Shown here: piece after piece, positions 1-64,000 of the stretch | Layout: the number at the start of each line of letters is the position of its first letter | How positions within the stretch are numbered: position 1 is the stretch's first letter | Source of the DNA: Chloroflexota bacterium | Lineage (GTDB): Bacteria > Chloroflexota > UBA11872 > VXOZ01 | Reading direction: 5' to 3' | DNA length: 64,000 nt | Assembly: GCA_965220015.1 (NCBI GenBank) | Contig: OZ244798.1 | Span: forward strand, 3,108,407-3,172,406 | Notes under the pieces: model-generated | The model's input: the letters and a program-made list of their open reading frames with translations, nothing else | What the model was told of the DNA's origin: nothing | Databases searched by the model: none | Made by a program: the position numbers and the translations under genes

Positions 1-1044
1 CGGATGTATGCCGTTGTCGATCTCCTCGATGAAGTAAAGGCCCTCGAAGTCCTCATTCAGCAATGCGGCCAACATTCCAAGAAAGCGCAATGTGCCATCA
101 GACGCACTATAGGCTGACACACTTTTCCCGTTCGCCTCCTGGATCTGGAGATGGATCCGACCGCTGGGGTCGCGTGGAAACGTCAAGTCACTCACGTCCA
201 TGGGGGTAAGTTCATGCAACCATGACAGAAGAACAACCTTGCGCTTATGATCAGTGCAGATTGCCTCAAGCACTGTCGGCAAATTGTCGCCAAAGTCACC
301 CAAACTGGTTGCACCTGAAAGGGAAGGCATTCGCATTCGTTCCGGTGACAGTTCCAAGAAACGCATGATCGCCAGCTTCAGCCCGAATTTCAGACTCCTA
401 AAGTCGGCCTGCAACCTTTCCACGTAGTCTTCAGGCTGTTCGTCACCAAAGTCATTCGTTCGCCTATCGCCGACCAATGCAATAGTGGGGCTAATATTCT
501 GATTAAGGCCAGGTTTTTCCGACGAAACTTCCACCGGATCGTCCACCCCCGGCAGGTATAGACGTAGCCTGGAATCCTCTTGCGGTGGGGGCGCGCCGGT
601 ATGAAAAGGCAACGCGGTTGTATACACTATTTCCGAATCTGGCGAATCATGGTTCTTGGAATCGATAACCATTGATTCGGATGTGACTCTAAACCGGCCC
701 CCATTTTGATCATCACGCCGGATTCGCAAGAGATAGCGGGTAACTTCAGCGTCACACTTGGACGATTCATTCGACTTCACCTTGACTTCCAGAGCAAATT
801 CAACCTGTCCAAAGCGGATGATCTCATTGGCTGCGCCGCGTATGGGCTGCCAATCCGCGCCGTACTTTCCGCCAACAATTTCCGCCAAGGTATAGCCATA
901 ACCGACGCCGTTCAAGAATCGAAAAGCATCCCGAATGTTGCTCTTGCCGCTGGCATTTGCGCCCACGATCAACGTAAACGGACCGAGGTGCAGTGTTTCA
1001 TCGGCGAAGTTCTTGAAGTCGACGAGGCGGAGGGAGGTAATCAT
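1..1044 (-). CDS. AAA_21/AAA_15-type ATPase (3' end runs off the window)
   Basis: Hand translation from ATG at 1044: MITSLRLVDFKNF...IVGANASGKSN (Walker A); near the left edge SDGTLRFL...FIEEIDNGIHP (signature/Walker B/D-loop). Absent from the ORF track because it is truncated. Confidence 0.88.
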   Translation of the reverse strand, partial: MITSLRLVDFKNFADETLHLGPFTLIVGANASGKSNIRDAFRFLNGVGYGYTLAEIVGGKYGADWQPIRGAANEIIRFGQVEFALEVKVKSNESSKCDAEVTRYLLRIRRDDQNGGRFRVTSESMVIDSKNHDSPDSEIVYTTALPFHTGAPPPQEDSRLRLYLPGVDDPVEVSSEKPGLNQNISPTIALVGDRRTNDFGDEQPEDYVERLQADFRSLKFGLKLAIMRFLELSPERMRMPSLSGATSLGDFGDNLPTVLEAICTDHKRKVVLLSWLHELTPMDVSDLTFPRDPSGRIHLQIQEANGKSVSAYSASDGTLRFLGMLAALLNEDFEGLYFIEEIDNGIHP

Positions 1045-1468
1045 GATGATTCTCTACTGGCAGGGACGTTATCCCGCTTACACGTCAAGAGCCGCCGAGT
1101 TGCTAGTAGCTCTTAGCCAACGCAATTACCTTTATGCCGTCATGCAACTCAGCGGGCTAGTCAGAAGCGAATCGTCCGTCATTCTCACTACTTCAATGGT
1201 ACCAGAGCAAGCGCGACATGCGGGAATACCATGCCTAGAAGGGATTCCACACCTGGCACAAACAAGCAGATGTAGGCTACCCAATTACCCAGTTTCCCCG
1301 ATTAGGCGCGTACTTACTTCCACTAAGAAATACCGTATACTGCGCTGTAAGCGGGACCCTTGAAGTAGAGCGCCTCATTGCGCTTTCAAGAGCACAAGTA
1401 TCCTTTAGTCGATGACCGACTCACCAATTTGCAGTTCGCCTGATCATCTTTCAAAAGGAGCAGCGCCC

Positions 1469-2638
1469 ATGGCAATCCTGTCGTTTTCTATGCCCACTGA
1501 GATTCACCTTGGGGACGGCGCGTTAGACATACTGCCGTCGCTCTGCGGCAAGCGGGTGCTGGTGGTGGCGGACCCGGTGATGACGGAATTGGGGTTCACC
1601 GAGCGGGTGTGCGGCTTGGCGCGCCAAGCGGGAGCGGCGACGGCCATTTTCGACGCCGTCGAACCAGACCCGTCGCAGGAGACCTGCGCCGCGGGCGTAG
1701 AACTGGCCGAGGACTTTGCGCCGGATACGATTGTCGGACTGGGAGGAGGTTCTACGCTGGACGTCACCAAGACCATCCGCGCCGCGTGCGAGACGCCCAA
1801 TGTCACAGTGGCGGACCTCGTGGCCGCGGGATTCAGTCCCCCGCCGCGCCAGACCGGCCAAATCACGTGTGTCGCCATTCCTTCGACCAGCGGCACGGGT
1901 TCTGAGGTCTCGCGCGGCGCGGTGATTACGGACAGCAGCGCAGGTCCACCCGTCAAGCGCGTCCTCTTCACCGGCGCTCCCGACTCCGCCATCATCGACT
2001 CCGCGCTGCCCGCGACCATGCCGCCTCACGTGGCGGCAGATACCGGCTACGACGCCTTGGCGCACGCAGTGGAATCTTTCGCGAGCGCAGAATCCCATCG
2101 CCTAACACAAGCGCTGGCAAGCGATGCCATTGCCACCGTCTTGGCGGAGTTGCCCGCTTCCGTGCAAGAAACGGGGAACACGCCGGCCCGCTTCAAAATG
2201 CACGTGGCGGCGACCATGGCCGGGGCGACGATGCGGGCCGGCCTTGGTCTGTGCCACGCGCTGTCGCACCAGATCACGCCGGCTTTCGGCATCTCCCACG
2301 GGCGCGCGAATGCCCTCCTCTTGCCTCATATTGTCGCCTATAACGCCAGCGTTGCCAGAGACCGCTACAGCGAACTGGCGGCGCGCCTCGGCATAAATGG
2401 CGGCAATCCCGTAGCCGCGCTCGTCGACGCCCTTGCTGCTTTACGCACTCGGGCCGGCTTGCCCGCTTCCTTGCAGGAGGTGGGGGTAACTAAAGAGCAA
2501 CTAGGCAAAGCCCTCCCGCAGATGGTTGCCAACGGCTCCCGGGACCCCAACGTCGCCAGCAACCCCCGTCAGCCGACGCCGGCGGAGATTGAAGCGCTCT
2601 ATTGGAATGCGTGGGAAGGCAGACCCGAGGAAGTCTAG
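1469..2638 (+). CDS. Iron-containing alcohol dehydrogenase
   Basis: GGGSTLD, PSTSGTGSE, DALAHAVES, HALSH, HGRANA motifs; AAGGAG RBS before ATG 1469. Confidence 0.93.
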   Translation: MAILSFSMPTEIHLGDGALDILPSLCGKRVLVVADPVMTELGFTERVCGLARQAGAATAIFDAVEPDPSQETCAAGVELAEDFAPDTIVGLGGGSTLDVTKTIRAACETPNVTVADLVAAGFSPPPRQTGQITCVAIPSTSGTGSEVSRGAVITDSSAGPPVKRVLFTGAPDSAIIDSALPATMPPHVAADTGYDALAHAVESFASAESHRLTQALASDAIATVLAELPASVQETGNTPARFKMHVAATMAGATMRAGLGLCHALSHQITPAFGISHGRANALLLPHIVAYNASVARDRYSELAARLGINGGNPVAALVDALAALRTRAGLPASLQEVGVTKEQLGKALPQMVANGSRDPNVASNPRQPTPAEIEALYWNAWEGRPEEV

Positions 2639-2695
2639 GCTAGGTTGGCTGCCAAGACCCAAGCTACAGCTACCATATGAAACGGCGGCAGCCCG

Positions 2696-3231
2696 GCCCG
2701 TCATTCCCGCAGAAGCGGGAATCCATCTGCCCTGCACCACGCGCACATCGTGCCAAGCGGAGAACAGGCTCCCGAACTGCACGCTAATTGTCATTCTGAA
2801 GGAGCCAAGAGGTGGAGGGAATGGCGTATGGCTCTTGTTGTGAGGAGTCAAGTGTTGCGGGCTCAACCAAGGCCCCGATTGAAGTACACAGGCGTGACAG
2901 ATTGCCGGCCGCGCCAGCGAATTGATCGAGGATTGCCCTCACCCCAGCCCTCTCCCACCAGAGACCTTTGCATAACCCTTGCCGAGGCGAGAAAGTCCCC
3001 TCTCCCGGCGGGAGAGGGTTAGAGCCTGCCCCGTACGTGATACGGGGGTGAGGGGGAATCCCCGCAATCTGGGCCGTTTTCAACGATTTTGTACACATTC
3101 GTATAGGTCTTAGAGGTAGATAAGGACAGTACAAGCAGTAATCCCCTCACCCCGGCCCTCTCCCGCCGGGAGAGGGAGTATTTCTTGCGCCGCTGGCTGA
3201 GGTTACGCAAAGGTCTCCACCAGGAGAGGGA
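2696..3231. repeat. Cluster of REP-like palindromic repeats
   Basis: GTCATTCCCGCAGAAGCGGGAATCCA (~2700; also ~45626 and inverted ~50721) and CCCTCACCCC.GCCCTCTCCC...GGGAGAGGG (~2936, ~3143; related inverted copies ~31357, ~46787). Confidence 0.75.
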
Positions 3232-3325
3232 ACTTCACACTTCACGCTAAGCTTGGTTAGGCGCTAATTGGCGGGAAACGTAGGGTTTTCACAGCGTGGA
3301 CTTGCAAGCGCATCCCACGTCCGAC

Positions 3326-4780
3326 CTAGCTGCTGGCAAGCCGCGCGTACTGCTCGCGGCCGGCGTTGAAGATTTCCAGCATGCGTTGCCGTTGGTCGTC
3401 GTGGTCGAAGCGGCCTTTCGTCGTAATCCACGCGAGAGCGCGCTCCATCTCTTCCACAAAGAACGCGGCAGACGGCCTGGTCGCCGGATTCGTGCCGCCT
3501 GACTGTACGTAGACCGGACTGGTGTGCGCCCATTGGGCGTGGCCGTAGCTATCACGCTGGCGTCCCCAGCAGCGCGCGGCAATCCAACTATCGTTGGGTA
3601 CCGTAAGTCTGGCACGCAGCACTCCCTCGCGCAGGCCCTCGCTATACTCCTCGCGCGCCACCACCTCCCCGTTACACACAAGCTCGATGCGCTGCACAGG
3701 ACGCAACGCTTGCCAGCGCACGAAAGTATTCACATGCTTGCGTCGGCTCGCGCGCAGATCCACCACCTGTCCCGGCGGTTGACCGGCAACACGCAGCGTG
3801 AGCGCGGGGCCGTTGGTGATGAACGTCGCGCCGCTCTTGAGGCCGTCCAACCACGTATCGTACGAGAAAGAGTCCTCAAGCTGTACGTAAACGCGATTCG
3901 CCGAACAGACGAACCAGTCCGAACCCGTGCTCACCGGCAAATGAAAGCCGCAATTGAGCAGATGGTACCAAAGGTCGTATTCGGGGTCCGACCAGTAGGG
4001 ATCGAAGAGATTCAAGGCGTCCAGACGCCCCAGCCCGGCGGCGATAGGCGCCTCCATCCCCTGGCCGTTGTGGCACCAAATCGTCACGCCGCCCTGTTGC
4101 TGCGCCGCGGCGCAGGCATCGATCAGCGGTGGATAGTCCGGTGCCGATTCGTCCACCAGCACGCCGCGGCTGAGCGGCTCGACCTGCTCCTGCAACCGCA
4201 CCAGCATCACGTGGCCGTAGCCGATATCCCAAGGTGAGGCATTGTGACGCGACTCTTCACCCACGTCCACAACGTGGCTCGGCGTGGTGGGGTGCTCCAT
4301 CTCTCCCACCGGAAAGCGATTGGTTGCGTATTCCAGTTCTCCACGCTGCAGTACACTGACGATGGTGACGGTGAGGTCCTCCACCGAGGAATCGAAGCGC
4401 AAACGCTCCTCGGGGCGGCTCTCGAATTCGCGGTAGTGAATGTGGGTGTTACCGGGATAAAGCCCCTGGTTAGGCAGACTAATCCAACGCTGGAGCGGCA
4501 GTTCGAGGTTGACAGAGCCGTGCAGCGGCAGATCTACGGTCATGTGCAGCGGCGCGTACTCCGTGCCCCGCTCCACCCGCACGTCCACCTGCCCCCGCGA
4601 GGCCTCCAGTGTGAACGTTTCAGCCGCATAGAAGAACGGATTAGTGGTGCCTACGGTCTCCAGGCTGCCCTCAGGCGCCAGGAATCTACCCTGACTGCTC
4701 TGCACCGAGACCTTAGCCGCCAGTGGGCTGCCGGTAACCGCATCGCGAATTGTTCCGGTTAAGGTTGCCAAAGCTACCAC
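3326..4780 (-). CDS. CehA/McbA-family (PHP-like) metallohydrolase
   Basis: GNTHIH, GH, WCH and STGSD metal-site motifs; G-TF-TNGP and AHTSPVYV C-terminal motifs. Confidence 0.82.
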   Translation of the reverse strand: MVALATLTGTIRDAVTGSPLAAKVSVQSSQGRFLAPEGSLETVGTTNPFFYAAETFTLEASRGQVDVRVERGTEYAPLHMTVDLPLHGSVNLELPLQRWISLPNQGLYPGNTHIHYREFESRPEERLRFDSSVEDLTVTIVSVLQRGELEYATNRFPVGEMEHPTTPSHVVDVGEESRHNASPWDIGYGHVMLVRLQEQVEPLSRGVLVDESAPDYPPLIDACAAAQQQGGVTIWCHNGQGMEAPIAAGLGRLDALNLFDPYWSDPEYDLWYHLLNCGFHLPVSTGSDWFVCSANRVYVQLEDSFSYDTWLDGLKSGATFITNGPALTLRVAGQPPGQVVDLRASRRKHVNTFVRWQALRPVQRIELVCNGEVVAREEYSEGLREGVLRARLTVPNDSWIAARCWGRQRDSYGHAQWAHTSPVYVQSGGTNPATRPSAAFFVEEMERALAWITTKGRFDHDDQRQRMLEIFNAGREQYARLASS

Positions 4781-5099
4781 ATCTCCTCAATGGGTGATTC
4801 GCTAAATCTACCAAGACACGCGCACTTTGCCTTCAATCGCAGCCTGGAGCCCCCGCACTGGCACAAGTCCACCGAACACGCATTGAATGCCCCAAGCCGA
4901 GCGGCAAGCACGAGAGTCAATCTCATAGATCGGGTTCATGTGCCGAATTGTGCTTCGACAAGGGCTTCGCGCAGCACACAGCACGAACGGATTTCTCATC
5001 TATTCGGTTCGCCCTGAGACGGATATCTCAACTTTTGTGTTCGCCCTGAGTCTGCGGAAGGACAGCTTTGCATAGAGCAATGTAATTGTGAGACAAGGT

Positions 5100-6287
5100 C
5101 TACTCTTCATCAAACGGAAACTTCCGTCTTGCAGACTCCAAATCTATGTCCACGCCCAGGCCCGGGCCGGACGGCACTGTCACGTAGCCTTCGCCATCGA
5201 TTGCGGGCGCCGGCGTGATCAGGTCGTCAAAGAGCGGATTGGCGCCCTGGCGAAACTCGATTACCGGACAGTTAGGCAACGCCGCTGCGAGCTGCAGGCT
5301 CGCGTAGAAGAGGATCGCCGAACCCCAGATGTGTGGGGCTACCTGCAAGTTCGCGGCGTGAGCCAGCACGCCAATGCGGCGCGCCGCCGTAAACCCGCCC
5401 ACCACCGCCAGATCGGGCTGCAGAATGTCCGCCGCCTCATGGGCAATTATGTCGCGGAAGTCAAAGTGCGTGAAGTCGTTTTCACCGGTCGATATGGGAA
5501 TTGCAGTCGAGTCTCGCACCCGTCGCATGCCGTTCCAGTTGTCGCTGCTCACCGGCTCCTCGAACCACGCAATGTCGTACTCCTCGGCTGCCTGAGCCAA
5601 GCGAATTGCTTGGGACTCATTGAGCGAACCGTGGGCGTCGAGCATCAGGTCGGCATTGGGCCCGATAGCGTCCCGGACCGCCTGAATGCGGGCAATGCCG
5701 TCTCTTACGATCCGCGGCGCATCCATCGCGCCCACGCGCATCTTGACTGCGCGGAAGCCGCGTGCGATGTAGGCCAGCGCCTCTTCGCCGGCCCCGTCCG
5801 CGGCCGCATGGCCGCCGCTTGCGTACGTCGGCAAGCGCGACCGGTAACCGCCGCCCAGGAGCTTGTAAATGGGCACACCGAGCGACCGGGCGAATATATC
5901 CCACAGCGCCATGTCTATGCCGCCCATGGCGCAGACGGTCACGCCGCGGCGGCCCATGCGCGGCGCGCTCTGGCCGTACGTAAGCGCAATTCCCAGGCGC
6001 GGACCGTTATAAAGCTTCTCCCAGATGTACTCAGGCTGAGTGGGGTCCTCGCCGACGATCTCCGGTCCGAGTTCCTGCTCGACGCTAGCCTTCAGAGACC
6101 GGCAAGCGCCGCGGGTATACCCGTAGCCGGGATGCACCTCGCCGTGACCGACCAGCCCATCGTCGGTTTCCACCCTCACGATGATGGCATGGCTTTCGTC
6201 GTGTCGCCCATAGTCTGACGGGCGCTCGCGGCCACTCTTCTTCACCGGCCACCTTAGCGGTACGGCCTCTATCGTGCGGATTTTCAT
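5100..6287 (-). CDS. Mandelate racemase/muconate lactonizing enzyme family enolase
   Basis: GIDMALWDI, KMRVG, LMLDAH, WFEEP, GEND, QPD and APH motifs. Confidence 0.93.
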   Translation of the reverse strand: MKIRTIEAVPLRWPVKKSGRERPSDYGRHDESHAIIVRVETDDGLVGHGEVHPGYGYTRGACRSLKASVEQELGPEIVGEDPTQPEYIWEKLYNGPRLGIALTYGQSAPRMGRRGVTVCAMGGIDMALWDIFARSLGVPIYKLLGGGYRSRLPTYASGGHAAADGAGEEALAYIARGFRAVKMRVGAMDAPRIVRDGIARIQAVRDAIGPNADLMLDAHGSLNESQAIRLAQAAEEYDIAWFEEPVSSDNWNGMRRVRDSTAIPISTGENDFTHFDFRDIIAHEAADILQPDLAVVGGFTAARRIGVLAHAANLQVAPHIWGSAILFYASLQLAAALPNCPVIEFRQGANPLFDDLITPAPAIDGEGYVTVPSGPGLGVDIDLESARRKFPFDEE

Positions 6288-6719
6288 TGTCTCAACCTTC
6301 TACGCCTGCCATGCCCACACTCATTCCTCACGTGCCGAGCCAATTACCTTGCTTCGTTCGCTGTGTCAGTCTTTTGCTGCCAAGGAGTGCGGTGAGGGCC
6401 GGAATTTGCCCCTGCTTGCGCACACTCGCCCACCCATTGTAGCATTGCATTCCAGGCCGGTCTGCTCAATACATCAACCGTGCCCACACGAGCTTGACGA
6501 CCAGCAGACCGCGCACGCGAAAAACCCGTATAATGAGAACACAATTGTGTCCTGGTTCCAGCAGGAGGTGCGCAAGCCAAGTTTGGCGGCGCCCCAGGTG
6601 TCCGGAACCAAAGAGTAGTGTCTATAGCCGAGTCTATGGTCGCCTCCGGGGAGAAAGAAGAGTCCCGCGGCGCATCTGGGTAGTGTGGGCGCGCGTGTCG
6701 GATTGAGGAAGGTCTTCTA

Positions 6720-7562
6720 ATGAGTTCAACAGATGGAACTGATCACTCCTTCGAGCCATTTGCTCGGCATGAATTCTACCGCGAAACCAACACGCATCTT
6801 GTCGAATCTGCTTTGAGCTTCCTGGAGCGACTCGATCCGAACGTGCAACGGCGCATAGTCGATCTGGGTTGCGGTACCGGGGCGATTACGCGCCTTGTCC
6901 TCGCGAAAGTGCATAGCCTGGGGTTGAAAGCGCAGATTCTCGCCCTGGACCCTTCGCCACCGGCGTTGGAAAAGGCACGGCAAAGCGTGGCGAGCACGAT
7001 GGTCAAGTTTCTCAGCGGCAGTGCGGAAAACGTCTCGCAGCTCGTCTCATCTGCCGATGCGCTCTTCTTCTGCAATGCCATCCACCTCATCGAGGACAAA
7101 CATACCGTCTTCAAGGAGATAGGCAAAGCGCTCAATCCCGGCGGCGTCGTGGCCTTCAACACAACGTTCTTCGATGGCGCGTATCTCCCAATCACTGAGA
7201 AGACAAACCGCCTCTGGATCGTCCGCGCGGTGCAAAAGATGCGGCGTGAGTACCCCAACGTCAAAATCGTAAAGGATGCCAAGACTACCGCCATGCGCTG
7301 GCTCTCACCGGACCAATATGAAGCGCTGCTCGATGAGAGTGGCTTTTCCGTTACCCACCTCGAGTGCCAGCAAGTCGAAATGACCCAGGAGAGCATTGAA
7401 GACATCAGCGATTACTCTCTCTTCATTGAAGGTGTCCTGCCCGGCGTGCCGCTGGACGTGGGGGCCGAGGTGCTGAAGCACGGAATTCGGGAAGCAATTA
7501 AAGAGCTGGAACTTTCCACGGTTCCCCGTTACTGGCTACAGGTTGTCGCCGAGAAGACGTAG
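6720..7562 (+). CDS. Class I SAM-dependent methyltransferase
   Basis: IVDLGCGTG motif I; NAIHL; LNPGG. Confidence 0.88.
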   Translation: MSSTDGTDHSFEPFARHEFYRETNTHLVESALSFLERLDPNVQRRIVDLGCGTGAITRLVLAKVHSLGLKAQILALDPSPPALEKARQSVASTMVKFLSGSAENVSQLVSSADALFFCNAIHLIEDKHTVFKEIGKALNPGGVVAFNTTFFDGAYLPITEKTNRLWIVRAVQKMRREYPNVKIVKDAKTTAMRWLSPDQYEALLDESGFSVTHLECQQVEMTQESIEDISDYSLFIEGVLPGVPLDVGAEVLKHGIREAIKELELSTVPRYWLQVVAEKT

Positions 7563-7694
7563 TCTGGCGCGAGCGGCGTTGACCGGTCTCGCCGCACAGA
7601 ACAGCCAACACCCGTACACGTGCCGGACTACACCCAATAGCGAGGCCCGTGCCCACACTTGAAAAGAGCTGGGCGCCTACACCGCACGGAGTCC

Positions 7695-8453
7695 ATGGAA
7701 CAACACCTCACCGGCAAGACAGCACTCGTCACCGGCGCCTCGCGGGGAATTGGCCGCACCATTGCGCTGCACCTTGCCGCTGAGGGTGCAAGGGTAGCAA
7801 TCAACTACCAAGTCAACGAAGAGGCCGCACTCGAAGCCGTGGAGCAGATTCAGAGTGAGGGCGGCGAGGCGCTGGCAGTCAGCGGCGACGTGCGGGACGC
7901 CGCGGCGGTCAAGTCCGTCGTCGACCGCACCTTGGCAGAATTCGGCGAACTGCACGTCCTCGTCAACAACGCCGGCATTACCAAAGATACGCTGGTGCTC
8001 AAAATGAGCGAGGACGACTGGGACCTCGTCGTTGACACCAATCTGCGCGGCGCCTTTCTCTGCACGCGGGCCGCGTTGCGACCCATGCTGGCACAGCGCT
8101 GGGGCCGCATCGTCAATATTACGTCAGTCGGATGGTTGGTCGGGAATCCCGGCCAAGCCAACTATACCGCCGCCAAAGCCGGTGTCGTCGCGTTCACCCG
8201 CTCTACCGCCGTGGAGATGGGCAGCAGAGGCATCACAGTCAACGCCATAGCGCCGGGCTACATCCCCACCGACCTGACCCACGACATTCCGCCGCATCTC
8301 ATGGACCGCCTGATGCAGAAGTTGCCCATCAAGCGCGCGGGCACGCCGGAGGAGATCGCGGCGCTCGTCTCGTACCTCACGAGCGACGCCGCCGCCTATG
8401 TCACCGGTCAAGTCATCCACATCGACGGCGGACTTACCGCGGGCTTGCTCTAA
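7695..8453 (+). CDS. fabG: 3-oxoacyl-ACP reductase (SDR)
   Basis: TGASRGIG, NNAGITKD, GQANYTAAKAG, VNAIAPG, GQVIHIDGG. Confidence 0.85.
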   Translation: MEQHLTGKTALVTGASRGIGRTIALHLAAEGARVAINYQVNEEAALEAVEQIQSEGGEALAVSGDVRDAAAVKSVVDRTLAEFGELHVLVNNAGITKDTLVLKMSEDDWDLVVDTNLRGAFLCTRAALRPMLAQRWGRIVNITSVGWLVGNPGQANYTAAKAGVVAFTRSTAVEMGSRGITVNAIAPGYIPTDLTHDIPPHLMDRLMQKLPIKRAGTPEEIAALVSYLTSDAAAYVTGQVIHIDGGLTAGLL

Positions 8454-9189
8454 GTGTTGGTCACGCAGCTTACGGTCGAAATCGTCAAAAATAGGCCCGC
8501 CGCCGCACAGTGTTTGACTACTCTGCTCATTGACGGGAAACACACCCGTGGGCTTGCTTTCACTTTCGCCGTGTGTTATAGTGTACGAGTTGACGATACC
8601 AGCCCCATTTCTGCAAGTCCTAGTCCGCCCTTTTCATTTTTCTCCTCTGAATTGAGACTGCTTCAGTTTCTTTTTCTAATGAATCCCCTCTAAGGGTAGA
8701 CGGGCCATCCTTCTCTTGGGCATCAGTCCCTAGGTGGTATCCGATCACTCGTTCGATTCCCCGTGTCCCTATCTGACTTATTCTGCCATTGCCTTAAGCC
8801 GCACCGGCGGTAACACCAGCTTCACGTCTGCGCCAATGCGCGCTCTTGCTCTGAACCCAAACCCCCTCTTTGAAAGATCATGACCCTCACTCACTTCCTC
8901 TCTTGTTTGTATGCGTCCCGCGAACTCAGCTTGTCCCGGATTGTCCGCCTGCAACCGTATGCTGCTTTCCTTGGAATGCAGATTAGCTTCTCAGCAAGAT
9001 CGCAGCTTCGTTTCTCGTCCCCTAAATGTCACTTAGATCACGTGACGTCAGTCGGAGCCGCCTGCTGACGTCACGCCAACCAACTTATGGCTTAGGCCCA
9101 AACACCTTTCTATCTCGCATTCGTTCGCTTACCACTTAGGAAAAACTGATTGTGAAGAAGGACTCATCTATGCGCAAAGGGGACGGACG

Positions 9190-10704
9190 ATGAATACCAC
9201 TAGGCGATGGCTCGCAGGCATCAGGCGCTGCCTGGCGCTTGCCGGATTGCTGACGCTTGCTTACTTGGTTATCTTCTGCTGCCGGCTCGCCAGAATAAAG
9301 CTGCCGAACGTACCGGCGCAAAGACTGGCGCCTACACTGTTGGCGCTGATGTGGGACTGGCTCGCAGGCATCAAGTGGCGCATCATCCCGGCAGGAGCGT
9401 TGCTGCTCGCGGTAATGGCAGCCAGCGTGGGCAGCACCCAGGGCGATAGTCACATTAGCCTATCAGGGTCGCCGGGGAACATGGAGATCTCCCCAGGGGA
9501 GACGAAGACATATAGCGTGGAGCTCAGTGGAAACCCCGTGGATAACGATAGCGTGGAGTGCGGCGACTTTCTCTCTGTACATATTGCCGACGGGTATTTC
9601 TTAAGCCACCTTGATATCGATCGACATAGCTTCGGCTATGACACCGATCCCAACGATGACGAAAACTGTGACGACCATGGGTGGAGCCGCGGGAATAGCA
9701 CCAGCGTGACAGTGACCGGTGACGCTCCAGGCAACGCAAGAATCAACATAGCTTACGTGGTGAGGAATCAGTCTAAGAAATTTCGGCCTAGAGTGTATTC
9801 GTCGCGGACCTTGGTGAGCATACGGGTCACTGGCGTGGTCCCTCAGACGCCAACGCCTATCCCCACGCCGCGGCCACCAGTTTCTCCGCAGCAATCCGAT
9901 CCTCCTCCTCAGCAGCCCGAAAACTCCAATACGCCCCAGAACACCGGCGGTAATGTCCCCGGTACCGCGCCTAGCCCCGGCGGCAGTTCCGGCGGCAGTG
10001 GCGGTTCAAGCGGCGGCTCCGGCTCCCGTTCCGCTCTCGCCTGTGCTCCCCGTCCACCCGCAGACTCCGCCATCCGTAACCTCGTCGGCAGCACTGCCGC
10101 TGCCACTGCTTGGGAAGTTGCCAACGACCGCCTCTGGCTCGAACGCAAGGACCTCCCCAACACCACCATCGAACTCGGCATCGGCTGGTTCGCTCATGAC
10201 GCTTCCAGCCAAGTCATCATCGGCCTTGTCGGCAGTAACGCGAACGGCGCTGTCGGCATCATTCGTGATCAGATCCTCGGTCAGACCTATACCATCGTCC
10301 GCCATGAGGGCGACGACTGTGTCGTCCGCCGTTGGGTCGCGCCCTACGACCACTTGGTATATCAAATCCCGTGGGACACCATCAACTCGCTCTACAGTCT
10401 GCCGGTACAAGTCGTGTCGGCCATCCCGCTGGACCACCGCCACCCGGAGCCCAACATGCTCGTCCGCCGCTTCGACGGCAGCGACGTCCGCATCTTTGCC
10501 TTCGATGCCAGCCTCCAGCAGTGGCGCCACATTCCAGACTATCCCACGTTCCAGGCTATGGGCTTCTACTGGTGCGATGTCACGTCCGCGGACGCAACCT
10601 TCTTCGAGCGTATGAATGAAGGCACGCCGTACCCGTCGAGCGGTACCGAATTACAGGAAGACTATCCCAATTGCCACAACAAGAAGCCGCAGGCTGACCC
10701 GTAA
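9190..10704 (+). CDS. Hypothetical surface/secreted protein, paralog 1 of tandem family
   Basis: Hydrophobic N-terminus, Asp-rich Cys-containing domain, Pro- and Gly/Ser-rich linker, C-terminal domain shared with the next three genes. Confidence 0.8.
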   Translation: MNTTRRWLAGIRRCLALAGLLTLAYLVIFCCRLARIKLPNVPAQRLAPTLLALMWDWLAGIKWRIIPAGALLLAVMAASVGSTQGDSHISLSGSPGNMEISPGETKTYSVELSGNPVDNDSVECGDFLSVHIADGYFLSHLDIDRHSFGYDTDPNDDENCDDHGWSRGNSTSVTVTGDAPGNARINIAYVVRNQSKKFRPRVYSSRTLVSIRVTGVVPQTPTPIPTPRPPVSPQQSDPPPQQPENSNTPQNTGGNVPGTAPSPGGSSGGSGGSSGGSGSRSALACAPRPPADSAIRNLVGSTAAATAWEVANDRLWLERKDLPNTTIELGIGWFAHDASSQVIIGLVGSNANGAVGIIRDQILGQTYTIVRHEGDDCVVRRWVAPYDHLVYQIPWDTINSLYSLPVQVVSAIPLDHRHPEPNMLVRRFDGSDVRIFAFDASLQQWRHIPDYPTFQAMGFYWCDVTSADATFFERMNEGTPYPSSGTELQEDYPNCHNKKPQADP

Positions 10705-10808
10705 CCAAGACCGCCTCGACGCCCGGGCGGCAACGCGGGGAATCCACGAGGATACAAGCGGGTTGATTGGTGGCAAACGCAAACCCAAATGGAGGAACAG
10801 GAAACACC

Positions 10809-12359
10809 ATGAGTTTAGGGAGGAAAATAACCACAAAGAAGTGGTTAGCAGGCGGCAGGCGAGGCATCGCGCTCGTCGGGTTGCTGACACTTGCTTACTT
10901 GGTTATCTTCTTTTGCTGGCTCGCAAGGATTAAGCTGCCGAATGCGCCCGCAGCCAAGCTGCCGCACCTCCTACTGGTGATGCTGCGGCACTGGCTCGTG
11001 GGCGCCAGGTGGCGCATTCTCCCTGCGGGAGCACTTCTCCTCGCGGTCATGGCCGCGAGTGCAGGCGGCACGTACGGCGGTGGACTCACCATAACAGCTT
11101 CGACGAACAGTCTGGAAGTCTCCCCTGGCTCATCCGCGACGTACACCTTAGGCTGGGAAGGAAACCCTCTGTCCTTGAATGGTGTAGAATGCGGCGACTT
11201 CTTGCTTGTCCACATATTCGGCGGGAGTTACCTGAATTATCTTGAATTCGATCACACCAATCATGGCATCGAGCTTATAGACGAAAACGATGACGGCGAC
11301 TGCGACGATACGGGGGAAGTGAGATGGGACGACTCTTGGGGGAATTCAGTCACTGTGTCTGTGGCTGAAGATGCTCCGGGAAATGCAAGCATCGGCATCT
11401 CGTACGTGGTTAAGAAGAACCACAGAAGAGTTGTGTCGCCGAATTCCGTGATGCGCATACGAGTTTCCGGTGTTGTACCACCGACGCCGACGCCTATCCC
11501 CACGCCTCGACCACCAGTTCCTCCGCAGCAATCCGATCCTCCTCCCCAGGAGACTGATAACCCACCGCAGCAACCGGAGAACGCTAATACGCCCCAGAAC
11601 ACCGGCGATAATGTCCCCGGTACCGCGCCTAGCCCCGGCGGCAGTTCCGGCGGTGGCGGCGGCGGCTCCGGCTCCGGTTCCCGTTCCGACCTCGCCTGCG
11701 CGCCACGGCCCCCCGCAGACTCAACCTTCCGTAACCTCGTCGGCAGCACCGTCGCTGCCACTGCTTGGGAAGTGCCCGGCGACCGCCTCTGGCTCGAACG
11801 TAAGGACCTCCCGAACACCACCATCGAACTCGGCATCGGCTGGTTCGCTCATGACGCTTCCAGCCAAGTCATCATCGGCCTTGTCGGCGGCAACGCGAAC
11901 GGCGCCATGGGTATCATTCGCGATCAAACCCTCGGTCAGACCTATACCATCGTCCGCCATGAGGGCGACGACTGTGTCGTCCGCCGTTGGGTCGCGCCCT
12001 ACGACCACTTGGTGTATCAAATTCCGTGGACTACCATCAACTCGCTCTATAGTGTGCCGGTAGAGGTGGTGTCGGCCATCCCACTGGACCACCGCCACCC
12101 AGAGCCCAACATGCTCGTCCGCCGTTTCGACGGCAGCGACGTCCGCATCTTTGCCTTCGATGCCAGCCTCCAGCAGTGGCGCCACATTCCAGACTATCCC
12201 ACGTTCCAGGCTATGGGCTTCTTCTGGTGCGACGTCACCTCTGCCGACGCAACCTTCTTCGAGCGTATGAATGAAGGCACGCCGTACCCGTCCAGCGGTA
12301 CCGAACTACAGGAAGACTACCCCAATTGCCACAACAAGAAGCCGCAGCCCAACCCGTAA
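10809..12359 (+). CDS. Hypothetical surface/secreted protein, paralog 2
   Basis: Same architecture; C-terminal ~220 aa almost identical to paralog 1; GGAGG upstream of ATG 10809. Confidence 0.8.
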   Translation: MSLGRKITTKKWLAGGRRGIALVGLLTLAYLVIFFCWLARIKLPNAPAAKLPHLLLVMLRHWLVGARWRILPAGALLLAVMAASAGGTYGGGLTITASTNSLEVSPGSSATYTLGWEGNPLSLNGVECGDFLLVHIFGGSYLNYLEFDHTNHGIELIDENDDGDCDDTGEVRWDDSWGNSVTVSVAEDAPGNASIGISYVVKKNHRRVVSPNSVMRIRVSGVVPPTPTPIPTPRPPVPPQQSDPPPQETDNPPQQPENANTPQNTGDNVPGTAPSPGGSSGGGGGGSGSGSRSDLACAPRPPADSTFRNLVGSTVAATAWEVPGDRLWLERKDLPNTTIELGIGWFAHDASSQVIIGLVGGNANGAMGIIRDQTLGQTYTIVRHEGDDCVVRRWVAPYDHLVYQIPWTTINSLYSVPVEVVSAIPLDHRHPEPNMLVRRFDGSDVRIFAFDASLQQWRHIPDYPTFQAMGFFWCDVTSADATFFERMNEGTPYPSSGTELQEDYPNCHNKKPQPNP

Positions 12360-12550
12360 CTGTGACCGCCTCGAAGCGCCAGTGCGGCCGCTTTCGAGTC
12401 GGCTCTTACCACGCAAGAACACATAACAAGCCACAAACCATATACAGGCTCATTTCTTAGACCCAACTCCGTTAATTCGCCTCGGCCCGTGAGCGTTTTT
12501 CCAAGCCTAATCACTTACAGAAACCTTTTCAATAGACTCTACGATCCAGG

Positions 12551-14461
12551 ATGAACACCCACTACCCACCACGTCGCCCAGCCATCACGCGCGTTGACCC
12601 CGCGGAAATAGAGCGCCCGCAACTCGCAGGGCAAGTGACGACCGTTGCCTTGTGGAGAGCGCTTGCAGCCAGCGGGCGGCATTTCGCTGCGGCCGTTGTC
12701 CTGCTGCTTGCGCTCACGGTCATCACGGGACGCTGGCTCGCGGAAAACCGACAGCGCCTCGCTCCGGCCGGACTCGTGTCGCTGGCCCTGATGGTCATTG
12801 TGTGGACGTCGCTCGCCGCATTTCGGCGGCGCGCCGCCGTGGCAGGAGCGCTGCTCGTCGCGCTTGTCGTTCTCAGCGTCGGCACGACGCTCGGAGACGA
12901 TGAGCCTTACCTAAAGGCGTTCCCGCCCGCAGGAACTACCGGTGAATACAATAAATACGGTCGTCTAATGCTGGAGATTTCTCCGGGAATGACGCTGACG
13001 TATACCATAGACTTTGTCGGAAACCCCGTTGACCATCCCAACATCGCGTGCGGTGACTACCTGCAAGTTCACCTTTCCAGCGGAGGGATTGAATACATTG
13101 ATATTGAACCCCACGGATTCGGCTATGACACAGACGCAAATGATGACGGCGACTGCTCCGACGGTGCGTGGGGCTCTTATTGGGGAAACACTACTACGGT
13201 GTCCGTAGCTGATGACGCGCCGGGTAACGTGCAAATGAGCATAGCTTACGAGGTTGAGAAGAGATTCTGGAGGAAGATAGGTCCACGTTCTGTAATTCGC
13301 TTAGATGTAAATGACGTAGTTCCTCCAGATCCTACGCCTACTCCCACTCCTACACCGACGCCTACGCCAACGCCGACACCTACGCCTACGCCGACACCCA
13401 CTCCGACGCCGACACCTACGCCCACTCCTACACCTACGCCGACGCCGACACCCACGCCGACGCCAACGTCCACGCCTACTCCAACGTCCACGCCTACTCC
13501 TACGCCTACGCCGGAGCCCTTTGTCAATCCTCCCGTAGATCCGCCTATTGACCCTCCCGTAGATCCGCCCGTTGATCCTCCTATCGACCCTCCCGAGGAG
13601 CCTACGCCAACACCGACACCCACACCTACGCCGACGCCTAGACCCACGCCTACACCTACGCCGACGCCCGACCCTAATCAGAATACAAACCCGAATCCCA
13701 ATCCTGACAATCCCGGCACGACACCCAAACCCGACAATCCTAATGGCGGCTCTAATTCCGGTCCCGGCCCAGGCTCCAAATCCGGTTTGGGCAGCGGAAC
13801 GGGCTCTCGTTCTTTCACCGGCTCCACTGCGGGTCTAGGTTCCGGCTCTGCCTATAGCTGTCCGGATCCCGCTACGCCGGCGCAAAACGCCACAATCGGC
13901 AGTACGAGCGCTGCCACGGCCATAGAGGTGTACCGCAACCGACTTTGGATAAACCGTCATGACATCCTCGAGGCCGACTTCGAACTCCGCATCGGCTGGG
14001 TGTCCGCGGACGGCGGCGTACACGTCGTGCTGGGGATTATTCGCGACCAAGCGCTGGGTCAGACATATCTCATCCTGCGCCACGAAAGCAACAATTGTGT
14101 CGTGCGCCGCTGGGTTCCGCCCTCTAGCCCGCTAGTGAATTCCATCCCTTGGGAAACCGTCAACGCGCAATTCACGGTTCCTGTCGAAGTCTTGGCCGCT
14201 GTGCCCTTGGACCTGCTGCTGCCTGAGCATCACATGCTCGTTCGTCGATACGACGGCCTGGATGAACGCGTTTTCGCATTCGATTCGGTCCTACAACAAT
14301 GGCGCCATGTACCGGATGAGGCTACCTTCCAAGCAATGGGCTTCTACTGGTGCAACGTTACGGCCGCTGATGAACATTACTTCCAGCGCTTCGCCGTCGG
14401 CCCGCCCTACTTGGCAATCAACATACCCGTCCGCGCAGACTACCCGGCCTGTCAGACGTAA
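12551..14461 (+). CDS. Hypothetical surface protein with long PT repeat, paralog 3
   Basis: Several hydrophobic segments, DTDANDDGDC motif, (PT)n and (DPPV/I)n linkers, shared C-terminal domain. Confidence 0.82.
   Translation: MNTHYPPRRPAITRVDPAEIERPQLAGQVTTVALWRALAASGRHFAAAVVLLLALTVITGRWLAENRQRLAPAGLVSLALMVIVWTSLAAFRRRAAVAGALLVALVVLSVGTTLGDDEPYLKAFPPAGTTGEYNKYGRLMLEISPGMTLTYTIDFVGNPVDHPNIACGDYLQVHLSSGGIEYIDIEPHGFGYDTDANDDGDCSDGAWGSYWGNTTTVSVADDAPGNVQMSIAYEVEKRFWRKIGPRSVIRLDVNDVVPPDPTPTPTPTPTPTPTPTPTPTPTPTPTPTPTPTPTPTPTPTPTPTPTSTPTPTSTPTPTPTPEPFVNPPVDPPIDPPVDPPVDPPIDPPEEPTPTPTPTPTPTPRPTPTPTPTPDPNQNTNPNPNPDNPGTTPKPDNPNGGSNSGPGPGSKSGLGSGTGSRSFTGSTAGLGSGSAYSCPDPATPAQNATIGSTSAATAIEVYRNRLWINRHDILEADFELRIGWVSADGGVHVVLGIIRDQALGQTYLILRHESNNCVVRRWVPPSSPLVNSIPWETVNAQFTVPVEVLAAVPLDLLLPEHHMLVRRYDGLDERVFAFDSVLQQWRHVPDEATFQAMGFYWCNVTAADEHYFQRFAVGPPYLAINIPVRADYPACQT
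13330..13670 (+). repeat. Coding low-complexity repeats (Pro-Thr)n and (Asp-Pro-Pro-Val/Ile)n
   Basis: Degenerate 6-bp and 12-bp repeats inside paralog 3. Confidence 0.85.
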
Positions 14462-14760
14462 GAACCAGTCGGATTCTCTTCCGGGACGACTAGTACACCT
14501 GAGAAAGCACAACCGCATGGCTCCACTTCACATGACATATGAATTGAAGAGTGATCTACGCAAAGACGTACATAAAGTTCTGACATACCTAATCCTCCGT
14601 CGCGAGGGAGAGATGGAGACGCTTCGCCAAGCAACACGTCCGCGGCTCGTCCCGATAGTTCCTTCGCTGTCACTTTTCTCATGGTCTGCCGACCGACCTG
14701 CAACCCGGCTCCCATCTAATACCATTCATGAAAGAACACGAAACAAGGGGACAGCCCCAC

Positions 14761-15573
14761 ATGCGAACTGAAGCAAGGCCGGCAAAGGGCTTGTTGCTGC
14801 GCACACTGGCGGTATGTGTGTTGCCGCTCTGCCTGTTCATTGTCGGCGCTCACAGCGTGACGGCGCAGGGATTGACGGCAGCCGATAAGTCACTGGAAGC
14901 CGCGACGACTCCTGCTACCTCTAACGGATACTTGCGCACCGCCCCCTCTGGCGGTTACGTCTCAATTTATACCCAGAACCAGCCCAGCACGGCGAGCGAG
15001 CAGACCAGCGCGCTCAGCCAGCAGTCCGGCAATGTCAACGCGCCTGGCATCTCAGGGAGTCTCGCTGACTCCAACGATATTGACGTTACCCTGCTCATCG
15101 CCATCGGCTGGATTTCCACGGACGGCGCGGAACAATACCACATCGGCTTCATTCGCGTTGAATCGCTCGGCCAGACGTATTCCGTCGTCCGCCATGAGGG
15201 CGACGGTCGCATAGTCCGCCGCTGGATTCCGCCCTACAGTCCGATGGTGCATGTCCTGCCCTGGGACATCATCTTCGCCCAGTTCACTTTCTCAGTCGAG
15301 GTGGTTACAACTATTCCCCTTGACCATCGGATGCCGGAGCCGCACATGCTGGCGCGCCGGTTCGACGGCGACGATGACCGCATTTTTGCGTACGACGCCG
15401 AATTGCAGCAATGGCGGCACATACCGGACTATGCGACCTTCCAGCACATGGGCTTCTACTGGTGCAACGTGAACGCTGCGGATTCCAAATTCTTTGATCG
15501 CATCACCCCCGGCCCCCCGTATCCCGCCAGCGGCACACCGGAACTGGAAGACTACCCAAACTGCCAGCCGTAA
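14761..15573 (+). CDS. Hypothetical secreted protein, paralog 4 (essentially C-terminal domain only)
   Basis: Signal-peptide-like N-terminus; IGW..., LGQTY.VVRHEGD..IVRRW, WRHIPDYATFQHMGFYWCNV, DYPNC. Confidence 0.8.
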   Translation: MRTEARPAKGLLLRTLAVCVLPLCLFIVGAHSVTAQGLTAADKSLEAATTPATSNGYLRTAPSGGYVSIYTQNQPSTASEQTSALSQQSGNVNAPGISGSLADSNDIDVTLLIAIGWISTDGAEQYHIGFIRVESLGQTYSVVRHEGDGRIVRRWIPPYSPMVHVLPWDIIFAQFTFSVEVVTTIPLDHRMPEPHMLARRFDGDDDRIFAYDAELQQWRHIPDYATFQHMGFYWCNVNAADSKFFDRITPGPPYPASGTPELEDYPNCQP

Positions 15574-15784
15574 TCCTGACTACCAATCGTAGTCTGGGCC
15601 TGCATCCGATTGGGCCCCACCGCCAAGCAGGAATCCTCAAGGGTCGCGGGCGGAGCCCAGAACCTCCAGACTATTTCTCGCGCTCCTCTCTCCAAAAGAC
15701 CAGCTCTACCTCCGGTGGTATACTAGCGACACGTAACGGCCGCATTGATTCCCCACCACAGAACATGGCGAGACTTTGAGCCTT

Positions 15785-16255
15785 ATGTCGAATTCAGTCA
15801 CCTCACGCATTCAAGAATTGCTGCGGGAGCATGACGTCACTTTCACATTTAAAGAACATGCCCCGGTGAAGACCAGTCAGGAGGCGGCAGCGGTGCGGGG
15901 GACGCCCCTGCACGAGGGGGCAAAGGCGCTCGTCTTCGCCGCGGATGAAACTACCGTGCTGGCAGTAGTGCCCGCGGACAAACGTGTCGGCACGCGGGCG
16001 TTCAAACGCGCCTTTGACATCAAGAACCTGCGCATGCTTACGCCGGAGGAGTTGCGTGAGTTGACCGGCCTGCCGGTTGGCGCCGTGCCGCCGTTCGGGA
16101 GTGTGCTCGACCTTCCCACCTACGTGGATAACAGCCTGCTGGAAAACGAGCGCATCTCATTCAACGCGGGCAGCCAGACCGCATCCATCGTCATGGCCTG
16201 CCGCGACTACATTGCCGTGGAACAACCCACTCTCGGCGTATTCGCAGCCGAATAA
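15785..16255 (+). CDS. YbaK/ProX aminoacyl-tRNA editing domain protein
   Basis: H.PVKTSQEAA, AKALV, TGLPVGAVPPFG, FNAG. Confidence 0.88.
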   Translation: MSNSVTSRIQELLREHDVTFTFKEHAPVKTSQEAAAVRGTPLHEGAKALVFAADETTVLAVVPADKRVGTRAFKRAFDIKNLRMLTPEELRELTGLPVGAVPPFGSVLDLPTYVDNSLLENERISFNAGSQTASIVMACRDYIAVEQPTLGVFAAE

Positions 16256-16338
16256 GCCCAGGCCGCTATAGCGGCTTTTTGCCTAAGGACACAGGGCGAG
16301 GAAACGCGCGCATGCCGGACGCTGCCAAATGCCCCGGC

Positions 16339-19314
16339 CTAGGTTCCACGCAGCAAGTGACCGGCCGCCGACCCGCCGGAGCGCGCGATCAAGCTGGCAG
16401 CTTCAATGTATGGCATGAACCCGCTCTCATCCACGGCGCCGCCAGCGGTTAGTGGTATGGACAAGAGTCTAACCAGCAGACTCGCGACCTGAGCGCCCGC
16501 AACCCGCCGCATTCCGGCGCCGCGTCCAGGCGCTCCCAACGGCGGAAACGTGCACTCCCAGACAATGCGGTCGTCCACAATCACTAGATTGGCTGCAAGC
16601 ACGCTGCGTTCCTCGACCACCACACCTTCTTGTTCGCAAGTCTGCCGCGCCTCTGCCAAGGGCGCCTGCTGTGCAGTGCGCTGTCCTTGGGGTAGCGTGA
16701 CGACCCGCACCGCGCCGCGCTCTCGCAGCGCTGACGGCAGCCAACCCAACACTCGCTCCACGGTAGCTGACGCCAACTGGGGACTCCACACGGCGACGCT
16801 CCGCTCCGCGGCCTGCACGTCCTGCAGCAGGAGTTGCCAGCCACTCGCGGACCGAGGCTGCCTGTCACTCGTCATCCTGGTGCGCGACGATGGCGCTGCC
16901 AGTTGCGGTATCGTTCCCGCACGTACACTTGGCACGAGTTCAGCAGCGGATACGACCGACTCTGCTTGCGCAGCTTCGCCCAGCATGCGCCGCAAGAGTG
17001 CGCGCGCGCCGAATGAATCGCGCACGTGCTTCCAGTGCCCGACGAGCATCAGTCTTTGCCGTGCCAGATTGCAAACGCAACTGAACAGGGCCTGCGCCTG
17101 GGAATCAGGGCGAGAGTCATCCAGCGCGGACCACGTGAAACCTCCCGGTGTCTCTACCGTGTCCAGAATCACCACGTCAACCGTGTGAGAGGGCAGGCTG
17201 GGAGGCGCATAAATATCGATAGCGGCGATCCCGCAGTCGCGCGCCAACTGCCGCAGGAGACGCGCTTGCGCGGCATAGGGCGTGATGAGCGCAATTGAGG
17301 CCGCGGGATCGGCAGCGTAGAGCCGTTCCGCCAGCCCAACCGCCGCCAGAGCGCTTCCCAGGCTCACGCGCCCCTCACGCGGAATTGCTTCACTCCACGG
17401 TTTCAGTGCGCCGGTATCGACAAACACCAGCGGGCCGCCCTGCGCCAGCGCCTCGCGAAGCGGCGCCGGGCGGCCCCGCGCTGGCAGTTGCCTCGTCACC
17501 TTGCGCCGAGGACCTTGTAACTGCTGTGGTTCTTGCGGGGCGCGCGTTCTAATCTCAGCGCCCGCTGGAACAAACCAGCGCGAAACGGCCTCCGAAAACT
17601 GCGGATCGATTGAGTGTCGCTCGGTAAGCGAGGCTACCCAAGGCGCGGCGCGTACACCCTTGCCGGCCAGATGGTCCGCAAAAGAACGTCCCAACCAGCG
17701 CCCGGCTACGGTCTGAGTCGCACAGTGCCAGGGCTGCAGAGTGGATGTATCGGTACAAACGACGACTCGGGATTCTGATAGCGCGGCCGCCCAGAATAGC
17801 TGCGGCATGGGAATGCGGTGGGCATCGTCTATCAGCACTACGTCAAAGGACCCAATTTCGAATACCTCATCCACGAGCGCGTGCGATACCGTGCTGGCCA
17901 CCAGCCGCGCGCGCGCCCGGGCCGCGTGCGTTACACCTTCTAAGGAGCAGACGACTTCCACGCGCTTCTCTTGAAGCGTACCTAATCTTGTAGCCGATTG
18001 GGCACACTCTGCGTCAACTCGTGCGCTGCGTAGTCCATATACCTTGAGCTGTCCGTCAAGGCTCGCCTCCAAGCTCGTCACTGCCGCCTGCTTCTCTGCA
18101 AGCCGGCGTTGCGCCTCAACAAGCTGTTGCGCCAATCTGTAGGCCTCCTGCCGCTGACGTTCAGAGTCATCACGATAGCGGAGCCGCGCACTGCGTTCGG
18201 AGCGCCCGGTGAGACGTCTGGCCCGTTGCCAAAACTGCTCCCACCGCTCCTTCAAGGCTTGCAGGCCCGCGTGCTCCCTGTCCTGCGGTGACCTGGATTC
18301 TTGCCGCGCCACCAACGCGTCGACCTCTGCCTGCAACGAGTCGCGTTCCTCCCGCGTCCGCTGGGCAAGCACTACGGCCTTCTGCAGAACGCTGAGCGCC
18401 TGGTTTCGCTCAACCGCCGACGCCAGTTCTGAATCTATTTCCACCACCTCTTGCTCAAGCTCTGCACGAAGGCGGCTCTCTACGCGTTCAGGCAAGAGCT
18501 GTGGGTGGACGTTCTGTAAGGCCGGATTAGCGCTGCGGCCGCAGCGGAGCACGTCACCATCGGCATAGGCAGCAGGAGCACTTGCAGCGAAAAGCGCGGT
18601 GAGAAACGCATCTATCGCGCAGTTGGTTGACGCAAGCAGCAGCACGCGGCGACCGGCAGCCAGGTGGGCTGCGGCAATTCGGCCTAGCAAGAGAGTTTTT
18701 CCGGAGTCCACCGGGCCGGCAATTACCGACACCGTCCATTGGAGCGCCGCTGCCAGCACGTGTTGCTGTTCCTCGGTGAGCGGCGCAGTTTCCAGGCCAA
18801 CCGCATGGTGAGCGACGTGTTCCGCCTCAGAAGATTCCCCGGCAAAGAGCGCCGCGCTCAAGCCAGCGCCGCCAGTGCCATCCTTACCAACGCAGCGATC
18901 TAGCTCCTCGCTGAGCCGCTCAAGCGCTACCCACGGCTGCGCTACCAGCGTGGCCCTTTCGATAACTTGGGCGGGAGCAGTCGCCAGCGCCACCGCGACC
19001 TGCAACCCCTCCACAGCGCTGATGCGACAGGGGTACACCTGACTCCCTATGTGGAGTTCGCCCGGCGTATCGTCCAAGACCGGCAGCACTGTACTGAGCT
19101 GGAACGCATACGTAGGGAAACTGCCCGCTGCGGCGAGCAGCTTGCCGGACAGCACCTCAACCCGAAATATCGCTGCGTTGGCCCGGGTCGCCGCGATCTC
19201 GGCACTGACCGCCTGCTGCAATTCCGGGAGCAAGCGGGGAGCATGCGGTGCGTCTGTGGCATTGTGGGGCAAGTGCACGTTCAACGGACGGTCTCCACTG
19301 CAAGCGGTCCTCAC
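16339..19314 (-). CDS. DNA2/NAM7-like SF1 helicase homolog with coiled-coil insert and PLD-like C-terminus; motifs degenerate
   Basis: GPVDSGKT, ASTNCAID, FDVVLIDDA, ITPYAAQ; C-terminal VAVWSP...NLVIVDDRIVW. Confidence 0.7.
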   Translation of the reverse strand: MRTACSGDRPLNVHLPHNATDAPHAPRLLPELQQAVSAEIAATRANAAIFRVEVLSGKLLAAAGSFPTYAFQLSTVLPVLDDTPGELHIGSQVYPCRISAVEGLQVAVALATAPAQVIERATLVAQPWVALERLSEELDRCVGKDGTGGAGLSAALFAGESSEAEHVAHHAVGLETAPLTEEQQHVLAAALQWTVSVIAGPVDSGKTLLLGRIAAAHLAAGRRVLLLASTNCAIDAFLTALFAASAPAAYADGDVLRCGRSANPALQNVHPQLLPERVESRLRAELEQEVVEIDSELASAVERNQALSVLQKAVVLAQRTREERDSLQAEVDALVARQESRSPQDREHAGLQALKERWEQFWQRARRLTGRSERSARLRYRDDSERQRQEAYRLAQQLVEAQRRLAEKQAAVTSLEASLDGQLKVYGLRSARVDAECAQSATRLGTLQEKRVEVVCSLEGVTHAARARARLVASTVSHALVDEVFEIGSFDVVLIDDAHRIPMPQLFWAAALSESRVVVCTDTSTLQPWHCATQTVAGRWLGRSFADHLAGKGVRAAPWVASLTERHSIDPQFSEAVSRWFVPAGAEIRTRAPQEPQQLQGPRRKVTRQLPARGRPAPLREALAQGGPLVFVDTGALKPWSEAIPREGRVSLGSALAAVGLAERLYAADPAASIALITPYAAQARLLRQLARDCGIAAIDIYAPPSLPSHTVDVVILDTVETPGGFTWSALDDSRPDSQAQALFSCVCNLARQRLMLVGHWKHVRDSFGARALLRRMLGEAAQAESVVSAAELVPSVRAGTIPQLAAPSSRTRMTSDRQPRSASGWQLLLQDVQAAERSVAVWSPQLASATVERVLGWLPSALRERGAVRVVTLPQGQRTAQQAPLAEARQTCEQEGVVVEERSVLAANLVIVDDRIVWECTFPPLGAPGRGAGMRRVAGAQVASLLVRLLSIPLTAGGAVDESGFMPYIEAASLIARSGGSAAGHLLRGT

Positions 19315-19613
19315 TGTACCGCCTCATGATACTCCCTTGAACCGGCATTGCTCCCAGTTTACCGCGTTCAAGCGCAGTGCCACGCACTCAATAGCAGTGA
19401 GTTGGCAAGTGACCGAGAGGTGAGTAGCATTGAAAGGAAGCAACGCAGCCGCGTACTTGAAACTGCGTGGTGGTCGCAAGGCAACGCCCAATGCGAGTAG
19501 ACCTGCATCTGGCCCCTGTCGCATGCAACAACCCCATCTATGCAGGGCCAAAATAACCACAGTTGTAAACTGAGCACACACACTCTAGGAATTTCAGTGG
19601 GGAGAAGAATTCA

Positions 19614-21686
19614 ATGGCAGCAGGCCCGAAACGCATTCTCATCGACAATCACCTGGGGCCGTATGGCGCGCATACACTGTCACAGGTGGATCCCGTTGCA
19701 CAAATGTCAGCGCTGCGCGACATTGGCGCCGACGCGGTCTTGCTGCAAGCGAAATGCCATTGGGGTCATGCATACTATGACACCGCCGTCGGCAAGCGTC
19801 ACCCGGCGCTTGAGTTCGACTTGATCGCTGCCCAAACGGACGCGGCCCGCCGGCACGGCATCGATCCCGCGCTCTACTACTCCGTCCGCTGGGACGAGCA
19901 CGCGTATCGCTCGCACCCGGAGTGGCGCAGCCACGACGCTGAGGGCAATCCGCAGCCCGGCCCGCACACACGCTGGCGCTGGCTCTGCCTCAACTCACCG
20001 TACCGCGACTATACGTACGCCATGCTCGCTGAGTTGCTCGCGAAGCACACCTTCTCGCGGCTTTTCCTCGACATCGTGCATTACCGGATGCTGTGCTATT
20101 GCGAACACTGCCGTGCAGCGTGGCAAGAATACTTTGGCGAGCCCTTTCCCAGCGTGCCTACGTTTCCGCGGGGCTCTCGACAACGTGGGAGAAGCAGGCA
20201 AGCCTGGCGCTGGCATCGGCGCCGCTTTGGGTCTGAGCACCGCGCGCGCCTCGCAGAGTTCGGCAATCACGTGGTGGAAACGTATCTCGCAGGTGTGAAG
20301 GAGCGCATTCGCGCCAGCGGCAAGGATGTACAGCTTACCCACAACGCCTTTTGGCCCCATACGCATGACGACTACCTGTTCGCGGAATCCGATGCCACCG
20401 GCGCTAACTTCTTTCAACCCGCCCAGCAGACGCACCGGCTGCGGGCGCTCGCGAAGTCTCGCCCGGTAGAAATCGCCTTCTGCTGGGACAACGTCATGTA
20501 CGCGGGCGTGAGCGAAACTCAATTAACCTGCCAGGCGGCCAGCGCCCTCATTGCCGGCGCCGACGCCACGATGATCTGGGGCGCGCCCGACGTGCGCACG
20601 GGCTTCTTTGAGAAGCCGGTGCTCGACAAAGTGGCAACCACCTTCAGGAAGATCGGCCCGCTCGCGGAGGAACGCGCCCACGCAACTCAGTATGCAGATA
20701 TCGGCCTGCTCTTCTCCGAGGAGCAGGTGTCATTAGGGACCGTGCCCACAGAATCCGGTTTCAGCCGCGATACGGCCGGGGCCTACAAATATCTGAGCGA
20801 GCAGCACTTTCCCTTTCGGCTCGTGTGCGACGATCTCTTGGAAGCGAACGACCTCGCCGGGCTGAAAGCCGTAATCGTGGCCAACCCCGGCGATCTCCGG
20901 CCGGAATCGATCACTTTACTGCGGGAGTTCGTTGAGAACGGCGGGCGGATGCTTGTCACCGGCGCGAATAATCTGCAACGCGACCTCGGCATTATCCTCG
21001 CCGAGCGACGAAACCATCGCGGTGCGCGCCAGGACGGTTGGTACATCCACGCGCCTGAGTCTTGGCAGATTCCCGATTGGGAATTGGCCTGCTCCCTGGG
21101 CCACTGGCCGCTGCGCAACTTCCCCGGGTTCGGCGAACTTGCGTATTCCCTGAAACCCATCGTAGAGCCCCATGACGAGGTGTGGGACAGCCACGGCACG
21201 CGCTGGAGCACGGAAACCGGTATGCCCGCAGTCGTCTTCGGGCGCTTTGGCGCAGGCCAAATTGCCTACTGCAACCATGAGCCGTTTGCCGAATATATGC
21301 AGCGGGGCGCGCGGGCATTTGGCCGGATGGTCATGCGCATCCTGATGTTTATCGGCTATGCCGCCGAGTTGCGCGTACAGGGCGTGCCCAACGTTGAGGC
21401 GGCCTATACCAAAGACGGCAACGTGCTCAAGGTATTTCTTGTCAATTGTCCGGTCACCCGGCCATTAGGCCAAGGCGCTGGCCGTGGACGGCGCGCCGGG
21501 GCTTGGGTGGACGCGCCGGAAGCGGCGCCCTTGGCAGACGTGACCATCAAGTCGGCACTTGACGTGCATGCGGCGACCGCCGCCAGCGGCGAAACGGTGC
21601 AGGTTCTCCGGAGCAGCAAGCATACATTCGTAACGTTGTCGCGCTTGTCGGAGACGGACATAGTTTCGCTGGAAATCGCTGAGTAG
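19614..21686 (+). CDS. Putative glycoside hydrolase (alpha-L-fucosidase-like/GHL6 TIM barrel plus beta-galactosidase trimerisation-like domain)
   Basis: AKCHWGHAYY, LCLNSPY, FLD..., CYCEHC, LREFVENGG. Confidence 0.75.
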   Translation: MAAGPKRILIDNHLGPYGAHTLSQVDPVAQMSALRDIGADAVLLQAKCHWGHAYYDTAVGKRHPALEFDLIAAQTDAARRHGIDPALYYSVRWDEHAYRSHPEWRSHDAEGNPQPGPHTRWRWLCLNSPYRDYTYAMLAELLAKHTFSRLFLDIVHYRMLCYCEHCRAAWQEYFGEPFPSVPTFPRGSRQRGRSRQAWRWHRRRFGSEHRARLAEFGNHVVETYLAGVKERIRASGKDVQLTHNAFWPHTHDDYLFAESDATGANFFQPAQQTHRLRALAKSRPVEIAFCWDNVMYAGVSETQLTCQAASALIAGADATMIWGAPDVRTGFFEKPVLDKVATTFRKIGPLAEERAHATQYADIGLLFSEEQVSLGTVPTESGFSRDTAGAYKYLSEQHFPFRLVCDDLLEANDLAGLKAVIVANPGDLRPESITLLREFVENGGRMLVTGANNLQRDLGIILAERRNHRGARQDGWYIHAPESWQIPDWELACSLGHWPLRNFPGFGELAYSLKPIVEPHDEVWDSHGTRWSTETGMPAVVFGRFGAGQIAYCNHEPFAEYMQRGARAFGRMVMRILMFIGYAAELRVQGVPNVEAAYTKDGNVLKVFLVNCPVTRPLGQGAGRGRRAGAWVDAPEAAPLADVTIKSALDVHAATAASGETVQVLRSSKHTFVTLSRLSETDIVSLEIAE

Positions 21687-21840
21687 CGCGAGCCTCAACG
21701 AGCGGCACTGACTGGCTGTATTTATGTCCATTGGATTGAGTGGCGCTCAGTCGGATTACGACATAGCCCCGTAACACCGCCCCACTCCAGGTCCTGACCG
21801 CGCATCCGGTAGCGCAGGTTTGCAACCTGCGCGGGCGCTG

Positions 21841-22788
21841 CTACCTGCGACTATTGCGATAGGCCAACACAATTTGATCTTCGATCTCCGGCAGCGTTTT
21901 CCCTTTCCAGATTGCTAGGCCCGGCGCTATCGGCTTTACACGGGCCGACTCTTGCGTATGGTCAACGGCAGCTACCGTCTGCTGCGGGCATACCACCTGC
22001 CAAGGCCAAGGGTCGCTGTGGAGCACGAGCAGGTATTCGGCTCCCTTGGCACGTGGTGACTCCCGGGCAGTGTCTTGCAGAAGCGTTATCATCCTACCCA
22101 CGCTCGCGTGCTCCCGGTAGAACGAGTAGGGATAGAGGTTCCGCGTCACACGCACGCTCTGCCACGCCCACCGGCCGCTCGTATCCACGGTGCTGCTCTC
22201 GACGCGACCGGCGATGACAAGTCTATCCGGCCGCACGATCTCACCGATGTTTTCACACGAAGGACCATCCCCGATTACAGGCCGCGGCGGCACAAAGATC
22301 ACGAACCGCAACAGGCTGTCTTTGGCGCGGGCCTCTATCTCCCAGCATCCGGCGGATGGGATGATCATTCTGCTCGATTGAAAATCACCGACATAACCTT
22401 CAGATATGTCGGCCCACAGCGGCGCGGCGTCGCCATCCAAGCGGCGTCCTTGCACGGTCAACGTCGAACCTTCCGGCTTGATCCATCCTACCTTTCGGCT
22501 CCCCAGCCCCCACACGTCCGTAGCCGTCCAGATTCCCTTATCTGCACTTACAAAATACGCTCCGGTAGGCAGCGGGGAACGATATCGTGAGTCCGGCGGC
22601 GTGGCGATGGTGGGCGTGCTGACCGGACAATTCTCACCTTGGTCGGTGCGCGCTCCCGCGTTGACGTCAACCCCTTCTCCCGAACCAGTCTTCGCAGTGG
22701 GCAAGGTGCCAGGCGCTACAGCGCAGCCCGCGAGCGCCAACAACAGCAAGAGCAACGGAAAGAGCTTTGCTGACCTATAGCTGCGCAT
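21841..22788 (-). CDS. Hypothetical lipoprotein
   Basis: LLALAGC lipobox; GRRLDG and GCWEI motifs; GAGGAGG RBS. Confidence 0.75.
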   Translation of the reverse strand: MRSYRSAKLFPLLLLLLALAGCAVAPGTLPTAKTGSGEGVDVNAGARTDQGENCPVSTPTIATPPDSRYRSPLPTGAYFVSADKGIWTATDVWGLGSRKVGWIKPEGSTLTVQGRRLDGDAAPLWADISEGYVGDFQSSRMIIPSAGCWEIEARAKDSLLRFVIFVPPRPVIGDGPSCENIGEIVRPDRLVIAGRVESSTVDTSGRWAWQSVRVTRNLYPYSFYREHASVGRMITLLQDTARESPRAKGAEYLLVLHSDPWPWQVVCPQQTVAAVDHTQESARVKPIAPGLAIWKGKTLPEIEDQIVLAYRNSRR

Positions 22789-23024
22789 GACGGTTTCCTC
22801 CTCGCTGACCTTCGAAGGAACTATTGCTCGAAGACTATCCACTCAGGATACACTTTATATCCCATCCCAGAGTCAGTCAATATTATTCCACATTTGCCAT
22901 CCGTCCCTGGTCTGTATACATGGTGGACGGACTAAGTCTTGCAGCGGCCCAAATGGTTCTCCCCCACAAATAAGAGATTCCAAGTGAAAGATCATCCTCT
23001 TGGAAATCCACTACTTCCACCAGT

Positions 23025-23378
23025 TTAGCGCGATTGTGCGGCGACAATTGTACCGTCAAGCAGGCGTAGCCATTTGGGGTCAGGTTTGCCGCTCGCACCC
23101 AGCTTGCCGTCGGGCTGCAGGTATTGGAAGACGACTGAAACGAGTTGCTTCTGGCCGCTTGGCAGTCGCGCATAGTAAGCTACCAGTTGTGATACGGTTC
23201 CAGGCGCTTGTTGCGCCCTGGAGGGAGTGAGGTACTCGGCGCGCAAAACTTGAGCCAATTCGCCTCTTGCGGCCTTGGCTTACACTTGCATACTATTGAA
23301 GTGAGCACGAATTTCAGAAGGTGGAACGAAGCGATGCGGCTTCTCCGTGTTCTGGCGCCTGGTAGGAGGTTCTGACAT
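23025..23378 (-). pseudogene. Small hypothetical gene (…QYLQPDGKLGASGKPDPK…) with in-frame TAA at 23280-23282
   Basis: ORFs 23280..23564 and 23025..23258 are in the same frame: ...HFNSMQV*AKAARGELAQVL... Confidence 0.55.
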
Positions 23379-23637
23379 GGATCCGTCTGGAGAGTTGATT
23401 GGCCGCGTGCGAGGGTATCTTGATAGCCGGCTTTCCCACGGAGAGCTTTCGGCATGGCTTCTTGAATATGCGGACCACTTTCTAATGGAACCTGAAAAGG
23501 CCTTCGAAGTGCAACTGTGGTCGCGGGCACTCAACCTGCTTTGTCTCCTTAACGACAAAGCCATCGATGAGACACTCGTCCGCCGTGAAATTGAGGCGCT
23601 CCTCGCTAGCCATCAGACTGTCGCCGAAAGCGTCTAA
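23377..23637 (+). CDS. Small helical hypothetical protein
   Basis: AGGAGG RBS then ATG 23377; MDPSGELIGRVRGYLD... 86 aa. Confidence 0.65.
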   Translation: MDPSGELIGRVRGYLDSRLSHGELSAWLLEYADHFLMEPEKAFEVQLWSRALNLLCLLNDKAIDETLVRREIEALLASHQTVAESV

Positions 23638-24163
23638 GGTGGCTTGAAATATCTAGTCTTTGGAGCCCGCCGAAGTTCGTAGCACAAGCAGCGGTTTCTA
23701 TTGTCAATTAAATTACCGGACGCTGGCAACGGTCTCTAGAGCGCGCATTATGGACATTCAAACTTTGGCTGCTTCAGAACCTCAGAAGACGCAAAGCACG
23801 AGGGGCGTGTATTCGCTGCTTTGCACCGAGCGTGTCTATCTCCCTAGACAAGCTACTTGAATGCTACAATTATCGACTACTCAGAATGACTTGCCTGGGT
23901 TGACCCAGCCAACCACTCCACGTTGATGCTAGACGTTCTATGCCCATAGTGGCCACGGCCTATTGCCCTTTAGAAGCTTGCGCAGATTGACTTGGGCTTT
24001 CAATCCAACGAAGTCACACAGGAATAGCAATACTCTTCCGCTAGATCGGTCACGCCAGTCACCATGTGCCTGGAAGCCGCCAGACACAGTCTCTTCCTAC
24101 AACATACGGTACCATTAGAATCACGCTTGTGAACGAGATCAACTACATAGGAGCCAGAAACTG

Positions 24164-25483
24164 ATGATTGAAGTTGCAGAACGGGTGCTGCCCGTTTCCG
24201 CAGACGTGTCCGATACCGGCGTGCTCGCCATTGGCGGCGTGTCCGTGACGGAACTAGCCAGAGTCTTCGGCACGCCGCTCTACATCTACGATGAAGCGAC
24301 TCTGCGCACGAACATGCGCCGTTATGTAGAAGCGCTACACGCCGGTTACCCCGACGCGCTGCCGCTCTACGCCAGCAAGGCGTATTCAGACCCCCACGTG
24401 GTCAAGATCGCCGCTGAAGAGGGCATGGGGCTGGACGTGGTGTCGGCGGGCGAAATTGCGGTCGCCTTGGCAGCAGAATTCCCGTTGGACCGCATCTATT
24501 TCCACGGCAACAACAAGCTGCCGGAAGAGCTTGCCTATGCGCTGGAAGTCGGCGTGGGCCGCATTGTGGTGGACAATTTCAACGAAATCGACCTCCTCAA
24601 TACCATCGCGGGGGAAGCGGGCAAGAGCGCCAAGATTCTCCTGCGCATCGGTCCCGGCGTGGAAGCGCACACGCATGATTACATCAAGACCGGCGCGCTC
24701 GATTCCAAGTTCGGCTTTGCCCTGCCCATCGGTCAAGCGGAGGAAGCGGTAAAGCGCGCACAAGCCGCGCCAAACCTGGACCTCATCGGTATCCACGCCC
24801 ATATCGGCAGTCAGATCTTTGACATCGAGCCCTACGTAGACACCCTCGATCTGCTCATCCAATTCGCGCGCGAGATGACTGACAAGTACGGCCTTGACCT
24901 CCAAGAGCTCTCACCCGGCGGCGGCTGGGGCATCCGCTACACCGGCGCCGACGACCCGCCGCCCATCGAGGATCTGGCGAACACCGTAACCGCTACCGTG
25001 AAAGACCGCATGGCCGCGTTGGGCTGGAATCTGCCCCGCCTGGTGGTGGAACCGGGTCGCTCGATTGTGGGGCAAGCCGGCGTCGGCCTCTATTCCGTCG
25101 GCTCGAGCAAGACGATTCCTGGCGTGCGCAAGTACGTGGCCGTGGACGGCGGCATGGCCGACAATATCCGCCCGGCGCTTTATGACGCGCTTTACACAGT
25201 GCTCGTCGGCAACCGCATGCACGATCCCGCGGAAGAAACGGTGACGATCGCCGGACGCTACTGCGAAAGCGGCGACGTGCTATTCAAAGACATCGAGATG
25301 CCGAAACTGAACCCCGGCGACCTCATCGCCGTGCCTAGTTCCGGCGCGTACTGCCTGGCCATGTCCAGCAATTACAATTTGGTGCCGCGACCGGCGGTTG
25401 TGCTTGTGAACGACGGCAACGCCCGCCTCATTCGCCGCCGTGAGACCCTGGACGACCTCATTCAGCCGCACTTGGACGTGTAG
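24164..25483 (+). CDS. lysA: Diaminopimelate decarboxylase
   Basis: YASKA (PLP Lys), SKFG, HAHIGSQI, EPGRS, CESGD, GAY. Confidence 0.96.
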   Translation: MIEVAERVLPVSADVSDTGVLAIGGVSVTELARVFGTPLYIYDEATLRTNMRRYVEALHAGYPDALPLYASKAYSDPHVVKIAAEEGMGLDVVSAGEIAVALAAEFPLDRIYFHGNNKLPEELAYALEVGVGRIVVDNFNEIDLLNTIAGEAGKSAKILLRIGPGVEAHTHDYIKTGALDSKFGFALPIGQAEEAVKRAQAAPNLDLIGIHAHIGSQIFDIEPYVDTLDLLIQFAREMTDKYGLDLQELSPGGGWGIRYTGADDPPPIEDLANTVTATVKDRMAALGWNLPRLVVEPGRSIVGQAGVGLYSVGSSKTIPGVRKYVAVDGGMADNIRPALYDALYTVLVGNRMHDPAEETVTIAGRYCESGDVLFKDIEMPKLNPGDLIAVPSSGAYCLAMSSNYNLVPRPAVVLVNDGNARLIRRRETLDDLIQPHLDV

Positions 25484-25666
25484 CGGCCGCGACAGTGTGC
25501 ACTCATCTTGGATACGCACACCTGTTTGGGCGGCCGCTCAGTGGAGGTTGCCGCGCCTACCGGTGTTGACAGTGCCACCGTTGGGCGGCTATAGTTATTC
25601 CGATATTGTAAGATGTGTAGTGTTCGGAATTCGTTGCCATAGCGCAGCGATCAAGGAGGAATTGTG

Positions 25667-26110
25667 ATGGCAGATTCATTGGTACCCCTGATTGGTTCAA
25701 GTGAAGCCGGCCCCCTGGGCGCAGTGCACTTGCCGCGTCTGTGGCTTAAGGTCTCACTGGCGACGGCCGGCAGGCTGCCCGACGACTATGACGAGTGCGG
25801 CGCGGGCTTCGACCAGATGGTGCTGGACGGTCTGGGAATTGACCGCGATGCGGCCCTTGCCCATTTGCGCGCCAACCGCCCAAGCTACTTGGAGTTCGAG
25901 CAGTGGGTCTTGGACCAGAATGGCGGCAGCATTTCCGCCGCGACCATTGAGGCGAGCAATGCGGCGATTCTCGGCTACAATCATGCCGATGACACCATCG
26001 CCGGCATTTGCGACGCCACCGGCCTCGCCAACGATGGCAATGTCACCGATGCCGCTTCCCTCAACGCCCTTGAGGACTGGCAAGAGTTGCACGGTTCGCT
26101 ATCCGGCTAA
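25667..26110 (+). CDS. DUF5069-like protein
   Basis: GPLGAVHLPRLWLK, GFDQMVLDGLG; AAGGAGG RBS. Confidence 0.75.
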   Translation: MADSLVPLIGSSEAGPLGAVHLPRLWLKVSLATAGRLPDDYDECGAGFDQMVLDGLGIDRDAALAHLRANRPSYLEFEQWVLDQNGGSISAATIEASNAAILGYNHADDTIAGICDATGLANDGNVTDAASLNALEDWQELHGSLSG

Positions 26111-26133
26111 CGTACGCACACGGAACAACTGCA

Positions 26134-26178
26134 AGTGCCGTTCGGCCTGACCACTGCGAGGGCCGAACGGCGCTTTAT
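26134..26178 (+). terminator. Hairpin, possible intrinsic terminator or processing stem
   Basis: AGTGCCGTTCGGCC...GGCCGAACGGCGCT followed by T-rich bases. Confidence 0.5.
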
Positions 26179-26200
26179 TAGTTAGGAAAGGGAGAGAGTC

Positions 26201-27097
26201 ATGGCAGGAACAGGTACGAAGGTTGGCGTTGTCGGCGTGGGCCGCATGGGCGCGAACATTGCCCGTCACTTGAATGACGAGGGCTATGCCGTCACCGCCG
26301 TCTATGACGTGAATTCAGCCGCCGCTCAGGAGCTAGCGGGAGAGATTGGCGCACAGTCTTGTAATACACTGGCGCAGGTCACCGGACTCGCCGACACCAT
26401 CATCACCGTTGTCACCGACGATCAGGCGATGTACGCAATCTTCGCGGAAGAGGGTGACAGCCTGCTGCAAGGCGCGGCCGGCAAACTTTTCGTCAACTGC
26501 GCCACCATCACGCCGCAAGTCCACGTGGACGTGGAGCAGCGCGCGGCGGCGGCGGGCGCGCAGAGCCTGGAGGCCTGCATGGCGAGCAGCATCACACAGG
26601 CGCGCGACGGCACGCTGTACCTCATGTGCGGCGGCGGCGAGGACGCCTTCAGCCGCGCGCAGCCCATGCTGGATACGATGAGCATCTCGCTGCGCTACAT
26701 CGGCCCGGCAGGCACGGCCGCCCAGGTCAAGGCGCTCGTAAATATGGTGATGAACATTAACACGGCAGGTCTGGCTGAGGGCCTGGGCCTAGGCGAAGCG
26801 CTGGGACTCGACAGCGGGCTGCTGCGCGAGGTATTTGCGCAGACCGGCGCTAACTCACGAGTCCTGGAGACCGACGGCGAGGATATGGAAGCCCGCGACC
26901 ACGAGTGCTACTTCTCCGCGGCCCACGCCTCCAAGGACTCCGGCATTGCGCTGGATCTGGCAGATGATGCCGGCCTCTCGCTGCCGCTGGCAAACGCAAC
27001 GAAGGCCCAGTACGACAAGATGATTGACATGGGCTTGGGCGAGCTCGATAAGTCCGGTGTGGCGGAACTCACCTACCCCGGCAGAGGGGGTTCGTAG
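26201..27097 (+). CDS. NAD(P)-dependent oxidoreductase, 3-hydroxyisobutyrate dehydrogenase family
   Basis: GVGRMG Rossmann motif, VKALVN, KDSGIALD. Confidence 0.9.
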   Translation: MAGTGTKVGVVGVGRMGANIARHLNDEGYAVTAVYDVNSAAAQELAGEIGAQSCNTLAQVTGLADTIITVVTDDQAMYAIFAEEGDSLLQGAAGKLFVNCATITPQVHVDVEQRAAAAGAQSLEACMASSITQARDGTLYLMCGGGEDAFSRAQPMLDTMSISLRYIGPAGTAAQVKALVNMVMNINTAGLAEGLGLGEALGLDSGLLREVFAQTGANSRVLETDGEDMEARDHECYFSAAHASKDSGIALDLADDAGLSLPLANATKAQYDKMIDMGLGELDKSGVAELTYPGRGGS

Positions 27098-27125
27098 CTC
27101 AAAACTGACAGAAGATGACCGCTCA

Positions 27126-27393
27126 CCCTTCGACAGGCCTGTGCTGAGCTTGTCGAAGTGCTCAGGGCGAACGGTGATGAGCTAGCTTTGTGCAACGGTG
27201 ACCGCCTCGCCTCTTGTCCTTCGACAAGTTCCGGATAGGTAAGCGCAGGCTGAAACGGACAAGATGAAATCCATCGAATACTCAGTTCCCGTTCGTGCTG
27301 AGCCTGTCGAAGCAGGAACGGAGCGCCAGCCGTTCGTGCTGAGCTTGTCGAAGCAGGAACGGAGCGCAGCCGTTCGTGCTGAGCCTGTCGAAA
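27126..27393. repeat. Cluster of TTCGACA(A/G)GCTCAG(C/G)..GAACGG-type repeats
   Basis: CCGTTCGTGCTGAGC(C/T)TGTCGAA occurs three times in tandem at ~27289-27393, plus nested inverted copies. Confidence 0.8.
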
Positions 27394-27522
27394 CATGAAC
27401 GATTATGGCGCTTATAGAGTTACTCACACAGCATCCGGAATCTACGAATTGGCGGCAAGCGAAGTGGGGCGCTTACCCCTAGATTCGCCCTCCTGTAGTC
27501 AACTCCCGTGACGCGAAGGCCA

Positions 27523-28086
27523 ATGGTCGCGCAACTCAAAGCCAACATGCTGCTCGTCCTCGGAGTCGTTGTCCTGCTCTGGGCAGCGGAAGCAGCGAAT
27601 ATTGCAACGGGGCATCACCTCAACACCTGGGGCATTCTGCCGCGCACACTTTCGGGACTGCGCGGCATCCCGTTGAGCCCGTTCCTCCATGCCAACATCG
27701 GCCATTTGCTGGTGAACACCTTGCCGTTCTTGGTGCTCGGGGGCCTCGTCGCATTGCAGGGCAGGCGGGCGTTTCTCGGCGTGTCGCTCTTTGCCATCCT
27801 GTGTGGCGGGACCGCGGTGTGGCTCTTTGGCAGGCATTCCTACCACATTGGCGCGAGCGGGCTCATCTTCGGATACTTCGGCTACCTCGTCGCCCGCGGC
27901 TGGTATGAACGCAGTCTTCCATCAATCCTCATTGCTCTGGTAACCCTGTTCTTCTACGGTGGCCTCGTCTGGGGCGTGCTGCCCACTACCACCTATATCT
28001 CTTGGGAAGGCCACCTGTTCGGCCTGCTGGCCGGCGTTATTTCCGCACGCATCCAAGGCACGACGGCAAAAGAGCAACAATCCTGA
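27523..28086 (+). CDS. Rhomboid family intramembrane serine protease
   Basis: PFLHANIGHL, GASG, SWEGHLFG. Confidence 0.92.
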   Translation: MVAQLKANMLLVLGVVVLLWAAEAANIATGHHLNTWGILPRTLSGLRGIPLSPFLHANIGHLLVNTLPFLVLGGLVALQGRRAFLGVSLFAILCGGTAVWLFGRHSYHIGASGLIFGYFGYLVARGWYERSLPSILIALVTLFFYGGLVWGVLPTTTYISWEGHLFGLLAGVISARIQGTTAKEQQS

Positions 28087-28113
28087 CCGCATTCGCCCAA
28101 AGCCACTGCCTGA

Positions 28114-28803
28114 TGTAGGGGCAACCCTTGTGGTTGCCCTTCTGCAGCTTGTGGTCAAGAACTCTTGGTGGGCGGATGACCGCTTCTAAGCCTTCCATTG
28201 GACAAATCTGGCGGGAACACTGGTCCTCCTTCTCCGCTCCCGGCACGGATACTTCCACGTGCCCATGCCTTCCAGGTGAAGGGGCAACCACAAGGGTTGC
28301 CCCTCCCCGGCGCACCTGTGTGCGACATTGGCAGGTGTGCGATTTCCTGCTCCCAAAGCCCATTCGACATTCGCAGCGGTTGCAAGAATCTCCTCTGCGC
28401 TCCCTACCAATGCACCTTCATATCTGTGCTTTGGGTCTGTCCTGGGTAGGGGCAACCCTTGTGGTTGCCCGCCTGCGGTGAACTTGTGGGCGACAATACC
28501 AGGTGTGCGGTTTCCTGCTCCCAAAACCCATTCGACATTCGCAGCGGTTGCAAGAATCTCCTCTGCGTTCCCTACCAATGCACCTTCATATCTGTGCTAT
28601 GGGTCTATCTTAGGTAGGGGCAACCCTTGTGGTTGCCCACCTGCGGCTCAATCGTAGTCCATGAGGGTTGGTGCACGCGTCACTGCTATCAGATTCCATT
28701 GCACGGTCGCGGCCATGGCGCCAATCACTTTCTCCCCCTTTCATGTACAGAGCCTTCTCCCTGCCAAGCCCAATATAAGGGCAACCACAAGGGTTGCCCC
28801 TAC
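28114..28803. repeat. GTAG-type REP cluster with 168-bp-period duplication
   Basis: GTAGGGGCAACCCTTGTGGTTGCCC in both orientations (5 copies); 28332..28470 is nearly identical to 28500..28638. Confidence 0.85.
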
Positions 28804-28879
28804 GGGTCGCGATTCCGGGCATGGATAGCTATCGGAAGGATTACAGCGTTACAGCCCACAGCACAGACTGCTCCCAGAT

Positions 28880-29644
28880 TTAACGCCCCTTTACCGCTAT
28901 ACCCTTTCGCTTGCACGCTTCCACCACGTGATCCTTCAACCACTCGCCTTGGCGCGTTACGAAGTATTCCAGCAGAGCGCGGCCCGCCGCGGCGGTGGCG
29001 ACGGCAGCATCGCTCTCGCTGAATTTACCCCAACTGCCGTCCGGAGCCAGCTTGTCCCACGGCACGTAGTCCATGTAGGCCTGTTCGTCCTCGGAGATTG
29101 CGCTGCCGAACGCGCCGGGAAGCACGCAGTCCGGCGCGAGAAAGAGCGCAAGGGCGCGGGACTCCGCGCCGCCGTGTACTTCGCCGCGATCAGCAAGACC
29201 GGCGTGTTCCCGCGCCTCGTTCCAGACGCGGACACCGCCCTGATGGGCATTTACGACCACAATGTCCGAAAACTGCCAGTTGATATGCTTGATAAAGGCC
29301 GGCAGCCAGTACGAACCGCCATGGCCGCACGTGAGCACCTGTTTGCGGAAGCCCTGCGCCCGCAGCCCGGCTACGATCTCCTCCAGCACGAGCATCACGG
29401 TATTGGGGCGGAGCGTGACCGTGCCCGTGAACGATGCGTGCTCTTCAGCAGTATTGAACGGCAAGGTGGGCAACACGTAGGCGTCGAGCCGTTCGCCAAA
29501 TGCACGCGCAAAGTACTCCGCGACGAGCGTATCAAGGTGCAAGGGCAAGCACGGGCCGCACTGCTCGGTGGAGCCGACACTGATAACGGCCGTGTCAATG
29601 CCGGATTCTGAGAGTTGCTTCGTCGAATCATAGTATGAAAGCAC
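28880..29644 (-). CDS. Creatininase family protein
   Basis: GSTEQCGPCLPLHLD, EHASFTGT, GHGG, HGG motifs. Confidence 0.88.
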   Translation of the reverse strand: MLSYYDSTKQLSESGIDTAVISVGSTEQCGPCLPLHLDTLVAEYFARAFGERLDAYVLPTLPFNTAEEHASFTGTVTLRPNTVMLVLEEIVAGLRAQGFRKQVLTCGHGGSYWLPAFIKHINWQFSDIVVVNAHQGGVRVWNEAREHAGLADRGEVHGGAESRALALFLAPDCVLPGAFGSAISEDEQAYMDYVPWDKLAPDGSWGKFSESDAAVATAAAGRALLEYFVTRQGEWLKDHVVEACKRKGIAVKGR

Positions 29645-29756
29645 GTTCCAAACCTAACTAATTCGCAAAAAATGAACAGTTAACTCAGACGGGATATTCT
29701 TGTGGCACACTCAAGGCATTCTGAGCTAGAGTGAAGAGGGACAGGAGGTAACGTTT

Positions 29757-29942
29757 ATGGAGAGTTATGAGTTCATAGGTTCTTTAGCCGTTACGGTTAT
29801 GGCAGTTGCGACGCTCATATGGCGCTTTGAGACTCGCATATCCGGTGTTGAAACACGCATCAGTGAATTGTCCGTCCGCGTGTCTCGCATCGAGGGCCTG
29901 CATGAAGGGTACTTCTTGCAAGCGAGCAAGAAAGAGGATTAG
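29757..29942 (+). CDS. Small TM plus coiled-coil hypothetical protein
   Basis: AGGAGGT RBS; hydrophobic N-terminus, ETRIS repeats, RVSRIEG. Confidence 0.7.
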   Translation: MESYEFIGSLAVTVMAVATLIWRFETRISGVETRISELSVRVSRIEGLHEGYFLQASKKED

Positions 29943-29990
29943 ACACCGCTTCCGGCAGCACTGCAGTCTACCAAGTACGGAAATACTAGT

Positions 29991-30022
29991 AAGCCCGCCT
30001 CGCATGAAGCAGGCGGGTTTTA
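29991..30022. terminator. Likely bidirectional terminator
   Basis: AAGCCCGCCT...AGGCGGGTTT hairpin between convergent genes. Confidence 0.6.
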
Positions 30023-30023
30023 T

Positions 30024-31232
30024 TTACGCTAAGACCGGATAGAGTAGTTCATCGAAAGTCACCGCGCGATTACTGTGGTCGATACTCAGGCGTACGGCCT
30101 CGGCGATGGCAGTGCCGACGACGGCCTGTTGCGGCAGGGGGCGCTTCTTAGCAAGTTCCGCGAGCATGCCGCGCCGCACCTGCAGCGCCTGCGCCGCGTC
30201 CATACCCTCGGTTTCGCGCAGGATGCGCCGCGCGTCGTGCACGCCCTGCATTACGCTATCGTAGCCATAGCCCACGTACTCGGTGCCCTCGCCGTCCCAC
30301 GGCTCGTATTGCTTGAAGAAGTTCGGGTTGAAGTGCTCGAAGCCCTTGTCCTGGGTGACGAAATGCAGCTTGCGGTCTTTGTGGTCGGCCCAGTATTCGC
30401 CCTGCGTGCCCGAAAGCTGCAGGCCCTGGTTCGTGAGCGAACTATTCGCTTCCGCGCACACCCATGACGTCTGCACCCAGAGCACCGAGCCGTCAGTCCA
30501 TTCGATTACGCCCTGCACCGCGTCAAACGCGTCCTGGCCCTGTGTGGGCAGGAACTTCTTCTGGCCGAAGCCCCACACACGCGCGGGCTTGAGGCCGGTG
30601 ATGTAGTAATAGGCATCGGCGTAGTGCACGCCAATATATTCAAAAGGAGAGCTTTCCTCGGCCCACAAGGAAAAAATATCCAGCGGCATCTCGCGCCGCT
30701 CTTCGATCCACGCGTGGCCGTGCAACATCTCGCCCAAGTGTCCCTGGCGGTAGTAGCGCTGGGCCGCGCGGATGGCGCGGTCGTGGCGCTTATGGTAGTC
30801 GGTGTAGACGTAGATGCCCTTGTTTTCCGCAGCGGTAAGAATGGTGTAGACATCCGCGACTTTGAGACAGAGCGGCTTTTGCACCACCACGTGGTGGCCG
30901 CGTTCGATTGCCTCCAGAATCATCTCGGTGTGGAGATGATCGGGTGTCGCCACCATCACCACGCCGTGGGGATCAAGGTCGTCCAGAGCCGCCTTGTAGG
31001 AATCGGGGAAAGAAGCCTCGGGATGGCTGGTGTCCGGGTCGGGGTAGCCCTGAAACGCATAGCTAGGAAACAGCTCGCGAACTTTGCGCAAGGTGCTTGC
31101 CCGCCGCGAGGCGATGCTCACCTTGCCCACTACGCCGCGGTCTTGTTCTTGAAACAGCGTCGGCAAGATCACGTCCTGGCTGATCATGCCGCCGCCGATG
31201 AGAAGTACGGGTACTCTACCGTCCCACGCCAT
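30024..31232 (-). CDS. Gfo/Idh/MocA family oxidoreductase
   Basis: IGGGMIS, ATPDHLH, QKPL, HKRHD. Confidence 0.9.
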   Translation of the reverse strand: MAWDGRVPVLLIGGGMISQDVILPTLFQEQDRGVVGKVSIASRRASTLRKVRELFPSYAFQGYPDPDTSHPEASFPDSYKAALDDLDPHGVVMVATPDHLHTEMILEAIERGHHVVVQKPLCLKVADVYTILTAAENKGIYVYTDYHKRHDRAIRAAQRYYRQGHLGEMLHGHAWIEERREMPLDIFSLWAEESSPFEYIGVHYADAYYYITGLKPARVWGFGQKKFLPTQGQDAFDAVQGVIEWTDGSVLWVQTSWVCAEANSSLTNQGLQLSGTQGEYWADHKDRKLHFVTQDKGFEHFNPNFFKQYEPWDGEGTEYVGYGYDSVMQGVHDARRILRETEGMDAAQALQVRRGMLAELAKKRPLPQQAVVGTAIAEAVRLSIDHSNRAVTFDELLYPVLA

Positions 31233-32153
31233 CAGGCTCTCACCTCATAATCTGTCACTGCATTCCGCTACGAATGCAAGAGTTCATTTACGTATCCTTG
31301 TCCTGACGCCCATCTGAAACGCTCGCACACTCCCGGCCCGGCAGGCGCAAATACCCCCTCGCTCTGGGGGGAGAGGCCCGGGTGAGGGGGACTTCTCCCC
31401 GTTCCCGCGCCTTTGCGCCGTCGGCAGAGTTACGCGAAGGTCTCCTTGGGCGAAATCAAGCGTAGCGGCAGTCTACCATAGCGCCGCCGTGTCCTCAAAG
31501 AATTTAGCTATTTTACATCAGCGCCTCATGGCTAGTCAGTTTCGTCAGTTGCGCAGGCTTGCAACCTGCACAAGCTCGGCGTTGGGCCTGACACGAGGCG
31601 ATCCTACTATTCCGTCGGTGCGGCGAAACGCCCATCCTTCACGTACGACAAGGCGTGATCAAGTAAAGACAAATAGCCGCTTGCGCGGGAAAGACATTGA
31701 ATCCCTGAAACATAAGCCAGTCCATCGTTGCCTTGATCACTTGACCTTCCCGCCAAGTCAGCAGCATACTCGAAACCGGTCGTAGATTTGTCATGCGCCG
31801 AGGAGGCAGAGCGATCATGGGCAATCGCAGGCGAATGACACGCCGGATCCTGCTCAGAGGAGCGGCAAGCAGTGCAGGCATGGTGGCCTTGGCGGCGTGC
31901 GGCACGGCGACGGCGACCCCGGAATCCGGTGAATCACCGCAAGCGGATACCAAAGCTGAGGAAAGCAATTAGTAGTTTCGGACTTATGTGATTTTGTGGG
32001 GGGTTGCGCTCGTACGGAAAAGGGTTGACAACTCTATCGTGAGGTAGACTCGCGTACGCGGGGTATTGGTGGTAAAATGAGGTTAGTTAAAACCACAGGG
32101 GTCCAGTGCGGAAACACTGAACCCCCACCCACTCCCATAAGGAGTTAGCAGAC

Positions 32154-32318
32154 ATGTCTGCGTTTAAAGTATCAGAAGCTATCCAGCCCTGCAAGGGCTG
32201 CTCGCAGTCGTTCCCCGTCTCCGTCCTCTCGGTCGAGGGGCTGTGCGCAAGCTGCGCCGAACTCAAAGGCTCTAAGTCGTTGGGCTTTCTGTGGCTCCGG
32301 CTCGCTGTGGAAGAGTAG
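32154..32318 (+). CDS. 54-aa putative zinc-finger microprotein
   Basis: TAAGGAG RBS; MSAFKVSEAIQPCKGCSQSFPVSVLSVEGLCASCAELKGSKSLGFLWLRLAVEE (CxxC...CxxC); below the ORF-track cutoff. Confidence 0.6.
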   Translation: MSAFKVSEAIQPCKGCSQSFPVSVLSVEGLCASCAELKGSKSLGFLWLRLAVEE

Positions 32319-32355
32319 CTAGCCGTCGGGCCTTGCGCTGGAATCATGGGAGGGA

Positions 32356-32547
32356 CTATTGCATCACGAGCGACAATTGGTACCACGCGCCATCGCCCCG
32401 CTTGGCAAACACACGAGCTAAGAAATCCAGGTCGGGCTTGGGGGGTGGTTCATCAGAGAGGACTATGTTGCCGATCCCAACCGGACCTTGCAAGAAGATT
32501 GGCGCGACAGGGTTGACGTGGTAGGGGCGCACGTATAAACTACGCAT
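32356..32547 (-). CDS. 63-aa hypothetical protein
   Basis: ORF track; preceded by hairpin and AGAAAG, like the 33703 module. Confidence 0.4.
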   Translation of the reverse strand: MRSLYVRPYHVNPVAPIFLQGPVGIGNIVLSDEPPPKPDLDFLARVFAKRGDGAWYQLSLVMQ

Positions 32548-32757
32548 TAGCTAGCTGCTTTCTGCCCCGGCGCTTCAACGCCGGGGCGGTTCCATTTAAC
32601 TGTTGCGCCTAGTGTATCAGGGTGCTACAAATGCTACTCCTGCCCCTCACGGGGCTAGCTGGAAACAACACAATTCCTGTGGCAATCTCAGTCTACCACA
32701 TAGCAAGGGTTGACAAGGGATAATTGGACAGTTAGCGTGAGGGTGAAAGGAGTGGTG

Positions 32758-32952
32758 ATGGATTCAAAAGAAGAACGCGTGGCACGTCTCGAAGGCGGCT
32801 ACGAACATCTGGCAACGAAGGCGGATGTTGAGCGAATCTTGGTGCAGATGGCGGAGTTGCGCGGTGAGTTTCGCGGTATCAAGTGGGCCCTGATTACTTC
32901 TATCGCCTTAGCCGGCATCACAGTTGCGGCCGTTGCCTTTCTCGCTAGTTAA
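32758..32952 (+). CDS. Small coiled-coil/C-terminal TM protein (DUF1640/XhlA-like 'HLATKAD' type)
   Basis: AAAGGAG RBS; RVARLEGGYEHLATKADV...KWALITSIALAGITVAAVAFL. Confidence 0.72.
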   Translation: MDSKEERVARLEGGYEHLATKADVERILVQMAELRGEFRGIKWALITSIALAGITVAAVAFLAS

Positions 32953-33039
32953 GAAGGAGGTGCGCTTTGATCTGTCTTTGTCCGTCGCCCATACGGGCGG
33001 CAAAGAGTAGGTCGTTCTTTGTCACAGAGGAGACTAGAC

Positions 33040-33336
33040 ATGAGAAAGCTCATCATCCTTGGGTTAGTCCTGATTTTGGCGTTGCTCCCAAGCAGCGCCT
33101 ACACCGCTGACACTCCCGACTACACCGATCCCACTGTCCTACAGGGAATCATGCAAGACTTGGAAGCGTCGGATGATCCGCATCAGGCGTTCTCCCAGCT
33201 ACCACCGGCGGTCCAGCAAGCGATCATGGATTCTATTCGGGAGAATGTGACGATTGAGGGACCGTTCGAGACTAGGAGCGGAGTTGTTCTCCATTGCCTA
33301 AGCCGCCACCATTACCCGCACCATAGCAAGGGTTGA
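33040..33336 (+). CDS. Secreted hypothetical protein, possibly 3'-truncated
   Basis: GAGGAG RBS; MRKLIILGLVLILALLPSSAYTA signal peptide; stop falls inside a direct repeat. Confidence 0.6.
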   Translation: MRKLIILGLVLILALLPSSAYTADTPDYTDPTVLQGIMQDLEASDDPHQAFSQLPPAVQQAIMDSIRENVTIEGPFETRSGVVLHCLSRHHYPHHSKG

Positions 33337-33347
33337 CAAGGGATAAT

Positions 33348-33376
33348 TGGTCAGGCAAGAGGGATGGGAATATAAT
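33348..33376 (+). promoter_or_regulatory. Sigma70-like promoter for the CAG tRNA-like gene
   Basis: TGGTCA-17 bp-TATAAT, followed by a perfect 26-bp palindrome 33377..33402. Confidence 0.6.
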
Positions 33377-33413
33377 AACCCCGTACCGATCGGTACGGGG
33401 TTTCGTTTTCTAC

Positions 33414-33508
33414 GGAGGGTATTGTCTGTCAGTACAGAACCAGTGCTCAGAACACTCGGAGCGCCAGGGCATAGTCCTGGCGTTGCGGTGCAACTCCGCT
33501 ACCCTCCG
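33414..33508 (+). tRNA. Non-canonical (8/4) allo-tRNA-like gene, anticodon CAG, Ser-type body
   Basis: Acceptor GGAGGGTA/TACCCTCC (8 bp) plus G73; D arm TCTGT-CAGT-ACAGA; anticodon AGTG-CT CAG AA-CACT; ~11-bp V arm; T arm GCGG-TGCAACT-CCGC (4 bp); no encoded CCA. Confidence 0.8.
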
Positions 33509-33702
33509 CAGCCTTTCACAAACCACCGCAACAGCTTCACTCTACAGTGGCTAGGATTAATTTGTCAACCCGCCGCCATTGCCCGCGCCATGAAGTCGTC
33601 CCAGGGCATCTCGGCTCGTCAAGTCCTCGTTTGGTAGACTAGACATAGTTAAATAGAGCCGCCCCGGCGCGTCAACGCCGGGGCAGAAAGGCAACCCAGG
33701 TT

Positions 33703-33906
33703 ATGGGTATTCTACGTCTACCTCGTCGCCGCGTCAAGTCCCCGTTTGCAGACGGCATCCCGAAGCGCAAACGACCTGCCACGCTCAATGGCGAGTGCGG
33801 GGCTTCGGCTTTTGCTAGTATAGAATCACAATTAAAAGCCACGCCCCCAGTGCGGAAACACTGGGGGCCAAACTCCAAGAAGGAGCATAGACATGTCTAT
33901 GCGTAG
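33703..33906 (+). CDS. Small basic hypothetical peptide
   Basis: Shares RRVKSPFADGIPKRKRPATL with the next ORF through a 61-bp duplication. Confidence 0.35.
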   Translation: MGILRLPRRRVKSPFADGIPKRKRPATLNGECGASAFASIESQLKATPPVRKHWGPNSKKEHRHVYA

Positions 33907-34054
33907 AGTACCCTTGCGTCCCCGCCGCGTCAAGTCCCCGTTTGCAGACGGCATCCCGAAGCGCAAACGACCTGCCACGCTCAGACCGCTACCTATGCCG
34001 CGCCTGAAACCGTTGACACCGCTGCCTAAGCTATCGCCATTGCCTGCGCCATGA
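33893..34054 (+). CDS. 53-aa Pro/Arg/Lys/Leu-rich peptide
   Basis: AAGGAG RBS; MSMRRVPLRPRRVKSPFADGIPKRKRPATLRPLPMPRLKPLTPLPKLSPLPAP; overlaps the transposase 3' end. Confidence 0.45.
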   Translation: MSMRRVPLRPRRVKSPFADGIPKRKRPATLRPLPMPRLKPLTPLPKLSPLPAP

Positions 34055-34883
34055 AGTCGTCCCAGGGCATCTCGGCCTTGCGGATATTGTACTTGTAGGT
34101 AGCCTCGTCGATGTAGGCGTGGGCGTGTTCCACCGTGTAGTGGTGGTGCTGGCCGGCAATGGCTCGCTTCACCAAGCTCCAGAACCCCTCGATGGTGTTC
34201 GTATGGGTGATACCGTCAACGTAGTGGATGCTGTGGTTGACCGTCTTGTGGGCCATCCAGTCGCGCACTTCGTTGTAGCCGGGGAACTGATCGGTCATGA
34301 GGACAGCTCGGGGATCCACGTTGCGGCGCAGGAAAGCGTTGATGAGCCGTGCCGTGACGCGGGGCGAGGGTTGCGCCTTCACCTTACCGTCGCGCTCGAC
34401 CGCGCCAACCACGGTGATCTTCTTCGTGCGGCCGCGCGAACGTTGCTCGTTGTTCTTGCGGGGCTTGCCGCCGATGTAGGTTTCGTCCGCTTCGACGATG
34501 CCGGACAGGAACGTGCTGTCGTCCACCATCGCCTTGCGGATGCGCATGGCCATGTACCAAGCCGACTTCTGGTTACAATCCAGGTCCCTGGCAAGCTGGC
34601 AGCTTGATACGGACTTCTTGGCGTTGATCAGGATAGCGATAGCGGCGAACCACTTTTGCAGGGGAATCTTCGTGCCCTGGAAGATGGTGCCGGAGAGGAC
34701 TTTGAAGGTGGACAGGCAGTTGTGGCAATTCCAGCGGCCCACGTGTTTATGCTCGGTCTTGCGGGCCACGTCGTTGCTGTTGCAGTAGGGGCAGCGAGGG
34801 TCGTCACCCCAGCGGAGCTGCTCCAGGTGGGCGATGCAGGCTTCCTGAGTGGGAAAGCGCTTGGCAATCGTCAAGAGGTTCAT
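34026..34883 (-). CDS. IS1595-family transposase
   Basis: LRW..CPYC...CHNC zinc ribbon; VEADETY, LMTD, NTIEGFWSLVKR catalytic motifs; CAGGAG RBS. Confidence 0.95.
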   Translation of the reverse strand: MNLLTIAKRFPTQEACIAHLEQLRWGDDPRCPYCNSNDVARKTEHKHVGRWNCHNCLSTFKVLSGTIFQGTKIPLQKWFAAIAILINAKKSVSSCQLARDLDCNQKSAWYMAMRIRKAMVDDSTFLSGIVEADETYIGGKPRKNNEQRSRGRTKKITVVGAVERDGKVKAQPSPRVTARLINAFLRRNVDPRAVLMTDQFPGYNEVRDWMAHKTVNHSIHYVDGITHTNTIEGFWSLVKRAIAGQHHHYTVEHAHAYIDEATYKYNIRKAEMPWDDFMAQAMAIA

Positions 34884-34911
34884 GGTATACTCCTGTTACC
34901 GGTAAGAAAAA

Positions 34912-34999
34912 GGAGCCGGTGGGATTCGAACCCACGGAAGCGCGCGCACACCTCACCCGATTCTCAGTCGGGTCCTTTAGACCGCTCAGGCACGGCTCC
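34912..34999 (-). tRNA. tRNA with Ser-type body and GAG (Leu) anticodon
   Basis: GGAGCCG TG CCTGAGCGGTCTAAAGG A CCCGA CT GAG AA TCGGG T GAGGTGT-GCGC-GCGCTTC C GTGGG TTCGAAT CCCAC CGGCTCC; next base U; no CCA. Confidence 0.85.
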
Positions 35000-35039
35000 T
35001 CGCAGAACCATCAGATTGAATTATCTGGTGGTTCTTTGC

Positions 35040-35048
35040 ATTATATCA
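35040..35048 (-). promoter_or_regulatory. Extended -10 promoter for the GAG tRNA and transposase
   Basis: TGA-TATAAT on the minus strand, then 13-bp hairpin 35004..35035 just before the tRNA. Confidence 0.6.
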
Positions 35049-35106
35049 GGGAAGCGCTTGGAGACTTCGAGTACATTCATAAGCAACCTTTCAAAGGGGT
35101 TTGAAC

Positions 35107-35310
35107 ATGACAGTGGATAATGGGGAACGGACATATTGTGTGCAATTGGATCCAGTGAGCGGATCATGGCCGCCTGTGATACGGCTAAAGGCAGACAAAC
35201 TAGCGAAGAAAGCTGGACCAGGGCAGCTTGTTTTCACACTCGGCGAAGAAGAAGTAGGGGAGATTACGGCGAAGGTCGCCGCGTGGTGGATTTGCGAAGA
35301 AACCGAGTAG
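35107..35310 (+). CDS. Small hypothetical protein
   Basis: AAGGGG upstream; MTVDNGERTY...EEVGEITAKVAAWWI. Confidence 0.55.
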   Translation: MTVDNGERTYCVQLDPVSGSWPPVIRLKADKLAKKAGPGQLVFTLGEEEVGEITAKVAAWWICEETE

Positions 35311-35342
35311 CTCATGGGCAATCTTTCTGAGGAGGGTATGGA

Positions 35343-35624
35343 ATGAAACGGGATATGGGTCTCATTCGGATGATTTTGGGTTATGTGGAAGAGAACGGGA
35401 ACGGGAACAGACCGTTACTTGCACCTGAATTTGAGCACTTTTGCCAGTTTGAGAAAGCTAAGATTGCGTACCATATTGGGTTGTGCCATGACGCAGGGTT
35501 CATCCTGCTAGCCAATTCTGTAGAGGCACACAGACGATGCACACACGGCGCGTACCAGATTATCGGACTTACCTGGGAAGGACACGAGAAGCTCGATGCA
35601 CTGCGTGGCGATCACTACGACTAA
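35343..35624 (+). CDS. DUF2513-like winged-helix protein
   Basis: MKRDMGLIRMIL, YHIGLC..AGFI, LTWEGHEKLD; GAGGAGG RBS. Confidence 0.8.
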   Translation: MKRDMGLIRMILGYVEENGNGNRPLLAPEFEHFCQFEKAKIAYHIGLCHDAGFILLANSVEAHRRCTHGAYQIIGLTWEGHEKLDALRGDHYD

Positions 35625-35667
35625 CCCTTTCACCTCCTGACTTCATTACCCCACCCCGTCAAGAGGT

Positions 35668-35985
35668 TCATGAGTTATTCTCTTGGGAAGCGCTCACGCT
35701 ACCAATACCGAAGGTGTGTAAGCATTCGGCGTCTTTGTTGATCTGATCCAACAACTCACGCAATTCCCTTATGCACTCAGCCAGATTGTCACGCTCACCA
35801 TAGAAGGATGGGATTGAAACGATGCTAGGATTATTTTGTAAGGATCGACCAAAGGACTCGATGGTCCCCCCCATACTTGAAAGTTTTGCGCGGATGACAA
35901 CTGCGCGTTGTTGATTAGAGATATGCCTGCGAACAAGATCGCCTAAAACTTGACTGTACTCTTCTTCCGTCATATCATTCTTCAT
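35668..35985 (-). CDS. Hypothetical helical protein
   Basis: AGGAGGT RBS; 105-aa ORF bracketed by 35-bp direct repeats. Confidence 0.65.
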   Translation of the reverse strand: MKNDMTEEEYSQVLGDLVRRHISNQQRAVVIRAKLSSMGGTIESFGRSLQNNPSIVSIPSFYGERDNLAECIRELRELLDQINKDAECLHTFGIGSVSASQENNS

Positions 35986-37325
35986 TCTCGTTACCTCCTG
36001 ACTTCATTATCCCACCCCGTCAAGAGGATGTCAAGTCCGAAACTACTAATTCCGGCTGAGGAAGCCCCCAAGACACTGGCGCAGACCACCGTCAGCGCCC
36101 TTATGGTGCTGCGGGGCCAGAACGAAACGTGGATCAAATCCTGGCTTACCATCTTTGCGGACTTCGAAGCCAAGCACCCCGAACATAAGCTGGAAATAAT
36201 CGATTCCGCATTCGACCAAGTTTCCGCAAGGGCGACCACTACCATGGCTGCCGGTTTCACGTTTGATGCCATCTACGGCTACTTTGGCTGGCTGGGGCTG
36301 TTTGTCGATGCGGGAATCATCCAGGCGATCAGTCCCCTCTTGGCGAAAGACACCGAAGTCTCCCAGGATGACTTCTATGAATTCGGATTTCTCAAACACA
36401 AAGGCATTGCCTATGGACTGGCGTGGCTGCTCACCGCCCACCCCATTTGGTCCAACAATGACAAGTTCGTCGAGGCGGGCTTGAAGACTCCCGCCGAGCT
36501 CGAAGCCGAAGGCAACTGGACGTGGGAAGCCGCGCTGGAAGCCGCAGTCAGGCTCACCAAGCGCGAGGGCGATGACCTCACGTTTGGCGGCCTGCAGATC
36601 TACCCCATGTACACGTCAAATCTGCCGTACTATGCCTGGGCGTGGGGCGCGGACTTGTGGAATGAAGGTTGCACGCAGGCCACGTTCAACACCCCTGCGT
36701 TTGCTGATGCGGTGCAATTCTGCGTCGACCTCTTTGCCAAACACAAGGTTATTGGCGGCAACTTCCTGGAAGGCACCTTGGGCATGTTCGAGCGGGCTAC
36801 CGGCGGCGTGCGCCAATTCGAGGAGAGGATCACGGCGCGCGACCTCTTCGAGATTGGCATGGCGCCCCGGCCGAAGGGGCCGAATGGCGAACGTGCAACG
36901 GTCATGACGCCCAGCGGTATCTTCATAGGCTATGGCGCCAAGAACGCGGAAGGCGGCTGGGCCTTCAGCAAATACACGGTGAGCGCCGACGCACTGCCGG
37001 AGATCGCAGCCACCGGCCACGGTCGCTTCACCGCCAACAAAAATCTGGAGCCGTTGACGCTCCATCCCTACGAGAACCCCGAAGTCTACAAGCAGATGGC
37101 AAGCGAAGGCCGGCCGGTGCCGCAATTGCTCAGGCAAGACGACTTCACCACCGAGTGGCGTGCCACGTGGGACGCAATGGTGAAGGGCTCGCTCACCGTC
37201 GCCGAGGGTATGGCGAAGACCCAAGCGCAGATGCAAGGCTGGATTAATAGAGGCGGCTGCCTGTGGTAGAAGCGCAAAGCCGCATTGCTTCGTTGAGATG
37301 CCGCTGCGTCATGGGGAAGACGCTG

Positions 37326-37806
37326 GTAGGGGCACGACGTGTCATAGCCCTACGTGACTGGACTAATAGAGGCGGCTGCCTGCGCTATTTGCTCAGAGCG
37401 CGGCGGTGCGCTCCACCGTTGCATCAGACCGGATACCGGTAGGGGCACGACGTGTCATAGCCCTACGTGACTGGACTAATAGAGGCGGCTGCCTGCGCTA
37501 TTTGCTCAGAGCGCGGCGGTGCGCTCCACCGTTGCATCAGACCGGATACCGGTAGGGGCACGATGTGTCATAGCCCTACGTGACTGGATTAATAGAGGCG
37601 GCTGCCTGCGCTATTTGCTCAGAGCGCTCCGCCGCGCTCCACCGTTGCACCAGACCGGACACCGGTAGGGGCACGATGTGTCATAGCCCTACGTGACTGG
37701 ATTAATAGAGGCGGCTGCCTGCGCTATTTGCTCAGAGCGCGGCGGTGCGCTCCACCGTTGCATCAGACCGGATACCGGTAGGGGCACGACATGTCGTGCC
37801 CCTACT
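37326..37806 (+). repeat. Tandem array of four 113-bp units plus terminal REP (BIME-like)
   Basis: GTAGGGGCACGA starts at 37326, 37439, 37552, 37665, 37778. Confidence 0.9.
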
Positions 37807-38023
37807 CCTTATCTTGTTGTCGAAGTTCATGAGTACCTCTTCGTCAATCAAGTGGGCATTACTCGTGGCGAAGAGACGCTGGAATTCGGCTTTCAGCGAA
37901 ATGGCAGTGTCTTGACAAACCCTTTTTGTGTAAACCACCTTTTTTCTCTCTTGACAGTCTTGCTTTTCTAGTACCATACTTTATACCGGAAGTCATGTAA
38001 TCAAACACGTAGGAGGCAAAGCG

Positions 38024-39379
38024 ATGCAGGGCGAAAGTAGTCGAATGACACGCCGGTTCGTGCTCCGAGGAGCCGCAGGTGGCGCGGGCCTGCTGGCACT
38101 GGCGGCATGCGGCACCGCGACCATGGCGCCCCAAGAAGGCGAAGCGCCTAAAGAAGAGATGAAGGCGGAAGAAGCGCCCAAGGCGATGGAGCCAACCGTC
38201 GTCAACGCGCTCATGGTGCTGCAGGGCCAGAACGAGACGTGGATCAACTCCTGGAATACCATCTTCGCCAACTTCGAAGCCAAGCACCCCGAATACAAGC
38301 TGGAAATCGCCGATTCCGGGTTTAGGGAAGTCACGACCAAAGCGGGCGCAGCCCTGGCGGCCGGTATTTCCTTCGACGACATCTACGGGTATTTCGGTTG
38401 GTTGGGGCCGTTTGTGGACGGAGGGATCATCCAGCCGGTCACGCCGCTGCTGGCGAAAGACTCTGAGGTATCCCCGGATGACTTCTACGAATCCGGCATT
38501 CTCAAGTACAAAGGCGTGGCGTACGGTCTCGCGTGGCTGCTCACCGCGCATCCCATTTGGTTCAACAAGGACAAGTTCGTTGAGGCTGGCCTGAAGACCC
38601 CGGCCGAGCTTGAAGATGAGGGCAACTGGACATGGGATGCCGTGCTGGAAGCCGCCGTGCGACTCACTAAGCGCGAGGGTGATGAAATCGCGTTTGGCGG
38701 CTTGCGCATCTACCCCACGCACACGTCCTACCTGCCCTACTATGCTTGGGCGTGGGGCGCGGACCTATGGAATGAAGGGTGCACGCAAGCCACGTTCAAC
38801 ACCCCGGAGTTTGCCGACGCGGTGCAATTCTGCGTAGACCTCTTTGCCAAGCACAGGGTAATCGGCGGCAACTTTCTCGAGGGCACCCTGGGCATGTTCG
38901 AGCGCGCAACCGGCGGCGTGCGCCAGTTCGAGGAGCGGATCACGGCCAACAATCTCTTTGAGATCGGCATGGCGCCCCGGCCGAAGGGGCCGAACGGCGA
39001 ACGCGCTACGGTCATGACACCCATCGGCATCTTCATCGGCGAAGGCGCCAAGAACCCCGAGGGCGGCTGGGCCTTCCTCAAGTACACGGTGAGCGCCGAC
39101 GCGCTGCCGGAGGTCGCTGCCACCGGTCAGGGTCGCTTTACGGCCAATAAGCATCTGGAACCGCTGACGCTCTTCCCGTATGAAAACGCCGAATATTACA
39201 AGCAGATGGCGAGCGAAGGCCGCCCGGTGCCGCAACTGCTGAAGCAGGGCGACTTCAATACCGAGTGGCGCGCCACGTGGGACGCCATGGCGGAGGGATC
39301 GCTCACCGTCGCTGAGGGTATGGCGAAGACCCAAGAGCAGGTGCAAGGCTGGATCAACGAAGGCGGCTGCCTGCGCTAA
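38024..39379 (+). CDS. ABC transporter solute-binding lipoprotein (Tat signal), carbohydrate-type SBP family 1
   Basis: TRRFVL twin-arginine, LAACG lipobox, WFNKDKF.EAGL, WTWD. Confidence 0.9.
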   Translation: MQGESSRMTRRFVLRGAAGGAGLLALAACGTATMAPQEGEAPKEEMKAEEAPKAMEPTVVNALMVLQGQNETWINSWNTIFANFEAKHPEYKLEIADSGFREVTTKAGAALAAGISFDDIYGYFGWLGPFVDGGIIQPVTPLLAKDSEVSPDDFYESGILKYKGVAYGLAWLLTAHPIWFNKDKFVEAGLKTPAELEDEGNWTWDAVLEAAVRLTKREGDEIAFGGLRIYPTHTSYLPYYAWAWGADLWNEGCTQATFNTPEFADAVQFCVDLFAKHRVIGGNFLEGTLGMFERATGGVRQFEERITANNLFEIGMAPRPKGPNGERATVMTPIGIFIGEGAKNPEGGWAFLKYTVSADALPEVAATGQGRFTANKHLEPLTLFPYENAEYYKQMASEGRPVPQLLKQGDFNTEWRATWDAMAEGSLTVAEGMAKTQEQVQGWINEGGCLR

Positions 39380-39805
39380 TCGCTCGAAGCGCGGCGGTGC
39401 GCTCCACAGTTGCATCAGACCGAAAACCGGTAGGGGCACGACATGTCGTGCCCCTACTTCGTTTCTCTCCTTGTGTCTGACCTGATTTGAAAACTCTCTC
39501 TATCTCCGGCATTAACCGGCATTAAGGACACGCCTGCGATTACCCGTGTAACTTAAGACGAAGCAGAAAGCCTGTTATGAACCTGGTCTGGTATCAACGA
39601 AAGCTAGTAGCTTCCCGATATCCACGCAGGTAGCCCGCAAAGCCCGTATTTTTCAAATTGCTTTGCATTCTATGCTAAAATATGAGGGATGCATTCTGCA
39701 AAAAGCATTGCGCAAAGGGGTGAGTCCATTCGGGATAAACAAGCGCAGTTCTCGCTAGGGTGCGGAAGAATTTTCTAGTAGTATTTGCCCAGGAGGGTAG
39801 ATTCG

Positions 39806-41185
39806 ATGGCATCATTGTCCAGACGTCATTTCCTCGGCACAGCCGCGCTTACCGGCGCAGGTGCGCTGCTCGCGGCGTGCGGTGCTCAGACAGGCATGGA
39901 GGAAATGGAAGAAGCCGCGCCGGAAGAGAAAGATGCGGCCGCAGAGCCGATGATGGAAAAGTCGCCGGTCGTCTTCTGGTACACCGGCATAGCGCCGTGG
40001 AACTTCGATAGGGAAGAGATTCCTTTGCAGCTCCGTGCGGAGTTCGATGAGACCACCAACTACACGCTGGTGCCGCTCATTCGCGGCAACGGCGGTTTTG
40101 GCGATATTCCCACCGTGGTGGCAGCGGGTGTCGCGCCGGATAACTCCAAGACCCAGTCCTACATCCAGCCCCAATGGGGTCTGCTGGAACTCGTCCGTCC
40201 GCTCGATTCCTATATTGCTTCCGCTGCCAATGTGCCATTGGACGATCTCTGGCCGGGGAAGTACGAGGGCATGCAGTGGGCGGGTAAGACCTATGGCATC
40301 AGCTATAGCATCGACGCCCGCATCATCTATCTGAACGTCGACCACTCGCTGGAAGCGGGCCTAGATCCCGAAACACCGCCGGCCTCCCGGGATGAGATGG
40401 ACGAAGCACTGCTCAAGGTGCACAAGACAGAGGGCGACAACATCGCCCGTCTCGGCTGGGACCCCTTCCGCGGTTCCGGCGGCATCCACACGTGGATGGT
40501 CGGCTACTGGCAGCAGGGCGGTGAGATGCTCAGCCCGGACCGGACGAAGATCCAGGTCAACAATGATCTCGCCATCAACACCGTGACCTGGCTCAAGAAA
40601 GTCCTTGACGGTCAGGGTGGTTACAACAAGGTCCGCGAGTTCCACGGCACCTTCGAGAACCGCTTGCAGGAGTACGGCAGCGGCGGCAATACGTACATGT
40701 ACCTGACCAATGCTACCCGTGCCTCCATGGCGCCCTACGCGGAAGGCCTCAACTACGACTTTGGGCCATATCCGGCGCTGGATTCCAGCACCGCCCTGCC
40801 AGCCACCTATTCCGGTGACTGGGCGTTCTGCCTGCCCAACGGCAGCAGCAACCCCGACGGCGGCTTCGCCTGGGCCGACTTCATGTACGGCGCCGACGTG
40901 AACCTGCGCTGGTCGCTGGCCATGGACCGCATCCCGGTCCGCCAGGGTGTGGCGCAGAGCGATGCCTACATTGGCGATGACAAGCTCCGCAGGCTCGCCA
41001 TTGATGAGATGGTTGGCGCCCGCTTTGTCGTGAGCGTGCCCGGCGCGGGTGCCATCCTCCCGATCACGAGCAGGAACCTGCAGGCGATCATGCGCAATGA
41101 GGTCACGGTTGCTGAAGGTATGCGCAATTTCGAGGAGCAAGCCCAGACGGCGATGGACGAGTTCATCGCGGAGTTTGGTGGCTAG
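39806..41185 (+). CDS. ABC transporter solute-binding lipoprotein (Tat signal)
   Basis: SRRHFL, LAACG, GKTYGI, YLN...EAGLDPE. Confidence 0.9.
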   Translation: MASLSRRHFLGTAALTGAGALLAACGAQTGMEEMEEAAPEEKDAAAEPMMEKSPVVFWYTGIAPWNFDREEIPLQLRAEFDETTNYTLVPLIRGNGGFGDIPTVVAAGVAPDNSKTQSYIQPQWGLLELVRPLDSYIASAANVPLDDLWPGKYEGMQWAGKTYGISYSIDARIIYLNVDHSLEAGLDPETPPASRDEMDEALLKVHKTEGDNIARLGWDPFRGSGGIHTWMVGYWQQGGEMLSPDRTKIQVNNDLAINTVTWLKKVLDGQGGYNKVREFHGTFENRLQEYGSGGNTYMYLTNATRASMAPYAEGLNYDFGPYPALDSSTALPATYSGDWAFCLPNGSSNPDGGFAWADFMYGADVNLRWSLAMDRIPVRQGVAQSDAYIGDDKLRRLAIDEMVGARFVVSVPGAGAILPITSRNLQAIMRNEVTVAEGMRNFEEQAQTAMDEFIAEFGG

Positions 41186-41722
41186 ACACAGGCAGATGAA
41201 CGTGAGGATTGCGCTTCAGTAAGTATGTCGCGCGAATTTTCGCAACGCCGATAGAAGTCTGACAAGAACTAGTGTGTCTACGGGTTGCTAAGTCCTGTAG
41301 GCACACTAGTTGCGCATTAAGATGGAAATTACGGCCATCACTCTCATGCGACCTACGGTAAGGGCACGGCATGCCGTGCCCTTACGTCATTCTTTCCAAC
41401 ACAGCAGATCTCTCCCTCTACTCCCGTTTTCTCCCGGTCCTGCACGACGTTTCGCGAAGACAAGATGAGGTTGCGATCAACGTTGGAATTGCGCGCCGCT
41501 CAGACCGACTACACAGTATCGCCTGTCCCAAACTGTCTTTGGAGTGGCATTCCCGTTGAAGAGTCTTGCAAATTGACGAACTATGAGTCTAGAATTACTA
41601 TCAAGCATTCCTAGTAAGACGTGCACAATGGCGGTGGACGAAACCGCCGAAGAGCGTGTGAATTATTCTAGAGAATGCAGAGAGCGTTCGACAATAGTTC
41701 TTTACCCAGGAGGGTGAACGAA

Positions 41723-43099
41723 ATGGCATCACTGTCCAGACGACATTTCCTCGGCACTGCCGCCCTGACCGGCGCGGGCGCATTGCTCGCGGCGTGCGGC
41801 GCGCAAGCAGGCACCGGAGCCATGGAGGAAGCAGCCGCGCCTGAAGGCGATGGCGATGCCGGCGAGGCGATGATGGAGAAGTCGCCTGTCGTCTTCTGGT
41901 ATACCGGCTTTGCGCCGTGGAATTTCGATAAAGAGGAAATTCCCATGCAGATCCGTGAGGAATTCGACGAGACCACCAACTACACGCTGGTACCGCTCGT
42001 TCGCGGCAACGGCGGATTTGGCGATATTCCCACCGTGGTAGCGGCGGGTGTCGCGCCGGATAACTCCAAGACCCAGTCCTACATCCAGCCCCAGTGGGGT
42101 CTGCTGGAACTCGTGCGTCCGATCGATGCCTACATCGCTGCCTCGGCCAACGTGCAGGTGGACGACCTCTGGCCGGGGAAGTACGAGGCCATGCAGTGGG
42201 CGGGCCAGACCTACGGCATCAGCTATAGCATCGACGCCCGCGTCATCTATCTGAACGCAGACCACTCGCTGGAAGCCGGTCTCGATCCCGAATCTCCGCC
42301 GGCTACCTGGGATGAAATGGACGAGGCGCTGCTCAAGGTGCACAAGGTGAGTGGCGACAACATCGCGCGTCTCGGCTGGGACCCGTTCCGCGGCTCCGGC
42401 GGCATCCACACCTGGATGGTTGGCTACTGGCAGCAGGGCGGCGAGATGCTCAGCCCGGACCGGACGAAGATCCAGGTCAACAACGATCTGGCTATCAACA
42501 CCGTGACCTGGCTCAAGAAAGTCCTTGACGGCCAAGGCGGTTACGATAAGATCCGCGAGTTCCACGGCACGTTTGAGAACCGCTTGCAGGAGTACGGTAG
42601 CGGTGGCAATACGTACATGTACCTGACCAATGCTACCCGCGTCTCTCTCCAGCCCTACGCCGAAGGTCTCAACTACGACTTTGCGACATATCCGCAGCGG
42701 GAACTCGGCGGCCTGCCGGCTACATACTGCGGCGACTGGGCCTTCTGCCTGCCCAACGGCAGCAGCAATCCCGACGGCGGTTTCGCCTGGGCCGACTTTA
42801 TGTACGGCGCCGATGTGAACCTGCGCTGGTCGCTGGCCATGGACCGCATCCCGGTGCGTCAGGTCGTCGCCCAGAGTGATGCGTATATCGGCGACGACAA
42901 GCTGCGCAGGCTTGCCATCGACGAGATGATTGGCGCCCGCTTCGTAGTGAGTGTGCCCGGCGCGGGCGACATTCTCCCGATCACGAGCAGGAGCCTGCAG
43001 TCGATCATGCGCAATGAGGTCACGGTTGCTGAAGGTATGCGCAATTTCGAGGAGCAAGCCCAGACGGCGATGGACGACTTCATCGCGGAATTTGCTTAG
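41723..43099 (+). CDS. ABC transporter solute-binding lipoprotein, close paralog of 39806..41185
   Basis: Same motifs; near-identical sequence. Confidence 0.9.
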   Translation: MASLSRRHFLGTAALTGAGALLAACGAQAGTGAMEEAAAPEGDGDAGEAMMEKSPVVFWYTGFAPWNFDKEEIPMQIREEFDETTNYTLVPLVRGNGGFGDIPTVVAAGVAPDNSKTQSYIQPQWGLLELVRPIDAYIAASANVQVDDLWPGKYEAMQWAGQTYGISYSIDARVIYLNADHSLEAGLDPESPPATWDEMDEALLKVHKVSGDNIARLGWDPFRGSGGIHTWMVGYWQQGGEMLSPDRTKIQVNNDLAINTVTWLKKVLDGQGGYDKIREFHGTFENRLQEYGSGGNTYMYLTNATRVSLQPYAEGLNYDFATYPQRELGGLPATYCGDWAFCLPNGSSNPDGGFAWADFMYGADVNLRWSLAMDRIPVRQVVAQSDAYIGDDKLRRLAIDEMIGARFVVSVPGAGDILPITSRSLQSIMRNEVTVAEGMRNFEEQAQTAMDDFIAEFA

Positions 43100-43488
43100 A
43101 GCACCGACAGTGACATGAGCCAAGCGCGCTCTTAGCATAAGCGGCGCACTTGCTCTCATCACGCGCAAGAGCTTAGGCAACAACTAGCGCGTCTGTGGGA
43201 ATAGAAACCCGCAGACGCGCTAGTGTCGTTTCTGAATTGAGACGCGGGCTTAGTTGCCAGAGCGCACCGCAGCCACGAGAGCGTAGGGGCACGGCATGCC
43301 GTGCCCCTACCCGTCTAGGGCGAATGCCCCACTGCCATGAATCTAATATGGAGTGCGGCCCAGAAGGGCCAGCAAACGTTTTGCACTACCCCTGTGTCCC
43401 ACTCCCAGTGCTCGCCGCTTAGCGAAAAGCACTCTAAGCCGCTATCCTTATAGGAAAGCAAGAAGCGAAATCAAAAGGAGCCAAACCG

Positions 43489-44451
43489 ATGGAGTATCGC
43501 AATCTGGGTCGTGCCGGTGTCAAAGTCTCGCCGTTGTGGTTGGGCACCGCCTACTTCAACACGCGCATTGCTGAAGAGGACGGAACGGCGTTGATACACG
43601 CCGCGCTCGAGGCGGGCATCAACGTGATAGACACGGCAAATGCCTACTCGGAACCCAGGGGCTACGCCGAAACAATCGTCGGCCGCGCCATCAAAGACTG
43701 CCGCGACCAGGTGGTGCTGGCGACGAAGGTCTTCCACCCCATGGGCGACGGTCCCAACGACCGCGGCACCAGCCGTTACCACATCATGGAACAGGTGCAT
43801 GCGAGCCTGCGGCGGCTCAACACCGACCGCATCGACCTCTACCAACTCCACCGGCCCGATCCGGAAGTGCCGATCGAGGAGACAATGCGGACCCTCGAAG
43901 ACCTGCGGCGTCAGGGCAAGATTCTCTATTTCGGCACCTCGAAGTTTGCCGGCTGGCAACTCTGCGAGGCCATGTGGACCGCTGACCGCCTCGGCCTCGC
44001 GCCTATCGTCTCGGAACAACCCCCGTACAGTATCTTCAATCGCGCCATCGAGGCGGAAGTGCTGCCGTTCACCCGCAAGTACGGCATCGGTGTCGTGCCT
44101 TTCAGCCCCTTGGCGGGCGGCTGGCTCACGGGTAAGTACCGCCGCGACGCAGCCGCTCCTGCCGATTCCCGCTTCGCGGACCGCAGCATGGATTTTGGCG
44201 CCGCGACGTATGCGCCGCACTTCGATGCGCTCGAAGCCTTGGAAGCAATGTCCGCCGCGAGAGGCGTCACCTTGAGTCAGTTTGGTCTTGCCTGGCTGCT
44301 GGCTCAACCCGGCATTACCGCGCCCATCATCGGCCCGCGCACCTTGGCGCAACTGCAGGACAATCTTGGCGCCCTTGAGATCGAGCTGACCGCCGATGAA
44401 TGCGCTGCCGTCGACGACATCGTGCCTCCGGCTAGCGAACTCGTAGGCTGA
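43489..44451 (+). CDS. Aldo/keto reductase
   Basis: DTANAY, LATK, IDLYQLH, SEQPPYS, FSPLAGGWL, IIGPR. Confidence 0.94.
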   Translation: MEYRNLGRAGVKVSPLWLGTAYFNTRIAEEDGTALIHAALEAGINVIDTANAYSEPRGYAETIVGRAIKDCRDQVVLATKVFHPMGDGPNDRGTSRYHIMEQVHASLRRLNTDRIDLYQLHRPDPEVPIEETMRTLEDLRRQGKILYFGTSKFAGWQLCEAMWTADRLGLAPIVSEQPPYSIFNRAIEAEVLPFTRKYGIGVVPFSPLAGGWLTGKYRRDAAAPADSRFADRSMDFGAATYAPHFDALEALEAMSAARGVTLSQFGLAWLLAQPGITAPIIGPRTLAQLQDNLGALEIELTADECAAVDDIVPPASELVG

Positions 44452-44468
44452 CGGCACTGCGCGAGACT

Positions 44469-45443
44469 ATGCAGCTTGCAAGAGGACGCTGCGAGGCCGA
44501 GCAGGAAAGGACGCTGCTTGTGGAGCCGAGGAAAAGCGCGGAGCGTGCCGCCCAGCGGCAAAAGGCTGTGGTGGAGGTAGAGGCGGCAGCCGGCGGTTAC
44601 ATGGACCACGAGCCGGGCGATCCTTCTATTCACAATACGCGGGAAAGCGTGGCTGCCGCCTTGCGTGCAACGGGCCTGGGCCCAGGCGATACGGTGCTGT
44701 TCCATAGCTCCCTGAGCAGCATGGGCACCGTGGTGGGTGGCGCGGACGCCGTCATCGATGGCTTCCTGGATGCGGTGGGGCCCGCAGGCACCGTCGCTGC
44801 GCCGGCATTGAGTTCATGGCGGGAACTGCGTGAAAAGCGCCGGGTTTGGGATCTGTGGAGCATCGCAGCTACGCCTACGTATTGCGGACTGATACCGGAG
44901 ACCTTCCGCCGCCGGTCGGCAGCGCACCGCAGCAACCATTACACACACTCGGTAGCCGCCATCGGTGCGCGGGCCGTGGCGCTCACGGCTAACCACGGTA
45001 AAGCGGGCCGGCGCCAGAGTCCCTGGGGGCCAGGCGCATTCGCCGCGCAGAGCCCCTGGCAGCGTTGCTACGATTGGAATGTCTTCTATTGCCTTATCGG
45101 GGTCAACTGCCAGCGCCTCACGATGGTGCACTTTGTTGAAACCCATCTGGTGCACCGGGCACTGGCGCGCGCCGCTCCCCACCGGCGTAGTGAGTTGCTC
45201 GCCCAGGTGCGCGGCTGGACCAGCAACGGCATCTGGGCCGGTATCGGCACCGACAAGCGCTTGGTTGCGGAAGATATCTTCAGGGAGAAGGGCTTGCTGC
45301 GCTACGGCACAATCGGCTCCGCCCGCCTGCGCTACATGCGCATCCGACCGGTTGTGGATGAGTGGATCGCGCTGGCGGAAGATGACCCGGCCTATTGGTG
45401 CTCGGAGGGCTTTGTGCGCTGGTTGCGCCAGGCGGAGTCCTGA
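44469..45443 (+). CDS. AAC(3)/YokD-family N-acetyltransferase (start may be 44601)
   Basis: LFHSSLSSMG, GLIPETFR, RSNHYTHSVAAIG, TMVHFVE. Confidence 0.85.
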   Translation: MQLARGRCEAEQERTLLVEPRKSAERAAQRQKAVVEVEAAAGGYMDHEPGDPSIHNTRESVAAALRATGLGPGDTVLFHSSLSSMGTVVGGADAVIDGFLDAVGPAGTVAAPALSSWRELREKRRVWDLWSIAATPTYCGLIPETFRRRSAAHRSNHYTHSVAAIGARAVALTANHGKAGRRQSPWGPGAFAAQSPWQRCYDWNVFYCLIGVNCQRLTMVHFVETHLVHRALARAAPHRRSELLAQVRGWTSNGIWAGIGTDKRLVAEDIFREKGLLRYGTIGSARLRYMRIRPVVDEWIALAEDDPAYWCSEGFVRWLRQAES

Positions 45444-45906
45444 ATTCAACGAAGCAGCCGCCAATTCTCTTGGAATGAAATCCAAGCGGATGGTACTCTC
45501 GACCGCACCCACAAACCGCATGTCTCGACCCGTAGGGGCTAGGGCGAGTTGATATCCTGTGTGGTTCGTCTTCTACAGTTGCCGTCTTGTACAGTTGCCG
45601 TCCTATAAGAAAACAGCATCCCGTCAGTCATTCCCGCGAAAGCGGGAATCCATCTTCTCCACGCCGCGCGTATTTTCGCTTACGAGTGGTGACGAGTAGA
45701 AGGTCTGACCGCCACTCTCATCCAATTTGCGTAGCCTGCACGAGTGCGCTCCCACTTCGCTGGGATATCAAACTAAGCCTAAGCGCCTTGCCTGCGAAGG
45801 TGCTAGCTTCTTGCACCTAGATGCGGGGGACAAGCCCCCGCGCTACGGCTTACTTATGACGGTAGCACTTACTCTATCAAGAAGACATTGAGCAAGTTCA
45901 AGCGCA

Positions 45907-46731
45907 TTAAGGTTTTGCCTGGGCTGATGGAGCCTTCTCAAGAGCGCCCACAGTGGCCAAGAACGCATCCGACGTAATTGTCCCCGCAATGTCGCGCAAT
46001 TCGAATTGGTGAATCATCACACTGGTGGCCGCAAGTGTCGGATACGTGTCGCTAGCCTCCACGCCGGTGGTAGCGTCGCGTAGCAGCACCAGCGCGTAGC
46101 CGCGCTCGCGCATGGCGCGCATGCCGTAATCACGGTCAGGCACGCAAATGTTGGTGGCGAATCCTACGTAGAAGAGGTAGCGGATGCCGCGCGCACGGCA
46201 AAGCCGGTGGAGCTGGTCGCCGGTGGCGATAACGTAGTCACCGGATTGAGGCAGCACCGCCGGATGGATGGAGCGGTCCCGGTCGATGCGGTCGAGCTGC
46301 TCCTGGTGCAGGCCGCTGCGCCGTGCCTGCAAGTGCGCCCACTCCCCGCGCCGTTGCGCGAATTCCGGAGGCGGCCATTCCTGCGCTGCCGGAGTCGCCG
46401 GCTCTTCCTCGTCTAATGCATCTGCCGGCCAGAACTGCCGGAACTTCTCCGCCACCGGCGGTGACGGCGCGTGAACCACCGTAATGCCGCCCGGCCGCGA
46501 CGCCTCCAGCACCGGACGAATCGTTTCCTCGCAGATGCGCTCGGCGCGTTCCTGAAAGCTCTCGACGATGATCCGGTCCCAGCAGTCCACAAGCACCAGC
46601 GCCGCCTGCTCCGGCGAGATACGCACGGGCAAGTGCACATAGCCAAAATGCTCTTCCCGATACGGCAAGTGCGGCGGATTTGGCTCGTGGACGATGTGGC
46701 GCACGGAAAGGTTCATCTGCAAATTACCCAT
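45907..46731 (-). CDS. Isochorismatase-like cysteine hydrolase
   Basis: LVLVDCW, VGFATNICV, LLRDATT. Confidence 0.82.
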   Translation of the reverse strand: MGNLQMNLSVRHIVHEPNPPHLPYREEHFGYVHLPVRISPEQAALVLVDCWDRIIVESFQERAERICEETIRPVLEASRPGGITVVHAPSPPVAEKFRQFWPADALDEEEPATPAAQEWPPPEFAQRRGEWAHLQARRSGLHQEQLDRIDRDRSIHPAVLPQSGDYVIATGDQLHRLCRARGIRYLFYVGFATNICVPDRDYGMRAMRERGYALVLLRDATTGVEASDTYPTLAATSVMIHQFELRDIAGTITSDAFLATVGALEKAPSAQAKP

Positions 46732-46845
46732 AATCTTCACTTCGTTAGGAGATCTATTGCATACCCTGGGTTCACGATGCAGTATTCCCTCTCCATCGAG
46801 GGAGAGGGTGAGGGTGAGGGTCAAATATCTCGGCTCACGCGCCAT

Positions 46846-47826
46846 CTAAAACGGCGCGTGCACGCCTAACTCCCGCCCCAACCCCTGCAGGGCCTCCGCA
46901 TGCTCAGGACCGACGGGTACACCTTCTTTGCGCCATTGCCGTTCGCGTTTCGCCTCCATGCCTCCGGCAACTTCAGCATCTGATTGATTCGTAATCGGAG
47001 CGAGCTCGCGCACCTGGCGAATGTAATCGTCTACCTCGCTCTTGAACTGAGCGAGCGGCATGTAGTGGGAGACGTCGTGGGCGGTCATGAACGAGCCCTG
47101 GTTTGCGCCCCGCCATTCGCGTTTGGCACGCTCCGGCGCGGAAGGCACGCCGCAGAGAAACCCACCAAGAATCTGGCAGAACGAACCCAGCCCGATGCTG
47201 CGGTAAGTGGCACTGGGCGCCAGCATCTCTATTGCTTTCACATGGGGCTCGCCGTCGTAAAGGTCATGAACGGCGCCAAAGTCGCTTACAATCGGCGGCT
47301 CCTCACCACCGGGAGCGGCAAAGCTCATGGGCGAACCACCGGCGGCGTGACGATGGGGCGCGCCGGGCTGCATTTGGAGTTGTGCCCCGGAGGTCACGTA
47401 GGCCACCAGGTCCGCGCTCACGATCACCCGCGACCAGAGTCCCGCTGCGCCAAAGTGACCATGATTCCGTGTGATCACGTTGGCGACGCCGTGCTCCTTG
47501 GCTTTCTGCACCGCCAGGTTGGCCGCCGCAAACGACGGAAAATAGCCCAAGCCGCCGTCGCCGTCCACGGTCGCCGTGACCGCGGTCTCGCTCACCACCT
47601 GGACATCCGGCGTTACGTTGAGGTCCCTGTTCTGAAAATGCCGCACGTAGGCCACGGACTGGCGCGTGCCGTGGCTGAAGACGCCGCGCAGGTCGTTGGC
47701 CGTCAGCCACTCGGCCATCTGCTGCGCGTGCGCATCCGACATGCCAACCGCCAGATAGCATTCCTTGACAAACGCTGCCAGCGGCGCGGCATGGACGCGG
47801 ATAAAGGTCTCAGGCGGGGTGTTCAT
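46846..47826 (-). CDS. Ldh_2 family (malate/L-lactate/L-sulfolactate dehydrogenase-like) oxidoreductase
   Basis: DLRGVFSHG, VDGDGGLG, NHGHFGAAG. Confidence 0.88.
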   Translation of the reverse strand: MNTPPETFIRVHAAPLAAFVKECYLAVGMSDAHAQQMAEWLTANDLRGVFSHGTRQSVAYVRHFQNRDLNVTPDVQVVSETAVTATVDGDGGLGYFPSFAAANLAVQKAKEHGVANVITRNHGHFGAAGLWSRVIVSADLVAYVTSGAQLQMQPGAPHRHAAGGSPMSFAAPGGEEPPIVSDFGAVHDLYDGEPHVKAIEMLAPSATYRSIGLGSFCQILGGFLCGVPSAPERAKREWRGANQGSFMTAHDVSHYMPLAQFKSEVDDYIRQVRELAPITNQSDAEVAGGMEAKRERQWRKEGVPVGPEHAEALQGLGRELGVHAPF

Positions 47827-47888
47827 GGTTAACTCCTGTTTGCACGTGAGCCAGAATTAGCGCACGAGAATCCTGGAAGGCCTCTCTT

Positions 47889-49052
47889 TTACATCTCCAC
47901 TGCTGCGAGCCGCTCCATTGCCTCCTTCAGGCGGTCGGTGGGACAGGCCAGTGAGATGCGGAAGTAGCCTTCACCGGCATCGCCGAAGCCGACGCCGGGG
48001 GTAATCACCAATCCGGCCTCGTCGAGCAGCCGCACGGAAAAGTCGATGGCGGAGATGCCCGCCGGTGTCGGCGACCACACGTAAAGGCTGGCCTTTGGCG
48101 TCTGCGCATTCAGACCCATGCCTTCCAGGGCGTCCAGGATCAGGTCGCGGCGTTCCTGATAGATGGCATTGCGTTCGTCGATCCACGACTGCGGCGTCTC
48201 GTTCAGAGCCACCACGCCGGCCTCTTGCACCGCCCGGAAGATGCCGGAGTCGATATTCGTCTTCACGCGGCCCAGCGCCTCGATGATGTCAGTATTGCCG
48301 ACGGCCATGCCGATGCGCCAGCCGGTCATGTTGTAGGTCTTGGAGAGCGAGTGGAACTCGATGCCCACGTCCATGGCGCCGTCCACTTCCAGAAAACTCA
48401 GCGGCTTGTAGCCGTCGAAGCAGACCTCGGTGTAGGCCGCGTCATGGGCGATGATGAGGTCATGCTCTTTGCCGAACGCCACGCATTCCTCGAAGAACGA
48501 GCGCGGGGCCACCGCCGCCGTGGGGTTATTCGGGTAGCAAATCCAGAGCAGCTTAGCGCGCTTGATCACGTCCTTGGGAATGGCGTTGAGGTCAGGCAGG
48601 AAGTCGTTTTCCGCCCGCAACGGCACGTAGTAGGTCTCGCCATCGGAAAAAAGCGTGCCGGTGTGGTAGACCGGATAGCCGGGGTCGGTTGCCAGCACCA
48701 CGTCACCGGGGTCCACGACCGCAACCGGAAAGTGCGCGATACCCTCCTTTGAACCGATCAACGAGACTACCTGGGTCTCAGGATCGAGCTTCACGCCAAA
48801 CCGCTGTCCGTACCACGCCGCCACCGCCTCGCGAAAGGCCGGCAGACCCTCATATTCCGGATATTGGTGGGTATAGGGCTTGGCCGCAGCGGCAGCGAGC
48901 GCGTCGATGACGTGCTGGGGCGTGGGCAGATCGGGATCGCCGATTCCCAACGAGATGACATCCACGCCTTCTTTCCGCTTGGCCGCAATCCGTTTATCCA
49001 CCTCAGCAAACAGGTACGGCGGCAATTTGGCTATCCGATTCGCAAAACGCAT
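47889..49052 (-). CDS. dapL: LL-diaminopimelate aminotransferase
   Basis: LPPYLF, LGIGDPD, YPNNPT, HDAAY, EFHSLSKTYNMTGWRIG, EGYFRISL; lysA and dapF in the window. Confidence 0.88.
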   Translation of the reverse strand: MRFANRIAKLPPYLFAEVDKRIAAKRKEGVDVISLGIGDPDLPTPQHVIDALAAAAAKPYTHQYPEYEGLPAFREAVAAWYGQRFGVKLDPETQVVSLIGSKEGIAHFPVAVVDPGDVVLATDPGYPVYHTGTLFSDGETYYVPLRAENDFLPDLNAIPKDVIKRAKLLWICYPNNPTAAVAPRSFFEECVAFGKEHDLIIAHDAAYTEVCFDGYKPLSFLEVDGAMDVGIEFHSLSKTYNMTGWRIGMAVGNTDIIEALGRVKTNIDSGIFRAVQEAGVVALNETPQSWIDERNAIYQERRDLILDALEGMGLNAQTPKASLYVWSPTPAGISAIDFSVRLLDEAGLVITPGVGFGDAGEGYFRISLACPTDRLKEAMERLAAVEM

Positions 49053-49163
49053 GTGTGCATCCTCTTTCGTGTTAGCGCGTAGTCAGCTTATCCTAAAGGG
49101 AGAATTGGGCTTCTCCAAAGTGGAAAGACAATCGCAATATACGGTATCACGGAGCGTGCGTAG

Positions 49164-50648
49164 ATGGAAGTTGATCGCAATCTTTGTAGCTTTACGCTAC
49201 CAGAGAGTGCCCTGCCCGCTAGGCAGGGCTTCAACGGTTACCGCTGTGAGGAACGAAATGAGCCTGGCAAATCCCTTTGTATCTTCCACGACCCTAAACC
49301 TAATAAGGAAAGAGGAGCGTTCAGTAGCAAGCTTCTGCTTAAGACGGACAACTGCTTTATTGGGTACGTATTCCCAATTGAGTTCAGATTCCCAATCGAC
49401 AAGTTCAAGAACGCGGACTTTGCCCATTCACACTTTCACGGCAAGCCCGACTTCCAGGGATCGGTTTTCTGGGGAGAGACAGACTTTTCTCTGCCAACCT
49501 TTCACCAAGGAGTTCACTTCAATGAGGCAATTTTCAAGGGGGACGTTTACTTTACCGGTGCACTGTTTTCTGGCCAAGCTTGGTTCAGAGAAGTGACCCT
49601 AAACGGCTATATGAGCCTTATATCTACGCACTTCAAGGACGAGGTTTGGTTTGACGGGATTTCCGATGTAATCGCAGACATCATTGGTACGATTTTTGAA
49701 AAGGAGGCTCATTTCCACAATACTGCATTTGCCACGGGGAGCTTCATTGAAACACAGTTTAGGGAACGGGCTACGTTCGGTTGTTTCAAGCATTTGGGAA
49801 ATGTCCTAGACTTGGAACAGGCAAGCCGATCGCCTGATGTCGTGTTCTTTGAAGGCGTTGACATGAAACAACTGCTGTTTAGAGAAGCAAATCTTGAGAG
49901 AGCATCTTTCAATCAATGCTACAACTTTGATCAAGCAAGATTCTATGATTGCACATGGAACTTTGAATCCGGTCGGAACCACGTGCTCTATGATGAGCTC
50001 TATTTGCGTAAGAAAGTCCTGCCATGGGAGCAGATAGCAAGAAATGAGGGAAGACTTCGCAACAGTGAGTTTGCCAAACGAATCGTAGACAATCCCGCAA
50101 AGCATGACCAAGCAACGGAGTCTCTCCTTGAAGGAAAGTATGCGGTTTTAGAAGAGACATGCCGCGCCCTCAAGAAGCACTTCGAGGATCGCCGCAACTT
50201 CCTAGTAGCCGGTGACTTCCATGAAGGCGAAATGGAAATGCGACGCCTAGCCAAAGGCTCTTGGGGGCGCAACTTTCTCTCTGTGGAGGCAGTCTACTGG
50301 AGACTATCGCGATACGGCCAACGGTGGCTGCGGCCTTTGGGCTGGCTCATAGGACTGATATTCGCAGCAGCAGTAGTTTATTCGGCAACAGGGCTGCAAC
50401 TTAGCGGAAGTGGTAGTGGAATCAGATGGAAGTTAGAGCAAGAACTCTCCTCAAAAAGCTTTTTTGACTTGCTCTATGTCTACGCTCACTCTCTTTTGTA
50501 CAGCGTCAGCGTTTCGGCACTAATGCGTGGCGTAGTTGCAACTCCAACTCACTTCCTGGGGCTCTTTGTGCAGACTCTTCAGTTCATACTCGGTCCGTTG
50601 CTTCTTTTCCTGATTGGTCTCGCTATTCGTCGCCGTTTGAGGCGTTAG
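49164..50648 (+). CDS. Pentapeptide-repeat protein with C-terminal membrane domain
   Basis: CIFH N-terminal motif, A.F...xF repeats, EMEMRR, YGQRWLRPL plus TM helices; visibly AT-richer than its neighbours. Confidence 0.82.
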   Translation: MEVDRNLCSFTLPESALPARQGFNGYRCEERNEPGKSLCIFHDPKPNKERGAFSSKLLLKTDNCFIGYVFPIEFRFPIDKFKNADFAHSHFHGKPDFQGSVFWGETDFSLPTFHQGVHFNEAIFKGDVYFTGALFSGQAWFREVTLNGYMSLISTHFKDEVWFDGISDVIADIIGTIFEKEAHFHNTAFATGSFIETQFRERATFGCFKHLGNVLDLEQASRSPDVVFFEGVDMKQLLFREANLERASFNQCYNFDQARFYDCTWNFESGRNHVLYDELYLRKKVLPWEQIARNEGRLRNSEFAKRIVDNPAKHDQATESLLEGKYAVLEETCRALKKHFEDRRNFLVAGDFHEGEMEMRRLAKGSWGRNFLSVEAVYWRLSRYGQRWLRPLGWLIGLIFAAAVVYSATGLQLSGSGSGIRWKLEQELSSKSFFDLLYVYAHSLLYSVSVSALMRGVVATPTHFLGLFVQTLQFILGPLLLFLIGLAIRRRLRR

Positions 50649-50836
50649 AATTCCTATAGACGCGGCGGCGCGAAAGTTTGTGCCTCAAAGAAGCTAAATT
50701 GCGGTTGGTGAAGAAAAGATGGATTCCCGCTTTCGCGGGAATGACGAACCAAGTCACTGCCAATACTCATCGCAGTTACATCTCATCTATGCGCAGGCCC
50801 AAAGCCAAGTCTTGCGCGACCCACTGCTTCTGCCTG

Positions 50837-53296
50837 CTACGGCGACCATGACGGATCGGCGTCCAGGGCAGGGTTGTTTGTAAGGCGGGTGACCTTGCCG
50901 GTAGCAATGTCCATCACGTAGATTTCGTAGTTCAGGTTTCTGATGCTGTAGAACGCCAGGCTTTGGCCGTCCGCCGACCACGCGGCGCCAAAGTCGTCGG
51001 CCGGGTGATTCGTCAGCCGGGTCAAGTCAGTGCCGTCGGCGTTAATTACATAGATTTCCCAGTTGCCGTTGCGCTTACTGGTAAAGGCCAGCCTGTGTCC
51101 GTCCGGCGACCACACTGGCGCCGTGTCAGCGCCGCGGTCGGTAGTAAGCTGTACGTGCTCACTGCCGTCAGCATTCATCACAAAGATGTCGAAGTTTCGC
51201 TCGCGGTCGCTCGTATACGCAATCTTCACGCCGTCGGGCGACCAGGACGGCGCCAGTTCCCGTCCGCGGTCAAACGTGAGTCTCGTCTGTGCGCTGCCGT
51301 CGGCGTTCATCACGTAGACATCGACGTTGCTGTCACGTTCGCTATAGAACACGAGCTTGCGGCCGTCCGGCGACCAGCGGGGAGCGAAGTCGTCACCGGT
51401 ATGAGTCGTCAGTTGCGTCACGTCGCTACCGTCGGCGTTCATCACGTAGATGTCGAAGTTTCCGTTCCGATTACTCGCAAACGCAATGCGCCGCGCGTCC
51501 GGGGACCAGGTCGGCGCAACGTCGTTTGCCGGATCGTCCGTCAGGCGCGTCAAGCCACTGCCATCGGCGTTCATCACATAGATTTCCCAGTTTTCATCGC
51601 GCAAACTGGCAAACGCAATCTGCGCCAGGCGTTCCTCTTCGCCGCCGGATACGACGACGAACTGCTTGTTGCCGGCATACGCGCTGTTATCAAAGATCAT
51701 GCGCAAGGCGACATCCTCGGCGGAAACTTCCGTCACCGCCACTTTGAAGAGCAAGCCGAAATTCCCGAACGGCAGCGGCGACGGCCCGGTGACCTTCCAG
51801 TAGCCCACATCGTCCGGTGGGGAGAGCTCCCAACCGTCCAGCAGGCCCCCTTCATGGGCCGGGACGAGCGAGACCGTAACCGGTCGGTCAATATCGAGGG
51901 TAAAGCGCATGTGCTGAATGTTGCGCGGCACATGGAGCGCGCGCACGAAAGTTGTCGCGGTCTGCGCTTCCAGGTCTATCGTCGGCGGATCAATCGCGAT
52001 GCGCCCCTGCGTATCGGGACTGTAAATCTCGCCGAACGGCAGCGCTCCGGTGGCAAATTCGCCCGTGACGCCGGCCAGGGTCGACTCGATGCGTATCGCA
52101 TACTCCCCGTCGCGGCGCAGCGTGGTGTAGCTCAGCTTATATTGACCGGCAAAGTCATTAACCAAGGCAACGAACTGATCTTCAAGGTGCGCCAATTCCA
52201 CCGCCGCGTAGTAGGCCCCGTTGGTTGCCGTTGCGAGCGTGCGCAATTCCGATTCTTGGTAGACGTCGCCCAGACCGAGCGGATAGAGCTGCACGCCTCT
52301 CGCACGTGCCAGTTGCGCCACCTCGCCGCGCGTACGCATGCTGCTGGTATCCTTGCCGTCCGAGAGAAATACCAGCGCGCGGCTGGCGTCGGCAACCGTG
52401 CTTGCTTGCGCAGAAAACAGGTCGAGGCCCCGTTCTACGGCATCCCAGAGGCGGCTGGAACCCGAATCAAAACCGGATTCCGCAAAACGAGTGAGGTCTG
52501 CGCGGATTTGGTCTCTATCCGTAGTTGGAAACGCGATGATAACCGGTTCTGCGGAGCGATCGTGAAAGGCAACGACACCGACGCGATGCGCGGCGGGCAA
52601 GCGGTCGAGCGCGCTGTCAAGCGCATGACGCATGAGCGTACTGCCGGCGGTACCGTCCGGCAACTGCCAGGTTGTCATGCTGCGCGTGAAGTCAAGCACA
52701 AAGACTACTTCTAAGGCAAAGCGTTCGGCGGAGTACACAAAGAAATTGGTCTCCGTGTAGTCCACCTCTTCCCATGCGTCCGTGCCGGCGCCGCGTTCGA
52801 AAATGCGCGTCGCTGCTTGCAGATCCGCTGCCGGCAAGATTATTGGGTTGCCGTTTTCGTCACGGAGAGAGAAGATCGCCTGCACCTGGCTCGGCTCGCG
52901 CAGCAATACGCGCACGCCCGCAAAGTTGACCGCCGACTCCGCGGCCGGTGCGGGAGTACCTGTCGGCGTGGGCGAAACCTCAGGGGCAGCCGCCGCCGTA
53001 GGCGCGGGAACCGGACTTGGCGTGGGGGAAGGTTCCTGAGTAGGACGCGGGCGCGGTGTCGCGGTCGGTGCGGGTGTATCCTCCGGCGTGGCCGCGACCG
53101 TTGGCGTCGGGGGAATTGGGGTCGCAGTCCGCGCGACTAAAGTCGCAGTCGGCGCCACCGTTTGGGTTATCTGCGGCGAAGGCAGCGGACGCGCTTCCTC
53201 AATTACGGTGTCCCCATCCGGCTCATCCCCGCCGCACGCTGCCAGTAACAGGCAGAGACAGCCGAACAATACGGCGACGAAATAGCGTTTCATCAT
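50837..53296 (-). CDS. Lipoprotein with VWA domain and TolB/PD40 beta-propeller
   Basis: LAACG lipobox, Pro/Thr linker, VLDFTRSM and FLSDG (MIDAS-like), six WSxD-type repeats. Confidence 0.88.
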   Translation of the reverse strand: MMKRYFVAVLFGCLCLLLAACGGDEPDGDTVIEEARPLPSPQITQTVAPTATLVARTATPIPPTPTVAATPEDTPAPTATPRPRPTQEPSPTPSPVPAPTAAAAPEVSPTPTGTPAPAAESAVNFAGVRVLLREPSQVQAIFSLRDENGNPIILPAADLQAATRIFERGAGTDAWEEVDYTETNFFVYSAERFALEVVFVLDFTRSMTTWQLPDGTAGSTLMRHALDSALDRLPAAHRVGVVAFHDRSAEPVIIAFPTTDRDQIRADLTRFAESGFDSGSSRLWDAVERGLDLFSAQASTVADASRALVFLSDGKDTSSMRTRGEVAQLARARGVQLYPLGLGDVYQESELRTLATATNGAYYAAVELAHLEDQFVALVNDFAGQYKLSYTTLRRDGEYAIRIESTLAGVTGEFATGALPFGEIYSPDTQGRIAIDPPTIDLEAQTATTFVRALHVPRNIQHMRFTLDIDRPVTVSLVPAHEGGLLDGWELSPPDDVGYWKVTGPSPLPFGNFGLLFKVAVTEVSAEDVALRMIFDNSAYAGNKQFVVVSGGEEERLAQIAFASLRDENWEIYVMNADGSGLTRLTDDPANDVAPTWSPDARRIAFASNRNGNFDIYVMNADGSDVTQLTTHTGDDFAPRWSPDGRKLVFYSERDSNVDVYVMNADGSAQTRLTFDRGRELAPSWSPDGVKIAYTSDRERNFDIFVMNADGSEHVQLTTDRGADTAPVWSPDGHRLAFTSKRNGNWEIYVINADGTDLTRLTNHPADDFGAAWSADGQSLAFYSIRNLNYEIYVMDIATGKVTRLTNNPALDADPSWSP

Positions 53297-53414
53297 CTGC
53301 AATTGCCGCCCTGCATAGATCGCTTGCCTCCGCCGTTTGTGGCGCTTGGCGTATAATAGGCCAGTGTGAGGATTGATAAGCGAGAGTATCTGTCCACAGT
53401 ATTTGCGAAACTGC

Positions 53415-54620
53415 ATGATTCGTCAAACGCAACGCCAAACACTTTCGTCGGCGCGGGCAGTAAAGGCGTTCGCCGCGCTAGTCTGCGCTGCACTGACAAT
53501 GCTCCTTGTGGGCGCGCCCGCGCTCCGGGCGGTCGAATCCCAGCAATATCTGTACGAATCCGAAGTTTCACGCCATAGCACTATCACCACTATAGCGGGC
53601 AACGGCATTGCCAGCGGCAGCGGCGACGACGGCCCGGCCACGGAAGCCACGCTCAACACGCCCGCCGCCTTAGCCGTAGATCCTATGGGCAACGTGTACA
53701 TTGCCGATGCCTTCAACCACCGCATCCGGCAGATTGCGCCCGATGGCGCCATCACTACCATCGCGGGCACGGGAGAGGCCGGGGACACTGGGGACGGCGG
53801 AGTAGCAGTCGACGCCCGTTTGCGCTCGCCGTTGGGCATCGCGATAGACGGCGAGGGATCGATTTACATTGCCGACACCTACAATCACCGCATACGCAAG
53901 GTTACGCCGGACGGTGTCATCAGCACGATAGCAGGCACCGGCGAGTCCGGTTTCGGCGGTGACGGCGGCCCGGCAACACAGGCTGCGTTGGCCTATCCGA
54001 CCAGTGTTGCGGTGGCGGCTGACGGCGCAATCTACATTGCCGACACACGCAACCATAGAGTGCGCAAACTGGCAGCGGACGGCACCCTCACCACCGTGGC
54101 GGGCACGGGCGCGGCCGGCTTTAGCGGCGATGGCGGCCCCGCGACAATTGCGCGGTTGAATAGCCCGCGCGGTGTGGCCGTTTCCCCTGATGGGAAGCTC
54201 TACATCGTCGATCGGGAGAACCGCCGCATTCGCATGGTGGCTACCGACGGCCTCATTACGACAATCGCGGGTACGGGCAGTTCCGGCTTCAACGGCGACC
54301 GCGGCGATGCAACCCTCGCCACGTTACGCGCCCCCTACGGCGTTGCCGTGGACAGCCGGGGCAACCTTTTCATCGCTGATACGTTCAACCACCGCGTGCG
54401 CAGAGTTTCACCTGACGGCAACCTGGACACCGTGGCCGGCAGCGACCGCTTTGGCTTTAGCGGCGACGGCTGGGCGGCCGGTTTCGCCACACTTCACTAC
54501 CCGCTCGGCGTGGCGGTGGACATTGCCGGCAACCTCTATATCGCCGATAGCATCAACCATCGCATTCGCAAAGTGTGGGCCACGGCGAATACTGCGCCCA
54601 CGCCCAATCTGTTCTTCTAG
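53415..54620 (+). CDS. Secreted NHL-repeat protein
   Basis: Six repeats of I.TIAGTG..G..GDGG.A..A.L..P.GVAVD..G.YIAD..NHRIR. Confidence 0.9.
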   Translation: MIRQTQRQTLSSARAVKAFAALVCAALTMLLVGAPALRAVESQQYLYESEVSRHSTITTIAGNGIASGSGDDGPATEATLNTPAALAVDPMGNVYIADAFNHRIRQIAPDGAITTIAGTGEAGDTGDGGVAVDARLRSPLGIAIDGEGSIYIADTYNHRIRKVTPDGVISTIAGTGESGFGGDGGPATQAALAYPTSVAVAADGAIYIADTRNHRVRKLAADGTLTTVAGTGAAGFSGDGGPATIARLNSPRGVAVSPDGKLYIVDRENRRIRMVATDGLITTIAGTGSSGFNGDRGDATLATLRAPYGVAVDSRGNLFIADTFNHRVRRVSPDGNLDTVAGSDRFGFSGDGWAAGFATLHYPLGVAVDIAGNLYIADSINHRIRKVWATANTAPTPNLFF

Positions 54621-54780
54621 AGCGCTGCTTCCGCCGGACCTCTTTGCCCGAAGAGTTGCTTCGGATCAGTAACCAACGCCAAGCCCTGCCATTCACACCC
54701 TAGGCCGCGCCACTGAAACCGTTGTCGCCACAGCGCCGCTTGCCACTCTACGCTCGGGTCAGGCTGGAGTGGGCGTAGGA

Positions 54781-55416
54781 CTAGCCTACTCGCCGGAAAA
54801 CGTACGAATAGGCACGTCGCGTATAGGCCACACCTCGCTTGGTACGTTCCAGATACTCGCGGGTGACTGTGAGATCTCGCTTCGGCACAAAATAGGATCC
54901 AAGGTCTGATTCCCTCAGGCTGAACCGCTCGCCACGGCGATTGATGGCGGCTGTCAGCACGTAATCCGGGTCCAGCCAAGCCATGCTCGCATCGCCGTGG
55001 CTGTTATTCGCCAAGAGCATGCCACCGACCCTGAGGTACCGCTTGCAATGCTGCGAGACGAACCCCGCGTACTGCGAAATGAGGAGATCGTAGCTCTCCT
55101 CCGCTTCCGGCAACTCCTGCACGTAATCAGCCCTGTGAAAGCGGATGCACGGCTCTTCCGCATAGACCTTCCGTCGGCTCACAAAGTCGCGCACGGCCGG
55201 ATCGGCAAAGAAGCGCACAGCACGCCTGTCTGTATCCACAAAGCACGCAATAGGATAGACAAACGCCGGTGTCACGTGGGTGAAGCTGCCCGGGTAGAGC
55301 GCGCTCCGGCTGGCAAAGCGATCAGCCACGAGCGTGAACAACCCCAGCCGTTCATAGCGCGTATCCACATAGTATTTTCTGTAGAGAGCCAACGCGTCCT
55401 GCATCATGGCGAACAT
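54781..55416 (-). CDS. Hypothetical protein, methyltransferase-like
   Basis: LYPGSFTH, YDLLISQYAG, YLRVGG. Confidence 0.65.
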   Translation of the reverse strand: MFAMMQDALALYRKYYVDTRYERLGLFTLVADRFASRSALYPGSFTHVTPAFVYPIACFVDTDRRAVRFFADPAVRDFVSRRKVYAEEPCIRFHRADYVQELPEAEESYDLLISQYAGFVSQHCKRYLRVGGMLLANNSHGDASMAWLDPDYVLTAAINRRGERFSLRESDLGSYFVPKRDLTVTREYLERTKRGVAYTRRAYSYVFRRVG

Positions 55417-55507
55417 GTGCAGCGGGTCTCTCTTTGCGCCAAACCAAGAGGTTCATCCACCCTACCGCCACCCTCTGCTGTGCGTTTTTTTACTCTACAC
55501 GGCAGCC

Positions 55508-55876
55508 CTATTCTTGCGGTTTTGTGGTGAGAGGTATGGGAATCCGCACCACGGTCACCGTTTGGGTCTCGGTATCGATGAAGTAGACGGTCTCCACACC
55601 TACTTGCGTACATATGATCTTGATCTGCGTGATGGTCTCGCGGAACGACAGGTACTCTTGGTACCCGAGACAGGTCTGCTCCGGTTCCTCCAATTCGTAG
55701 AAGAGCACGCCCTCTTGCGAAGGCCAGGGTGACGGGTTTGGTTGTGATGTTGCGGGCGCTGGTGTAGGTGTGGGTATAGGCGCGGGAGTTGGCGTCGGTT
55801 GCCGCAGCGGGCCGCACCCGGCCACCACTATCATGAGACTGAACAGTAGGATACCCTGGCGGAGCAGCATGAGCAT
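55508..55876 (-). CDS. Small lipoprotein, paralog C
   Basis: VVAGC lipobox, Pro linker, two-Cys C-terminal domain. Confidence 0.72.
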   Translation of the reverse strand: MLMLLRQGILLFSLMIVVAGCGPLRQPTPTPAPIPTPTPAPATSQPNPSPWPSQEGVLFYELEEPEQTCLGYQEYLSFRETITQIKIICTQVGVETVYFIDTETQTVTVVRIPIPLTTKPQE

Positions 55877-55880
55877 TGGC

Positions 55881-56270
55881 TTAGGGCATCCCCGGCACCG
55901 GCGCCAGTTTGCGGGTAACGGTGATCGTCTGGTTCTGCAAGTCTACAAAGTAGACGGTGCCCTTTTCATCGTTCGTGCACACCAAGCGGACTTGCCGCAC
56001 CACCCCCAAAGAGTCATCGGAAATCTGCTCCGGGGACACCTCAACCGGTCCAATTATCTCGGCGAAACCGGGGCACACCTGTTCGCTCTGGGTGAGATCG
56101 TGAAAGACAATGCCTTGCTTCCTGACGCCGAGTGCAAGCACAGGAGACGGCGTTGGCTGGGGAGCGGAAGTAGGCACAGGCGACGGTGTTGCTTCAGCTT
56201 CCGGCTGTCGGCCGCAGCCGCTGAGCATCACCGCACACACCAAGAGAAATAGACTGCACAGCAGCTTCAC
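55881..56270 (-). CDS. Small lipoprotein, paralog B
   Basis: MLSGC lipobox, shared C-terminal domain. Confidence 0.72.
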   Translation of the reverse strand: MKLLCSLFLLVCAVMLSGCGRQPEAEATPSPVPTSAPQPTPSPVLALGVRKQGIVFHDLTQSEQVCPGFAEIIGPVEVSPEQISDDSLGVVRQVRLVCTNDEKGTVYFVDLQNQTITVTRKLAPVPGMP

Positions 56271-56323
56271 AACACGCCCCGTAACGCGATTGCGCCCTCA
56301 ATCCCAGGCCGGGCCCCGGCAAA

Positions 56324-56770
56324 CTAGGGTATCTCCGGCTCAAGCAGCGGGACGCGGATGCCTGTCACCACGAAGTTATCCAAGTCAACGAAATACACGG
56401 TTTCCACGCCGGGACCGGTGCACGTTATCTTGACCTGAGAAACCGTCTGCCGAAAGCCGGAAAACTCCTGATATCCCGGACAGGTCTTCTCGATTTCCGT
56501 GAGGTCGTAGAAGAATATGCTCTGCGTCTGCGTGGGCGGAACCGGCGTCGCCTCTTCCGGCACTGCGTCAGCCGCAGGTGTCGCGGCCTCCGCTATTGGC
56601 GGCGGCGTTGCGGTGGGTTCGGCTGCGGCAACCGGCTGCGCAGTTGGCAACGGCTGCGCTGTCGCTGCAGCCGTCGGTGTGGACGCGCCCTCGTCCTCCG
56701 CGGACTCCCCACAGCCAATCAGGGCAAGCGACAGTGTGCAGACCACAAGAGCCTTGCTCCACACTCGCAT
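56324..56770 (-). CDS. Small lipoprotein, paralog A
   Basis: ALIGC lipobox, shared C-terminal domain. Confidence 0.75.
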   Translation of the reverse strand: MRVWSKALVVCTLSLALIGCGESAEDEGASTPTAAATAQPLPTAQPVAAAEPTATPPPIAEAATPAADAVPEEATPVPPTQTQSIFFYDLTEIEKTCPGYQEFSGFRQTVSQVKITCTGPGVETVYFVDLDNFVVTGIRVPLLEPEIP

Positions 56771-57263
56771 GTGCGCACACTCCTCTCTGCCTCTATCCTA
56801 GTTGGCGACGCTAACGGTTTATTAACCGCGCCTGCCTCTACTGTAGCGAATTGCTCTACGCCCTGCCATAACAAACTGAGGCCACCGCAGCCTGCGGCGA
56901 CAGTCAGGTCACTCCGCGATTTAACATAGCACATGGCGTACGTTGCTTGTTCTACCGTTTCAACGCAGAGAACGCGCACCTGCCACGTTTGGCCGGGCCG
57001 TAACTCAGCACTGCTCCATTGACTGAACTCTACCTAAATGCCGCAGGGGCACGGCATGCCGTGCCCCTACACTGAATTACAACTCACGGAGCTGCTACTT
57101 GCGCTTTATATACGAGTCTACGGCATCATCAGGGCCTGCTCCACGACTTCCAATGCAACGGGGGCTGCCAATAAATGCCGCCTGCTTGCGCCAATGCACT
57201 GAATCCTACGCACCGCTTGGCATGGCAGCCGCGCGCATCTACCGCACGACTCTGGGAGTGCAG

Positions 57264-59018
57264 CTAACTATCCGAATCTGCCAACTCCTGCTTGCGGCCG
57301 CGGGCACGCAAACCGCGCGTGGCGATTTCATCCACGACCCACGCTTCCGGGTCAATGGCAACGCCGTACTCTTTGGCCGCAGTTGCGCGGTCGTAGTAGC
57401 CGCGCCGGACGTCTTGGAGCACCAGCGCCGGCGGCCGTTCGAAAGGATCGCCGTAGCCGCCGCCACCCGGCGTCCTCAAGCTGAGCACGTCGCCCGGTTC
57501 CATGTGCACGCCTTCATCTTTGCTGATGTGTTCCGGGCGGTATTCTTCACCCCGCAGCGTAAATACGTGCTCCGCTGTTTGCGCCGAATTGCCTCCCAAA
57601 ATGCCGAATGGAGCGAACCGTCCCCGTTCGCCCAGCAACGACGCGCTGGCGTTCCCATGCCGTATCTGGAATTCAAAGATTACGCCGTAGCCGCCGCGCC
57701 GTTTGCCGGCGCCTCCTGAATTCTCACGAATAGCGTAGCGCGTGAAGAGCACGGGATAGCGGAATTCGAAGATTTCCAACGCCTGTGTGCGCGCCACGGC
57801 AATGGTGGGGTTGCCGTTGATCAACCCATCGGTCAGGAAGTTGCCGCCGTAACCGCCGCCAATGAACGAGTAGAGGACGTAATAGCCTCTACCCGGATTA
57901 TCACCGCCGACCGAGAGGTTTGTCACCGTGCCCATCGGCGCGGCATAGGCATTGTCCGGTATCGCCTGGCCCAAAGCGCCCAGCATAACGTCAATCACGC
58001 GCTGGCACACTTCCGCCGCACAGCCGGCCACGGGACGCGGCGGCTGCGCATGCAGAAACGTCGTCGTCGGTATGTTTACGGTGAACGGCGCAAAGCAACC
58101 CGCGTTGATGGGTACATCGGGGAACGTGTGCTTGAAGGCAATGAAAACTCCGGCGAGCGTAGTGCTGAAGACACTGTTGAGCGGCCCCCGGCAGGGAGGA
58201 CTACTCTCCGAGAAGTCAACGTGGACGTCGCTGCCGCTGACGGTCAGCTTCAAGCGGAGCGCAAGCGGTTCCCATTCGACGCCGTCGCTGTCGATGTAGT
58301 CGGTAAACTCGTATGTCCCATCGGGAATAGTCTCGATATGGCTGCGCATCAGTCGCTCTGAGCGCGCTTTCATCTCGTCAACCGCCGCAAACACCGTTGC
58401 TTCGCCATAGCGGTCAAGGAGTTTCGTGAGCCGATCGGCGCCGAGGTTAAGCGCAGTGATCTTGGCAATTATGTCGCCTTGGCGTTCCGCCGATACCCGC
58501 ACGTTATGCAGGATGATATCGAGCACGTCTTGGTTCAGCTTGCCCTTGTCCATTATGCGCACAGGCGGCAGGCGCAAGCCCTCCTGATAGATCTCCGTGG
58601 CTCTCGTGGAGAATCCGCCCGGCACGCGGCCGCCAATGTCCGGCCAGTGACCGCTATTCGCCAAGAATGCCGTGAGCTTACCTTTGTAAAAAAACGGCCT
58701 CACCATCTTGACGTCCATGAGGTGCGTGCCGCCGAGGTAAGGATCATTGATGATATAAACATCACCGTCTGCGATGTTCTTGACCAGCCTAATCACGGAA
58801 CGCACGGTGAACTCCATCACGCAAATGAAATTCGGGAGGCCGCGCGGTCCCTGCATTATCACTTCACCGTCGCGCACGTGGTAGATGCCGCTGGCCCGGT
58901 CGAAACCGTCCGAGATGACGGGCGAGAACGCCATGCGTTCCAGGGTGGCGTCCATTTCGTCGGCAATCTGCTCCAGACCGCCGCGAATTACCGCGAGGGT
59001 GATCGGGTCAATAGTCAT
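57264..59018 (-). CDS. Hydantoinase B/oxoprolinase family protein
   Basis: AFSPVI, NDPYLGGTHL.D, HWPDIGG, EIYQEG, TPGGGGYGDP. Confidence 0.94.
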   Translation of the reverse strand: MTIDPITLAVIRGGLEQIADEMDATLERMAFSPVISDGFDRASGIYHVRDGEVIMQGPRGLPNFICVMEFTVRSVIRLVKNIADGDVYIINDPYLGGTHLMDVKMVRPFFYKGKLTAFLANSGHWPDIGGRVPGGFSTRATEIYQEGLRLPPVRIMDKGKLNQDVLDIILHNVRVSAERQGDIIAKITALNLGADRLTKLLDRYGEATVFAAVDEMKARSERLMRSHIETIPDGTYEFTDYIDSDGVEWEPLALRLKLTVSGSDVHVDFSESSPPCRGPLNSVFSTTLAGVFIAFKHTFPDVPINAGCFAPFTVNIPTTTFLHAQPPRPVAGCAAEVCQRVIDVMLGALGQAIPDNAYAAPMGTVTNLSVGGDNPGRGYYVLYSFIGGGYGGNFLTDGLINGNPTIAVARTQALEIFEFRYPVLFTRYAIRENSGGAGKRRGGYGVIFEFQIRHGNASASLLGERGRFAPFGILGGNSAQTAEHVFTLRGEEYRPEHISKDEGVHMEPGDVLSLRTPGGGGYGDPFERPPALVLQDVRRGYYDRATAAKEYGVAIDPEAWVVDEIATRGLRARGRKQELADSDS

Positions 59019-59019
59019 C

Positions 59020-61086
59020 TCACGTCACCTCTATCAGCAGGCTGCCGCCCGCGGCGACCGTGGCGCGGCACCACGGTTCCAGCCAGACCGTCGTATCCGG
59101 TTGCTCGATGAGAGCCGGGCCGCGCAGCACCGAACCCCAGGGGAGCTTGGCACGGTCAAAGACGGGACAGGAAACGAACTCACCATCGGCGTACACGGCC
59201 CGTTCTTCTTTGCACGCTGCCGCTACCGTGGAATTCGGCGCCTTCACGTAGTCTTTCAATGCCACGTCCGCACGGACGCCAATCACCGCGGTCCGAAGAT
59301 TGAGTAGTCGAATGGGGATCTGCGCCAGCAGTTCCTCCAAACCGCCGAAACCTTCTTCGACCCGTCCGTAATGCTGCAGATATGCCTTGCGAAAGCTCTC
59401 GGCGATGGTCTCGTGGCTGAGTTCGCCGGCAGGCAAGGACGTGCGAATTACGTGGGTCTGTCCTTCGTAGGATATGTCGGCTTCGCGGATAACGCTGACA
59501 CGCTCCAAAGGCACGCGTTCGCCGGCCAGCATCTCCTCGCCCGCCGCGAGATGGTCGGCAAAGATGCGCTCCACCTCAGCAAGGTCCAGCGCATCCAGGA
59601 GGCAGTTCTGCATCGTCACAAAGTCATGTTGGCGGTCGGCGATTACGCAGCCCCACGCCGACGCAATGCCCGGATAGTAGGGCACAATGCCCTGGCCGAT
59701 GCTCAGTTCCCGCAGGAGGAATCCCGCATGCAGGGGTCCGCCGCCACCAAAGGAGAAAAGCGCAAACTCACGCGGGTCGTGGCCTTTGTCGATTGAAACG
59801 CGTCGGAGGCTACCGGCAATACGGTTGTTCGCAACCGTCACAATTGCCTGCGCGGCCTCTTCAGTGGAGAGCCCCAGCGGCGTGCCGATGGTCTCCGTAA
59901 TCACCGACCGCGCGCCTGCGACGTCGAACGACGCGCCTGCCACCCCGGCTATCGGGTACCTGGGATTGATCCTGCCGAGAATCAAGTTGGCGTCGGTCAA
60001 TGTCGGCGCCGTGCCGTTCTTGCCGTAGCAGACCGGCCCGGGATCAGCGCCCGCGCTCTGCGGTCCAACTTGCAGCAGACCCCCCTGATCGATGCGCGCG
60101 ATACTGCCGCCGCCCGCGCCAATCGTATGAATGTCGATCATCGAGACCATCAGGGGAATGCCAAATTCCAGGTCCATGCCGCTTGACGGCAGAGGCTTGC
60201 CATCCTGCACGAGCGACACATCGAGGCTCGTGCCGCCCATATCGTACGTAATGAGATTGGAGAAACCGTCTTCAGCCGCAATCCTGGTCGCAGCAATCAC
60301 ACCAGCCGCCGGACCGGAAAGCACCGTATTGAGGGGCAAGTTGCGCACGGCCGCGGAGGACATCATGCCGCCGTTGGACTGCATGATGAAGAGGTCGCTC
60401 CCATAGCCGCGCTCATGGAGCCGTTCTTCCAAACTCTCCATATACTGACCGACGTTGGGCTGGACATAGGCGTTGACGACTGCGGTGCTGGTGCGCTCGA
60501 ATTCGCGGAACACCGGCAGCGTCTCGCTGGACGTGACTACGTAGAGGTGCGGCCACTCGGCCTGCAGGATTTCCTTGGCGCGCAGTTCGTGCTCGGGATT
60601 GGCGTAGGCATTCATAAAACTGACGACAATGGCCTCAGCCCATTGCGCCAGCAAAAGCCGTCCTGCCTCCAAGACCTCATCCTCGCACAAAGGAGTCAGT
60701 ACGGCGCCTTCGGCGGCGATGCGCTCGGTCACTTCGAGGCGGCGGTCCCGGGGAATGAGCGGTTCGTACGTCCCGGTCAGGCCGTACATATGGGGACGGT
60801 CGCGGCGGCGCAGCTCCAGAATGTCCCGGAAGCCGCGCGTCGCAATGAGACCGCAGCGGCCGCCATCGCGTTCCAGAACGGCGTTGGTCGCTACCGTAGT
60901 CCCGTGAGTGACGAGATCGATGTCGGGGTAGGAAACGCGCAGGCCGTCCAAAGCGTCGATGAAGCCGCTTGATTGGTCATCGGGTGTGGTGGCAACTTTG
61001 CCGATGCGCAGTTCGCAGCGCGCCTCATCGAGCACGACCACATCAGTGAAGGTGCCGCCGATATCCACGCCAACCAGGGTACCCAT
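59020..61086 (-). CDS. Hydantoinase A/oxoprolinase family protein
   Basis: DIGGTFTD, HGTTVATNA, SGPAAG, DMGGTS, SAGADPGP. Confidence 0.94.
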   Translation of the reverse strand: MGTLVGVDIGGTFTDVVVLDEARCELRIGKVATTPDDQSSGFIDALDGLRVSYPDIDLVTHGTTVATNAVLERDGGRCGLIATRGFRDILELRRRDRPHMYGLTGTYEPLIPRDRRLEVTERIAAEGAVLTPLCEDEVLEAGRLLLAQWAEAIVVSFMNAYANPEHELRAKEILQAEWPHLYVVTSSETLPVFREFERTSTAVVNAYVQPNVGQYMESLEERLHERGYGSDLFIMQSNGGMMSSAAVRNLPLNTVLSGPAAGVIAATRIAAEDGFSNLITYDMGGTSLDVSLVQDGKPLPSSGMDLEFGIPLMVSMIDIHTIGAGGGSIARIDQGGLLQVGPQSAGADPGPVCYGKNGTAPTLTDANLILGRINPRYPIAGVAGASFDVAGARSVITETIGTPLGLSTEEAAQAIVTVANNRIAGSLRRVSIDKGHDPREFALFSFGGGGPLHAGFLLRELSIGQGIVPYYPGIASAWGCVIADRQHDFVTMQNCLLDALDLAEVERIFADHLAAGEEMLAGERVPLERVSVIREADISYEGQTHVIRTSLPAGELSHETIAESFRKAYLQHYGRVEEGFGGLEELLAQIPIRLLNLRTAVIGVRADVALKDYVKAPNSTVAAACKEERAVYADGEFVSCPVFDRAKLPWGSVLRGPALIEQPDTTVWLEPWCRATVAAGGSLLIEVT

Positions 61087-61138
61087 GTGCTAAGACTCTT
61101 ACTGCGACGATGGCTTAAACGAATCGTAGATAGGAGAT

Positions 61139-61474
61139 TTAGGTAATTAGGCCGAGGCGCTTGCCGATCTGGTAGAAGTTTATGCTCCAGCCCCAACCAA
61201 AGATGTGCGGCGTAAAGATGCGCGGGTCTTCGGCATTCCACAACCGGGCTTTCAGGCGGTCTATTGTCGGAGGACTGAAGCTATAGGGAATTCCCAGTAG
61301 TTCTCCCTCGGTCTCGCGGCGCATAAAGGCAACCAGGCCGACAACGGCGGTGGCAATAGCGGCAATGACACCGGCTCGTTCGCTGCGGTTGACCCTACCG
61401 AAGGGTGCGATAGAGACGATGCCGAGTATGAGCGCAAGGACAATGATGAGTACACGCTTCGTACCGTCGGACAT
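61139..61474 (-). CDS. Small membrane protein (DUF5808-like)
   Basis: GIPYSF, WNAEDPRIFTPHIFGWGWSINF. Confidence 0.7.
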   Translation of the reverse strand: MSDGTKRVLIIVLALILGIVSIAPFGRVNRSERAGVIAAIATAVVGLVAFMRRETEGELLGIPYSFSPPTIDRLKARLWNAEDPRIFTPHIFGWGWSINFYQIGKRLGLIT

Positions 61475-61476
61475 TG

Positions 61477-62325
<849 letters not shown>

Positions 62326-62476
62326 CGTGTGCCTCTACTCTTTGAAAGAGTGCTCCTAATCTACATCACTATCGTGAAAGAAAGCATTCTCGGTTTACAT
62401 TCCTTGGCGCTCTCTAGTTGGAGTGTTCAACTCTCTACACGCTGTGCGTGCACTCCATTTTCGTCCTGGAGCTATC

Positions 62477-63304
62477 CTAACGCGGTATCAATTCCAGCGC
62501 GGCCAAGACGCCAATGACTACAATTGCCACAGCGTAGAGATGCAGCCGCATACGCAGTTCGAGCTCGCGCATATCAGTCTTAAGCGCTGTCTCCAATGCC
62601 ATAAAATTTGACTTGGTCTCCTTCTCCAACGCCTTTAGGTCGGCCTTTGCTTCTTTCTTATTTGCCTCTAGGTCGCCTCTAACGGCATCTATGTCCACTT
62701 TAGTCGCTGCTTCCAGAGCCTTTATGTCGCCCCTCACAGCTTCTATGTCCGTTTTGGTCGCTGCTTCCAGAGCCTTTATGTCGCCCCTCACAGCTTCTAT
62801 GTCCACTTTAGTCGCTGCTTCCAGAGCCTTTACGTCGCCCCTCACAGCTTCTATGTCCGTTTTGGTCGCTGCTTCCAGAGCCTTTATGTCGCCCCTCACA
62901 GCTTCTATGTCCGTTTTGGTCGCTGCTTCCAGAGCCTTTACGTCGCCCCTCACAGCTTCTATGTCCGTTTTGGTCGCTGCTTCCAGAGCCTTTATGTCGC
63001 CCCTCACAGCTTCTATGTCCGTTTTGGTCGCTGCTTCCAGAGCCTTTACGTCGCCCCTCACAGCTTCTATGTCCGTTTTGGTCGCTGCTTCCAGAGCCTT
63101 TACGTCGCCCCTCACAGCTTCTATGTCCGTTTTGGTCGCTGCTTCCAGAGCCTTTACGTCGCCCCTCACAGCTTCTATGTCCGTTTTAGTCGCCAGGGTA
63201 TCCCACGATACGCTCAAGGTCTCCAGCAAGGCTTCCGCCATTTCCTTGCTGTATCCCGCACCCCTGAGTCGCTCAAAGGCTTTATGGGTATCCTTCACCG
63301 CCAT
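62477..63304 (-). CDS. DUF1640/CCDC90-like coiled-coil membrane protein with 18-aa tandem repeats
   Basis: DTHKAFERL..AG head, (ATKTDIEAVRGDV/IKALEA)x9 plus a degenerate copy, C-terminal TM; AAGGAG RBS. Confidence 0.85.
   Translation of the reverse strand: MAVKDTHKAFERLRGAGYSKEMAEALLETLSVSWDTLATKTDIEAVRGDVKALEAATKTDIEAVRGDVKALEAATKTDIEAVRGDVKALEAATKTDIEAVRGDIKALEAATKTDIEAVRGDVKALEAATKTDIEAVRGDIKALEAATKTDIEAVRGDVKALEAATKVDIEAVRGDIKALEAATKTDIEAVRGDIKALEAATKVDIDAVRGDLEANKKEAKADLKALEKETKSNFMALETALKTDMRELELRMRLHLYAVAIVVIGVLAALELIPR
62675..63192 (-). repeat. 54-bp coding tandem repeat (~9.5 units)
   Basis: Near-identical units GTCGCCCCTCACAGCTTCTATGTCCGTTTTGGTCGCTGCTTCCAGAGCCTTTA. Confidence 0.92.
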
Positions 63305-63998
63305 AGTTCGTTGCTCCTTCGCTCGCCTGGCACCTGCGCCGCCGCTCGCACTCCCTATAGAAGCCTTCTATTCGTTCTCGTGCGATTTCCATGGCGTCTG
63401 GGCCTATCTCTATCCATTGTATGCCCTTTTGTTTGCGGAACCAAGTCTCCTGGCGCTTGGCGAGTTGGTGGGTCGCGTATTTCATCTGCTGAACGGCCTC
63501 CGCCAATGTGCACGTGCCCTGCACGTACGCGGCAAGCTGCCGGTACCCCGCGCTCTGCATGCTCGGCAGTTCGGTCGTTACGCTCGCCGCTAGCAGGCCT
63601 GCAACCTCCTCCACAAAGCCAGCGGCAATCATGCGGTCCACGCGCGCGTCAATGTGCTGATAGAGCGTTTCGCGCGCGGCGCTCAGGCCGAGTTGCAGTA
63701 TCGGATACGGCGGGGGACACCGCGTGCGCTGCGCGGAGAACGGCATGCCGGAGACGATACAGACCTCTAAGGCGCGGATGAGTCGCCGGGGATTGCGTTG
63801 ATCTACTTGCGCGGCAGCTACCGGGTCGAGACGCTCCAAGCGCGCGCTCAGAGCGGTATTACCCTCCAACTCCAGCGTACGTTCCAGTTCCGCACGCAAT
63901 TCCGGTTGCGGCGGCACCGACGGGAACTCAAGGCCGTCGACGATGGACTGTGCGTATAGTCCGGTCCCACCCACGAGCCAGGGCCGCTTCTCACGGAC
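63282..63998 (-). CDS. miaA: tRNA dimethylallyltransferase (5' end outside the window)
   Basis: VGGTGLY, NPRRLIRALEV, RVDRMI, KRQETWF. Confidence 0.94.
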   Translation of the reverse strand, partial: VREKRPWLVGGTGLYAQSIVDGLEFPSVPPQPELRAELERTLELEGNTALSARLERLDPVAAAQVDQRNPRRLIRALEVCIVSGMPFSAQRTRCPPPYPILQLGLSAARETLYQHIDARVDRMIAAGFVEEVAGLLAASVTTELPSMQSAGYRQLAAYVQGTCTLAEAVQQMKYATHQLAKRQETWFRKQKGIQWIEIGPDAMEIARERIEGFYRECERRRRCQASEGATNYGGEGYP

Positions 63999-64000
63999 AG

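What the first reader, a model, noticed from the sequence alone, without database searches (positions are those of the whole stretch)
33348..33508. 8/4 allo-tRNA-like gene (anticodon CAG) likely missed by standard annotation
Seen: 8-bp acceptor GGAGGGTA/TACCCTCC plus G73, 4-bp T stem with TGCAACT loop, Sec-like D arm with 4-nt loop (CAGT), 7-nt anticodon loop CT-CAG-AA, and a very long V arm (AGCGCCAGGGC/GTCCTGGCGTT). Upstream are TGGTCA-17-TATAAT and a perfect 26-bp palindrome. Known: 8/4 geometry with G73 and a long V arm matches Ser-type allo-tRNAs; tRNA-Leu has A73 and G37. Inference: a missense suppressor CUG-to-Ser. Caveats: one C:C mismatch in the anticodon stem, CAGT rather than YGGT in the D loop, and no encoded CCA.
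Basis: partly seen in the sequence, partly recalled or inferred. Interest (0 to 1): 0.88.

Follow-up and report, generated by a model that had tools for sequence, protein, structure and literature searches.

The report
Transposon-borne serine-type tRNA reading CUG
A Chloroflexota genome carries, on a small inserted mobile element, an oddly shaped tRNA gene that looks like a serine tRNA but has the anticodon for the common leucine codon CUG, so if it is active it would put serine where leucine belongs.

Summary
Window 33414-33509(+) folds into an 8-bp acceptor / 4-bp T-stem cloverleaf with a Sec-like D arm, a 6-bp anticodon stem with one bulged C, anticodon CAG, an 11-bp V arm and G73. It meets every structural criterion of the (8/4) allo-tRNAs of Mukai et al. 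2017. Covariance-model searches found relatives in 12 of 98 genomes of the same Chloroflexota class and one in a Candidatus Nealsonbacteria MAG. The cloverleaf is kept by compensatory changes: 28 of 34 pairs, 0 of 500 shuffles. Of 16 members, 11 carry NAG (Leu CUN) anticodons. Nearly all have a GGAGGG/GGAAGG-type acceptor start, like the host's tRNA-Ser, and 12 of 16 have G73-C74.

The gene lies in a ~4.1-kb insertion with 19-bp perfect inverted ends and a 9-bp direct repeat. None of four related genomes examined has the insertion, and it splits a solute-binding-protein gene. The same insertion holds the genome's only IS1595-family transposase and a second tRNA-Ser-like gene with anticodon GAG.

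Ser insertion at CUG is inferred, not shown, and no RNA data exist. Verdict: a real new member of a known kind, in a phylum not reported for it in the texts I could search, with context features (upstream hairpin, transposon cargo) those texts do not mention.

The parts
33414..33509 (+). (8/4) allo-tRNA-like gene, anticodon CAG (33448-33450), G73 at 33508, C74 at 33509; no encoded CCA
   Evidence: ARAGORN. RNAfold cloverleaf, z -5.0. Model R1 scores 120 bits and this is the only hit in the genome. Family covariation.
33377..33402 (.). Perfect 26-nt palindrome (11-bp GC-rich stem, 4-nt loop) 11 nt upstream of the tRNA. On the + strand it is followed by a T-rich tract.
   Evidence: The 50 nt upstream fold at -23.3 kcal/mol, the most stable of all 50 ARAGORN-called tRNA genes in the genome (median -10.4). 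A hairpin of -20 kcal/mol or stronger sits in the same place in 12 of 16 family members.
33348..33376 (+). Sigma-70-like promoter match TGGTCA-17-TATAAT. Its -10 box abuts the hairpin, so a start about 7 nt downstream would fall inside the 5' arm.
   Evidence: Consensus scan, 10 of 12 positions. Function not shown.
31964..36054 (.). About 4.1-kb insertion (transposon-like island) that carries the allo-tRNA
   Evidence: Four related genomes examined (G374, G310, G188, G401) run from window ~31905-31933 straight to ~36054. The region has no other copy in the genome.
31967..31985 (.). Left 19-nt inverted repeat of the island
   Evidence: 100% complementary to 36033-36051. The exact sequence occurs nowhere else in the genome.
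36033..36051 (.). Right 19-nt inverted repeat of the island
31955..31963 (.). 9-nt direct repeat GCTGAGGAA (left copy), 3 nt outside the inverted repeat; candidate target-site duplication
   Evidence: Read. The intact gene in G374 has one corresponding stretch.
36055..36063 (.). 9-nt direct repeat GCTGAGGAA (right copy)
34026..34883 (-). IS1595-family DDE transposase gene (285 aa), the only one in the genome
   Evidence: Pfam DDE_Tnp_IS1595 6e-35 and Zn_ribbon_IS1595. NCBIfam transpos_IS1595, 195 bits. tblastn of the genome gives a single hit.
34910..35000 (-). Second unusual tRNA: a tRNA-Ser-like body (7/5 branch, or 8/5 as ARAGORN draws it) with anticodon GAG, A37, U73 and no CCA. It ends 26 nt upstream of the transposase ATG on the same strand.
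   Evidence: ARAGORN. Rfam tRNA 59.3 bits. 72-74% identical over its full length to tRNA-Ser(CGA) genes of related genomes.
33562..33615 (-). Fragment of the transposase 3' end, 52 nt downstream of the allo-tRNA and convergent with it
   Evidence: 33574-33615 is 98% identical to 34035-34076.
33295..33324 (-). Second, more decayed copy of the transposase 3' end, upstream of the allo-tRNA
   Evidence: Repeat family D3
32758..32952 (+). Small tail-anchored membrane-protein ORF (64 aa from its ATG). Homologues lie near allo-tRNAs or the transposase in 2 other loci.
   Evidence: tblastn and clustering. Only weak family leads: DUF2730 at E 4e-4, below the cut-off, and XhlA-like at 0.89.
33040..33336 (+). 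Small ORF with a signal-peptide-like N terminus. It ends 40 nt before the hairpin. No family found.
31793..31972 (+). Orphaned 5' end (signal peptide) of the solute-binding-protein gene split by the insertion. The rest of the gene resumes at about 36054.

Best explanation
Window 33414-33509(+) is a genuine, structurally intact (8/4) allo-tRNA gene of the kind described by Mukai et al. 2017. It has a serine-tRNA-like body (long V arm, G73, the host tRNA-Ser acceptor start) and the leucine anticodon CAG.

It is cargo of a ~4.1-kb transposon-like insertion in a Chloroflexota chromosome. The same insertion carries the genome's only IS1595-family transposase and a second tRNA-Ser-derived gene with anticodon GAG.

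Most likely mechanism (inferred, not shown):
1. The gene is transcribed at a low, insulated level from the promoter that abuts the upstream hairpin.
2. The transcript is trimmed and given CCA by the host enzyme.
3. The host's single bacterial-type SerRS charges it with serine through the V arm, G73 and acceptor.
4. EF-Tu accepts it, because its acceptor branch is 12 bp.
5. It then reads CUG, the commonest Leu codon here, as Ser.

This makes it a mistranslating tRNA that would be toxic at high dose and travels with mobile DNA. The structural class and the mobile context are shown. Expression, charging and decoding are inference.
For: Structure:
- ARAGORN call.
- The MFE fold is the 8/4 cloverleaf, z -5.0, 0 of 200 shuffles.

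Family:
- Model R1, built from this sequence alone, finds a 60.8-bit full-length match in a Candidatus Nealsonbacteria MAG (L007) and six matches in related genomes.
- Model R2 finds matches of 40 bits or more and 87-110 nt in 12 of 98 genomes of the class, and in 4 of 17 genomes of the genus.
- Covariation: 91.3% of cells paired and 25 of 34 pairs changed on both sides in 8 sequences. In 17 rows the figures are 89.8% and 28 of 34. In both, 0 of 500 shuffles reach this, and slid controls give 5-10 and 13-16 pairs.

Ser-type identity:
- The acceptor starts GGAGGG and is followed by G73, as in host tRNA-Ser(GCT/TGA).
- Position 37 is A. The host tRNA-Leu(CAG) has A73, G37 and a 7/5 branch.
- One SerRS with the N-terminal arm domain is present.
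- CCA addition is plausible.

Precedent: an 8/4 allo-tRNA(GAG) inserted Ser at CUC in E. coli and was toxic (PMC5389517, section read).

Anticodons: 11 of 16 family members carry NAG.

Mobile context:
- The insertion is absent from the 4 related genomes examined and has 19-nt inverted ends and a 9-nt direct repeat.
- The genome's only IS1595 transposase lies 517 nt away.
- An IS1595-family transposase or fragment lies within 6 kb in 6 of 15 allo-tRNA loci, in genomes with only 1-6 such genes, or 20 in G238.

Companion gene: a second Ser-like tRNA, with anticodon GAG, is on the same island.
Against: - There is no evidence of expression. No public RNA run holds the locus.
- The T loop TGCAACT has G where nearly all tRNAs have U55, and the D loop CAGT lacks the usual GG. 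This could impair folding, modification or ribosome use.
- CUG is 32 per 1000 codons and 32% of Leu codons. An efficient Ser-inserting CAG tRNA should be strongly harmful, which argues for very low activity or none.
- The gene sits among decayed transposase fragments and repeats. It is absent from 13 of 17 genomes of the genus, so it is dispensable.
- A terminator-like hairpin lies directly before it.
- The covariation alignments were fitted to the model's structure, which biases the pair counts upward. The slid controls share that caveat.
Confidence: 0.6

Rival explanations
1. It is a non-translational tRNA-like RNA or DNA element of the mobile element. It could be a regulator, a toxin-antitoxin-like component, or a structure used by the transposon. 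It keeps a cloverleaf but is not charged or not used by ribosomes.
For: - Mukai et al. found six of six tested allo-tRNA(UAU) variants inactive in E. coli and linked them to transposable elements and toxin-antitoxin loci.
- The D and T loops are non-canonical (A18, G55).
- A conserved upstream hairpin is not a usual part of tRNA genes: 12 of 16 members against 1 of 49 other tRNA genes in this genome.
- The gene is tightly linked to IS1595 transposases and, in 3 loci, to DNA methylase-nuclease genes.
- High CUG usage makes an active suppressor costly.
Against: - The anticodon loop keeps the 7-nt tRNA form, with T at position 33 and A at position 37.
- The acceptor end and G73 copy the host tRNA-Ser.
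- Anticodons vary while bodies stay alike: ours is CAG, while the 98-bit relative L011 has AGG. That pattern is expected if the anticodon is read.
- The bias to NAG (11 of 16) is hard to explain without decoding.
Confidence: 0.25
2. It is a decaying relic. The gene was once a functional allo-tRNA, now stranded in an island full of insertion-sequence debris and on its way to loss.
For: - It is surrounded by two transposase 3' fragments, 86-nt repeats and a duplicated 33-nt stretch.
- The same family includes clearly degenerate copies: L015 and L023 have broken stems.
- It is present in only 4 of 17 genomes of the genus.
Against: - All 34 modelled pairs are standard pairs in this copy. Its only irregularities are a G.A at the outer D-stem position and the family-wide bulge.
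- It scores highest of all members.
- The island's inverted ends are still perfect, which suggests a recent insertion.
Confidence: 0.1
3. It is a true leucine isoacceptor, as ARAGORN labels it. On this reading it is charged by LeuRS and supplements decoding of CUG for the mobile element or the host.
For: - It has the CAG anticodon and a type-II body with a long V arm, as tRNA-Leu has.
- 11 of 16 family members carry Leu CUN anticodons.
Against: - It has G73 and A37 where all five canonical tRNA-Leu genes of this genome show A at the discriminator, and the two drawn also show G37.
- The acceptor start is that of tRNA-Ser.
- That A73 is a major bacterial LeuRS identity element is recalled from the literature, not tested here.
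- The host already has a canonical tRNA-Leu(CAG).
Confidence: 0.04
4. It is a chance cloverleaf or an ARAGORN false positive.
For: The Rfam tRNA and tRNA-Sec models do not match it.
Against: - z = -5.0.
- Full-length covariance-model relatives occur in 12 of 98 class genomes and in a distant phylum.
- 28 of 34 pairs show compensatory change.
Confidence: 0.01

Closest known systems
(8/4) allo-tRNAs of Mukai et al. 2017 (NAR 45:2776; PMC5389517), e.g. Silvibacterium bohemicum allo-tRNA(GAG)
   Same: - 12-bp acceptor branch split 8/4.
- tRNA-Sec-like D arm (long stem, tetraloop).
- Longer anticodon stem and long V arm.
- G73 and a non-Ser (Leu-box) anticodon.
- Found near transposable elements.
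   Different: - It comes from Chloroflexota (plus one CPR relative). The text I read names only Clostridia, Proteobacteria and Acidobacteria.
- In that text CUG is listed among the codons of the 9/3 type. Whether an 8/4 CAG was counted in their Figure 2 or supplements I could not see.
- The D loop is CAGT and the T loop TGCAACT (A18, G55) in this copy and in 2 relatives.
- A GC-rich hairpin lies just upstream, which is not mentioned in the sections I read.
- I could not compare sequences with published allo-tRNAs, because the supplements are closed.
Bacterial tRNA-Sec (selC), including the host's own copy at genome position 1353624
   Same: 8-bp acceptor stem, long D stem with 4-nt loop, 6-bp anticodon stem, long V arm, G73, and charged by SerRS (for the host copy; for the literature).
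   Different: - The host tRNA-Sec has a 5-bp T stem (13-bp branch) and anticodon TCA.
- The finding has a 4-bp T stem (12-bp branch, the length elongation factor Tu accepts) and anticodon CAG.
- Model R1 does not hit the host tRNA-Sec at E<=1.
- R2 does cross-hit tRNA-Sec genes of other Chloroflexota at 42-44 bits.
tRNA-Ser(CAG) of CTG-clade yeasts (Candida and relatives)
   Same: A serine-type tRNA body with a CAG anticodon, so that CUG is read as Ser. The Leu-to-Ser mistranslation in Candida is mentioned in the introduction of PMC10404621. For PMC6041473 I saw the search listing only.
   Different: - The yeast tRNA is eukaryotic, canonical 7/5 and chromosomal, and it is fixed as the cell's reading of CUG, with CUG usage adapted to it.
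- Here the gene is bacterial, 8/4, on a sporadic mobile insertion, in a genome where CUG is 32% of Leu codons and a normal tRNA-Leu(CAG) exists.
tRNA-ProX (ProA/ProN/ProT) mistranslating tRNAs of Streptomyces and Kitasatospora (PMC10404621; abstract and introduction read)
   Same: Naturally encoded bacterial tRNAs whose body identity and anticodon disagree. They are toxic when expressed in E. coli and are proposed as deliberate mistranslation devices.
   Different: - Those are canonical cloverleaves with proline identity, usually next to a dedicated ProRS isoform.
- Here the identity is serine-type and the branch 8/4.
- No aminoacyl-tRNA synthetase family was found among the 16 ORFs from the island and its flanks scanned with Pfam, PADLOC or NCBIfam.

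Membership tests
allo-tRNA (Mukai et al. 2017) | 12-bp acceptor branch composed of 8-bp acceptor stem + 4-bp T stem (or 9/3) | tested here: met
   The acceptor stem is 8 bp (33414-33421 with 33500-33507) and the T stem 4 bp (33485-33488 with 33496-33499) in the MFE fold and in ARAGORN. Both helices are kept in the family with compensatory changes.
allo-tRNA (Mukai et al. 2017) | tRNA-Sec-like D arm: long stem with tetraloop | tested here: met
   There is a 5-bp stem plus a flanking G.A, and the loop is CAGT. The L007 relative has 6 bp with G.T at that position.
allo-tRNA (Mukai et al. 2017) | Long variable arm | tested here: met
   The V arm has an 11-bp stem and a 3-nt loop, 25 nt in all. Family V arms are 17-37 nt.
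allo-tRNA (Mukai et al. 2017) | Anticodon stem longer than the canonical 5 bp | tested here: met
   The stem is 6 bp with one bulged C in the 3' strand. The model's unpaired position there is occupied in 16 of 17 aligned rows.
allo-tRNA (Mukai et al. 2017) | Discriminator G73 or U73 (Ser-type identity) together with a non-serine anticodon | tested here: met
   G at 33508 and anticodon CAG at 33448-33450.
allo-tRNA (Mukai et al. 2017) | Serylation by SerRS and use in translation (shown for some members in E. coli) | not testable with these tools
   This needs aminoacylation and reporter assays. The only support is indirect: the acceptor end is like the host tRNA-Ser and the host SerRS has the arm domain.
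allo-tRNA (Mukai et al. 2017) | Sequence or covariance-model relatedness to the published allo-tRNA set | not tested
   The published sequences are in figures and supplements that I could not open. No Acidobacteria genome could be addressed by handle.
tRNA-Sec (Rfam RF01852) | Anticodon UCA and a 13-bp acceptor branch; match to the Rfam model | tested here: not met
   The anticodon is CAG and the branch 8+4 = 12 bp. There is no RF01852 match at E<=10.
Bacterial tRNA-Leu | A73 discriminator, G37, 7/5 branch (as in this genome's canonical tRNA-Leu genes) | tested here: not met
   The finding has G73, A37 and an 8/4 branch. The host tRNA-Leu(CAG) and tRNA-Leu(GAG) have A73, G37 and 7/5. The other three canonical tRNA-Leu genes also show A before CC(A).
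IS1595-family transposon with passenger genes | DDE transposase of the IS1595 family, terminal inverted repeats, target-site duplication | tested here: inconclusive
   The transposase is present, the inverted ends are 19 nt and perfect, and a 9-nt direct repeat lies 3 nt outside them. No second copy exists to confirm the ends. The 8-bp duplication typical of the family is recalled, not checked. Whether this transposase acts on these ends is unknown.

The most novel reading that the evidence does not exclude
The allo-tRNA(CAG), its conserved upstream hairpin and the neighbouring tRNA-Ser-like(GAG) form a mobile 'mistranslation cassette'. It is carried by IS1595-type transposons and restriction-modification-like islands in one class of Chloroflexota.

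The two Ser-charged tRNAs target the two commonest Leu codons (CUG and CUC, together 63% of Leu codons). They are normally held almost silent by the hairpin. When released, they poison translation proteome-wide. The cassette would then act as an addiction, abortive-infection or stress module of the mobile element rather than as a housekeeping adaptor.

The family-wide preference for NAG anticodons (11 of 16) would then reflect selection for maximal toxicity.
Probability: 0.15. Interest if true: 0.8.

Novelty: new member of a known kind. Interest (0 to 1): 0.6.

Why it matters
Allo-tRNAs are the clearest natural candidates for sense-codon reassignment or deliberate mistranslation in bacteria, yet their native role is unknown. 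They also serve as chassis for genetic-code expansion.

This locus extends them to Chloroflexota (and to a CPR bacterium) and gives a compact, datable case. It is a single recent insertion with intact ends that brings in two serine-type tRNAs for the two commonest leucine codons, beside the genome's only IS1595 transposase.

The family found here offers three testable leads:
- a strong bias to Leu CUN anticodons;
- a hairpin directly upstream of the tRNA that is conserved in position;
- a paired change of D-loop and T-loop bases (A18 with G55).

If the tRNA is active, this organism tolerates or regulates CUG-to-Ser mistranslation. If it is inactive, the conserved cloverleaf must serve the mobile element in some other way. 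Either answer bears on how the genetic code is kept or bent in nature.

Tried and rejected
Searches that found little or nothing:
- BLAST of the 96 nt against 400 genomes of the phylum gave only short partial matches of 22-35 nt. It missed relatives that the covariance models later found.
- The exact-pattern scan of genome contigs returned one real relative, L007.
- The metagenome-contig scan returned the same sequence again (L008) plus two chance hits inside AT-rich coding DNA (L009, L010).
- Two viral-contig scans found nothing.
- Outside the class, the only R2 hits in a 151-genome phylum sample were three tRNA-Sec genes in two genomes.
- In the class search, eight 74-nt hits at 29-31.5 bits were not inspected. 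I took them for canonical tRNAs because of their length. One 75-nt hit at 39.4 bits (L033) was checked and is tRNA-Asp.

Public sequencing runs:
- No RNA holder is listed.
- Contigs of three metagenome runs were laid. X1 covers the whole stretch and may be the source sample. X3 and X4 cover only parts at low depth. A joint skipping 32826-34021 was seen (side 43 and 51 letters, at 85% likeness). I do not interpret it, because repeats or other organisms can produce it.

Ideas tested and rejected:
- Recoding of the element's own genes. The 12 CTG/CTC codons of the transposase align with Leu or other non-Ser residues in four homologues: 1 Ser among 47 aligned residues. There is no sign that the element needs CUG read as Ser.
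- A minus-strand promoter-like site (33568-33539) that could give an antisense RNA. Its TTGACA is part of the transposase 3' fragment, and the -10 box is not kept in the closest relative. I dropped it as unsupported.
- The upstream hairpin as a plain intrinsic terminator. Only 3-4 of the 12 strong family hairpins are followed by a clear T run, so this does not explain its conservation.

Annotation that led nowhere:
- PADLOC found nothing for any of the seven island ORFs scanned. NCBIfam named only the transposase.
- The Atlas search for the small membrane ORF gave only weak leads.

Tools and files not available:
- Supplements of Mukai et al. were not available, so their sequence lists, anticodon counts (Figure 2) and structure figures were not seen.
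- tRNAscan-SE is not available.
- Structure prediction, complex prediction, the search for homologous proteins and the search of protein representatives were not used, because the question concerns an RNA.
Full report
**1. The observation**

ARAGORN calls a 96-nt tRNA at 33414-33509(+) with anticodon cag.

RNAfold gives a minimum-free-energy structure of -47.7 kcal/mol. Shuffles average -30.8, so z = -5.0, and 0 of 200 shuffles fold as well. The structure has:
- an 8-bp acceptor stem;
- a 5-bp D stem with the 4-nt loop CAGT;
- a 6-bp anticodon stem with one bulged C;
- a 7-nt anticodon loop;
- an 11-bp V arm with a 3-nt loop;
- a 4-bp T stem with loop TGCAACT.

The discriminator is G and no CCA follows. 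The promoter-like TGGTCA-17-TATAAT (33348-33376) and the perfect 26-nt palindrome (33377-33402) are both found by the scans.

The Rfam tRNA and tRNA-Sec models do not match the gene, even at E<=10 on a 451-nt stretch. Pipelines built on such models would probably miss it (inference; tRNAscan-SE could not be run). ARAGORN finds it but names it tRNA-Leu.

**2. It is not a leucine tRNA by its body**

The genome (3.56 Mb, one contig, 59% G+C) has a full canonical tRNA set. This includes tRNA-Leu(CAG) and tRNA-Leu(GAG) with a 7/5 branch, A73 and G37. It also has a tRNA-Sec with an 8-bp acceptor and a 5-bp T stem.

- The four tRNA-Ser genes begin GGAGGGG or GGAGAGG and have G73. The finding begins GGAGGG and has G73 and A37.
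- 16 of the other 49 ARAGORN-called tRNA genes also lack an encoded CCA by a simple string test, and a PolyA_pol-family nucleotidyltransferase gene is present. The missing CCA is therefore no obstacle.
- One SerRS with the N-terminal arm domain is present, and so is SelA.

**3. A family with a conserved cloverleaf**

BLAST in 400 genomes of the phylum found nothing useful. A pattern scan of 185,579 species genomes found one match, in a Candidatus Nealsonbacteria MAG (L007). Beyond the letters the pattern required, this match also shows full acceptor, D and T pairing.

A covariance model built from the window sequence alone (R1) behaves as follows:
- it hits only the finding itself in its own genome;
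- it scores L007 at 60.8 bits over its full length;
- it finds six further full-length matches in 150 related genomes.

A second model (R2) was run over all 98 held genomes of the class. It gives matches of 40 bits or more and 87-110 nt in 12 genomes, 14 genes in all, plus one degenerate copy at 34 bits. Within the genus, 4 of 17 genomes have one.

In a 151-genome sample of the phylum, the only hits outside the class were three tRNA-Sec genes in two genomes.

Pair counts support the structure:
- In 8 sequences, 91.3% of cells are paired and 25 of 34 pairs changed on both sides.
- In 17 rows, 89.8% are paired and 28 of 34 pairs changed on both sides. These rows include one false hit and two degenerate copies.
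- No shuffle out of 500 reaches these values. Slid controls give 5-10 and 13-16 pairs.
- The alignments were fitted to the model, which favours the structure. Even so, the ours-versus-L007 comparison alone shows about eight compensatory double changes outside the V arm.

The unpaired position in the 3' strand of the anticodon stem is occupied in 16 of the 17 aligned rows.

**4. Anticodons and loops in the family**

Among 16 family rows the anticodons are as follows:

| Anticodon | Count |
|---|---|
| CAG | 2 |
| GAG | 4 |
| TAG | 3 |
| AAG | 2 |
| AGG | 1 |
| TGG | 1 |
| GAC | 2 |
| GAT | 1 |

So 11 of 16 read Leu CUN codons. The rows are related, so this is not a statistic.

The closest relative is L011, from another species of the genus. 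It scores 98 bits and has a near-identical body but anticodon AGG.

The T loop TGCAACT occurs in 3 of 16 rows (ours, L011, L007), and these three are the only ones with D loop CAGT. Eleven of the other 13 have TTC at the start of the T loop, and 12 of the 13 have GG in the D loop. This looks like a paired change at the positions that normally form the G18-U55 contact. That contact is textbook knowledge; the pairing of A18 with G55 is my inference.

One member (L022) fits a 9/3 branch better, by my reading.

**5. An upstream hairpin**

In 12 of 16 members, a GC-rich hairpin of -20 kcal/mol or stronger ends 5-20 nt before the tRNA. The sequences differ between members, and several loops share CCGCA.

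In this genome the finding has the most stable upstream 50 nt of all 50 tRNA calls: -23.3 against a median of -10.4. Only one other tRNA gene reaches -20.

Only some of the hairpins are followed by a T run, so a plain terminator does not explain them. In the window, the -10 box abuts the hairpin. A transcript from that promoter would start inside the 5' arm and escape the hairpin, while read-through from upstream would be stopped. This is inference. I leave the hairpin's role open.

**6. The gene sits in a mobile insertion**

In all 16 other genomes of the genus, the oxidoreductase gene (30024-31232) has a homologue, with copies of the solute-binding-protein gene nearby.

Four of these genomes were fetched and aligned. 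They match the window up to about 31905-31933 and resume at about 36054. The window therefore has about 4.1 kb extra.

- The insertion splits the binding-protein gene. Its signal-peptide end is left at 31793-31972.
- The extra DNA is bounded by perfect 19-nt inverted repeats at 31967-31985 and 36033-36051.
- A 9-nt direct repeat, GCTGAGGAA, lies 3 nt outside each inverted repeat.
- Neither the island nor its exact ends recur in the genome.

Inside the island are:
- two small ORFs of unknown function;
- the allo-tRNA;
- two fragments of a transposase 3' end, one on each side of the allo-tRNA;
- an intact IS1595-family transposase gene at 34026-34883(-), the only one in the genome;
- a second unusual tRNA at 35000-34910(-), 26 nt upstream of the transposase ATG on the same strand.

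**7. The second tRNA**

It scores 59 bits with the Rfam tRNA model and has anticodon GAG, A37, U73 and no CCA. It is 72-74% identical over its whole length to the tRNA-Ser(CGA) genes of related genomes. The D arm is closely similar and the T arm identical, and the acceptor has compensatory changes. It is thus a tRNA-Ser-derived gene with a Leu anticodon.

CUG and CUC are the two commonest Leu codons here, at 32.1 and 31.4 per 1000 codons, or 32% and 31% of Leu (long ORFs with GC3 above 0.6).

**8. Link with mobile DNA in the family**

An IS1595-family transposase or fragment lies within 6 kb of the allo-tRNA in 6 of 15 loci. The genomes concerned have 1, 2, 3, 3, 6 and 20 such genes, so chance proximity is unlikely.

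In 3 loci a DNA methylase, fused in two of them to an HNH or Mrr-type nuclease domain, is adjacent. The small membrane ORF recurs in 3 loci. Mukai et al. likewise noted transposon and toxin-antitoxin neighbourhoods.

The transposase's own CTG and CTC codons align with Leu or hydrophobic residues in homologues. There is no sign of recoding.

**9. Comparison with what is known**

The organism belongs to Chloroflexota. A cluster mate of a window protein, at least 90% identical, carries that name.

The text of Mukai et al. 2017 and a 2020 review place allo-tRNAs in Clostridia, Proteobacteria and Acidobacteria. They mention Chloroflexi only for 8/4 tRNA-Sec. A full-text search for 'allo-tRNA' together with 'Chloroflex' returns only Mukai et al..

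All structural criteria of the class are met (see the membership test). Activity is untested, and I could not compare sequences with the published set.

I therefore file the finding as a new member of a known kind, with some new context: a new phylum, transposon cargo with a companion Ser-like tRNA(GAG), the upstream hairpin, and the A18/G55 loops.

**10. Mechanism and confidence**

| Claim | Status | My estimate |
|---|---|---|
| Real, selected 8/4 cloverleaf of Ser type on a recent mobile insertion | Shown | about 0.9 |
| Transcribed, matured, serylated and able to read CUG as Ser | Inferred | about 0.45-0.5 |

The second claim rests on identity elements and on the E. coli precedent for an 8/4 allo-tRNA(GAG). 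Against it stand the unusual loops, the expected cost given CUG usage, the lack of any RNA data, and the inactivity of some allo-tRNA groups.

The main rival is a non-translational role tied to the mobile element.

Noticed in passing
window 34910-35000 (-): A second unusual tRNA. It is a tRNA-Ser(CGA)-like body with anticodon GAG, A37, U73 and no CCA, 26 nt upstream of the transposase ATG and preceded by a promoter-like site (35049-35020). The genome also has a canonical tRNA-Leu(GAG).
   Followed up: partly
window 31793-31972 and 36054-37269: A solute-binding-protein gene is split by the 4.1-kb insertion. The signal-peptide part is orphaned, so the gene is probably inactive in this genome.
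   Followed up: partly
window 33702-33787 and 33898-33983: An 86-nt direct repeat (87% identical overall, with the last 61 nt identical). It encodes the start of two small ORFs with the shared motif RRVKSPFADGIPKRKRPATL. About 80% identical DNA occurs once elsewhere in the genome.
   Followed up: no
window 32699-32731 and 33322-33354: A 33-nt repeat, 97% identical, that contains TTGACA. [quoted passage not shown] It may be a shared promoter or a duplication scar.
   Followed up: partly
window 32558-32601 and 33647-33690: An inverted pair of 44-nt segments (84% complementary). Each contains a strong GC hairpin that looks like a terminator.
   Followed up: no
window 35632-35666 and 35993-36027: A 35-nt direct repeat (97% identical) near the right end of the island. 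A 'goes back 361' joint at these positions appeared in contigs of runs X1 and X3.
   Followed up: no
L022:1501-1587 (-) (G403, same genus): A family member that fits a 9-bp acceptor / 3-bp T stem better than 8/4. Its anticodon is TAG and it lies 70 nt from a tRNA-Glu gene. It may be a 9/3 allo-tRNA.
   Followed up: no
L007:1034-1121 (+) (Candidatus Nealsonbacteria MAG): An 8/4 relative with the same D and T loops as the window copy and anticodon loop CTAAGAA (AAG). It is 57% G+C in a 41% G+C locus, 68 nt upstream of tRNA-Lys. ARAGORN does not call it.
   Followed up: partly
L042:4251-5930, L038:6508-8015, L037:1450-2671: DNA methylase genes (N6_N4_Mtase) lie directly beside allo-tRNAs in three other genomes. 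In L037 and L038 they are fused to, or followed by, HNH or Mrr-type nuclease domains.
   Followed up: partly
genome G000:C1:3544832-3544926 (-), outside the window: ARAGORN calls a 95-nt 'tRNA-Arg(tct)' with several mismatched stem pairs. Models R1 and R2 do not hit it. It may be a pseudo-tRNA or a false call.
   Followed up: no
L017 and L032 (G238): One genome carries two allo-tRNAs at separate loci, with anticodons CAG and GAG. This is the same anticodon pair as the two odd tRNAs of the window's island.
   Followed up: no

What the first reader, a model, noticed from the sequence alone, without database searches (positions are those of the whole stretch)
34884..35048. Ser-body tRNA with GAG anticodon sits in the transposase leader
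Seen: a canonical 7/5 cloverleaf with Ser-like GGAG start, D arm CCT-GAGCGGTCTAA-AGG, G15:C48, a 7-bp V stem abutting C48, and A37-A38, but anticodon GAG. It ends 28 nt before the transposase ATG on the same strand and follows an extended -10 promoter and hairpin. The discriminator is U, which is neither Ser G73 nor Leu A73, and could pair with A-1 to give an 8-bp stem. Inference: either a CUC/CUU-to-Ser mistranslator or a tRNA-like processing element whose RNase P/3' cleavage controls transposase mRNA. An anticodon-based caller would mislabel it tRNA-Leu.
Basis: partly seen in the sequence, partly recalled or inferred. Interest (0 to 1): 0.8.

Follow-up and report, generated by a model that had tools for sequence, protein, structure and literature searches.

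The report
Transposon-borne serine-type tRNA reading leucine codons
An extra tRNA gene with the shape of a serine tRNA but a leucine anticodon sits just upstream of a transposase inside a recently mobile 4.1-kb transposon that also carries a second odd tRNA, which suggests that such mismatched tRNAs travel as transposon cargo.

Summary
Window 34999..34911 (minus strand) is a clean 7/5 cloverleaf with a long variable arm, anticodon GAG, A37, U73 and no encoded CCA. It ends 27 nt before the ATG of an IS1595-family transposase.

It is not the housekeeping tRNA-Leu(GAG). That gene lies elsewhere and is 95-99% conserved in all 16 genus relatives.

Covariance models built from relatives score it 72.1 bits as Ser and 47.2 as Leu. 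This matches the host's own tRNA-Ser genes.

New context: the tRNA, the transposase and a second odd tRNA (33414-33509, an 8/4 allo-tRNA-like fold, anticodon CAG, G73) lie inside one 4092-bp element (31964-36055). The element has perfect 19-bp terminal inverted repeats and an 8-bp target duplication. It splits a solute-binding-protein gene, and the empty site is present in contigs of two public runs.

Across the phylum, 10 of 16 tRNA calls within about 3 kb of IS1595 transposases have an anticodon that does not fit the tRNA body.

Best reading (inferred, no RNA data): a weakly serylated CUC/CUU-to-Ser tRNA carried as transposon cargo. Its place in the transposase leader is specific to this element. 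It is a new variant of the allo-tRNA kind.

The parts
34911..34999 (-). T1: extra type-II tRNA gene, Ser-type body, anticodon GAG, A37, U73, no encoded CCA
   Evidence: Rfam tRNA 59.3 bits. ARAGORN Leu-gag. Cloverleaf as the minimum-free-energy fold. Ser model 72.1 bits, Leu model 47.2 bits.
34884..34910 (-). 27-nt spacer between T1 and the transposase ATG, with SD AGGAG. In the predicted fold the SD pairs with codons 3-5 of the transposase.
   Evidence: Sequence. Fold in context. The scan finds no terminator-like site between T1 and the ATG.
35004..35035 (-). 13-bp hairpin in the 5' leader of T1
   Evidence: Fold. Sequence.
35040..35048 (-). Extended -10-like TGATATAAT upstream of T1
   Evidence: Read from the sequence. 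The scan lists only an overlapping weaker site, 35049..35020.
34026..34883 (-). IS1595-family DDE transposase, 285 aa, the only copy in this genome
   Evidence: Pfam. tblastn against the whole genome gives one hit.
33414..33509 (+). T2: 8/4 allo-tRNA-like gene. 8-bp acceptor, 5-bp D stem with tetraloop, 11-bp variable stem, 4-bp T stem, anticodon CAG, G73.
   Evidence: ARAGORN. Minimum-free-energy fold. A 90%-identical copy in G011 has two compensatory pair changes and anticodon AGG. Not found by Rfam at the gathering threshold or as tRNA at E<=1.
33348..33402 (+). Promoter-like site (TGGTCA-17-TATAAT), then an 11-bp palindromic hairpin with a T-run, directly before T2
31964..36055 (.). 4092-bp IS1595-family transposon with cargo. 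It is inserted in a solute-binding-protein gene.
   Evidence: Flanking matches in G004, G005 and G007 overlap by 8 bp. Contigs of X1 and X3 join 31955 to 36056. Contigs of X3 start at 31964 and end at 36054.
31967..31985 (+). Left terminal inverted repeat AATTAGTAGTTTCGGACTT
   Evidence: the repeat finder pair I2, 19 nt, 100% complementary.
36033..36051 (-). Right terminal inverted repeat. With 36034..36006 it forms the canonical IS promoter (TTGACA-17-GATAAT, preceded by TG), which here drives ORF105 and not the transposase.
   Evidence: Comparison with 17 IS copies of the genus.
31956..31963 (.). Target-site duplication CTGAGGAA, left copy
36056..36063 (.). Target-site duplication CTGAGGAA, right copy
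35668..35985 (-). ORF105, unknown function, sitting behind the canonical IS promoter and SD
   Evidence: No Pfam-independent hit in PHROGs or PADLOC.
35343..35624 (+). DUF2513 protein, 93 aa, cargo
   Evidence: Pfam 9.2e-16. phrog_585.
35101..35310 (+). ORF69, unknown, cargo
   Evidence: No family hit.
32710..33336 (+). Two small cargo ORFs: 80 aa (phrog_736, weak DUF2730) and 105 aa with a hydrophobic N-terminus
33574..33615 (-). 42-bp remnant of a transposase 3' end, a duplicate of 34035-34076. One of several internal direct repeats that mark a mosaic history.

Best explanation
T1 is an intact extra tRNA gene. Its body is that of a bacterial serine tRNA and its anticodon GAG reads the leucine codons CUC and CUU. 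With a second mismatched tRNA (T2, an 8/4 allo-type fold, anticodon CAG) it is cargo of a recently mobile 4.1-kb IS1595-family transposon. This much is shown.

Inferred mechanism:
1. T1 is transcribed from its own extended -10 promoter, and possibly also by read-through from the promoter in the right inverted repeat, on one RNA with the transposase.
2. RNase P and a 3' endonuclease cut it out, and CCA is added.
3. The host's only SerRS serylates it. SerRS recognises the long variable arm and the tertiary shape, not the anticodon. U73 in place of G73 makes it a poor substrate.
4. It then inserts Ser at CUC/CUU at a low or conditional level.

The position in front of the transposase follows from this element's rearranged interior. 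It is not the reason the tRNA exists.
For: - T1 is an extra gene. The genome has a full Leu set including a canonical tRNA-Leu(GAG) with A73-CCA. That gene is 95-99% identical in 16 of 16 genus genomes. T1 has no orthologue in those 16.
- The body is Ser-type. T1 scores 72.1 bits on the Ser model and 47.2 on the Leu model. Host Ser tRNAs score 38.5-52.0 on the Leu model, and the held-out host Ser(GCU) scores 72.4 on the Ser model. Host Leu tRNAs score 82-107 on the Leu model.
- The five full-length BLAST hits in relatives are all tRNA-Ser(CGA).
- With the anticodon masked, the nearest host tRNAs are Ser-gga, Tyr-gta and Ser-cga.
- T1 has G1:C72, G2:C71, G30:C40 and a long variable arm flanked by one unpaired base on each side, like the host Ser tRNAs. 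Passages of PMC9976931 say that Ser identity rests mainly on the variable arm, is independent of the anticodon, and that G73 is only of moderate importance in E. coli.
- Precedent, read in sections 12 and 16 of PMC5389517: an (8/4) allo-tRNA(GAG) inserted Ser at CUC in E. coli and was toxic, and G73 or U73 is typical of allo-tRNAs.
- It is cargo. The element has IRs, a TSD and an empty site.
- The pattern recurs. 10 of 16 ARAGORN tRNA calls in 129 other IS1595 loci of the phylum are body/anticodon mismatches or allo-like. IS1595 transposase lies in 5 of 28 loci (4 of 24 non-redundant) that hold Ser-type tRNAs with NAG anticodons, against 0 of 48 control loci with normal Ser or Leu tRNAs.
- Structure is under selection in the sister cargo tRNA. 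T2 and its G011 copy differ at 12 of 96 positions. These include 2 fully compensatory pairs and 2 anticodon bases.
- The genome has only one SerRS and no paralogue.
Against: - There is no expression, processing or charging data.
- U73 is not the G73 of all 4 host tRNA-Ser genes, nor of 19 of the 25 comparable Ser-type NAG tRNAs. Its effect on this SerRS is unknown.
- CUC plus CUU make up 44.6 per 1000 codons and 44% of Leu codons in long ORFs. Efficient Ser insertion would be broadly toxic, and the element's own genes do not avoid these codons.
- T1 has no homologue, so selection on T1 itself cannot be shown.
- The identity rules come from model organisms, not this phylum.
- The Ser/Leu models come from one class and the Ser model has 14 sequences.
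- My 'mismatch' labels for other loci rest on nearest-host similarity and inspection by eye, not on curated isotype models.
- Element boundaries were shown only for the window's element. For G307 a repeat of at least 5.6 kb holds both genes.
Confidence: 0.45

Rival explanations
1. T1 works mainly in cis as a tRNA-like processing and stability element of the transposase mRNA. RNase P and 3' cleavage release a transposase message with a defined 5' end. T1 also supplies the promoter that the transposase lost. Charging is irrelevant.
For: - T1 lies on the same strand 27 nt upstream of the ATG, with no terminator-like site between them.
- The transposase has lost the canonical IR promoter and SD, which here precede ORF105.
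- The SD is sequestered in the predicted fold.
Against: - In the other IS1595 loci the odd tRNAs lie downstream on the same strand (L089, L094, L110, L182, L154), convergent (L093, L164, L212, L227, and T2 here) or divergent (L208/L209, L210). A leader role is not shared.
- 17 of 17 genus IS copies examined express the transposase from the IR promoter without any tRNA.
- A mere processing signal would not need a perfect anticodon arm, a variable arm and Ser-type determinants.
Confidence: 0.2
2. T1 is a recent, functionless passenger. It is a captured tRNA-Ser copy whose anticodon and discriminator have drifted, is not charged or used, and is kept only because the insertion is young.
For: - It is single-copy, with no homologue in 40 relatives and no other match to the Ser-type NAG-anticodon pattern that resembles T1. 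Those scans find only sequences that keep the pattern's fixed bases.
- The insertion is still polymorphic.
- The interior of the element is a mosaic of remnants.
- It has U73 and no CCA.
- PMC5389517 section 16 reports inactive allo-tRNA(UAU) variants and a pseudogene that overlaps a transposon-related ORF.
Against: - There is no mismatch in any of the five helices, and all the usual tertiary bases are present.
- GAG is at least two changes away from any Ser anticodon.
- T1 has its own promoter-like signal.
- The same kind of mismatch recurs in many IS1595 elements.
- Compensatory changes are seen in T2.
Confidence: 0.2
3. The cargo tRNAs have a non-translational trans function for the element or host. 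Examples are a toxin or decoy in an addiction or defence module, or bait for tRNA-targeting nucleases.
For: - The allo-tRNA literature links such genes to toxin-antitoxin loci and transposons (PMC5389517 section 16).
- Two neighbouring cargo ORFs match phage protein families of unknown function.
Against: - No PADLOC hit for 7 element proteins.
- No recognisable toxin-antitoxin pair was found in the element.
- Nothing here is specific to this idea.
Confidence: 0.1
4. T1 is a working leucine tRNA, charged by LeuRS, that simply supplements CUC/CUU decoding.
For: - The anticodon is GAG.
- It lacks G73, which PMC9976931 lists as an antideterminant against LeuRS in E. coli.
Against: - It has U73, not the A73 found in 5 of 5 host and 20 of 20 class tRNA-Leu sequences.
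- It has G15 and a Ser-type D loop and variable arm, and A37 where all 15 class Leu(GAG) tRNAs have G37.
- Its Leu-model score of 47.2 falls in the range of Ser tRNAs.
Confidence: 0.05

Closest known systems
allo-tRNAs (Mukai et al. 2017, NAR; PMC5389517, abstract and sections 12 and 16 read)
   Same: Both have a long variable arm, G73 or U73, Ser-type identity combined with non-Ser anticodons including GAG and other Leu anticodons, and a link to transposon-related genes and mobile loci. T2 of this element has the defining 8/4 branch and a long D stem with a tetraloop.
   Different: T1 has the canonical 7/5 branch and a normal Ser-type D arm, so it is not an allo-tRNA by structure. The paper names Clostridia, Proteobacteria and Acidobacteria as hosts, and this genome's phylum was not named by the tools. 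The paper does not describe carriage inside a defined IS1595 element with IRs and a TSD (sections read; supplements not seen).
Silvibacterium bohemicum (8/4) allo-tRNA(GAG), tested in E. coli (PMC5389517 section 12)
   Same: Same anticodon, and the same expected outcome: Ser at CUC, with toxicity on induction.
   Different: It has a different fold (8/4). No sequence comparison was made here. T1 has not been tested.
Housekeeping bacterial tRNA-Ser
   Same: The T arm is identical to host Ser(CGA) and Ser(GGA). The D-loop geometry, variable-arm geometry, G1:C72, G2:C71 and G30:C40 are the same, and the Ser model scores T1 equal to a held-out host Ser tRNA.
   Different: The anticodon is GAG, the discriminator is U73, the acceptor pairs 5-7 are C:G, C:G, G:C, and no CCA is encoded.
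IS1595-family insertion sequences with passenger genes (ISfinder description, recalled, not checked in a call)
   Same: A DDE_Tnp_IS1595 plus zinc-ribbon transposase, terminal IRs, an 8-bp duplication and variable cargo. Genus copies measure 1606-3242 bp.
   Different: The cargo here is two tRNA genes with mismatched anticodons. The transposase is displaced from the IR promoter.
tRNA-mRNA co-transcripts such as the E. coli thrU-tyrU-glyT-thrT-tufB operon; Candida tRNA-Ser(CAG); Streptomyces tRNA-ProX/ProRSx mistranslation pairs (all recalled, none checked)
   Same: A tRNA lies upstream of an ORF on one transcript. A natural tRNA whose identity and anticodon disagree is used for sense-codon mistranslation or reassignment.
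   Different: No dedicated synthetase paralogue was found here. The genome shows no sign of codon reassignment, since it keeps a full Leu tRNA set. The tRNA is transposon-borne.

Membership tests
bacterial tRNA-Ser (SerRS substrate) | Long variable arm with Ser-type geometry and a Ser-type D loop (G15:C48, 3-bp D stem, 11-nt loop) | tested here: met
   Direct reading against the 4 host tRNA-Ser genes. The Ser model aligns T1 end to end at 72.1 bits.
bacterial tRNA-Ser (SerRS substrate) | G1:C72 and G2:C71 in the acceptor stem | tested here: met
   GGAGCCG/CGGCUCC. The rule is taken from PMC9976931.
bacterial tRNA-Ser (SerRS substrate) | Discriminator G73 | tested here: not met
   U at 34911. 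All 4 host tRNA-Ser genes have G73.
bacterial tRNA-Ser (SerRS substrate) | Isotype model ranks Ser above other type-II isotypes | tested here: met
   Ser 72.1 bits, Leu 47.2 bits. No Tyr model was built. Host Tyr scores 60.5 on the Ser model.
bacterial tRNA-Ser (SerRS substrate) | Actually serylated | not testable with these tools
   Needs a charging assay.
tRNA-Leu | A73, a Leu-type D loop (A15, GG shifted) and G37 for CUN readers | tested here: not met
   T1 has U73, G15 and A37. All 20 class Leu sequences have A15 and A73, and all 15 GAG readers have G37.
tRNA-Leu | Leu anticodon | tested here: met
   GAG. The recalled rule that bacterial LeuRS does not read the anticodon was not checked here.
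allo-tRNA | 12-bp acceptor branch split 8/4 or 9/3 | tested here: not met
   T1 is 7/5. T2 is 8/4.
allo-tRNA | Long D stem with a tetraloop | tested here: not met
   T1 has a 3-bp stem and an 11-nt loop. T2 has 5 bp and the loop CAGU.
allo-tRNA | Long variable arm, G73 or U73, and a non-Ser anticodon | tested here: met
   Met by both T1 (U73, GAG) and T2 (G73, CAG).
IS1595-family transposable element | DDE_Tnp_IS1595 transposase with an N-terminal zinc ribbon | tested here: met
   Pfam 6.4e-35 and 1e-09.
IS1595-family transposable element | Terminal inverted repeats and an 8-bp target duplication (the 8-bp figure is recalled from ISfinder) | tested here: met
   19-bp perfect IRs. CTGAGGAA is present twice. 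The empty site is seen in relatives and in run contigs.
tRNA-Sec | 8/5 branch, 6-bp D stem, anticodon UCA | tested here: not met
   Only a possible A-1:U73 eighth pair. The D arm and anticodon differ. The host has its own tRNA-Sec.

The most novel reading that the evidence does not exclude
IS1595-family transposons are regular vehicles for tRNAs whose identity and anticodon disagree. Examples seen here are a Ser body with Leu or Pro anticodons, a Leu body with an Ala anticodon, and Arg-, Pro- or Cys-like bodies with other anticodons. On this reading, mobile 'mistranslation modules' move between genomes and change anticodon while keeping their fold. T1 would be a functional Leu(CUY)-to-Ser member whose U73 tunes its charging to a tolerable level.
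Probability: 0.3. Interest if true: 0.85.

Novelty: new variant of a known kind. Interest (0 to 1): 0.7.

Why it matters
Natural tRNAs whose amino-acid identity and anticodon disagree have been known since the allo-tRNA paper, but their biological role is open. Most examples come from metagenome fragments.

Here one sits in a complete genome inside a transposon with exact ends. An empty-site allele exists in the same population for comparison. The genome has a single SerRS and a normal tRNA-Leu(GAG) as an internal control.

That makes three questions directly testable:
- Are such tRNAs charged and used?
- How is their toxicity held in check (U73)?
- Why do transposons carry them?

The link to one IS family, if it holds, also gives a way to find more of them. 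It further warns that anticodon-based annotation mislabels them as ordinary tRNA-Leu.

Tried and rejected
- RNA evidence. The look-up of sequencing runs listed no RNA holder, so nothing can be said on expression. Read laying on X1 and X3 used contigs only. Parts without cover in X3 are not evidence.
- Idea that the transposase needs Ser at a Leu codon: rejected. All 15 Leu positions of the transposase align with L, I, V, M, T or similar residues in 13 homologues, and none aligns with a conserved Ser.
- Codon avoidance by element genes: not seen.
- Dedicated synthetase partner: none found. There is one Seryl_tRNA_N hit and six class-IIa cores of usual sizes.
- Defence or toxin-antitoxin annotation of cargo ORFs: no PADLOC hit. 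Only unknown-function PHROGs and DUFs matched.
- A covariance model for the 8/4 type was not built, because MAFFT mis-registered the 5' ends of the five sequences.
- ARAGORN at 90% thresholds gave 59 calls in 129 loci, mostly implausible. I used it only to recover the G011 copy of T2 and kept default-threshold counts.
- A search for IRs in the metagenome loci L089, L093, L094 and L110, and for the window's IR motif in distant IS loci, found nothing usable. Cargo status there is not proven. The tRNAs of L089 and L093 have imperfect acceptor stems (4 and 5 of 7 pairs).
- Rfam at E<=1 gives T2 no tRNA or tRNA-Sec match, only a sub-threshold Tymovirus tRNA-like hit.
- The history of the internal duplications was not resolved. 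These are the leader copies at 35632-35666 and 35993-36027, and the 16-nt transposase-start copy at 34869 and 35657.
- Literature. Searches 'allo-tRNA', 'IS1595'+'tRNA' (98 papers, 15 listed; one opened, with nothing relevant), two mistranslation plus mobile-element searches and one on SerRS identity showed no description of tRNA cargo in IS1595 elements. Supplements of PMC5389517, which may show the transposon-related loci, could not be seen.
- The Ser-over-Leu result for the 24 pattern loci is partly built in, since the pattern demanded Ser-type features.
Full report
**What is at the coordinates.** The finding's interval 34884-35048 holds a tRNA gene on the minus strand at 34999..34911. Rfam's tRNA model matches it end to end at 59.3 bits, E 2.8e-10, and ARAGORN calls it tRNA-Leu(gag).

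Read on the minus strand it has:
- a 7-bp acceptor stem GGAGCCG/CGGCUCC;
- U8, and a D arm CCU-GAGCGGUCUAA-AGG with G15;
- a 5-bp anticodon stem and the loop CUGAGAA (anticodon GAG, A37, A38);
- U44, then a 7-bp variable stem (three G.U pairs) that abuts C48;
- a T arm GUGGG-UUCGAAU-CCCAC;
- discriminator U, followed by UUUUC with no CCA.

The sequence alone folds into this cloverleaf as its minimum-free-energy structure. In context, A-1:U73 and G-2.U74 can lengthen the acceptor helix. The ATG of a 285-aa ORF (34883..34026) follows 27 nt after U73. That ORF is an IS1595-family transposase (Pfam DDE_Tnp_IS1595 6.4e-35 and Zn_ribbon_IS1595 1e-09). Upstream lie a 13-bp hairpin (35035..35004) and TGATATAAT (35048..35040). 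The consensus scan lists only a weaker overlapping promoter-like site there.

**Not the housekeeping gene.** The whole genome is one contig of 3,555,265 bp with 59% G+C. ARAGORN gives 50 tRNA calls on it. These include tRNA-Leu with UAA, CAG, CAA, UAG and GAG anticodons, all with A73. The GAG one is GCCGAAG...A73-CCA at C1 2907792-2907879. That gene is found at 95-99% identity in 16 of 16 genomes of the same genus. T1 has no counterpart in those 16. Their best matches are 25-nt T-arm hits to tRNA-Ser genes.

**Ser-type body.** Five genomes of the same class give full-length BLAST matches to T1 at 72-74% identity. ARAGORN labels every one of them tRNA-Ser(CGA).

I built two covariance models with hand-set cloverleaf structures from host and class relatives:
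- Ser: 14 sequences with CGA, GGA, GCU and UGA anticodons.
- Leu: 20 sequences, 15 of them with GAG.

Scores in bits:

| tRNA | Ser model | Leu model |
|---|---|---|
| T1 | 72.1 | 47.2 |
| Host tRNA-Ser (in the training set) | 89-100 | 47.5-52.0 |
| Host Ser(GCU), left out of training | 72.4 | 38.5 |
| Host tRNA-Leu | 41-67 | 82-107 |

T1 thus behaves like a serine tRNA, even though the Leu model was rich in its own anticodon. Its 17-nt T arm is identical to that of host Ser(CGA) and Ser(GGA). It has G1:C72, G2:C71 and G30:C40. In the passages I read of the identity review PMC9976931, these pairs together with the long variable arm are what bacterial SerRS uses. The same passages say the anticodon plays no part and that G73 is of 'moderate importance' in E. 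coli. T1 lacks A73, A15 and G37, which all class tRNA-Leu(GAG) sequences share. The genome has one SerRS and no extra paralogue.

**A second odd tRNA.** ARAGORN also calls a 96-nt 'tRNA-Leu(cag)' at 33414-33509 on the plus strand. Rfam misses it. Its minimum-free-energy fold has an 8-bp acceptor stem, a 5-bp D stem with a tetraloop, an 11-bp variable stem and a 4-bp T stem, with G73. This is the 8/4 architecture that defines allo-tRNAs (PMC5389517, section 12).

One genus relative (G011) has a 90%-identical copy whose homology starts and ends at the tRNA. Of the 12 differences:
- four form two fully compensatory pair changes (G:C to A:U in the acceptor stem, U:A to C:G in the anticodon stem);
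- two change the anticodon from CAG to AGG;
- three lie in the variable loop;
- the other three weaken two variable-stem pairs.

So the fold is conserved while the anticodon changes.

**The whole thing is a transposon.** Comparison of window 29000-41000 with the 16 genus genomes shows that the flanks are syntenic. In G004, G005 and G007 they abut with an 8-bp overlap. The inserted stretch is 31964-36055 (4092 bp). It is flanked by CTGAGGAA on both sides and ends in perfect 19-bp inverted repeats. It splits a solute-binding-protein gene: the signal-peptide part is at 31793-31972 and the rest is in 35950-37269.

Contigs of two public runs join 31955 to 36056, skipping 4100 bases with 8 shared bases. 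The same runs also hold the element. So the insertion is polymorphic and recent. The genome has only this one copy of the transposase.

Related IS copies in the genus share the end structure. In them the IR contains the -35, followed by TACAAT, AGGAGGT and the ATG about 66 nt from the tip. Measured from pairs of copies they are 1606, 1959, 2406 and 3242 bp long, so this IS group normally carries cargo. None of the 20 genus copies has a cargo tRNA.

In the window's element the canonical end promoter (TTGACA-17-GATAAT, 11 of 12) and its SD now precede a 105-aa ORF of unknown function. The transposase follows T1 instead. Several internal direct repeats and two remnants of transposase 3' ends show a mosaic history that I did not resolve.

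**The association recurs.** I scanned for a pattern that demands a Ser-type 5' half, an NAG anticodon with A37 A38, a long variable arm and a T loop. It found 5 loci in 185,579 species genomes, 1 in viral contigs and 22 in metagenome contigs. That is 28 loci with 24 distinct tRNA sequences. None is close to T1. Of the 25 rows with at least 6 acceptor pairs (window included), 19 have G73.

The window's transposase finds homologues in 5 of the 28 loci (L089, L093, L094, and L110 and L112, which are the same sequence) at 30-38% identity. Among 103 flanking ORFs from 25 loci, DDE_Tnp_IS1595 is the most frequent Pfam family, though with only 3 members. It finds none in 48 control loci (147 kb) around ordinary tRNA-Ser and tRNA-Leu genes of relatives.

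In the other direction, 65 of 401 genomes sampled from the phylum have a homologue of the transposase. I examined 129 such loci (748 kb), and default ARAGORN made 16 tRNA calls in 15 of them. With the anticodon masked and each call compared with the host's 47 ordinary tRNAs:
- 4 agree with their anticodon (Arg, Gly, Val, Asn);
- 2 are unclear;
- 10, in 9 loci, are mismatched or allo-like.

The 10 mismatched or allo-like calls are:
- 8/4-like Ser/Sec-type bodies with UGG, GAG and AAG anticodons (L164, L182, L212);
- a Leu-type body with A73 and the Ala anticodon GGC, in two identical copies of a repeat of at least 5.6 kb (L208 and L209; Leu model 78.9 against Ser 54.8);
- an Arg-like body with AGC (L154), and one with GCU whose nearest host tRNAs are Arg-tct, Lys-ctt and Asn-gtt (L227);
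- a Pro-like body with UUG and a Cys-like body with UGC (both in L207);
- a short-arm tRNA with the Ser anticodon GCU (L210).

Their positions relative to the transposase vary: downstream on the same strand, convergent or divergent. The labels are my own and need curated isotype models. Only for the window's element are the ends proven.

**How it most likely works.** It is shown that T1 is an intact, extra, Ser-type tRNA gene with a Leu anticodon, and that it is carried with a second mismatched tRNA in a mobile IS1595 element. The rest is inferred:
- transcription from its own promoter together with the transposase;
- excision by RNase P and a 3' nuclease, followed by CCA addition;
- weak serylation by the single SerRS because of U73;
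- occasional Ser insertion at CUC/CUU.

The precedent is the allo-tRNA(GAG) that inserted Ser at CUC in E. coli and killed cells when induced (PMC5389517 section 12). CUC and CUU are 44.6 per 1000 codons here, so activity must be low or conditional.

I put this reading at 0.45. A cis-processing role for the transposase mRNA gets 0.2. It fits the local layout, but other elements do not share that layout. A young functionless passenger gets 0.2, another trans role 0.1, and a true Leu tRNA 0.05.

**Comparison and novelty.** T1 works like an allo-tRNA but fails the structural definition, being 7/5 with a normal D arm. T2 meets it. In five literature searches I found no paper that describes tRNA cargo in IS1595 elements. 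The allo-tRNA paper mentions a pseudogene overlapping a transposon-related ORF, and links to toxin-antitoxin loci (section 16). I rate the finding as a new variant of a known kind, with interest 0.7.

Noticed in passing
window 33414-33509 (+): A second odd tRNA, 96 nt, with an 8/4 allo-tRNA-like fold, anticodon CAG and G73. Rfam misses it. A 90%-identical copy in genus relative G011 has anticodon AGG and compensatory stem changes.
   Followed up: yes
L087:370-1278 (genome contigs record titled as a Dehalococcoidia MAG chromosome): A cluster of three odd tRNAs within 1 kb: a Ser-type tRNA with CAG, flanked by ARAGORN calls with a 4-base (gccg) and a 2-base (cg) anticodon.
   Followed up: no
L006:1435-1528 and 2673-2746 (G009, same genus): A Ser(GCU)-type body with the Ile anticodon GAU, the same acceptor stem as T1 and G73. 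Beside it is a short tRNA with the Ala anticodon CGC, U73 and no G3:U70, whose nearest host tRNAs are Gly. Both lie next to a normal tRNA-Pro.
   Followed up: partly
L212:2700-2809 (-) and L227:3992-4092 (-): Two further long-arm, Leu-type tRNA-like sequences next to IS1595 transposases. Only the Leu covariance model found them (67.1 and 57.3 bits); default ARAGORN did not.
   Followed up: partly
L131 and L133, directly after the transposase stop: These IS1595 copies appear to carry a DNA-methyltransferase-like gene as cargo. A DPPF/Y-type motif was seen by eye in the downstream sequence.
   Followed up: no
window 33377-33402 and 35004-35035: Both cargo tRNAs are preceded by a strong hairpin in the 5' leader. 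The one before T2 is a perfect 11-bp palindrome followed by a T-run, so it looks like a terminator.
   Followed up: partly
window 35950-41185: A tandem array of paralogous solute-binding-protein genes. The first one is split by the transposon.
   Followed up: partly
genome C1 3544832-3544926 (outside the window): ARAGORN's 95-nt 'tRNA-Arg(tct)' call looks like a false positive.
   Followed up: no
window 34869-34884, 35632-35672, 35993-36030: Three copies of parts of the transposase leader and start (CCTCTTGACG core). This suggests recombination between IS copies displaced the transposase from its promoter.
   Followed up: partly
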